From the NCBI RefSeq assembly GCF_003334305.1, contig NZ_QOWS01000004.1: a stretch of DNA of 64,000 bases; one strand, given 5' to 3'. Position numbers and translations under genes: made by a program. Each line of letters begins with the position of its first letter. Within the stretch, counting starts at the first letter, position 1. The notes beneath the pieces were generated by a model. It ran no database searches. It was not told the origin of the DNA and saw only the letters and a program-made list of their open reading frames with translations. Shown one piece after another: positions 1-64,000 of the stretch. The stretch comes from Escherichia coli (GTDB lineage Bacteria > Pseudomonadota > Gammaproteobacteria > Enterobacterales > Enterobacteriaceae).

Positions 1-83
1 CGAAAAGTCTGAAGCGATTGAATTAAGATAATATAGAAAATCAGATACAGCAAAAATGGCAGATTGATCAGGTGAAGATAAAT

Positions 84-157
84 TGGAGCGGGCGAAGGGA
101 ATCGAACCCTCGTATAGAGCTTGGGAAGCTCTCGTTCTACCATTGAACTACGCCCGC
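84..157 (-). tRNA. glyU: tRNA-Gly, anticodon CCC
   Basis: Reverse complement reads GCGGGCGTAGTTCAATGGTAGAACGAGAGCTTCCCAAGCTCTATACGAGGGTTCGATTCCCTTCGCCCGCTCCA; folds as a cloverleaf (7-bp acceptor stem, anticodon loop TTCCCAA, T-loop TTCGATT, 3' CCA encoded). Confidence 0.92.
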
Positions 158-235
158 TTCGAGATGCGTAAGGCATTATAAACCTTACGCTCTCCTTAGC
201 AAGTGCCGCGCTGCTGACTGCTGATTAATTCGCCA

Positions 236-991
236 TCAGCATTTTGGCTTGCTGCCCTGCGGCGGCAAGTAACGTAGCGGATCAATTGCCGTTGCACGGT
301 AACGAATCTGGAAATGCAGGCGAACAGATGCCGCATCCGTGCTCCCCATAGTGGCGATTTTTTGCCCAGCCTTCACGCTTTGCCCATTATTTACCAGCAT
401 CGTGTCATTATGGGCGTAAGCCGTAATGTAATCTTCACTGTGTTTAATCATGATGAGATTACCGTAGCCACGCAGCTGGTTGCCCACATACACCACCTTT
501 CCTGCACCCGCGGCGTAAATAGGTGTACCCCGTGGAGCTGAGATATCAATCCCTTTATTGCCGCCATCTGCTGTCGAATACGGCATGATAACTTTCCCTG
601 TCGTTGGCCATAACCAACAACGTTGCCCTACTGGCGGCCAGGAAGATTTCGGTACCGCTGATGACGGTGTAACCGATGCGGTTTTGGTCGTTGATTTGGC
701 GGTTGATTTACGTGTACTACTGCTACTTTTCGCCCCACCCAGTTTTAGTTTCTGACCAACTTCAATGGTGTAAGGGGGGGAAATGCCGTTCAGTCGCGCC
801 AGTTCTTTTACGCTGGTTCCCGTGGTGCGCGAAATACGATATAGCGTATCCCCCCGTTTCACGGTGTAAACGGAGCCGGAATACGTTCCTGTATCGGATG
901 ATTTGCTACCCGAACAGCCCGCCAAAAGCAGTCCAACCGATAACAACATCACGATACCCAGAGATTTTTTATTCAGGCGTCCCGCACTCAA
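236..991 (-). CDS. ygeR: LysM-domain / M23-peptidase-like lipoprotein
   Basis: ORF track 236..1015; lipobox LLAGC followed by a Ser/Thr-rich linker, a LysM-like segment (YTVKRGDTLYRISR) and an M23-like C-terminus. Track start is TTG; the 251-aa form would start at the TTG at 991. Start uncertain. Confidence 0.8.
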   Translation of the reverse strand: MSAGRLNKKSLGIVMLLSVGLLLAGCSGSKSSDTGTYSGSVYTVKRGDTLYRISRTTGTSVKELARLNGISPPYTIEVGQKLKLGGAKSSSSTRKSTAKSTTKTASVTPSSAVPKSSWPPVGQRCWLWPTTGKVIMPYSTADGGNKGIDISAPRGTPIYAAGAGKVVYVGNQLRGYGNLIMIKHSEDYITAYAHNDTMLVNNGQSVKAGQKIATMGSTDAASVRLHFQIRYRATAIDPLRYLPPQGSKPKC

Positions 992-1334
992 AATCTTTCC
1001 TCGCTTAAAAAACAAGACGCCTTATCATAGCAGCCAGCCTCTTGATACCCAATCTCTTGCTTCTGGAAAAACGTGGTAATAGAGAAAGAGGTTAATTTCA
1101 TTTGGCAAAGGGAAGTATCATCAGCAAAATATTCGCTGTAGAGGTATCGAACTTCCTGACTTTTTACCCTATTTCCCATCCTGATGCGTAATAATCCCAA
1201 TTTATCACATTGATTTTATCGCCACTCATATTGATACGTATCACTGCCCCTATTCAGAGTCCTGTTTCGTATCATATCTGTGTTTTTTTAACGTCATCAC
1301 ACTTCCTACCTCCCCTAACGCTTATCGTCGTTTC

Positions 1335-1350
1335 TGGCGTAAATCTTGCC
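1335..1350 (+). promoter_or_regulatory. Candidate sigma54 (-24/-12) promoter upstream of xdhA
   Basis: TGGCGT-aaatc-TTGCC: GG at 1336-1337 and GC at 1348-1349 with canonical spacing, about 95 bp upstream of the xdhA start. Confidence 0.5.
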
Positions 1351-1444
1351 TGCTTAGACTAAATCTTTGCCATAAGAACCAAATGTTCAAATCGAGGGGA
1401 TTTCTATGGAAGCGCGGGAAGCAACCGCTACGGGTGAATCATGC

Positions 1445-3703
1445 ATGCGCGTCGATGCCATTGCTAAGGTCACCGGGCGGGCACGATATACTGACGATTA
1501 TGTTATGGCGGGCATGTGTTATGCGAAATATGTACGTAGCCCTATCGCACATGGTTATGCCGTAAGTATTAATGATGAACAAGCCAGAAGTTTGCCGGGC
1601 GTACTGGCGATTTTTACCTGGGAAGATGTGCCTGATATTCCATTTGCTACTGCTGGGCATGCCTGGACACTTGACGAAAACAAGCGCGATACCGCCGATC
1701 GCGCACTGCTAACTCGCCATGTTCGTCATCATGGTGACGCCGTTGCCATCGTCGTGGCCCGCGATGAACTCACGGCAGAAAAAGCGGCGCAATTGGTCAG
1801 CATTGAGTGGCAAGAATTACCCGTTATCACCACGCCAGAAGCGGCGCTGGCAGAAGACGCTGCACCAATCCATAACGGTGGCAATTTACTGAAACAAAGC
1901 ACGATGTCGACGGGTAATGTCCAACAAACAATCGATGCCGCCGACTACCAGGTACAGGGGCACTATCAGACCCCCGTTATTCAACATTGTCACATGGAAA
2001 GCGTAACATCGCTGGCGTGGATGGAGGATGACTCGCGAATTACCATCGTTTCCAGCACCCAGATCCCGCACATTGTTCGCCGCGTGGTTGGTCAGGCGCT
2101 GGATATTCCCTGGTCATGCGTACGAGTCATCAAACCGTTTGTCGGTGGCGGTTTTGGTAATAAACAGGATGTACTGGAAGAGCCAATGGCGGCATTCCTG
2201 ACCAGCAAGCTTGGCGGCATTCCGGTGAAAGTTTCCCTTAGCCGTGAAGAGTGTTTCCTCGCAACCCGTACCCGCCACGCTTTTACCATTGACGGGCAAA
2301 TGGGCGTGAACCGCGACGGAACATTGAAAGGTTATAGTCTGGATGTTCTGTCTAACACCGGCGCTTATGCATCTCACGGGCACTCCATCGCTTCTGCGGG
2401 GGGGAATAAAGTCGCTTACCTTTATCCTCGTTGTGCCTACGCTTACAGTTCAAAGACCTGCTATACCAACCTCCCCTCGGCTGGTGCGATGCGTGGTTAT
2501 GGCGCGCCACAAGTCGTATTTGCCGTTGAGTCTATGCTTGATGACGCCGCGACAGCGTTAGGTATTGATCCTGTTGAAATTCGTTTACGCAACGCCGCCC
2601 GCGAAGGAGATGCTAATCCGCTCACGGGCAAACGTATTTACAGCGCAGGGTTGCCGGAGTGTCTTGAAAAAGGCCGGAAAATCTTTGAATGGGAAAAACG
2701 CCGTGCAGAATGCCAGAACCAGCAAGGCAATTTGCGCCGCGGCGTTGGCGTCGCCTGTTTTAGCTACACCTCTAACACCTGGCCTGTCGGCGTAGAAATA
2801 GCAGGCGCGCGCCTTCTGATGAATCAGGATGGAACCATCAACGTGCAAAGCGGCGCGACGGAAATCGGTCAGGGTGCCGACACCGTCTTCTCGCAAATGG
2901 TGGCAGAAACCGTGGGGGTTCCGGTCAGCGACGTTCGCGTTATTTCAACTCAAGATACCGACGTTACGCCGTTCGATCCCGGCGCATTTGCCTCACGCCA
3001 GAGCTATGTTGCCGCGCCTGCGCTGCGCAGTGCGGCACTATTATTAAAAGAGAAAATCATCGCTCACGCCGCAGTCATGCTACATCAGTCAGCGATGAAT
3101 CTGACCCTGATAAAAGGCCATATCGTGCTGGTTGAACGACCGGAAGAGCCGTTAATGTCGTTAAAAGATTTGGCGATGGACGCTTTCTACCACCCTGAAC
3201 GCGGCGGGCAGCTCTCTGCTGAAAGCTCCATCAAAACCACCACTAACCCACCGGCGTTTGGCTGTACCTTTGTTGATCTGACGGTCGATATTGCGCTGTG
3301 CAAAGTCATCATCAACCGCATCCTCAACGTTCATGATTCAGGGCATATTCTTAATCCACTGCTGGCAGAAGGTCAGGTACACGGCGGAATGGGAATGGGC
3401 ATTGGCTGGGCGCTATTTGAAGAGATGATCATCGATGCTAAAAGCGGCGTGGTCCGTAACCCCAATCTGCTGGATTACAAAATGCCGACCATGCCGGATC
3501 TGCCACAACTGGAAAGCGCGTTCGTCGAAATCAATGAGCCGCAATCCGCATACGGACATAAGTCACTGGGTGAGCCACCAATAATTCCTGTTGCCGCTGC
3601 TATTCGTAACGCGGTGAAGATGGCTACCGGTGTTGCAATCAATACACTGCCGCTGACGCCAAAACGGTTATATGAAGAGTTCCATCTGGCAGGATTGATT
3701 TGA
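1445..3703 (+). CDS. xdhA: Xanthine dehydrogenase, molybdopterin-binding subunit
   Basis: 752-aa form starting MRVDAIAKVTGRARYTDDY; KPFVGGGFGNKQD motif typical of the xanthine oxidase family. An in-frame ATG at 1406 has a stronger Shine-Dalgarno (SD). Confidence 0.93.
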   Translation: MRVDAIAKVTGRARYTDDYVMAGMCYAKYVRSPIAHGYAVSINDEQARSLPGVLAIFTWEDVPDIPFATAGHAWTLDENKRDTADRALLTRHVRHHGDAVAIVVARDELTAEKAAQLVSIEWQELPVITTPEAALAEDAAPIHNGGNLLKQSTMSTGNVQQTIDAADYQVQGHYQTPVIQHCHMESVTSLAWMEDDSRITIVSSTQIPHIVRRVVGQALDIPWSCVRVIKPFVGGGFGNKQDVLEEPMAAFLTSKLGGIPVKVSLSREECFLATRTRHAFTIDGQMGVNRDGTLKGYSLDVLSNTGAYASHGHSIASAGGNKVAYLYPRCAYAYSSKTCYTNLPSAGAMRGYGAPQVVFAVESMLDDAATALGIDPVEIRLRNAAREGDANPLTGKRIYSAGLPECLEKGRKIFEWEKRRAECQNQQGNLRRGVGVACFSYTSNTWPVGVEIAGARLLMNQDGTINVQSGATEIGQGADTVFSQMVAETVGVPVSDVRVISTQDTDVTPFDPGAFASRQSYVAAPALRSAALLLKEKIIAHAAVMLHQSAMNLTLIKGHIVLVERPEEPLMSLKDLAMDAFYHPERGGQLSAESSIKTTTNPPAFGCTFVDLTVDIALCKVIINRILNVHDSGHILNPLLAEGQVHGGMGMGIGWALFEEMIIDAKSGVVRNPNLLDYKMPTMPDLPQLESAFVEINEPQSAYGHKSLGEPPIIPVAAAIRNAVKMATGVAINTLPLTPKRLYEEFHLAGLI

Positions 3704-3713
3704 GGATAACATC

Positions 3714-4592
3714 ATGTTTGATTTTGCTTCTTACCATCGCGCAGCAACCCTTGCCGATGCCATCAACCTGCTGGCTGACAACCCGCAGGCCAAACTGCTC
3801 GCCGGTGGCACTGACGTACTGATTCAGCTCCACCATCACAATGACCGTTATCGCCATATTGTTGATATTCATAATCTGGCGGAGCTGCGGGGAATTACGC
3901 TGGCGGAAGATGGCTCGCTACGTATCGGCTCTGCAACGACATTTACCCAGCTAATAGAAGATCCTATAACTCAACGTCATCTCCCGGCGTTATGTGCTGC
4001 GGCCACGTCCATTGCTGGACCGCAGATCCGTAACGTCGCTACCTACGGTGGAAATATTTGCAACGGTGCCACCAGCGCAGATTCTGCCACGCCAACGCTA
4101 ATTTATGACGCGAAACTGGAGATCCACTCCCCGCGCGGTGTTCGTTTCGTCCCGATTAATGGCTTTCACACCGGGCCGGGCAAAGTGTCTCTTGAGCATG
4201 ACGAAATCCTCGTCGCCTTTCATTTTCCGCCACAGCCGAAAGAACACGCGGGCAGCGCGCATTTTAAATATGCCATGCGCGACGCAATGGATATTTCAAC
4301 GATTGGCTGCGCCGCACATTGCCGACTGGATAACGGCAATTTCAGCGAATTACGCCTGGCATTTGGTGTTGCCGCGCCAACGCCGATTCGCTGCCAACAT
4401 GCCGAACATACTGCACAAAATGCGCCATTAAACCTGCAAACGCTGGAAGCTATCAGCGAATCTGTCCTGCAAGATGTCGCCCCGCGTTCTTCATGGCGGG
4501 CCAGTAAAGAGTTTCGTCTGCATCTCATCCAGACGATGACCAAAAAAGTGATTAGCGAAGCCGTCGCCGCGGCGGGGGGAAAATTGCAATGA
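3714..4592 (+). CDS. xdhB: Xanthine dehydrogenase, FAD-binding subunit
   Basis: 292 aa; CO-dehydrogenase flavoprotein-like (LLAGGTDVL motif); stop overlaps the xdhC start (ATGA). Confidence 0.93.
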
Positions 4593-5068
4593 ATCACAGC
4601 GAAACAATTACCATCGAATGCACCATTAACGGGATGCCTTTTCAGCTTCACGCCGCACCAGGCACGCCGCTCTCGGAATTACTCCGCGAACAAGGACTGC
4701 TAAGTGTCAAACAAGGGTGCTGCGTGGGTGAATGTGGTGCCTGTACGGTGTTGGTCGACGGCACAGCAATAGACAGTTGCTTATACCTTGCCGCCTGGGC
4801 TGAAGGAAAAGAGATCCGCACGCTGGAAGGTGAAGCGAAAGGCGGAAAACTTTCTCATGTTCAGCAGGCTTATGCGAAATCCGGCGCAGTGCAGTGCGGG
4901 TTTTGTACGCCTGGCCTGATTATGGCTACCACGGCAATGCTGGCGAAACCACGCGAGAAGCCATTAACCATTACGGAAATTCGTCGCGGACTGGCGGGAA
5001 ATCTTTGTCGCTGCACGGGGTATCAGATGATTGTAAATACAGTTCTGGATTGCGAGAAAACGAAGTAA
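4589..5068 (+). CDS. xdhC: Xanthine dehydrogenase, [2Fe-2S] iron-sulfur subunit
   Basis: 159 aa; cysteine motifs [19 protein letters not shown] and CRCTGY typical of two [2Fe-2S] clusters. Confidence 0.93.
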
Positions 5069-5074
5069 AAGGAT

Positions 5075-5098
5075 ATCCGGCCTGAATTCAGGCCGGAT
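5075..5098. terminator. Perfect 24-bp palindrome between convergent xdhC and ygeV; likely bidirectional terminator
   Basis: ATCCGGCCTGAA/TTCAGGCCGGAT lies between the xdhC stop (5068) and the ygeV stop (5108). Confidence 0.6.
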
Positions 5099-5107
5099 TC
5101 ACTGAGG

Positions 5108-6886
5108 TTATGTGTTTAACAACTCATATTTCTTAATCTTGCGATAGAGCGTAGCAATGCCGATGCCCAGTTCATCAGCAACTTGCTTCTTGCTGTTATG
5201 ACGTGAAAGCGCCTCGCGGATCATTTGCTTTTCCATCTCCTCCAGCGCCGTGCCGCCCGCATCATCGAGTGACAGGTGCGCCTCACTGACCTCTGTTACA
5301 TCACTTTGCTCCGTTGTGCCATTATTCAGCAGATTTGGCGGCAATAGCGTGCTGTCGATAACTTCACCTGAAGGAACTACGTTAACCAGATATTCCATCA
5401 AATTGCTTAACTCGCGCAGGTTTCCGGGCCAACGATGCTTACGCAATATTTCGACGACATCGGGAGCAATGCCAGGATAAACCGATCCCAGACGACGGGT
5501 ATGCAGATGTAAAAAGTAATGCACCAATAGTTCAATATCTTCCTGACGTTCACGCAGCGGTGGCAGAGTTATCGGGATAACATTAAGTCGGTAGAAGAGA
5601 TCTTCGCGGAATTTACCTTCGGCAATGAACTGGGCCAAATTCTGATTAGTTGCAGAAATGATGCGAATGTCGACTTGTATTGGGCTACTGGCACCAATCG
5701 GCAGAATTTCACGCGCCTCAATAGCGCGCAGTAATTTAGCCTGCAACATTAATGGCATATCACCTATTTCATCGAGAAACAGCGTGCCCGTATTCGCCGC
5801 CTGAATCAACCCTGTTTTACCGTTGGCAGAAGCGCCAGTAAATGCGCCTTTAACATAACCGAACAGTTCGCTTTCCAGAAGCTGCTCCGGAATCGCGGCA
5901 CAGTTGATAGCAATAAAGGGTTTATTCCGTCTTCCGCTCAACTTATGGATTGCTCGGGCGACGACTTCTTTACCCGTGCCGCTTTCACCAACCACCATAA
6001 CGCTGGATGGGCTGGGTGCAATACGGCTAATGAGTCGTTTTAATTGCCACATAACACGGCACTCGCCAACCAATTGTTCAATATGTGGTTCATCAGGTGC
6101 ATTTGCTACAGAAAAACTGGTATGCGATTGGTGAAATGCCATTAAAAATAATTGTCGGCCCTGAATGTTATGCAATTGACCAATGATTAATTCACTTTTA
6201 TCGTCCCACGAAACAATATGCTGCATATGTCCATGAGTAAAATTACTCTCAAATGTTAATGGTCTGAAACGGATAGGTTTCCCAATAATATTATTTTGTA
6301 CAACACCAAGTGTTTTTAAGGCAGTCTGATTAACAAACTGAACCCGACTTTCATCATCAACAACTAATACGCCCTGATCCATATTATCGATCATGGTCGC
6401 GAATATTTTACTGATGTTATCTCCTGGCCCCTGATCCTCCAGAAGTTTCGAAACAAAAATGGTGGATATATGGCGAACATAATCAGAAAATTCGCGTAAA
6501 TTATCACTGATATGCTCTTGTTGCTCGTGGGTAACGGCAATCAAACTTATCACCCCAACACAACGATCCTGTAAAATGACAGGCGTACCCAGAAATGCTT
6601 TTTCGCGGCAATTTTCTTTACTATCGCAACCTTCGCAAAGGGGATCGAAGCGAGACTGTGTCACAACTTTTTCAGTTTTCGTTTCCAGGACGTGGCGGAG
6701 CAGGCGTGAGTTGCCGCTCAACTGGCGACCAAGAAACTTCCCATACGCGCCCGTTCCGGCGACGCGACACAAGTTTTCATCAACGATCTCAACCTCAAGC
6801 TGCAAAACGCTGGCAAGCATTCTGGCAAAACGCTGAATTGTCGGTTGAATTTGCATCAATACTGACTGCGTAGTAGCAAGCTCCAT
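5108..6886 (-). CDS. ygeV: Sigma54-dependent transcriptional activator (enhancer-binding protein)
   Basis: 592 aa; Walker A GESGTGKE, GAFTGA sigma54-contact motif, C-terminal helix-turn-helix (QVADELGIGIATLYRKI), N-terminal sensory region. Confidence 0.92.
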   Translation of the reverse strand: MELATTQSVLMQIQPTIQRFARMLASVLQLEVEIVDENLCRVAGTGAYGKFLGRQLSGNSRLLRHVLETKTEKVVTQSRFDPLCEGCDSKENCREKAFLGTPVILQDRCVGVISLIAVTHEQQEHISDNLREFSDYVRHISTIFVSKLLEDQGPGDNISKIFATMIDNMDQGVLVVDDESRVQFVNQTALKTLGVVQNNIIGKPIRFRPLTFESNFTHGHMQHIVSWDDKSELIIGQLHNIQGRQLFLMAFHQSHTSFSVANAPDEPHIEQLVGECRVMWQLKRLISRIAPSPSSVMVVGESGTGKEVVARAIHKLSGRRNKPFIAINCAAIPEQLLESELFGYVKGAFTGASANGKTGLIQAANTGTLFLDEIGDMPLMLQAKLLRAIEAREILPIGASSPIQVDIRIISATNQNLAQFIAEGKFREDLFYRLNVIPITLPPLRERQEDIELLVHYFLHLHTRRLGSVYPGIAPDVVEILRKHRWPGNLRELSNLMEYLVNVVPSGEVIDSTLLPPNLLNNGTTEQSDVTEVSEAHLSLDDAGGTALEEMEKQMIREALSRHNSKKQVADELGIGIATLYRKIKKYELLNT

Positions 6887-7148
6887 AGCTTTACCTTCCA
6901 GACTTACTTAAAAGTCGATCATTGAAGACGTTGATGGTTCACAGATCATGATGATATTAACTCAGGCGAAATTGGCTTTGATAAAAACATAAGATTTTTA
7001 TCATTTTCTAATGAAATTATGGAAGAGATATCACATTTCTATATCAATATGAGAATTACGGCGGTGAGTTTATCAAACTGAAGAGAGATAGCCTGTCCCT
7101 TTATCTTATTTCTGATACTTAGCAGCAAATAAATAACGCGATAAAAAA

Positions 7149-7164
7149 AGCCAAACGTTTTCGT
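7149..7164. promoter_or_regulatory. PurR-box-like palindrome in the ygeV-ygeW intergenic region
   Basis: AGCCAAACGTTTTCGT matches 13 of 16 positions of the PurR operator consensus ACGCAAACGTTTGCGT. Confidence 0.3.
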
Positions 7165-7361
7165 ATTTTACAAACAACCGGAAGCTGGCATCAATTTGTG
7201 ATCAACCCCACACATTATCCGTCAAATTAGTCTTTTGCAGCCCCGTGGATAATTCTGGCACACTTATTGTTAGTCCCAGGTATAGCTGTGAAAACACCAA
7301 TCACTTTGGCAAGTCACAGTGAAATAAACCACTTTGCCTGTCATTCCACTACCGGGACTTT

Positions 7362-8552
7362 ATGATGAAAACTGTTAATGAGCTGATTAAGGATATCAAT
7401 TCGCTGACCTCTCACCTTCACGAGAAAGATTTTTTGTTAACGTGGGAACAGACGCCAGATGAACTGAAACAAGTACTGGACGTTGCCGCAGCATTAAAAG
7501 CACTGCGTGCTGAAAACATCTCAACCAAAGTCTTTAATAGTGGATTAGGTATTTCCGTATTCCGCGACAACTCCACCCGTACCCGCTTCTCTTATGCTTC
7601 CGCGCTTAACCTGCTCGGCCTTGCACAACAAGATCTCGACGAAGGCAAATCACAAATCGCTCACGGCGAAACCGTGCGTGAAACCGCCAATATGATCTCC
7701 TTCTGCGCCGACGCTATTGGTATTCGCGACGATATGTATCTGGGCGCAGGCAACGCCTATATGCGTGAAGTTGGCGCTGCACTTGATGACGGTTACAAGC
7801 AGGGTGTACTGCCACAGCGTCCGGCTTTAGTGAACCTGCAATGCGATATTGACCACCCGACTCAGTCAATGGCTGACCTCGCGTGGTTACGTGAACACTT
7901 TGGTTCACTGGAAAACCTGAAAGGTAAAAAAATCGCCATGACCTGGGCCTACTCTCCAAGCTATGGCAAACCGCTCTCTGTACCACAAGGCATCATCGGT
8001 CTGATGACTCGCTTCGGTATGGATGTCACCCTGGCCCATCCGGAAGGCTACGACCTGATCCCGGATGTGGTTGAAGTGGCGAAAAACAATGCTAAAGCAT
8101 CTGGCGGTAGCTTCCGTCAGGTCACCAGCATGGAAGAAGCGTTCAAAGATGCAGACATCGTTTATCCGAAGTCATGGGCACCTTACAAAGTGATGGAACA
8201 GCGTACCGAATTGCTGCGCGCTAACGATCACGAAGGCTTAAAAGCACTGGAAAAACAGTGTCTGGCACAGAACGCGCAACACAAAGACTGGCATTGTACT
8301 GAAGAGATGATGGAACTGACCCGTGATGGCGAAGCCCTGTACATGCACTGCCTGCCAGCTGATATCAGCGGCGTATCCTGTAAAGAAGGTGAAGTGACTG
8401 AAGGCGTATTCGAAAAATACCGTATCGCAACCTACAAAGAAGCCAGCTGGAAGCCTTATATCATCGCCGCGATGATCCTGTCCCGTAAATACGCCAAACC
8501 AGGTGCACTGCTCGAGCAACTGCTGAAAGAAGCGCAAGAACGCGTGAAATAA
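7362..8552 (+). CDS. ygeW: Transcarbamylase-family protein (carbamoyltransferase, unknown substrate)
   Basis: 396 aa; STRTR carbamoyl-phosphate-binding motif (FRDNSTRTRFS) and HCLPA motif. Confidence 0.9.
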   Translation: MMKTVNELIKDINSLTSHLHEKDFLLTWEQTPDELKQVLDVAAALKALRAENISTKVFNSGLGISVFRDNSTRTRFSYASALNLLGLAQQDLDEGKSQIAHGETVRETANMISFCADAIGIRDDMYLGAGNAYMREVGAALDDGYKQGVLPQRPALVNLQCDIDHPTQSMADLAWLREHFGSLENLKGKKIAMTWAYSPSYGKPLSVPQGIIGLMTRFGMDVTLAHPEGYDLIPDVVEVAKNNAKASGGSFRQVTSMEEAFKDADIVYPKSWAPYKVMEQRTELLRANDHEGLKALEKQCLAQNAQHKDWHCTEEMMELTRDGEALYMHCLPADISGVSCKEGEVTEGVFEKYRIATYKEASWKPYIIAAMILSRKYAKPGALLEQLLKEAQERVK

Positions 8553-8609
8553 CCCCTCGGGCCGATCAACTGGTCGGCCCTCTATTTCCAGAGGCCAAAA
8601 GGATAGGAT

Positions 8610-9806
8610 ATGTCCGTTTTCTCATTGAAGATTGATATCGCCGATAACAAATTTTTCAACGGCGAAACATCACCGCTCTTTTCGCAAAGCCAGGCCAAAC
8701 TGGCGCGCCAGTTCCACCAGAAAATAGCTGGTTATCGCCCAACACCGCTTTGTGCGCTGGACGATCTCGCAAACCTTTTTGGTGTGAAGAAAATTCTTGT
8801 CAAAGACGAATCAAAACGATTCGGTCTGAACGCCTTCAAAATGCTCGGCGGTGCGTACGCCATCGCTCAATTATTGTGTGAAAAATATCATCTTGATATC
8901 GAAACGCTGTCATTTGAGCACCTGAAAAATGCCATCGGCGAAAAAATGACTTTCGCGACCACCACCGACGGCAACCACGGGCGCGGTGTGGCGTGGGCAG
9001 CGCAGCAACTCGGACAGAATGCGGTGATTTACATGCCGAAAGGTTCTGCTCAGGAACGCGTTGACGCCATTCTGAACCTCGGTGCCGAGTGCATCGTCAC
9101 GGATATGAACTATGACGATACCGTTCGCCTGACCATGCAACACGCGCAGCAGCACGGCTGGGAAGTGGTACAGGACACGGCATGGGAAGGTTACACCAAA
9201 ATCCCAACCTGGATCATGCAAGGCTACGCAACCCTGGCAGATGAAGCCGTCGAGCAAATGCGTGAAATGGGCGTAACCCCGACGCACGTTCTGCTGCAAG
9301 CCGGTGTCGGAGCAATGGCCGGTGGTGTGCTGGGTTATCTGGTCGACGTCTATAGCCCGCAAAATCTGCACAGCATTATTGTTGAACCTGACAAAGCTGA
9401 CTGTATTTATCGCTCCGGCGTCAAAGGCGACATCGTCAACGTTGGCGGTGATATGGCCACCATCATGGCGGGCCTGGCCTGTGGCGAACCTAACCCGCTG
9501 GGCTGGGAAATCCTACGTAACTGCGCCACCCAATTCATCTCCTGCCAGGACAGCGTTGCCGCATTAGGTATGCGCGTGCTGGGTAATCCGTACGGCAACG
9601 ACCCGCGCATCATCTCCGGTGAATCCGGCGCTGTCGGTTTGGGCGTTCTCGCGGCGGTTCATTATCACCCGCAACGTCAAAGCCTGATGGAAAAACTGGC
9701 GCTGAACAAAGATGCCGTGGTGCTGGTTATCAGCACTGAAGGCGACACCGACGTGAAGCACTACCGCGAAGTTGTCTGGGAAGGCAAACACGCTGTAGCA
9801 CCTTAA
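8610..9806 (+). CDS. ygeX: PLP-dependent diaminopropionate ammonia-lyase
   Basis: 398 aa; PLP-dependent threonine-dehydratase/tryptophan-synthase-beta fold; also called dpaL. Confidence 0.9.
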   Translation: MSVFSLKIDIADNKFFNGETSPLFSQSQAKLARQFHQKIAGYRPTPLCALDDLANLFGVKKILVKDESKRFGLNAFKMLGGAYAIAQLLCEKYHLDIETLSFEHLKNAIGEKMTFATTTDGNHGRGVAWAAQQLGQNAVIYMPKGSAQERVDAILNLGAECIVTDMNYDDTVRLTMQHAQQHGWEVVQDTAWEGYTKIPTWIMQGYATLADEAVEQMREMGVTPTHVLLQAGVGAMAGGVLGYLVDVYSPQNLHSIIVEPDKADCIYRSGVKGDIVNVGGDMATIMAGLACGEPNPLGWEILRNCATQFISCQDSVAALGMRVLGNPYGNDPRIISGESGAVGLGVLAAVHYHPQRQSLMEKLALNKDAVVLVISTEGDTDVKHYREVVWEGKHAVAP

Positions 9807-9863
9807 TCACCCTATTGGAACTACTCCCTGCAAAACGGGGAGTAAAAAATCTGGAGAAAAATA

Positions 9864-39765: not shown

Positions 39766-40662
39766 TCACGCCCGCGGGTGATGCTGTTGATGAAGTTGCC
39801 GCAGACGCTCGGTAGCGACATGCGTATAAATTTGCGTGGTGGAGAGGTCGCTGTGGCCCAGTAGCATCTGCACCACGCGTAAATCCGCACCATGATTTAA
39901 TAAATGGGTGGCAAAAGCGTGACGCAATACATGCGGTGACAGCTTTTCGCTGTCGATACCCGCCAGCACAGCATAATGTTTAATGCGGTGCCAGAAGGTC
40001 TGTCGCGTCATCTGCTGCGCACGCTGGCTGGGAAACAACACGTCAATTGACACACCATTCAGCAGCCACGGACGCCCATGTTCCAGATAGGTTTCCAGCC
40101 AGTAAACCGCCTCTTCACCTAACGGTACCAGGCGCTCTTTGTTGCCTTTACCAATGACCCGCACTACGCCCTGACGCAGGCTGATATCACTCATTGTCAG
40201 TCCGACCAGTTCAGAGACACGCAGCCCGGTAGCATACAACACTTCAAGCATGGCTTTATCGCGTAGCTCCAGTGGCTGATCAATTAATGGTGCCTGTAAT
40301 AAACGTTCGACCTGCGCTTCGCTTAAATCTTTTGGCAAACGCTGGGGCAATTTCGGTGAAGCGAGATGCGCACTGGGATCGTCTTCACGAAACTTTTCGC
40401 GATAAAGATACTGGAACAATCGGCGCACTGCACTCAGCAAACGCGCTGAGCTGGTGGCTTTATACCCGCCCTCCAGCCGTTCTGCCAGTAATGCCTGCAA
40501 ATCGTCACTTTGCGCCGTCGCCAGCGTCAACCCGCGGTGATGCAACCACTCCACCATCATTGACAGATCGCGACGGTAAGCGTTCAACGTATTTTCAGCC
40601 AGATTTTTTTCCAGCCACAGAGCATCAAGAAACTGCTCGATGCGTGCCAGATCCTGTTTCAC
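39766..40662 (-). CDS. xerD: Site-specific tyrosine recombinase (chromosome dimer resolution)
   Basis: 298 aa; housekeeping recombinase, not a mobile-element integrase in this context. Confidence 0.95.
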   Translation of the reverse strand: MKQDLARIEQFLDALWLEKNLAENTLNAYRRDLSMMVEWLHHRGLTLATAQSDDLQALLAERLEGGYKATSSARLLSAVRRLFQYLYREKFREDDPSAHLASPKLPQRLPKDLSEAQVERLLQAPLIDQPLELRDKAMLEVLYATGLRVSELVGLTMSDISLRQGVVRVIGKGNKERLVPLGEEAVYWLETYLEHGRPWLLNGVSIDVLFPSQRAQQMTRQTFWHRIKHYAVLAGIDSEKLSPHVLRHAFATHLLNHGADLRVVQMLLGHSDLSTTQIYTHVATERLRQLHQQHHPRA

Positions 40663-40773
40663 TTGCGCCCCTTATGGTCACTCATTTGATCCATTATGCC
40701 TTATTGTGCCGTGACTAAAGCGATTCTGATACACTAGCCGCAAAAGCCACAGCAGAATCGAGAAGCTTACGTT

Positions 40774-41295
40774 ATGAATATGGGTCTTTTTTACGGTTCC
40801 AGCACCTGTTACACCGAAATGGCGGCAGAAAAAATCCGCGATATTATCGGCCCAGAACTGGTGACCTTACATAACCTCAAGGACGACTCCCCGAAATTAA
40901 TGGAGCAGTACGATGTGCTCATTCTGGGTATCCCGACCTGGGATTTTGGTGAAATCCAGGAAGACTGGGAAGCCGTCTGGGATCAGCTCGACGACCTGAA
41001 CCTTGAAGGTAAAATTGTTGCGCTGTATGGGCTTGGCGATCAACTGGGATACGGCGAGTGGTTCCTCGATGCGCTCGGTATGCTGCATGACAAACTCTCG
41101 ACCAAAGGCGTGAAGTTCGTCGGCTACTGGCCAACGGAAGGATATGAATTTACCAGCCCGAAACCGGTGATTGCTGACGGGCAACTGTTCGTGGGTCTGG
41201 CGCTGGATGAAACTAACCAGTATGACCTTAGCGACGAGCGTATTCAGAGCTGGTGCGAGCAAATCCTCAACGAAATGGCAGAGCATTACGCCTGA
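40774..41295 (+). CDS. fldB: Flavodoxin 2
   Basis: 173 aa; flavodoxin fold ([15 protein letters not shown]). Confidence 0.93.
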
Positions 41296-41334
41296 TCTCA
41301 CTGACGGCTTAGCGCATATGCTTTGCCGTCATCT

Positions 41335-42001
<667 letters not shown>

Positions 42002-42231
42002 TCACGAAAATCCAGTACCCGGCTATTGTAACGTGTTTTTCGCCTTCTTTTACGGGAATATCAGTAAACACCATCGCGATCGCGAAATTAATTCACAACA
42101 ATTCAATGGCTTCATTTTTTTGGAAGTCGCCTCGCAGAAGGCACAGATCGCGTAGTGAAAGCACTTGCATTGCCTCATAGCTCTTTTACCATTAGTCATT
42201 AATACGCCGTTAAGCAACTCAGGACTCTATT

Positions 42232-43212
42232 ATGGCTTTTACACCTTTTCCTCCCCGTCAGCCTACGGCTTCTGCCCGTTTACCGCTGACGCTGATGACG
42301 CTTGATGACTGGGCGCTTGCCACCATTACTGGCGCGGACAGCGAAAAATATATGCAGGGTCAGGTGACAGCAGATGTCAGCCAGATGGCAGAAGATCAGC
42401 ACCTGCTCGCCGCCCATTGCGACGCCAAAGGTAAAATGTGGAGCAATTTACGTCTGTTCCGCGACGGCGATGGCTTTGCATGGATTGAACGGCGCAGCGT
42501 GCGTGAACCGCAGCTGACTGAACTGAAAAAATATGCGGTATTCTCTAAAGTGACCATCGCGCCAGACGACGAGCGTGTGCTGCTTGGTGTTGCCGGTTTT
42601 CAGGCGCGCGCCGCGCTGGCAAATCTCTTTAGCGAACTGCCTTCGAAAGAAAAACAGGTAGTCAAAGAAGGCGCGACCACTTTGCTATGGTTTGAACACC
42701 CGGCAGAACGTTTCCTGATCGTAACCGATGAAGCTACTGCTAATATGCTGACCGATAAACTGCGCGGTGAAGCGGAACTGAACAATAGCCAACAGTGGCT
42801 GGCATTAAACATTGAAGCGGGTTTCCCGGTGATTGATGCCGCCAACAGCGGGCAGTTTATCCCACAGGCGACCAATCTCCAGGCGCTGGGCGGTATCAGC
42901 TTTAAGAAAGGCTGTTATACCGGACAAGAGATGGTGGCGCGGGCCAAATTCCGCGGTGCCAACAAACGTGCGCTCTGGTTACTGGCAGGTAGCGCCAGCC
43001 GACTGCCAGAAGCAGGTGAAGACTTAGAGCTGAAAATGGGCGAAAACTGGCGTCGTACCGGTACGGTGCTGGCTGCGGTCAAACTGGAAGATGGTCAGGT
43101 CGTGGTGCAGGTGGTGATGAATAACGATATGGAACCGGACAGCATCTTCCGCGTGCGCGACGATGCAAATACACTGCATATCGAGCCGCTGCCGTATTCG
43201 CTCGAAGAGTAA
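42232..43212 (+). CDS. ygfZ: Folate-binding Fe-S cluster repair/assembly protein
   Basis: 326 aa; GcvT-like fold. Confidence 0.92.
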
Positions 43213-43288
43213 ATTTCTATATCGCTTCGGGCATCTATTGCCTGAAGCGACACTGATGTGTCTTTTCATGCAGACAAAGGCACAGCAA

Positions 43289-43951
<663 letters not shown>

Positions 43952-44111
43952 TTACTCCGGAGAAACGTACACGCACATGTATACCTCTCCAGCGTAACTG
44001 AGAATAGTTCCAGTGAACACCTGTTAGCTAAAATAAATTCTGATTTGAGACTAATCTCCTAAAAATCATGAAATTAAATGCGAAATTTCAACTAACAGGC
44101 GTGAGTTCAAT

Positions 44112-44423
44112 TTAAAGACATTTAAATTCAATCACATAAAACTGTGTCTGACCGGGATAGATGTCGGCAATGACCTTTATCAGTTCAGTCAGGGTCATAT
44201 TTTCCTGCTCTGCATGTTTTTCCGTCAGCGTATCCAGCGTTACGGTTGAGGTTGCGGTGACTTCAATCGTGCAAAAATAACCGTCATCTTCAAAACGCCC
44301 GACACGAAGCACATCACCCGTTTTGAAGTGCGATTCAGACTCGTCGCGGATGGTGATGGTTTTACGCCCAGCCAGAATGTCATCCTGGAAACGTTGAAAA
44401 AAAGTGATGTCGTTTGGCTGCAT
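44112..44423 (-). CDS. yqfB: ASCH-domain protein
   Basis: 103 aa. Confidence 0.88.
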
Positions 44424-44440
44424 GGTACTATTTCCTGTAA

Positions 44441-45901
<1,461 letters not shown>

Positions 45902-45957
45902 GTCGATGAAGTACCGGATGCAATACTTGTTGCATCCGGTCAGACAACTTCCCTGTT

Positions 45958-46701
45958 TTATTTCCCGCCCGCCAAATCGATAAAACTTCCCGTGACGTAA
46001 GAGGCTTTATCACTTAGTAGCCAGACAATGGCCCGCGCGACCTCTTCTGCCTGTCCACCACGCTGCATGGGGATGTTCGACTTAACGCGATCGACGCGTC
46101 CAGGCTCGCCGCCGCTGGCGTGCATTTCGGTATAAATAAACCCTGGCCGCACGCAGTTAACGCGGATCCCCTGCGCGGCGACTTCCAGCGATAGTCCGGT
46201 GGTTAACGTATCAATCGCCCCTTTCGATGCCGCGTAATCAACATATTCCCCTGGCGAACCCAACCGTGAGGCCACCGAAGAGACATTGACGATAGCGCCG
46301 CCACTGCCACCATTTTTAAGCGCCATGCGTTTTACCGCCTCGCGGCAGCAGAGAAAATATCCCGTCACGTTGGTGGAAAGTACTCGGTTGATTCGCTCTG
46401 CGGTAAGGTTTTCAACGGTGCACTGGGTAAACAAGATCCCGGCGTTATTGACCAGCGCTGCTAGCGGTTCATCGTGCTGATCGATTGCTGTAAACATCGC
46501 AACGACCTGGTTTTCGTCGCTGATATCCGCCTGGAGCACGAATGCTTTGCCACCGGCTTGCGTTATTAAGTTCATCACTTCCTGCGCCGCGTGGAGGTTT
46601 TGCTGATAATTAACCGCCACCGTATACCCTTCTTGCGCCAACAGTAATGCAGTTGCCCGCCCGATGCCGCGACTGCCACCGGTCACAAGTGCTATAGCCA
46701 T
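45958..46701 (-). CDS. ygfF: Short-chain dehydrogenase/reductase
   Basis: 247 aa; TGGSRGIG cofactor motif. Confidence 0.9.
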   Translation of the reverse strand: MAIALVTGGSRGIGRATALLLAQEGYTVAVNYQQNLHAAQEVMNLITQAGGKAFVLQADISDENQVVAMFTAIDQHDEPLAALVNNAGILFTQCTVENLTAERINRVLSTNVTGYFLCCREAVKRMALKNGGSGGAIVNVSSVASRLGSPGEYVDYAASKGAIDTLTTGLSLEVAAQGIRVNCVRPGFIYTEMHASGGEPGRVDRVKSNIPMQRGGQAEEVARAIVWLLSDKASYVTGSFIDLAGGK

Positions 46702-46786
46702 TTGTTTTTCCGAGAAAAATTAATTCGTTGACGTATCTTTGAGATTGCTAACAAACTGGCTCAATCTTCAATGTTGGCACGCTTTT

Positions 46787-46887
46787 CCCCTCGCCCTTTC
46801 AGGGAGAGGGCCGGGGTGAGGGTAAATATTCGCGCCAGTGCCGGCCTGTTCCCCTCACCCTAACCCTCTCCCCAAAGGGGCGAGGGG
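46787..46887. repeat. GC-rich imperfect extragenic palindrome (REP-like element), about 100 bp
   Basis: Arms CCCCTCGCCCTTTCAGGGAGAGGGCCGGGGTGAGGGT and CCCCTCACCCTAACCCTCTCCCCAAAGGGGCGAGGGG are near reverse complements; shares the GAGGGTGAGG/CCTCACCC motif with the element at 49876-49946. Confidence 0.6.
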
Positions 46888-46921
46888 ACTGTCTGAGCAC
46901 TTTTGTACTTTGTCATCTGAC

Positions 46922-46944
46922 TAAAAAGGCGCCGAAGCGCCTTT
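46922..46944 (-). terminator. Intrinsic terminator of the gcvTHP operon
   Basis: Minus strand: AAAGGCGC-UUCG-GCGCCUUU hairpin with U-run, 23 nt after the gcvP stop. Confidence 0.8.
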
Positions 46945-46966
46945 AGAAAATAGTCGAATCAGTGAA

Positions 46967-49840
46967 TTACTGGTATTCGCTAATCGGTACGCAGGAGCAG
47001 AACAGGTTACGGTCGCCGTAAACATCATCCAGACGTTTCACTGTCGGCCAGTATTTGTCTGCCACACCTGCCGGGAATACCGCAACTTCACGGCTGTACG
47101 GATGCGCCCACTCGGCGACCAGTTCGCTCTGAATGTGCGGCGCGTTCACCAGCGGGTTATCTTCCAGCGGCCAGACACCGGCTTTCACCTGGTCAATTTC
47201 TGCGCGGATAGCCAGCATCGCGTCGATAAAGCGATCCAGTTCCACTTTGCTTTCAGATTCAGTCGGTTCAACCATCAGCGTACCTGCCACCGGGAACGAC
47301 ATCGTCGGCGCGTGGAAACCGTAGTCGATCAGGCGCTTGGCAATATCCAGCTCGCTGATGCCGGTTTCTTCTTTCAACGGACGAATATCGAGAATACATT
47401 CGTGCGCCACGCGACCGTCACGACCGGTATACAGCACCGGGAAGGCATCCTGCAGGCGGCTGGCAATATAGTTGGCGTTGAGGATTGCCACCTGGCTTGC
47501 TTTTTTCAGCCCTTCTGCGCCCATCATGCGGATGTACATCCAGCTGATTGGCAGGATAGAGGCGCTACCGAACGGTGCCGCAGAAACCGCGCCCTGACGG
47601 GTTAACATGCCTTCGATTTGCACCACGCTATGACCCGGTACAAACGGTGCCAAATGCGCTTTCACACCGATCGGTCCCATACCCGGACCACCACCGCCGT
47701 GCGGAATGCAGAAAGTTTTATGCAGGTTAAGGTGCGAAACGTCCGCACCAATAAAGCCCGGTGAGGTGATGCCAACCTGGGCGTTCATGTTCGCGCCATC
47801 AAGGTAAACCTGACCGCCGAACTGATGCACGACTTCACACACTTCACGGATCGTTTCTTCATACACGCCGTGGGTGGAAGGATAGGTCACCATGATACAG
47901 GAGAGGTTATCGCCCGCCTGTTCCGCTTTCTCGCGCAGATCAGCCAGATCGATGTTGCCGTTTTTATCACACGCCACAACCACCACCTGCATTCCTGCCA
48001 TATGTGCAGAAGCGGGGTTAGTGCCGTGCGCAGAAGCCGGGATCAGGCAGATATCGCGATGCCCTTCGTTGCGGCTTTCATGATAATGACGAATCGCCAG
48101 CAGGCCCGCGTATTCGCCCTGTGCGCCAGAGTTCGGCTGCATACAAACGGCATCGTAACCGGTCAGTTTCACCAGCCAGTCAGCCAGCTGCGCGATCATC
48201 TGCTGATAACCTTCGGCCTGTTCCGGCGGGCAGAACGGGTGCAGTTCGGCAAATTCAGGCCAGGTGATTGGGATCATCTCGGCGGCGGCGTTCAGTTTCA
48301 TGGTGCAGGAACCCAGCGGGATCATCGCCTGATTCAGCGCCAGATCTTTACGCTCCAGCGAGTGCATATAGCGCATCATTTCGGTTTCGCTGTGGTAGCG
48401 ATTAAACACCGGATGGGTGAGGATTTCATCGTCGCGCAGCATCGCAGGCTGGATAGAGCGGCTGTCGTGAGCCACGTCTTTGTCCAGCGTGTCGATGTCC
48501 AGCCCGTGGTTATCCCCCAGTAGTACGCTGAAAAGCTGCATTACGTTTTCATGCGTGGTGGTTTCATCAAGGGTGATCCCCACCGCGTTCAGGATATCGC
48601 TACGCAGGTTGATTTCAGCCGCTTCGGCACGCGCCAGTACGCCCGCCTTGTCGGCCACTTCCACACACAGAGTGTCGAAATAGTGCGCATGGCGCAGCTT
48701 CAGACCTTTTTGTTGCAGGCCTGCCGCCAGGATATCGGTCAAACGGTGAATGCGGTTAGCGATACGTTTCAGGCCAACCGGGCCGTGATAAACGGCATAC
48801 AGGCTGGCGATGTTTGCCAGCAGTACCTGGGAAGTACAAATGTTGGAGTTCGCTTTCTCACGGCGGATATGTTGCTCGCGAGTCTGCATCGCCATGCGCA
48901 GCGCGGTATTGCCAGCTGCATCTTTCGATACACCGATAATACGGCCCGGCATTGAGCGTTTGTATTCATCTTTCGCCGCAAAGAATGCCGCGTGTGGGCC
49001 ACCGTAGCCCATCGGCACGCCGAAGCGTTGCGCCGAACCAAAAACAATATCCGCGCCCTGTTTACCCGGCGCAGTTAACAGCACCAGCGCCATAATATCG
49101 GCGGCAACGCTGACCACAATTTTGCGTGATTTCAGTTCGCTAATAAGCGCAGTGTAGTCGTGAATTTCACCGGTAGTGCCTACCTGCTGTAACAGCACGC
49201 CGAAGACGTCCTGATGGTCGAGCACTTTTTGCGCGTCATCGACAATCACTTCAAAACCAAAGGTTTCGGCACGAGTACGGACCACATCCAGCGTTTGCGG
49301 ATGCACATCGGAAGCCACGAAGAAGCGGTTGGCATTTTTCAGTTTGCTGACGCGTTTCGCCATCGCCATTGCTTCGGCGGCAGCGGTGGCCTCGTCCAGA
49401 AGAGAAGCAGAGGCCATATCCAGTCCAGTCAAATCCAGCGTTACCTGCTGGAAGTTGAGCAGTGCTTCAAGGCGGCCCTGGGAGACTTCAGGTTGATACG
49501 GAGTGTACGCGGTATACCAGCCCGGATTTTCCAGCATGTTACGCAGGATAACCGGCGGTAGCTGCACGGCGGTGTAACCCATGCCGATGTAAGACGTGAA
49601 GCGTTTATTGCGACTGGCAATAGCCTTGAGTTCTGCCAGTGCGGCGTATTCGGTCGCCGGTGCGCCAACCTGCGGCGGGGTCGCAAGCTGAATATCTTTC
49701 GGCACAATCTGGCCGGTCAGCGCGTTTAACGATTGTGCACCAACGGCATTCAGCATTTCTTGCTGTTGCGCGGCGTCCGGTCCGATATGGCGTTCAATAA
49801 AAGCGCCGCTGTTTTCAAGCTGGCTTAACGTCTGTGTCAT
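46967..49840 (-). CDS. gcvP: Glycine dehydrogenase (decarboxylating), glycine cleavage P protein
   Basis: 957 aa. Confidence 0.95.
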
Positions 49841-49875
49841 GAGCGATGGTTCCTGAAACGTGCAGTGAATTGTGA

Positions 49876-49946
49876 ACCTCTCTCCTTACGAAGAGAGTGA
49901 GGGTGAGGCATAAATTTTCCTCACCCTGATCCTCTCCCGCAGAAGA
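49876..49946. repeat. GC-rich extragenic palindromic element between gcvP and gcvH
   Basis: CCTCTCTCCTTACGAAGAGAGTGAGGGTGAGGCATAAATTTTCCTCACCCTGATCCTCTCCC; nested inverted repeats. Confidence 0.55.
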
Positions 49947-49958
49947 GGAATAAAGCCG

Positions 49959-50348
49959 TTACTCGTCTTCTAACAATGCTTCGTATGCGGTCGCATCCAG
50001 CAGTGATTCCAGTTCGCTTTCATCGCTGGCTTTGATTTTAAAGATCCAGCCACCTGCATACGGTTCGCTGTTCACCAGTTCCGGGGAATCGCTCAGTGCG
50101 TCGTTTACCGCCACGATTTCACCGCTTACTGGCGCATAAATGTCTGACGCCGCTTTTACTGATTCGGCAACCGCGCAGTCATCGCCCGCGCTAACCGTTG
50201 CGCCCACTTCCGGCAGGTCAACAAACACCATATCGCCTAACAGCTCCTGAGCATGTTCGGTAATACCAACGGTGTAAGTGCCGTCGGCTTCTTTACGCAG
50301 CCATTCGTGTTCTTTGCTGTATTTCAGTTCTGCTGGTACGTTGCTCAT
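49959..50348 (-). CDS. gcvH: Glycine cleavage system H protein
   Basis: 129 aa from the second Met ([10 protein letters not shown]). Confidence 0.95.
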
Positions 50349-50371
50349 CAATCAATCTCCAAAAAAGTAAA

Positions 50372-51466
50372 TCACGCGACGGCTTTGCCGTTACGCACAA
50401 AAACAGGTTTTGTCACTTTAACCGGCATTTCACGGTTGCGAATTTGCACAATCGCCGTTTCGCCAATACCTTCCGGCACGCGCGCCAGCGCAATGCTGTA
50501 ACCCAGCGTCGGGGAGAAAGTACCGCTGGTGATAATGCCTTCATGCTGGTTGCCCTGCGCATCGGTAAAGCGTACCGGCAGTTCATTACGCAGCACGCCT
50601 TTTTCGGTCATCACCAGACCAACCAGTTTTTCTGTACCATGCTCACGCTGCACTTCCAGGGCTTCACGACCGATAAAGTCACGATCTGCCGGTTCCCAGG
50701 CGATAGTCCAGCCCATGTTGGCGGCTAAAGGAGAAATAGTTTCGTCCATCTCCTGACCATAAAGATTCATGCCCGCTTCCAGACGCAGCGTGTCACGCGC
50801 GCCCAAGCCACATGGCTTAACACCCGCTTCCACCAGCGCACGCCAGAAATCGGCCGCTTTTTCATTGGGCAGCGCAATTTCATAGCCCGCTTCACCGGTA
50901 TAACCAGTGGTGGCAATAAACAGATCGCCCGCCTGCACGCCAAAGAACGGTTTCATCCCTTCCACCGCCTGACGCTGGGCGTCATTAAACAGTGTGGCAG
51001 CTTTTGCCTGCGCATTCGGCCCTTGCACGGCAATCATGGAAAGGTCATCACGAACGGTAATTTCGATGCCGAAAGGTTCAGCGTGTTGGGTAATCCAGGA
51101 GAGGTCTTTTTCGCGGGTGGCGGAGTTAACAACGAGGCGGAAGAAATCTTCAGTAAAGTAGTAGACGATGAGGTCATCTATCACACCGCCAGAGGCATTC
51201 AACATCCCCGAGTAAAGGGCTTTGCCGCTTTTGGTGAGCTTCGCCACATCGTTCGCCAGCAGATAACGCAGAAACTCCCGGGTGCGGCTGCCGCGGAGAT
51301 CGACGATGGTCATATGTGACACATCAAACATTCCGGCATCGGTACGTACCGCATGATGTTCGTCGATTTGCGAACCGTAATGCAGCGGCATCATCCAGCC
51401 GTGGAAATCCACCATGCGAGCGCCGCAAAGCGTGTGTTGTTCGTACAAAGGAGTCTGTTGTGCCAT
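50372..51466 (-). CDS. gcvT: Aminomethyltransferase, glycine cleavage T protein
   Basis: 364 aa from ATG 51466 ([10 protein letters not shown]); track ORF extends upstream from a GTG. Confidence 0.95.
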
Positions 51467-51840
51467 CTTGTCCTCATTGAATAAGCGGGGCTGACAACTT
51501 TTCATGGTGAAATTATCACCACGAAACCCAGCATCGGAGCCACTCCCGGTCCCCAACGCAATCGTTCTCTTTTGCCTGAACTTACCACCGAAACAGACTG
51601 TTAACCATAAGGTAAAATTGATCATCACATTAGCTTATGGTTAAAAAACGCCAAAATCGCGACAGAATAAAAAACCAAAAAACACACCAGTTTCTATATA
51701 AAGATGATACCATTAGAAAGCTAATTTGAATAAGGCAATATTAAGAGCTAAAAAAATGTCAAAAAACACTAAATCAAAAAATAATGACATTAGAAAATAT
51801 AATGCGAAAACGGAGGTGAAATTAGTTTATTTCAAATGAG
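51467..51840 (-). promoter_or_regulatory. AT-rich gcvTHP upstream control region
   Basis: About 370 bp of AT-rich, non-coding DNA upstream of gcvT; individual sites not resolved. Confidence 0.45.
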
Positions 51841-51912
51841 GAAAATCTCCCGGCGAAAAAAACGGGAGATGAAAGTGTGATGGGTATCAAATAAACAGCA
51901 GAAGAGAAATTT

Positions 51913-53115
51913 TTAACGCAGCCATTCAGGCAAATCGTTTAATCCCATTGCCTGGCGGATAAGTTGTGGTTTAACGCCAGGAAGCGTGTCGGCCAGTTTC
52001 AAACCAATATCACGCAGCAGTTTTTTCGCCGGATTGGTACCGGAAAACAGATCGCGGAATCCCTGCATACCAGCCAGCATCAGCGCCGCACTGTGCTTGC
52101 GGCTACGCTCATACCGGCGCAGGTAAATGTACTGCCCGATGTCTTTCCCCTGACGATGCAACCGTTTCAGTTCAGCAATCAGCTCTGCAGCATCCATAAA
52201 GCCGAGATTTACTCCCTGCCCCGCCAGCGGGTGAATGGTATGCGCGGCGTCGCCCACCAGCACCAGACGGTGCGCGGCAAACTGGCGCGCATAACGCCCC
52301 GTCAGTGGGAACACCTGACGCGCGCTCTCAACCTTGCATAAGCCCAGGCGATTATCAAAAGCGATATTTAACGCGCGATTAAATTCATCTTCACTTGCCT
52401 GCTGCATCCGCTGCGCTTCCTCTGGCGACAGTGACCAGACAATTGAGCAAAGATGCGGATCGCTAAGCGGTAAAAAGGCCAGAATGCCTTCGCCATGGAA
52501 AACCTGCCGCGCCACCGCATCATGCGGTTCTTCCGTGCGAATGGTCGCTACCAGCGCGTGATGCTGATAATCCCAGAAAGTCAGCGGAATATCTGCTTTG
52601 TTGCGCAACCAGGAATTAGCACCGTCCGCGCCAATCACCAGACGCGCCGTTAACATGCTGCCATCTTTCAGCGTCAGGAAAGTTTCATTTTCTCCCCAGG
52701 CGACCTGCTGTAATTCTGCGGGGGCCAACAGAGTGATATCTGACGACTGCTGCGCTTTGTTCCACAGCGCGTAGTGAATCACTGAGTTTTCAACGATATG
52801 CCCAAGATGGCTATAGCCCATGCTTTGATCGTCAAACGAAATGTGACCAAAACTGTCTTTGTCCCACACTTCCATACCGTGATAACAACTGGCCCTACGA
52901 GAGAGAATGTCCTGCCAGACGCCAAGACGGGTGAGTAATTTTTCGCTGGCGGCATTGATAGCCGAAACGCGCAGTTGTGGTGGTGCATCCGCCGCCAGAG
53001 GTTCCGGTACGCGCTGCTCCAGTACGGCAACGCGTAAGCCGCTCCCCTGTAAGCCGCAGGCAACCGCCAGCCCCACCATGCCGCCACCAACAATGGCTAC
53101 ATCAACACTTTGCAT
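51913..53115 (-). CDS. ubiI: FAD-dependent monooxygenase (ubiquinone biosynthesis hydroxylase)
   Basis: 400 aa; VAIVGGGMVG dinucleotide motif; also called visC. Confidence 0.93.
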   Translation of the reverse strand: MQSVDVAIVGGGMVGLAVACGLQGSGLRVAVLEQRVPEPLAADAPPQLRVSAINAASEKLLTRLGVWQDILSRRASCYHGMEVWDKDSFGHISFDDQSMGYSHLGHIVENSVIHYALWNKAQQSSDITLLAPAELQQVAWGENETFLTLKDGSMLTARLVIGADGANSWLRNKADIPLTFWDYQHHALVATIRTEEPHDAVARQVFHGEGILAFLPLSDPHLCSIVWSLSPEEAQRMQQASEDEFNRALNIAFDNRLGLCKVESARQVFPLTGRYARQFAAHRLVLVGDAAHTIHPLAGQGVNLGFMDAAELIAELKRLHRQGKDIGQYIYLRRYERSRKHSAALMLAGMQGFRDLFSGTNPAKKLLRDIGLKLADTLPGVKPQLIRQAMGLNDLPEWLR

Positions 53116-53137
53116 TGTTTATTCCTTAAAACCGCCT

Positions 53138-54316
53138 TCAACGCGCCACCCAACCGAGGGTGCGCTGCGCCAGCACATCGCGTGCCGGGGTGAATAATTC
53201 CATCGTCATCAGTCCGATGTTGCGCCCGACAACCAGCGGTGCCCAACGGTTGGCAAAAAGATGTACCAGGCTGTCCGTGACGCCGATGGTTGCTTCGCGA
53301 TCGCTCTGTCGACGCTGTTGATAGCGGCACAATATGCCGTAATCACCGATGTCTTCTCCGCGCTCATGCGCCTGAGTTAGGGTTTCCGCAAGGCTCATGA
53401 CATCTCGCATACCGAGGTTAAACCCTTGCCCGGCAATCGGGTGCAGAGTTTGCGCCGCATTGCCCACCAGCACGGTACGATGGGTAATAGCTCTGGCGGC
53501 GCGGGTTAACGCCAGCGGATAAGCACTGCGTTTACCGGCGTGGGTAATTTTTCCAAGTCGCCAGCCAAAGGCCGACTGGAGTTCACGGCAAAACTTCTCG
53601 TCGCTCCACGACAGCACCTCTTCGCGCCGTTCCAGTGGATGACACCAGACCAGCGAACAGCGTCCGTCAGACATCGGCAACATCGCCAGCGGGCCATGTT
53701 GCGTGAAGCGTTCAAAAGCGCGGCCTTCGTGCGCAACGGAAGTCGCAACGTTGGCAATCACGGCCAGTTGTTCGTAAGGCTCCTGCTGCCAATCAACGCC
53801 GCACGCGGTGGCTAACGCTGAATGGGTGCCATCAGCGGCTATCAGCACGCGGCCCGTCAGCATCTCGCCGCTCTCCAGCGTCACTTCAACGTGACTCTGA
53901 GTACGGGCAACGTTAGCTACGCGATCGGGGCAATGCAGCATTACGCCAGGTGCTTTTCGCAGCAATGCAAACAGCCGTTGCCCGACATTATGCAATTCGA
54001 CAACCTGCCCCAGCGCCGCCAGTTGGTAATCTTCTGCGGCGAGGGTGACGAATCCAGCATGACCACGATCGCTGACATGCACGGTAGTGATGGCGGTTGC
54101 GCAATCAGCCAGAGATTGCCAGACGCCGATGCGCGCCAGTTGCTGACAGGTCCCCGCCGCTAGCGCAATAGCTCGTCCATCAAAGCCCGGATGAGCATGT
54201 GACTCTGGCGCGGTCGCTTCAATCAAATGTACCGGCAGCGCCCCGTGACTTAACCGGGAAATAGCCAGCGCCAGCGTCGCGCCCGCCATGCCGCCACCGA
54301 CGATGATTACGCTCAT
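53138..54316 (-). CDS. ubiH: 2-octaprenyl-6-methoxyphenol hydroxylase
   Basis: 392 aa; FAD motif IVGGGMAG. Confidence 0.93.
   Translation of the reverse strand: MSVIIVGGGMAGATLALAISRLSHGALPVHLIEATAPESHAHPGFDGRAIALAAGTCQQLARIGVWQSLADCATAITTVHVSDRGHAGFVTLAAEDYQLAALGQVVELHNVGQRLFALLRKAPGVMLHCPDRVANVARTQSHVEVTLESGEMLTGRVLIAADGTHSALATACGVDWQQEPYEQLAVIANVATSVAHEGRAFERFTQHGPLAMLPMSDGRCSLVWCHPLERREEVLSWSDEKFCRELQSAFGWRLGKITHAGKRSAYPLALTRAARAITHRTVLVGNAAQTLHPIAGQGFNLGMRDVMSLAETLTQAHERGEDIGDYGILCRYQQRRQSDREATIGVTDSLVHLFANRWAPLVVGRNIGLMTMELFTPARDVLAQRTLGWVAR

Positions 54317-64000: not shown

Follow-up and report, generated by a model that had tools for sequence, protein, structure and literature searches.

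A conserved sigma-54 promoter upstream of xdhABC in Escherichia coli, with paired upstream dyads as putative binding sites of the activator YgeV and a 765-residue XdhA as the predicted product

FhlA at hyc/hyp, NorR at norV and PrpR at prpB are enhancer-dependent sigma-54 activators of Escherichia coli that lack a receiver domain. The region upstream of xdhA resembles the promoters controlled by these proteins in combining a GG-N10-GC element with paired dyads located more than 100 bp upstream. The product of the nearby gene ygeV is likewise built as they are, combining a sensory N-terminal part with AAA+ and HTH_8 domains, and its gene adjoins the presumed targets. In contrast to the FhlA, NorR and PrpR systems, the xdhA promoter exhibits a minority variant of the -24 box, TGGCGT, which is invariant across 12 genera, and the conserved element that it holds between enhancer and promoter is not recognisable as an IHF site. 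A further difference is that both the ligand and the DNA site of YgeV are only putative.

The window analysed here, a stretch of 64,000 nucleotides (64 kb), is the E. coli glyU-actS-xdhABC-ygeV region for purine and uric-acid catabolism. Its first 7 kb contain a tRNA-Gly gene, actS (ygeR, minus strand), xdhA, xdhB, xdhC, ygeV (minus strand) and then ygeW. XdhABC interconverts xanthine and urate and is encoded beside genes for anaerobic uric-acid degradation; together with the neighbouring ygeW-ygfT genes, xdhABC constitutes an anaerobic purine and uric-acid degradation cluster. Over the 685 bases that surround the promoter, identity reaches 100% with several E. coli strains other than K-12 and 99.7% with derivatives of K-12. 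For this part of the window, adding 2,998,900 to a position yields the coordinate in NC_000913.3. The K-12 coordinates of the sigma-54 sites at yqeC, ygfK and ygfT run 180 bp above the offset valid for xdhA and ygeW; thus, K-12 has approximately 180 bp more between ygeW and yqeC (window 7271 to 15560). In strain E2865, which is 100% identical over 1016-1700, RefSeq marks xdhA as a frameshifted pseudogene, whereas the xdhA ORF of the window is intact (765 aa). The tRNA-Gly gene lies at approximately 84-157 on the minus strand, and beyond it a site-specific integrase takes the place in E2865 that ygeQ holds in K-12, which suggests that this tRNA gene is an island integration site. The window begins just inside the junction. 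The coordinates of all relevant features are compiled in Table 1.

Table 1. Features of the xdhABC promoter region and of the related sites in the window, with the basis for each.
Feature	Position	Strand	Basis and remarks
Dyad A, TATCACATTGATT	1203..1215	.	Centre at about -152; phylogenetic footprint, PWM score 15.0
Dyad B, ACTCATATTGATA	1224..1236	.	Centre at about -131; phylogenetic footprint, PWM score 16.7
Central conserved block, T-tract + ATCACA-N-TT	1283..1304	+	About -78 to -57; multi-species alignment
Sigma-54 -24/-12 element of xdhABC, CTGGCGTAAATCTTGCC	1334..1350	+	Sequence, PWM, orthologues, published data
Predicted transcription start	1361	+	19 bp downstream of the motif centre (1342); convention of Bonocora et al., 2015
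Shine-Dalgarno GAGGGGA for ATG 1406	1394..1400	+	Anti-SD pairing, conservation
xdhA coding sequence, 765-aa form (predicted)	1406..3703	+	ORF, RefSeq/PGAP start, conservation
Internal Met14 ATG, annotated xdhA start in the K-12 reference (752 aa)	1445..1447	+	NC_000913.3
ygeV, sigma-54 activator gene	5108..6886	-	Pfam domains, gene order
Dyad TATCAATATGAGA, ygeV-ygeW spacer	7042..7054	.	PWM score 18.2
Perfect dyad TATCATAATGATA, upstream of ygfK	16710..16722	.	PWM score 20.1, best in the window
Dyad TCTCATATTGATA on the minus strand, upstream of ygfT	32080..32092	.	PWM score 18.2

The sigma-54 promoter of xdhA is already known, having been published in 2010 and again in 2015 and being recorded in EcoCyc. 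Zhao, Liu and Burgess (2010; PMC2831329, Table 2) included xdhA among 22 new genes of the sigma-54 regulon and gave its promoter sequence as tttcTGGCGTAAATCTTGCCTGctta. In their data, xdhA was up-regulated 4.9-fold on sigma-54 overexpression and down-regulated 2.1-fold in an rpoN deletion, so the dependence on rpoN that the preliminary description of this locus had proposed to examine was largely available in print. In the sigma-54 ChIP-seq study of Bonocora et al. (2015; PMC4591121), the site corresponds to peak OS29, with a fold-above-threshold (FAT) value of 11, the motif CTGGCGTAAATCTTGCC, a PSSM score of 10.9, and the code 'C', which denotes experimental confirmation in EcoCyc. The same table also lists sigma-54 sites at ygeW, ygfK and ygfT, as well as an intragenic one in yqeC, all of which fall within the window. 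In a gSELEX study of the RpoN holoenzyme, the ygeV/ygeW spacer is included and the region upstream of xdhA is absent; an NtrC site at xdhB/xdhC is reported in the same paper. An xdhA entry in a sigma-54 paper published in NAR in 2025 was set aside, as it refers to Pseudomonas putida, and a 2023 paper on xanthine oxidoreductase contains no regulatory data.

Read directly from the sequence, the element consists of TGGCGT (1335-1340), the spacer AAATC (1341-1345) and TTGCC (1346-1350). The GG at 1336-1337 occupies -25/-24 and the GC at 1348-1349 occupies -13/-12; the distance from G to G is 12 nt, and GG and GC are exactly 10 nt apart, which is the spacing of sigma-54 promoters. The preliminary description had presented this element as near-consensus and exactly spaced. 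The spacing is right, but the term near-consensus is only partly fair, given three mismatches to TGGCACNNNNNTTGCW (TGGCAC-N5-TTGCW). All three are outside the core and consist of TGGCGT in place of TGGCAC plus the last C. All the positions given in that description, including those of GAGGGGA (1394-1400) and of the in-frame ATG 1406, are correct.

Plain consensus counting in the 64-kb window detected no enrichment of sigma-54-like matches: 46 matches with two mismatches or fewer were found against 44.6 expected, the xdhA element not being among them, and the core TGGC-N7-TTGC was seen 4 times against 4.65 expected. A position weight matrix (PWM) was built from 130 published ChIP-seq sites (Bonocora et al., 2015), all of them located outside this window. 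Under this matrix, the xdhA element scored 15.4 bits, the best value among the 17-mers on both strands of the 64-kb window and equivalent to the 70th percentile among real sigma-54 sites; the published sites at ygfK and ygeW rank second and third. Since random sequence matched in composition yields about 1.0 site with so high a score per 64 kb, the sequence of the element is by itself not beyond chance.

Orthologous xdhA loci were gathered with one genome per species, and 29 enterobacterial loci include the upstream region. They represent 12 genera, namely Escherichia, Citrobacter, Kluyvera, Atlantibacter, Yokenella, Buttiauxella, Enterobacillus, Hafnia, Trabulsiella, Cedecea, Pluralibacter and Klebsiella (K. 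indica). TGGCGT-N5-TTGC was found upstream of xdhA in every one of these loci (29/29), 54-83 bp before the start codon, with the non-consensus GT of TGGCGT retained throughout and with diverging sequence on both flanks. This conservation bears on the suspicion that the -24/-12 match is a functionless chance occurrence, an idea with which both the count of the core pattern and the PWM score would agree, since they fall within the chance expectation for 64 kb. Position, preservation in 29/29 orthologous loci, and the published ChIP-seq and expression data nevertheless place the element above chance, and a fortuitous match can be considered refuted for practical purposes. The same evidence upholds the sigma-54 promoter that had been proposed for xdhA in the preliminary description.

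Two of the orthologous loci display additional features. The Cedecea locus (L026) has a second and stronger sigma-54 motif at 2718-2734, CTGGCATATTTATTGCT (17.7 bits), which lies in the same orientation 216 bp upstream of the xdhA sigma-54 motif and upstream of the dyads. In the Pluralibacter locus (L032), a different sigma-54 activator gene is located at 1978-2769, upstream of xdhA and on the same strand; its product and YgeV are 37% identical over 294 aligned residues.

Binding of sigma-54 need not be productive. The polymerase could be parked at this site as a closed complex that does not lead to transcription, xdhABC being expressed from another promoter, for example a sigma-70 one. Indeed, according to Bonocora et al. 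(2015; PMC4591121), the majority of sigma-54 sites appeared to be inactive in transcription under the conditions they used and sigma-54 overexpression affected few genes, and xdhA is absent from the genes induced in their study. However, xdhA responded in both directions to the level of sigma-54 in the work of Zhao et al. (2010; PMC2831329), and the search for a competing sigma-70-like promoter in the xdhA spacer returned nothing beyond chance (one weak match versus 0.7 expected). Moreover, in 12 genera the site is conserved at a fixed spacing to a pair of upstream dyads, as would be expected of a working enhancer-dependent promoter and not of an accidental binding site. A parked complex is accordingly regarded as highly improbable, and a functional sigma-54 promoter in front of xdhABC as nearly certain.

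The promoter described here and the published records (Zhao et al., 2010; OS29 in Bonocora et al., 2015; EcoCyc) coincide in sequence, gene assignment and predicted transcription start. They differ in that the published records measure to the start of the 752-aa form, whereas the leader predicted from position 1361 to ATG 1406, the start of the 765-aa form, is 45 nt long, and also in that the records include no upstream activator sites. The interval between 1361 and 1445 (84 nt) matches the distance from the predicted start to the 752-aa start of xdhA given for OS29. No experimentally mapped transcription start of xdhA was found in the searchable literature. Within the xdhA spacer no terminator-like site was detected, positions 1000-1500 gave no Rfam matches, and the leader (1361-1430) folded no better than shuffled sequence (z = -0.27); neither Rfam nor folding revealed any sign of a riboswitch or an attenuator in the leader.

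The preliminary description had also suggested that xdhA starts 13 codons upstream of the 752-aa form, at an ATG preceded by a strong Shine-Dalgarno sequence. ATG 1406 is in frame with ATG 1445 and is separated by 5 nt from GAGGGGA. The predicted pairing of this sequence with the 3' end of the 16S rRNA amounts to -8.0 kcal/mol, versus -3.8 kcal/mol for ATG 1445, where a weak Shine-Dalgarno-like GGTGA lies 7 nt upstream. The resulting proteins would begin with MEAREATATGESC... in the 765-aa form and with MRVDAIAK in the 752-aa form. Among 26 aligned XdhA sequences, Met1 is invariant (26/26), as are Gly10 and Cys13, whose third codon positions vary. Mean entropy at the first, second and third codon positions was 0.37/0.29/1.19 over codons 2-13 and 0.07/0.07/1.27 over codons 15-30; thus, the concentration of entropy at the third position, shared by both segments, identifies codons 2-13 as coding. 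Conversely, the frame 5' of Met1 is not conserved and is interrupted by stop codons in many loci. All the orthologues have a Shine-Dalgarno sequence (AAGGGGA, GAGGGGA or AGGAGA) in front of the upstream ATG.

Seven orthologous loci lack Met14: three of Trabulsiella and two of Buttiauxella encode Leu at this position, those of Enterobacillus and Hafnia encode Lys, and in all seven the 752-aa form has no ATG with which to begin. Alignments with homologues of solved structure (4-hydroxybenzoyl-CoA reductase, quinoline 2-oxidoreductase and nicotinate dehydrogenase) extend to residues 8-13 of the XdhA query, matching a G-x-S-x-x-R-V-D stretch. No structure of E. coli XdhA itself was present among the PDB matches, and no N-terminal proteomics of XdhA was found in the searchable literature. 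In every other strain examined, one K-12 derivative among them, the RefSeq/PGAP annotation places the start at 1406 and gives 765 aa (e.g., WP_000388150.1, 'MULTISPECIES ... [Enterobacteriaceae]'). At least 1000 contigs carry the 765-aa K-12 sequence and 51 the 752-aa form; only the K-12 reference entries (NC_000913.3, NP_417342.1, AAC75904.1) keep 752 aa.

That ATG 1445 is the real start in E. coli, or a second one used alongside ATG 1406, would be in keeping with the curated K-12 reference record and with the weak GGTGA in front of it. Nevertheless, this alternative appears improbable in view of the replacement of Met14 in seven loci, the coding substitution pattern of codons 2-13, the conservation of ATG 1406 together with its strong Shine-Dalgarno sequence, and the alignment of solved-structure homologues into the extension. 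Minor internal initiation at ATG 1445 may occur in E. coli. On comparative grounds, ATG 1406 can be designated with high confidence as the main start of XdhA, in agreement with the earlier suggestion, which the conservation of Met1 and of the Shine-Dalgarno sequence, the codon pattern and the lack of conservation of Met14 corroborate. The K-12 reference entry, of the type also used by UniProt, thus appears to be 13 residues short, and for this reason published sigma-54 distances to the xdhA 'gene start' would be 39 nt too long. The 765-aa start amends a single legacy record and is already standard in RefSeq.

Upstream of the promoter, the alignment of orthologues reveals two dyads, 13-bp near-palindromes with the consensus TATCAyAATGATA, whose centres are separated by 21 bp, that is, by two helical turns. 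The TGATA core of dyad B is conserved across orthologues. For the composite dyad search pattern, a 12-nt spacer was taken from the alignment; both dyads were retained by pattern in 28 of 30 sequences, and the dyad PWM located sites in the other two. Among scanned loci having the upstream dyad, its start lies 129-134 bp before the sigma-54 17-mer, and the sequence between the upstream dyad and the sigma-54 element is not conserved apart from the central block. In Hafnia, only one dyad-like site is present, and its distance differs.

The central block is a conserved segment located between the dyads and the promoter. Its TCAC is invariant in 30/30 sequences, and it maintains a fixed distance of approximately 38 bp to the -24 element. 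ATCACA likewise forms the left arm of dyad A. Binding sites for three known factors were considered for the block and rejected. By eye, it is a poor match to the IHF consensus WATCAANNNNTTR. Compared with a CRP site (TGTGA-N6-TCACA), the right half fits through ATCACA-N-TT and the left half reads TTTTA. As an FNR site (TTGAT-N4-ATCAA), 7 of 10 positions fit, which is unconvincing.

A symmetrised PWM was built from the orthologous xdhA dyads, and the three best matches outside xdhA were found upstream of the sigma-54 promoters of ygfK, ygeW and ygfT. The dyad of the ygeV-ygeW spacer is situated 213 bp upstream of the ygeW sigma-54 element (7255-7271, plus strand; published OS30; 13.9 bits under the sigma-54 PWM). 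The perfect dyad precedes the ygfK sigma-54 element (16891-16907, plus strand; published OS31) by 181 bp, and that of ygfT lies approximately 180 bp upstream of its sigma-54 element (31898-31914, minus strand; published OS32). Three dyad matches in the window reached 18 bits or more, versus 0.01 expected from shuffled sequence. In the four spacers that have a published intergenic sigma-54 site (xdhA, ygeW, ygfK and ygfT), the best dyad scores ranged from 16.7 to 20.1, compared with 10.8 or less in the other 17 of the 21 spacers in the window. A cis-element common to these four sigma-54 promoters was therefore found. The pairing recurs in three Kluyvera loci, where a ygfK-type sigma-54 element downstream of xdhABC has the dyad TATCATAATGAGA approximately 177 bp upstream, and it thus provides an independent replicate of what is seen in the window.

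The ygfK promoter (16880-16907) contains two overlapping sigma-54-like frames. Zhao et al. (2010) chose TGGCAAGAGTGGTGC and Bonocora et al. (2015) chose TGGTGCGATTGTTGC, 10 nt downstream; the downstream frame is favoured by the Kluyvera orthologues (GTGGTGCGAATGTTGCT) and by the sigma-54 PWM. A further dyad-like site, TCTCACATTGAGA (14.6 bits), is present inside yqeC at 15320-15332, upstream of yqeB. The published intragenic sigma-54 site IS34 (15560-15576, minus strand) precedes it by approximately 240 bp, a geometry unlike that of the other four promoters.

The claim of the preliminary description that the cluster encodes its own sigma-54 activator, ygeV, is substantiated by the Pfam domains of the protein: PAS (162-205), Sigma54_activat (273-439), an AAA lid and HTH_8 (548-587). 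No receiver domain was detected in YgeV by the Pfam scan, the N-terminus giving only PAS and a weak GAF-like match. YgeV appears to sense a ligand, as activators of the FhlA, NorR or PrpR type do; in a 2022 mBio paper it is renamed IsrR and called an 'orphan response regulator'. The gene is convergent and downstream of xdhC in most of the orthologous loci whose sequence reaches that far, and YgeV is the sole sigma-54 activator found in the cluster. Indirect evidence of dependence on YgeV comes from co-variation, Lamoureux et al. having placed xdhABC in a 'YgeV iModulon', and from a reported decrease of ygfT expression in a ygeV mutant. No description of a DNA-binding site for YgeV was found in the papers of the searchable literature that mention ygeV; the mBio paper defines no DNA site, and no experiment on YgeV binding DNA or directly controlling xdhA was found in the same literature.

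Taken together, recurrence and conservation suggest that the xdhA dyads are probably binding sites of YgeV. Alternatively, the dyads could be bound by another regulator, either a repressor or a global factor, with YgeV binding elsewhere. Being rich in AT, the motif is loosely similar to other AT-rich operators, and the dyad located 213 bp from the ygeW promoter is close to ygeV and could serve its autoregulation. Against this, the dyad is confined in the window to the four spacers with sigma-54 promoters, it stands at enhancer-like distances of 110-215 bp, its pairing with sigma-54 elements recurs in Kluyvera, and YgeV, with no other sigma-54 activator found in the cluster, possesses an HTH_8 DNA-binding domain. 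A different regulator is thus possible but doubtful. A broader reading, in which TATCAyAATGATA is a previously undescribed site for YgeV (IsrR) and in which xdhA, ygeW, ygfK and ygfT share one cis-pattern, is slightly favoured. This putative pattern would comprise one or two dyads placed 110-215 bp in front of the sigma-54 element, and the xdhA variant would add to it the invariant central ATCACA block and the invariant non-consensus TGGCGT.

According to the mechanism proposed here, sigma-54 RNA polymerase binds 1334-1350 as a closed complex, the binding being shown by published ChIP-seq data, and this complex would stay silent until an AAA+ enhancer-binding protein remodels it. YgeV, whose gene lies convergently just beyond xdhC, is the most likely activator. 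Its oligomers may assemble on the dyads at approximately -152 and -131, as conservation and the occurrence of the same motif at other sigma-54 promoters suggest, and would contact the polymerase by DNA looping across the central block. ATP hydrolysis would then open the promoter, in line with what is established for activators of this family. The predicted transcription start lies near 1361, and translation from ATG 1406 behind GAGGGGA would produce the 765-aa XdhA, with ATG 1445 as the internal Met14. As a whole, the explanation that xdhABC has a sigma-54 promoter, probably driven by YgeV through the dyads, and that XdhA starts at ATG 1406 is considered very likely.

The promoter and the longer start add nothing new, and the dyad prediction, which is possibly the sole new element of this study, is of modest wider interest. 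Earlier work has connected the cluster with urate homeostasis in the host, and probiotic strains have been made in which it is re-engineered. If true, the assignment of the dyads to YgeV would define the direct YgeV regulon and would offer a handle for the inducing ligand of the uric-acid degradation cluster in the gut. A defined enhancer site, together with the promoter layout, would make both the YgeV regulon and its inducer directly testable.

Follow-up and report, generated by a model that had tools for sequence, protein, structure and literature searches.

A conserved PurR-operator-like box midway between a candidate YgeV enhancer site and the sigma-54 promoter of Escherichia coli ygeW

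PurR binds DNA when loaded with hypoxanthine or guanine, and the operators of the E. coli pur regulon (purF, purT, purHD and others) follow the 16-bp sequence ACGNAAACGTTTGCNT; RbsR, the closest paralogue of PurR, has the operator AGCGAAACGTTTCGCT. In every case that has been resolved PurR acts as a direct repressor, and no gene has been found that it directly activates. A ChIP-chip study carried out with and without adenine identified 35 PurR-bound regions in the presence of adenine, two of which lie in the purine/urate cluster considered here (Cho et al. 2011, PMC3159470). This cluster, from ygeW to ygfK, is the E. coli version of the anaerobic urate degradation of gut bacteria, a process that bears on host urate load and gout, and its regulation was described as poorly understood in a 2025 paper. 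Urate strongly induces ygfK and ygfT, and ygeV is needed for urate use.

The other closely related systems are factors that act from within the DNA loop between an enhancer and a sigma-54 promoter: IHF, ArgR at astCADBE, CRP or the NtrC governor sites at glnAp2, Nac at nac, and LacI, TetR and TraR in synthetic constructs. Modelling together with hundreds of synthetic NtrC/sigma-54 enhancers indicated that an in-loop factor alters looping most when it is equidistant from the activator and the promoter; LacI quenches from such a position, and bending factors on the inner face of the loop can enhance (Brunwasser-Meirom et al. 2016, PMC4740811). PurR operators, the PurR sites of the cluster and in-loop sigma-54 modulators were thus all known before this work, and so was a prediction of the site analysed here: its exact 16-mer is given for ygeW, as one of 93 predicted sites, in the supplement of an in-silico regulon reconstruction of 2015 (PMC4576408). 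[quoted passage not shown]

The window, that is the whole 64,000-nucleotide stretch of E. coli chromosome that was analysed, carries the xdhABC-ygeV-ygeWXY-hyuA-...-ygfK-...-uacT purine/urate catabolic cluster, and its ygeV-ygeW spacer is present in 5181 of 5426 complete genomes. The features on which the argument turns are the following.

5108-6886, minus strand: ygeV (isrR), gene of a sigma-54-dependent activator, divergent to ygeW.
7041-7056, minus strand: probable YgeV (IsrR) enhancer site with the core CTCATATTGATA at 7042-7053, proposed from a shared motif and its conservation.
7149-7164, no strand assigned: PurR-operator-like imperfect palindrome AGCCAAACGTTTTCGT (hereafter the box), from sequence, matrix score and conservation.
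7197-7212, no strand assigned: CRP-like site TGTGATCAACCCCACA (TGTGA-N6-CCACA), centred at about -77.5 from the sigma-54 start site.
7255-7271, plus strand: sigma-54 promoter of ygeW(XY-hyuA-yqeA), CTGGCACACTTATTGTT, with the -24 GG and the -12 GT, from ChIP-seq, SELEX and invariance.
7362-8552, plus strand: ygeW, which opens the operon and encodes a carbamoyltransferase of the recently solved pathway for the reductive degradation of urate and 2,8-dioxopurine.
16666-16681, plus strand: AGTTAAACGATTGCGT, the motif assigned to PurR by published ChIP-chip ahead of ygfK-ssnA, with a log2 enrichment of 1.00 that required adenine.
32240-32255, plus strand: strong PurR matrix match ACGTAAACGGTTGCTT (19 bits) in the ygfT-uacT spacer, adjoining the ygfT-ygfS ChIP-chip region.

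The first-pass annotation had described a match to the PurR operator at 13 of 16 positions, with the central CG and both AAAC/GTTT arms, in a divergent control region, and we found it accurate on each of these points. Indeed, AGCCAAACGTTTTCGT reads directly from the plus strand of the window at 7149-7164, it agrees with the palindromic consensus ACGCAAACGTTTGCGT at 13 of 16 positions, central CG and both arms included, and it lies inside the 475-bp spacer that separates ygeV and ygeW, which are carried on opposite strands. The dyad formed by AGCCAAAC and GTTTTCGT has the central C8-G9 and the A5A6/T11T12 arms of a PurR operator, C8 occurring in all 56 ChIP-bound PurR half-sites and A6 in 54 of them. 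The right half of the box, read on the minus strand, is the consensus PurR half-site ACGAAAAC. In the left half, AGCCAAAC, half-site position 3 is defective, so that the G expected there in both halves (C at position 14 of the full site) is found in the right half, and C replaces it in the left. This G is present in 53 of 56 ChIP-bound half-sites, and the three bound sites that lack it (fhuC, fabB and ygfK) had enrichments of 0.97-1.00, the lowest reported value being 0.84 (Cho et al. 2011, PMC3159470).

The box shares with the operators of the pur regulon its length of 16 bp, an imperfect dyad symmetry, the CpG at the centre and the AAAC/GTTT arms; it is also non-coding, scores in the range of bound sites and has one perfect half, ACGAAAAC, as do purT and purH. 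It differs from them in its place, about -126 of a sigma-54 promoter instead of on a sigma-70 -35/-10 or downstream of the start, and in its second half, where C replaces the near-invariant G3. It is moreover negative in ChIP-chip, and its target is catabolic rather than biosynthetic.

The count of mismatches is not by itself significant for the box: with up to three mismatches, ACGCAAACGTTTGCGT is matched twice in 64 kb where 0.5 is expected, and 9 of 100 shuffles reach two matches. For this reason we turned instead to a weight matrix based on the 28 motifs that the PurR ChIP-chip study reported (Cho et al. 2011, PMC3159470). Used as published, this matrix gives the box 16.2 bits (p=1.5e-6 per position; 0.19 such matches expected in 64 kb), and in its symmetrised form 18.6 bits (p=3e-7 per position; 0.019 expected in 64 kb); in the AT-rich spacer, given its own base composition, the chance expectations are about 1e-3 and 1e-4, respectively. 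The symmetrised matrix is physically apter for a homodimer, and its scores correlate better with ChIP enrichment (Spearman 0.51, P=0.006). Among the bound sites, whose leave-one-out values range from 7.4 to 25.2, the box falls inside the range, ahead of 8 of the 28 with the published matrix and of 17 of the 28 with the symmetrised one, and it is the highest symmetrised-matrix match in the 64-kb window. Five of the six best window matches lie in or beside published PurR ChIP regions (ygfK at 16666, ygfT/uacT at 31559 and 32240, gcvT at 51556 and 52156), and matches of such score are thus usually real; the box is the sole member of these six that has no ChIP support.

The ChIP-chip table, with its 35 regions, has none near MG1655 3,004,071-3,004,086, the coordinates of the box, and the ygfK and ygfT regions are present in it. 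The experiment covered aerobic, exponential-phase cultures with and without adenine, 2 of 15 known sites were also missed, and several motifs that score below the box were detected. The quality of the half-sites is a likely reason for the absence of signal at the box. We also looked for newer genome-wide PurR binding maps and found none that covers the box. The proposal of a PurR operator is consequently upheld by the matrix score and, as described below, by the pattern of constraint, and is weakened by the lack of a ChIP-chip region at ygeV/ygeW and by the C for G3 in the left half. Since G3 is not found in both halves, occupancy was not seen in vivo and the position is non-classical, we place the box among the probable weak PurR operators rather than the established members of the regulon.

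The earlier suggestion that the site would tie the cluster to purine availability agrees with independent evidence of PurR in the cluster. Adenine-dependent PurR ChIP-chip signals were obtained at ygfK-ssnA and at ygfT-ygfS, the latter with a log2 enrichment of 2.08 (Cho et al. 2011, PMC3159470), and none at ygeV/ygeW; these signals link the cluster to PurR, the box itself being unseen in aerobic exponential cultures. The motif assigned to the ygfT-ygfS region (31559-31574) falls within the ygfT reading frame. Along with the matches at 16666 and 32240, it belongs to the same purine/urate regulon as the box and lies, as the box does, upstream of sigma-54/YgeV-type promoters. The ygfK site is the one that resembles the box most in its make-up, with one good half, one half without G3 and a weak, adenine-dependent enrichment. 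Both the ygfK and the ygfT sites differ from the box in having in vivo binding evidence, and the geometry is also different: the ygfK box lies about 225 bp from its sigma-54 motif, and the box at 32240 lies beyond the ygfT enhancer motif, near the start of uacT. The enhancer context of the ygfK site is ambiguous, as the only enhancer-like matches have 2-3 mismatches and are found on both sides of it.

Expression compendia place ygeWXY in the YgeV iModulon, and not in PurR-1 or PurR-2. The compendium includes purR knock-out and adenine conditions, but the YgeV iModulon is silent in nearly all sampled conditions, and a PurR effect could not have shown.

The conservation of the box was followed in two ways. 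A protein-anchored search for ygeW, with one genome per species, gave 80 loci, and the 700 bp upstream of ygeW were scanned in the closest 42 of them. Box-bearing relatives carry it 202-227 bp before the ygeW ATG: it is identical in Citrobacter sp. R56, C. amalonaticus and Trabulsiella odontotermitis, reads AGCCAAACGATTACGT in C. freundii and AGCCAAACGTTTACGT in Klebsiella indica, and is degenerate in the 700 bp upstream of K. oxytoca ygeW. Among these 42 loci it is absent upstream of ygeW in Edwardsiella, Pluralibacter, Kluyvera, Serratia, Hafnia, Aeromonas, Vibrio and others. A scan of metagenomes with a pattern anchored on the enhancer motif and the sigma-54 promoter, and therefore blind to the box, gave 72 loci with 31 distinct sequences. 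One lineage from soil (L109) carries the box as AGCCAATCGTTTTCCT in an enhancer-to-promoter stretch that is only 52-66% identical, with 52% identity to E. coli. In four lineages of the same scan all other elements are kept and there is no box. One metagenome contig (L090) shows a natural variant in which the central CG reads CA. It is thus found in seven lineages, namely E. coli, two Citrobacter species, C. freundii, Klebsiella indica, Trabulsiella and the soil-metagenome lineage, and the variants of the relatives score 16.6-18.6 bits.

In the alignment of the spacer the box forms an isolated island whose flanks are unalignable, and the right-hand edge of the conserved block coincides exactly with the end of the 16 bp. 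Among the 16-mers of the spacer it ranks second in conservation across six species, with 14 of 16 columns invariant against 28% overall (P=1.4e-6 per window, 7e-4 once corrected for 460 windows), a level comparable to that of the sigma-54 promoter. Variation among the seven lineages is confined to positions 7, 10, 13 and 15. Counted within the half-site these are 7, 7, 4 and 2, the three half-site positions at which the PurR motif carries least information, and all four are among the six positions of lowest information in the PurR site (hypergeometric P=0.008). This agreement between the constraint profile and the tolerance profile of PurR is the strongest argument for PurR, or for a very similar reader, and the comparison of lineages points to purifying selection on the box in at least seven of them, with substitutions that mirror what PurR tolerates. 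Polymorphism within E. coli adds nothing here: among three divergent strains the spacer varies at 21 sites, all of them outside the box, but only about 0.7 would be expected in 16 bp, which makes the comparison uninformative.

Two further aspects of the footprint have to be set beside this. The left half, AGCC included, is invariant in all seven box-bearing lineages, and the invariance of a defective half is unlike what selection for PurR affinity alone would predict. Moreover, no fewer than four lineages, K. oxytoca among them, have no box although the enhancer motif, the CRP-like site and the sigma-54 promoter are all in place, which indicates that it is dispensable for the core circuit.

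From score and footprint together, the box is very probably a real protein-binding site, and PurR is the protein that we would rather expect to bind it. The invariant left half leaves some room, albeit limited, for another reader: a repressor of the LacI/GalR family that recognizes a AAACGTTT core, for example RbsR, or a factor reading the AGCC half. The negative ChIP-chip result for PurR at the box would agree with such a reader. So would the resemblance to RbsR sites, which share the AAACGTTT core: the half-site AGCGAAAC of the rbsD operator matches the left half of the box, AGCCAAAC, at 7 of 8 positions, and Shimada and colleagues reportedly found in 2013 that RbsR binds promoters of purine metabolism. 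However, the right half is a perfect PurR half-site and shares no more than 5 of 8 positions with the RbsR half; over the whole site 12 of 16 positions agree with RbsR, against 13-14 of 16 for PurR. The variable positions, furthermore, coincide with the degenerate positions of PurR, and with only four variable positions in all the invariance of the left half is not statistically telling. We consider this alternative unlikely, and PurR remains the favoured reader in what follows.

The first-pass annotation had mentioned a weaker sigma54-like element ahead of ygeW. [quoted passage not shown] 2015, PMC4591121), and genomic SELEX with the RpoN holoenzyme gave a peak within the ygeV/ygeW spacer (PMC8743547). 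TGGCAC and TATTGTTA are invariant in seven genome-derived sequences, and the promoter is invariant in all aligned genomes. Its only weakness is TTGT for TTGC, as the -12 C is the single mismatch between TGGCAC-N5-TTGT and TGGCAC-N5-TTGC. A second sigma-54-like element, CTGGCATCAATTTGTG at about 7185-7200, was rejected: its -24/-12 spacing is wrong, it is not in the ChIP-seq list and it is unconserved. Between the box and the promoter, a GTGA...CACA block stands 58-59 bp ahead of TGGCAC in 15 of 17 sequences. This CRP-like site agrees with a 2025 paper that describes a native Crp-binding site in the ygeV-ygeW spacer and glucose repression.

We compared the sequences that precede the four sigma-54 motifs known in the cluster from ChIP-seq (xdhA 1334, ygeW 7255, ygfK 16891 and ygfT 31898). 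The 12-mer CTCATATTGATA occurs exactly at 1225-1236, 7042-7053 (minus strand) and 32080-32091 (minus strand), upstream of the motifs of xdhA, ygeW and ygfT, respectively. Allowing one mismatch, it is found five times in the window against 0.25 expected, and none of 100 shuffles reaches five. The 16-mer that contains it is the most conserved of the spacer, with 16 of 16 positions invariant in six species. We searched the literature for CTCATATTGATA and for the 16-mer of the box and found no relevant match in the main text of papers. The box was also considered as the YgeV enhancer site, and this was discarded: the 12-mer common to xdhA, ygeW and ygfT is a different one that the box does not resemble, and it is because the YgeV-type motif differs in sequence that the box is not taken for the enhancer site. 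From its recurrence at these promoters we infer that CTCATATTGATA, and not the box, is the likelier site of YgeV binding.

Taking this motif as the activator site, the box lies between activator and promoter, as do the in-loop factors mentioned above. Its start is 107-108 bp from the enhancer core and 107-108 bp from TGGCAC (7256) in the seven lineages, and 107 bp from each in E. coli, so that it marks the midpoint of a span of about 214 bp; its centre is at about -125.5 from the predicted sigma-54 start site. This is the position at which the published model predicts the largest effect of an in-loop factor (PMC4740811). The box differs from the known in-loop systems in that PurR has not been described in such a role, and in that the enhancer site is here proposed from a shared motif. 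We do not count the constant spacing in favour of an architectural role, because the lineages that have no box keep the same enhancer-to-promoter distance (214-218 bp), and the place of the box may simply persist by descent.

With these elements, we give roughly even odds (about 0.5) to the box being a functional low-affinity PurR operator inside the enhancer loop of the ygeW sigma-54 promoter, where it would dampen activation by default. PurR loaded with hypoxanthine or guanine would bind weakly at the box, and its presence at the apex of the loop would alter the chance that enhancer-bound YgeV contacts the sigma-54 RNA polymerase. In this way PurR could bring a second input, from purine bases, on top of the urate/YgeV signal and of cAMP-CRP. 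As for the direction, a quenching-like repression is taken as the default because all resolved direct effects of PurR are repressive, and, if PurR does bind, a negative effect seems the better guess. It must be said that, on physiological grounds, one would not expect abundant purines to repress an operon that breaks purines down.

A positive action of PurR at the same place would remove this difficulty. The kink that PurR imposes on the DNA at the loop apex could help YgeV to reach the sigma-54 polymerase, in the manner of IHF or of ArgR at astCADBE, and hypoxanthine or guanine would then super-induce purine and urate catabolism. Such a scheme has the better physiological logic, catabolism being raised when purines are plentiful, and urate itself induces ygfK and ygfT. 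The exact mid-loop position of the box (107/107 bp) is also that of highest curvature, where in-loop factors have the most leverage. Schumacher and colleagues reportedly found in 1994 that PurR kinks its operator by roughly 45-50 degrees, and Kiupakis and Reitzer are said to have described in 2002 ArgR sites that super-induce from between the NtrC sites and the sigma-54 promoter of astC. In the model, bending factors placed on the inside of the loop raise the looping probability (PMC4740811). Against this stand the absence of any gene found to be directly activated by PurR and the behaviour of LacI, a member of the same family, which gave no up-regulation in synthetic sigma-54 enhancers (PMC4740811). 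There is, in addition, no ChIP-chip signal at the box, and the sequence does not tell on which helical face, relative to the loop, the bend would lie. We therefore regard co-activation as improbable, though attractive, and keep dampening as the default action of a PurR-bound box.

A more classical arrangement would have the box act on ygeV. On the minus strand a -35 TTGATG (7194-7189) and a -10 TAAAAT (7170-7165), separated by an 18-bp spacer, form a possible sigma-70 promoter whose start, at about 7158, falls within the box, and PurR would then occlude this start and lower YgeV when purines are abundant. However, the match is of 9 in 12, a quality found twice in the region against 1.9 expected from shuffles, and neither hexamer is conserved in the other box-bearing species. 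The arrangement would also imply a 5' leader of about 270 nt that contains the enhancer motif, and the conserved blocks at 6950-7012, closer to the ygeV ATG, are better promoter candidates; we hold it for quite unlikely. That the box is a functionless chance match, for which one could invoke the approximately 1.4 to 14 sites of its score expected in a 4.64-Mb genome and the lack of a ChIP-chip region, or that its conservation is that of the YgeV enhancer site itself, is very improbable in view of its conservation, which ranks second among the 16-mers of the spacer while the flanks are saturated, and of the unrelated CTCATATTGATA that xdhA, ygeW and ygfT have in common, the upstream region of xdhA having no PurR-like box of 8 bits or more.

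In conclusion, our analysis provides a testable control map for ygeW, made of a candidate YgeV enhancer motif found at three promoters of the cluster, a CRP site, a bound sigma-54 promoter and, at the midpoint of the loop, a conserved PurR-type box that we read as a probable low-affinity operator. A specialist would not be greatly surprised by this result, which makes the regulation of the urate operon directly testable. The map gives handles for explaining the silence of the cluster in the laboratory, and for engineering urate-degrading probiotics, which has already been attempted by replacing the ygeV-ygeW spacer (2025 paper). If PurR does act inside the sigma-54 loop, a textbook repressor would be extended to a new class of promoters, and the site would be a natural example of the loop quenching or assisting so far known mainly from synthetic enhancers (PMC4740811). 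If it were a co-activator at the apex of this loop of about 214 bp, PurR would for the first time have a direct positive role, and the site would offer a natural case of the tuning of a sigma-54 loop by a member of the LacI family, and ygeW may then be one instance of a design that extends to the whole cluster (ygfK, ygfT/uacT).

The 12-mer CTCATATTGATA recurs ahead of sigma-54 promoters of this region: it is found as an exact copy at three places, each upstream of a sigma-54 ChIP-seq motif (PMC4591121):

1225-1236, plus strand, about 111 bp upstream of the xdhA motif
7042-7053, minus strand, about 215 bp upstream of the ygeW motif
32080-32091, minus strand, about 180 bp upstream of the ygfT motif

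When up to one mismatch was allowed, a scan of the window returned five matches, against 0.25 expected. CTCATATTGATA is probably an enhancer site of YgeV/IsrR, the sigma-54-dependent activator. A text search of the papers covered found no printed instance of it.

Further elements were noticed in the spacer between ygeV and ygeW:

6979-7003, perfect 9-bp inverted repeat TGATAAAAA-N7-TTTTTATCA
7197-7212, CRP-like TGTGATCAACCCCACA, centred at about -77.5

The inverted repeat precedes the ygeV ATG by approximately 95-115 bp, and a separate block, TTTATCAAA (7069-7077), is kept in all 17 lineages. The repeat and the block could correspond to the ygeV promoter, to autoregulatory sites or to additional YgeV sites. 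On the ygeW side, the CRP-like TGTGATCAACCCCACA is located 58-59 bp ahead of the sigma-54 TGGCAC and is retained in 15 of the 17 lineages; this conservation fits the native Crp site and the glucose repression mentioned in a 2025 paper.

The PurR-like box of this spacer (7149-7164) has a variant in a metagenome locus (L090, contig QZMG01001047.1), where, at the homologous position, the central CpG is changed to CA (AGCCAAACATTTTCGT) and the PurR score falls to 10.8 bits. The contig is E. coli-like, with 98% identity across the compared stretch, and the CA box either represents a naturally occurring knock-out or results from a sequencing error.

In strain E2865, the closest-matching complete genome, the spacer is 100% identical to that of the window; xdhA is annotated there as frameshifted (L001, 14521-16817). 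The offset from the window to MG1655 (U00096.2) is 2,996,922 at ygeW and 2,997,102 at both ygfK and ygfT. Given this change, the window strain is shorter by about 180 bp, which are present in MG1655 and missing somewhere in the ygeW-ygfK interval (7271 to 16666).

PurR-like sequences were also found elsewhere:

52156-52171, ATGCAACCGTTTCAGT, 14 bits, within the published gcvT ChIP-chip region and adjoining the known gcvT site at 51556
59679-59694, ATATGAACGTTTGCGT, the serA -95 site put forward in a 2015 in-silico paper (PMC4576408)
32240-32255, ACGTAAACGGTTGCTT, 19 bits with the PurR matrix, in the ygfT-uacT spacer

The last one stands about 32-47 bp ahead of the likely uacT ATG, 91 bp beyond the edge of the published ygfT-ygfS ChIP-chip region. 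With the same matrix it outscores the motif that Cho 2011 (PMC3159470) assigned to that peak (31559-31574), which falls within the ygfT reading frame (29932-31866). The 32240-32255 site is a candidate for the true operator of the urate transporter gene.

Follow-up and report, generated by a model that had tools for sequence, protein, structure and literature searches.

In the 64-kb stretch of Escherichia coli DNA analysed here (the window), which is near-identical to the corresponding K-12 sequence, gcvP is bracketed by two imperfect palindromes. One of these (element 1, 46788-46886) lies downstream of gcvP, beyond its terminator, and the other (element 2, 49877-49948) takes up most of the spacer between gcvH and gcvP. 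Both palindromes had been picked out in an earlier, sequence-only reading as repeats flanking gcvP, and both were located in the places given there. Their arms measure 40 nt in element 1 (46786-46825 and 46849-46888; 83% complementary, 23 nt apart) and 29 nt in element 2 (49880-49908 and 49919-49947; 72% complementary, 10 nt apart). The surrounding features are as follows.

46922-46947, minus strand: gcvP intrinsic terminator, GGCGC-TTCG-GCGCC followed by TTTTT, as read from the sequence
46967-49840, minus strand: gcvP
49841-49958: gcvH-gcvP spacer, 118 nt, mostly occupied by element 2
49841-49870, minus strand: conserved stretch of ~30 nt ahead of the gcvP start codon, ATTCACTGCACGTTTCAGGAACCATCGCTC, containing the ribosome-binding site and lying outside the repeat

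The terminator hairpin (46923-46947) is followed by a mapped RNA 3' end at 46922, equivalent to K-12 position 3,046,123, which published Term-seq data class as 'primary gcvP' (36,065 reads) and which falls 6 nt into the U-run. Coordinates and mapped 3' ends together confirm the placement proposed earlier, with element 1 past the gcvP terminator and element 2 inside the transcribed spacer. The 49841-49870 stretch is kept across Enterobacteriaceae, whichever repeat occupies the remaining spacer. No repeat feature is annotated at the site of either element in NC_000913.3, and a consensus scan for promoters and terminators across 46600-50100 detected neither promoter-like sites nor a terminator within either of them—a simple terminator scan that also failed to flag the real gcvP terminator. 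An Rfam scan of 44000-53000 at a relaxed threshold produced one weak match over element 2, together with sub-threshold microRNA-precursor and similar matches over element 1 (at most 33 bits, against gathering scores of 71-105); all of these were rejected as reflections of hairpin shape.

Element 1 is a canonical BoxC pair

BoxC (1990s), PIT (Hoyne and Maher, 2000-2002) and the TMECO triplex motifs (Holder et al. 2015, PMC4666352) are one and the same repeat. GC-rich and intergenic, it occurs in E. coli and related bacteria and has the consensus CCCTCNCCC-N3-6-GGGNGAGGG-N3-GGGNGAGGG (PMC4666352). The K-12 lists hold 22 catalogued copies in one case and 23 in another, and the TMECO copies are given in Table 1 of PMC4666352. 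In inverted pairs, a type B unit, whose loop is CCG, is joined to a type A unit, whose loop is TTA, and the GGGTGAGGG arms point inward. Element 1 is an inverted pair of such units.

46788-46823, plus strand: BoxC/TMECO unit, type B, one mismatch, CCCTCGCCC-TTTCA-GGGAGAGGG-CCG-GGGTGAGGG-T
46824-46850: inner spacer of the inverted BoxC pair, 27 nt
46851-46886, minus strand: BoxC/TMECO unit, type A, one mismatch, in the opposite orientation to the type B unit

The first unit is identical to TMECO no. 10 (K-12 3,045,989-3,046,024; PMC4666352, Table 1) and to eco:10_BoxC, and the second to TMECO no. 11 (K-12 3,046,087-3,046,052) and eco:11_BoxC. Both fit the strict BoxC consensus with 0 substitutions (profile E=1.5e-11 and 2.7e-17, respectively), and their loops are CCG and TTA. 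The inner spacer, together with ~10-30 nt of outer flank, shows 85-86% identity to the K-12 alx-sstT and fepB-entC BoxC pairs, which indicates that the whole pair of ~140 nt is one repeat unit. Moreover, a 151-nt query spanning element 1 (46760-46910) matched a median of 7 and a maximum of 14 places per E. coli genome. The motif does recur genome-wide, and the lack of recurrence that had been named as the outcome speaking against a repeat family is not what was found. The family of both elements is already known: the single, related repeat family suggested by the sequence-only reading is the dispersed extragenic BoxC.

Element 1 sits 35 nt within a ~1-kb segment, comprising ygfF and the BoxC pair, that is missing in 2,397 of 5,426 complete E. 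coli genomes (44%). A 5-nt-shorter allele of the element exists, and the E. coli allele lacking ygfF shows a REP sequence (GCCGGATG...). No mapped RNA end was found at element 1 in the Term-seq data. The element shares with BoxC/TMECO the three-block motif, the inverted arrangement of type B and type A units, the intergenic position and the strain-variable surroundings; it is a canonical, catalogued and dispensable BoxC pair in non-transcribed DNA, with no evident gcv function. Its position past the terminator, the lack of a mapped RNA end there and its absence in 44% of the genomes make a role in gcvP expression unlikely.

Element 2 as a derivative of BoxC

The two elements have in common a 20-nt block (46853-46872, CCTCACCCTAACCCTCTCCC; 49919-49938, CCTCACCCTGATCCTCTCCC) that is identical at 18 of 20 positions, and both carry GGGTGAGG/CCTCACCC. 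In the window, GGGTGAGG occurs 6 times against 1.2 expected, with four of the six copies inside the two elements. Among the motifs that had been described as shared, the GGGTGAGG core is indeed present in both elements, whereas the exact 10-mer GAGGGTGAGG is confined to element 2. The modules of element 2 follow the order outer C-arm, loop, G-arm 1, 3-nt loop and G-arm 2, with the G-arm 2 copies facing inward.

49877-49908, plus strand: apparent decayed BoxC unit, promoter-distal half of element 2, CCTCTCTCC-TTACG-AAGAGAG-TGA-GGGTGAGG
49919-49948, minus strand: apparent decayed BoxC unit, promoter-proximal half of element 2, in mRNA sense CCTCTTCT-GCG-GGAGAGGA-TCA-GGGTGAGG

Element 2 departs from the strict BoxC consensus: one half (49876-49909) needs 6 substitutions to fit it, a level at which 0.1 sites per window are expected by chance, and the other (49919-49948) needs more than 6, or indels. 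It appears in neither the 22-copy nor the 23-copy published list. Against a profile of 20 BoxC copies from other K-12 loci, independent of both elements, the units of element 1 reached E=3e-17 and 1.5e-11, and the halves of element 2 reached E=0.0056 (49919-49938) and 0.24 (49877-49908); with a profile of 23 copies, the same two halves of element 2 gave E=0.012 and 6.9. The likeness between the elements and the family goes beyond chance; the E-values of element 2 are modest, significant for one half and marginal for the other. Both halves of element 2 rank within the top 7 profile matches in the 64 kb and are inverted as expected, with the orientation and spacing of genuine BoxC pairs. The inverted-pair geometry is like that of BoxC and the loops are mutated (TCA and TGA); in a related Escherichia allele, both loops read TTA. 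In addition, 49877-49908 aligns colinearly with canonical BoxC units found at the gcvH-gcvP slot in Enterobacter, Pseudocitrobacter and Buttiauxella. On the evidence of its sequence, element 2 is an old, decayed inverted BoxC pair—a derivative rather than a canonical member. It resembles BoxC/TMECO in module order and pair geometry and differs in having at least 6 consensus departures per unit and a short, 10-nt inner spacer; unlike typical BoxC copies, it is also invariant across the species and lies within an operon transcript. Triplex formation by element 2 would be expected to be weaker than that of canonical copies, since its duplex portion contains T-G or C-A mismatches.

Within the species, not one of the 5,426 complete genomes lacks element 2 (identity at least 95%), and at megablast sensitivity each has a single copy. 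In 8 E. coli alleles, drawn from ranked BLAST matches rather than randomly, the stems are invariant and all variation, comprising 5 sites and a 6-nt duplication, is confined to loops.

RNA hairpins and the 3' end after gcvH

On the mRNA strand, the minimum-energy fold of the gcvH-gcvP spacer consists of three hairpins (-44.3 kcal/mol, z=-4.35), which an RNAalifold consensus of 9 species keeps.

49930-49949, minus strand: RNA hairpin H1 of gcv mRNA, UCCUCUUC-UGCG-GGAGAGGA, in the minimum-energy fold and the RNAalifold consensus
49900-49927, minus strand: central RNA hairpin H2, AGGGUGAGG, 10-nt loop, CCUCACCCU, in the minimum-energy fold and the RNAalifold consensus
49896, minus strand: major RNA 3' end (Term-seq, K-12 3,049,097), 4 nt past H2 (...CCUCACCCUCACU-3')
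49878-49897, minus strand: RNA hairpin H3, CUCUCUUC-GUAA-GGAGAGAG, in the minimum-energy fold and the RNAalifold consensus

H2 is a 9-bp, GC-rich hairpin formed by the two inverted GGGTGAGG arms. In the 8 sampled alleles, substitutions in H2 are confined to the loop, and the one polymorphism in H3 is likewise in the loop (GUAA/GCAA). Changes on both sides of a pair occur in 7 of the 23 pairs of the consensus; since the BoxC repeat is palindromic by nature, this cross-species covariation constitutes weak evidence of RNA-level selection. In element 2, decay has produced G-U pairs on the mRNA strand, which give the sense RNA an advantage in stability of ~10 kcal/mol over the antisense RNA; a consistent bias of this kind was not seen in other species.

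The end at 49896 is represented by 412,219 reads in the published Term-seq data (LB, OD 0.4) against 36,065 at the gcvP terminator, a ratio of ~11 between counts that are not strictly quantitative. A second Term-seq sheet gives 171,112 reads for it; the coordinate prefix occurs three times in the file, which was read as a single entry for each condition. As a rule, BoxC copies do not coincide with RNA ends: the same +4 geometry is seen in the Term-seq data at three other BoxC-type hairpins (lldD at 3,781,065; 3,959,467; 847,200), and the six other TMECO loci checked have no curated Term-seq 3' end. Our literature search returned nothing relevant on an E. coli gcvH-gcvP stem-loop or on binding of ProQ or Hfq to the 3' region of gcvH, and gcv is not mentioned in the main text of the SMRT-Cappable-seq paper or of Conway et al. 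2014.

The gcvH-gcvP slot in other Enterobacterales

The spacer comparison lists 80 loci, with Salmonella, Klebsiella, E. albertii and E. fergusonii not among them. Canonical BoxC pairs with matching boundaries occupy the slot in Enterobacter cloacae, E. asburiae, Pseudocitrobacter and Buttiauxella, the Enterobacter loops being CAG and TAA. REP copies are found there in Citrobacter, Lelliottia and some Enterobacter, and ERIC-like copies, recognised by eye against an ERIC copy, in Citrobacter youngae, C. koseri and Kluyvera. Cedecea and Phytobacter have plain CCCTCTCCC/GGGAGAGGG hairpins without a third arm, and Dickeya, Providencia and Photorhabdus have terminator-like hairpins with T-runs. 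ERIC/IRU elements, like the gcvH-gcvP repeat, are dispersed enterobacterial imperfect palindromes transcribed within operons, but have a different sequence and a longer unit (~127 nt). In Dickeya dadantii, 71-76% termination was measured at an internal site after gcvH (PMC9239193), and the same paper states that this agrees with E. coli studies.

A probable role for element 2 in setting the gcvT-gcvH 3' end

REP/BIME elements act as intercistronic mRNA stabilisers, for example at malE-malF. Element 2 presents the features of such a protecting hairpin: it is transcribed as part of the spacer, its RNA folds stably, and the mapped 3' end lies at the base of the stem. It resembles the REP/BIME stabilisers as a GC-rich intercistronic hairpin with an RNA 3' end at the base and with the upstream genes expected to be expressed more highly; it differs from them in belonging to an unrelated sequence family without a known transposase partner and in that its stabilising role is predicted. 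We consider it probable that both elements are BoxC pairs and that a hairpin of element 2 defines the dominant gcvT-gcvH 3' end, blocks exonucleases and raises gcvTH expression relative to gcvP. Upon transcription of gcvTHP, the RNA of element 2 would fold into its three hairpins, of which the central H2 would set the dominant 3' end of the gcvT-gcvH transcripts. H2 would block 3'-to-5' exonucleases as REP hairpins do, possibly with partial termination, and the gcvT and gcvH message would outlast or outnumber the gcvP message. Direct support exists for the family identity of element 1, for the resemblance of element 2 to BoxC, its orthologous slot and its fixation with invariant stems, and for the RNA fold and the place and strength of the 3' end. 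From these observations, we infer that the hairpin is the cause of the 49896 end, acts as an exonuclease barrier and affects the protein ratios. The earlier idea that the repeats might affect gcvTH and gcvP differently is, for element 2, in line with both the Term-seq end and internal termination after gcvH (PMC9239193); for element 1, such a role is unlikely.

A different origin of the 49896 end is conceivable, though on balance not the one we favour: element 2 could be a genuine leaky terminator, or attenuator, at which polymerase stops just past H2, so that the end would not derive from degradation. The canonical terminators with hairpin and T-run at this slot in Dickeya, Providencia and Photorhabdus, the 71-76% termination in Dickeya (PMC9239193) and the ~11-fold excess of reads at the internal end over the operon-end terminator would all suit this account, and no Rho termination region is listed near 49896. 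However, H2 is followed by CACUCUCUUCGU, so the U-tract expected of an intrinsic terminator is absent, and the RNA ends 4 nt past the stem, whereas the same Term-seq data put the end of the gcvP terminator 6 nt into its U-run. Element 2 and the Dickeya dadantii site have the same operon position and the same expected outcome (gcvP below gcvTH), but differ in these same two respects, U-tract and distance from the stem to the RNA end. The simple terminator scan calls nothing in the spacer, and earlier PIT studies, as summarised in PMC4666352, recorded neither promoter nor terminator activity and no effect on RNA polymerase, PIT/BoxC being inactive as terminators in the reporter tests cited there.

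An explanation at the DNA level seems to us unlikely. Here, single strands would fold as intrastrand triplexes or cruciforms, stall replication and promote rearrangement, and the elements would be selfish or instability DNA without a gcv role. TMECO oligonucleotides do form stable triplexes of the purine-motif type in vitro, a result that concerns canonical sequences only, and TMECO loci vary more between strains (PMC4666352); the variable ~1-kb segment around element 1 and its shorter allele are in keeping with this. In vivo DMS footprinting, on the other hand, gave no evidence of a TMECO triplex (PMC4666352). Element 2 is stable, present in every genome and single-copy, with invariant stems, and its consensus departures would weaken a triplex yet spare the RNA hairpins. 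The strong RNA 3' end at 49896 would also be left unexplained.

That element 2 is not derived from BoxC at all, but is a local set of hairpins whose BoxC likeness is convergent or due to chance, we regard as improbable. CT/GA-rich hairpins are simple sequences, plain ones occur at the slot in Cedecea and Phytobacter, and element 2 itself fails the strict consensus, with one half reaching only E=0.24. Yet all BoxC modules are present in order in both halves, which form an inverted pair and align colinearly, with matching boundaries, with the canonical pairs at the gcvH-gcvP slot; the 18 of 20 nt in common with element 1 and the correctly oriented top-7 profile matches also count against coincidence. 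Finally, the proposal that gyrase or IHF binds the repeats, widened here to DNA polymerase I, is unsupported and highly improbable: nothing specific speaks for it beyond the analogy of GC-rich extragenic palindromes, such binding is a property of REP/BIME and not of BoxC, both elements are unrelated in sequence to REP (seen instead in Citrobacter spacers), an IHF consensus search was negative in both, and the literature examined, including PMC4666352, describes none for BoxC.

Implications for gcvTHP and for the BoxC family

Returning to element 2 as the determinant of the gcvT-gcvH 3' end, we tentatively suggest, with a little less than even confidence, that a decayed BoxC pair was co-opted as an internal RNA-end determinant of gcvTHP, giving a high GcvT/GcvH:GcvP ratio, and that the slot has undergone repeated functional replacement by a terminator, REP, ERIC or BoxC. 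The practical value is modest: an 'orphan' Term-seq 3' end and a repeat missing from current annotation can be better described. If the hairpin causes the 49896 end, it would explain why less message is made for the P-protein than for T and H from a single promoter, and the locus would be an example of different repeat families recruited to one regulatory slot. The two elements also offer a natural contrast, element 1 being canonical, untranscribed and dispensable, whereas element 2 is decayed, transcribed and fixed, with only the RNA hairpins kept, and lies at the operon's strongest RNA 3' end. Published tests of BoxC/PIT/TMECO have found no function, reporting only in vitro triplexes and an association with variable loci; if the proposed role is true, BoxC, which has gone 30 years without an assigned function, would have a concrete role at the RNA level, at this locus at least.

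The palindrome downstream of gcvP is a catalogued BoxC pair

The window represents E. coli chromosome of almost the same sequence as K-12 MG1655, with K-12 coordinates given, from 46788 onward, by the window position plus 2,999,201. The sequence-only reading had described two related palindromes flanking gcvP, and both were found—element 1 past the gcvP terminator and element 2 within the gcvH-gcvP spacer:

45958-46701, minus strand: ygfF
46786-46825 and 46849-46888: arms of element 1 (40 nt each, 83% complementary)
46923-46947: gcvP terminator hairpin, with the RNA 3' end at 46922 by Term-seq
46967-49840, minus strand: gcvP
49880-49908 and 49919-49947: arms of element 2 (29 nt each, 72% complementary)
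49959-50348, minus strand: gcvH
minus strand: gcvT

The two elements have in common a block identical at 18 of 20 positions, plus the GGGTGAGG/CCTCACCC core. A 151-nt query that covers element 1 matched a median of 7 and a maximum of 14 places per genome in a set of 5,426 complete E. coli genomes, which makes this element a member of a dispersed repeat, in line with its proposed extragenic-repeat status. BoxC, a palindromic E. coli repeat first described in the 1990s, was found again in 2000 as 'potential intrastrand triplex' (PIT) elements and renamed TMECO by Holder et al. (2015), with the consensus CCCTCNCCC-N3-6-GGGNGAGGG-N3-GGGNGAGGG (PMC4666352). Window positions 46788-46823 (plus strand) and 46851-46886 (minus strand) are identical in every letter to TMECO no. 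10 (K-12 3,045,989-3,046,024) and no. 11 (3,046,087-3,046,052), respectively (Table 1, PMC4666352); Petrillo et al. 2008 (PMC2267715) list the same units as eco:10_BoxC and eco:11_BoxC, in a family of 22 members. Element 1 thus comprises a type B unit (CCG loop) and an inverted type A unit (TTA loop)—the arrangement of all five K-12 pairs of Holder et al. (PMC4666352). Taken together with the 27-nt spacer between its units and with short flanks, the pair matches the alx-sstT and fepB-entC pairs at 85-86% identity, pointing to a mobile or duplicated unit of ~140 nt. At 46783-46791, the C-run that borders the first unit on its outer side is one C shorter than in K-12 (TTTTCCCCTCG vs TTTTCCCCCTCG); in strain 55989 and others (the 96.8% identity class), the allele of the pair region is shorter by 5 nt.

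Element 1 and its flanks occur at the gcvP locus in 3,029 of the 5,426 genomes. The BoxC pair shares with ygfF a segment of ~1 kb (window 45902-46921) that is polymorphic for presence or absence: it is missing in 2,397 genomes, e.g., EC12 and O157:H7 F3113, which lack both. Strains without the segment have a bglA-gcvP spacer of ~163 bp with a REP-like palindrome, and homology returns exactly at the gcvP terminator. This absence from many strains fits the published association of TMECO with strain-variable regions, and such variable presence argues against a role of element 1 in gcvP expression. No curated Term-seq RNA end maps within the pair. For the bglA terminator hairpin ACCGGATGCAATACTTGTTGCATCCGGT (window 45905-45943), Term-seq gives an RNA 3' end at K-12 3,045,144 (plus strand), which falls in the 3' end of ygfF, the convergent gene.

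The gcvH-gcvP palindrome as a decayed BoxC pair

Neither published copy list (TMECO, PMC4666352; the 22-member family, PMC2267715) includes element 2. It departs from the strict consensus, its better half needing 6 substitutions, but even such matches are expected only rarely, at 0.1 per window. A BoxC profile built solely from 20 copies elsewhere in K-12, searched against the 64-kb window, placed one half 4th (E=0.0056) and the other 7th (E=0.24) among the matches, and a 23-TMECO profile gave a similar result. Like the units of genuine pairs, the halves occupy opposite strands and point their GGGTGAGG arms toward each other, and each contains every BoxC module in order. The E. coli spacer also gives a colinear alignment with BoxC-bearing spacers of other genera. 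From the profile matches, the ordered modules and the BoxC pairs in the same slot elsewhere, element 2 is, judged on sequence, a derivative of BoxC—a decayed inverted pair.

All 5,426 genomes carry element 2 as a single copy with at least 95% identity, and it is among the most stable intergenic features of E. coli. Eight alleles that span the range of identity differ at five sites and by one 6-nt duplication; all of these fall in hairpin loops, and no stem varies. The duplication (CCTCAC, in O157:H7 LSU61) adjoins the 3' arm of the central hairpin and looks like replication slippage inside the repeat.

Elsewhere in the window, a BoxC-like hairpin at 21420-21445 (CCCTCTTCCC-GCA-GGGAAGAGGG-TTA, lacking the third arm) lies between two same-strand ORFs of 464 and 259 aa, probably ssnA and ygfM. 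The BoxC profile scores it at E=0.005, level with element 2's better half; it, too, may be a decayed BoxC located in an operon.

The same slot in other species

We fetched gcvH-gcvP junctions for 80 species and compared the extracted spacers. Canonical BoxC inverted pairs with the same boundaries occupy the slot in Enterobacter cloacae, E. asburiae, a Pseudocitrobacter genome and Buttiauxella (profile E as low as 3e-10); partly decayed pairs occur in three further genomes (a MAG, Enterobacteriaceae bacterium RIT691 and Siccibacter colletis), and Pluralibacter gergoviae has one BoxC unit only. REP-type palindromes are found in Citrobacter, Lelliottia and some Enterobacter, an ERIC-like element in C. 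youngae, C. koseri and Kluyvera, and a plain CCCTCTCCC/GGGAGAGGG hairpin in Cedecea and Phytobacter. In Dickeya, Providencia and Photorhabdus, gcvH is followed immediately by a terminator-like GC hairpin and T-run; Serratia, Pectobacterium and Yersinia spacers, judged by eye, are similar. The slot is seldom vacant; spacers too short for any element occur in Erwinia (23 nt) and Rosenbergiella (8 nt). Conservation is limited to the final ~30 nt before the gcvP start codon.

Slot content also differs within genera—BoxC or REP in Enterobacter, a single BoxC or REP in Pluralibacter, a plain hairpin or REP-like element in Cedecea—and therefore repeats turn over rapidly here. In one Providencia sp., the spacer reaches 445 nt and contains an ERIC-like element three times in tandem.

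A strong RNA 3' end within element 2

Three hairpins are predicted for the 118-nt spacer on its transcribed (minus) strand (-44.3 kcal/mol, z=-4.35):

49930-49949, minus strand: H1, predicted RNA hairpin
49900-49927, minus strand: H2, predicted central RNA hairpin
49878-49897, minus strand: H3, predicted RNA hairpin

RNAalifold recovered these three hairpins across nine species, with both-side changes at 7 of 23 pairs. Decay in E. coli kept the arms paired, with U:A or U:G replacing C:G on the mRNA strand, so that the sense RNA is ~10 kcal/mol more stable than the antisense (-40.5 vs -30.3), a bias that is not consistent in other species.

Supplementary file 1 of Adams et al. 2021 (PMC7815308) places a Term-seq 3' end at K-12 3,049,097 (minus strand), i.e., window 49896; one sheet gives it 412,219 average reads (LB, OD 0.4) and another 171,112. 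The coordinate prefix appears three times in that file, taken as one entry per condition sheet. The gcvP terminator end, on which we checked the coordinate convention, has 36,065 reads in the same tables. The RNA ends in ...CCUCACCCUCACU-3', 4 nt past the last H2 pair. Adams et al. labelled this end 'orphan', tied it to no repeat and listed no Rho regions near it (PMC7815308). The +4 geometry recurs at three other BoxC-type hairpins (the lldD primary end, 3,781,065, and ends 3,959,467 and 847,200). Six other TMECO loci checked have no curated Term-seq end, so an RNA end is not a general property of BoxC.

Further strong minus-strand ends lie at window 51401 (K-12 3,050,602; 65 nt into the gcvT ORF; 105,625 reads) and 51522 (K-12 3,050,723; 'orphan' in the gcvT leader; 80,101 reads), suggesting that transcripts terminate early or are processed in the 5' region of gcvT. 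An internal gcvP end occurs at K-12 3,048,758 (window 49557).

Exonuclease barrier or leaky terminator

The element 2 hairpin would end or protect gcvT-gcvH transcripts, thereby making the gcvP message less abundant. We favor a block to 3'-exonuclease, of the kind known from REP-stabilised mRNAs, because no U-tract follows H2, the RNA end lies just 4 nt beyond the stem and PIT elements gave no terminator activity in earlier tests (PMC4666352). The same three points count against a leaky terminator at element 2, which is nevertheless a serious alternative, given the terminator-like hairpins that other species hold in the slot. A DNA triplex or instability reading may apply to element 1, but does not fit element 2, so stable across E. 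coli. The sequence-only reading was right about the palindromes and their repeat nature; its gyrase or IHF binding, ideas that belong to REP/BIME elements, found no support at either element. Its suggestion of a differential effect on gcvTH and gcvP fits, for the gcvH-gcvP copy, the strong 3' end inside element 2, and we infer both that the hairpin causes this end and that protein ratios are affected.

The BoxC family, its copy downstream of gcvP and the internal RNA end were already in the literature. Our analysis adds that the element between gcvH and gcvP is, by its sequence, a decayed and so far uncatalogued BoxC pair, fixed in E. coli; that it coincides with the main internal RNA end of the operon; and that other Enterobacterales occupy its slot with terminators, REP or ERIC.
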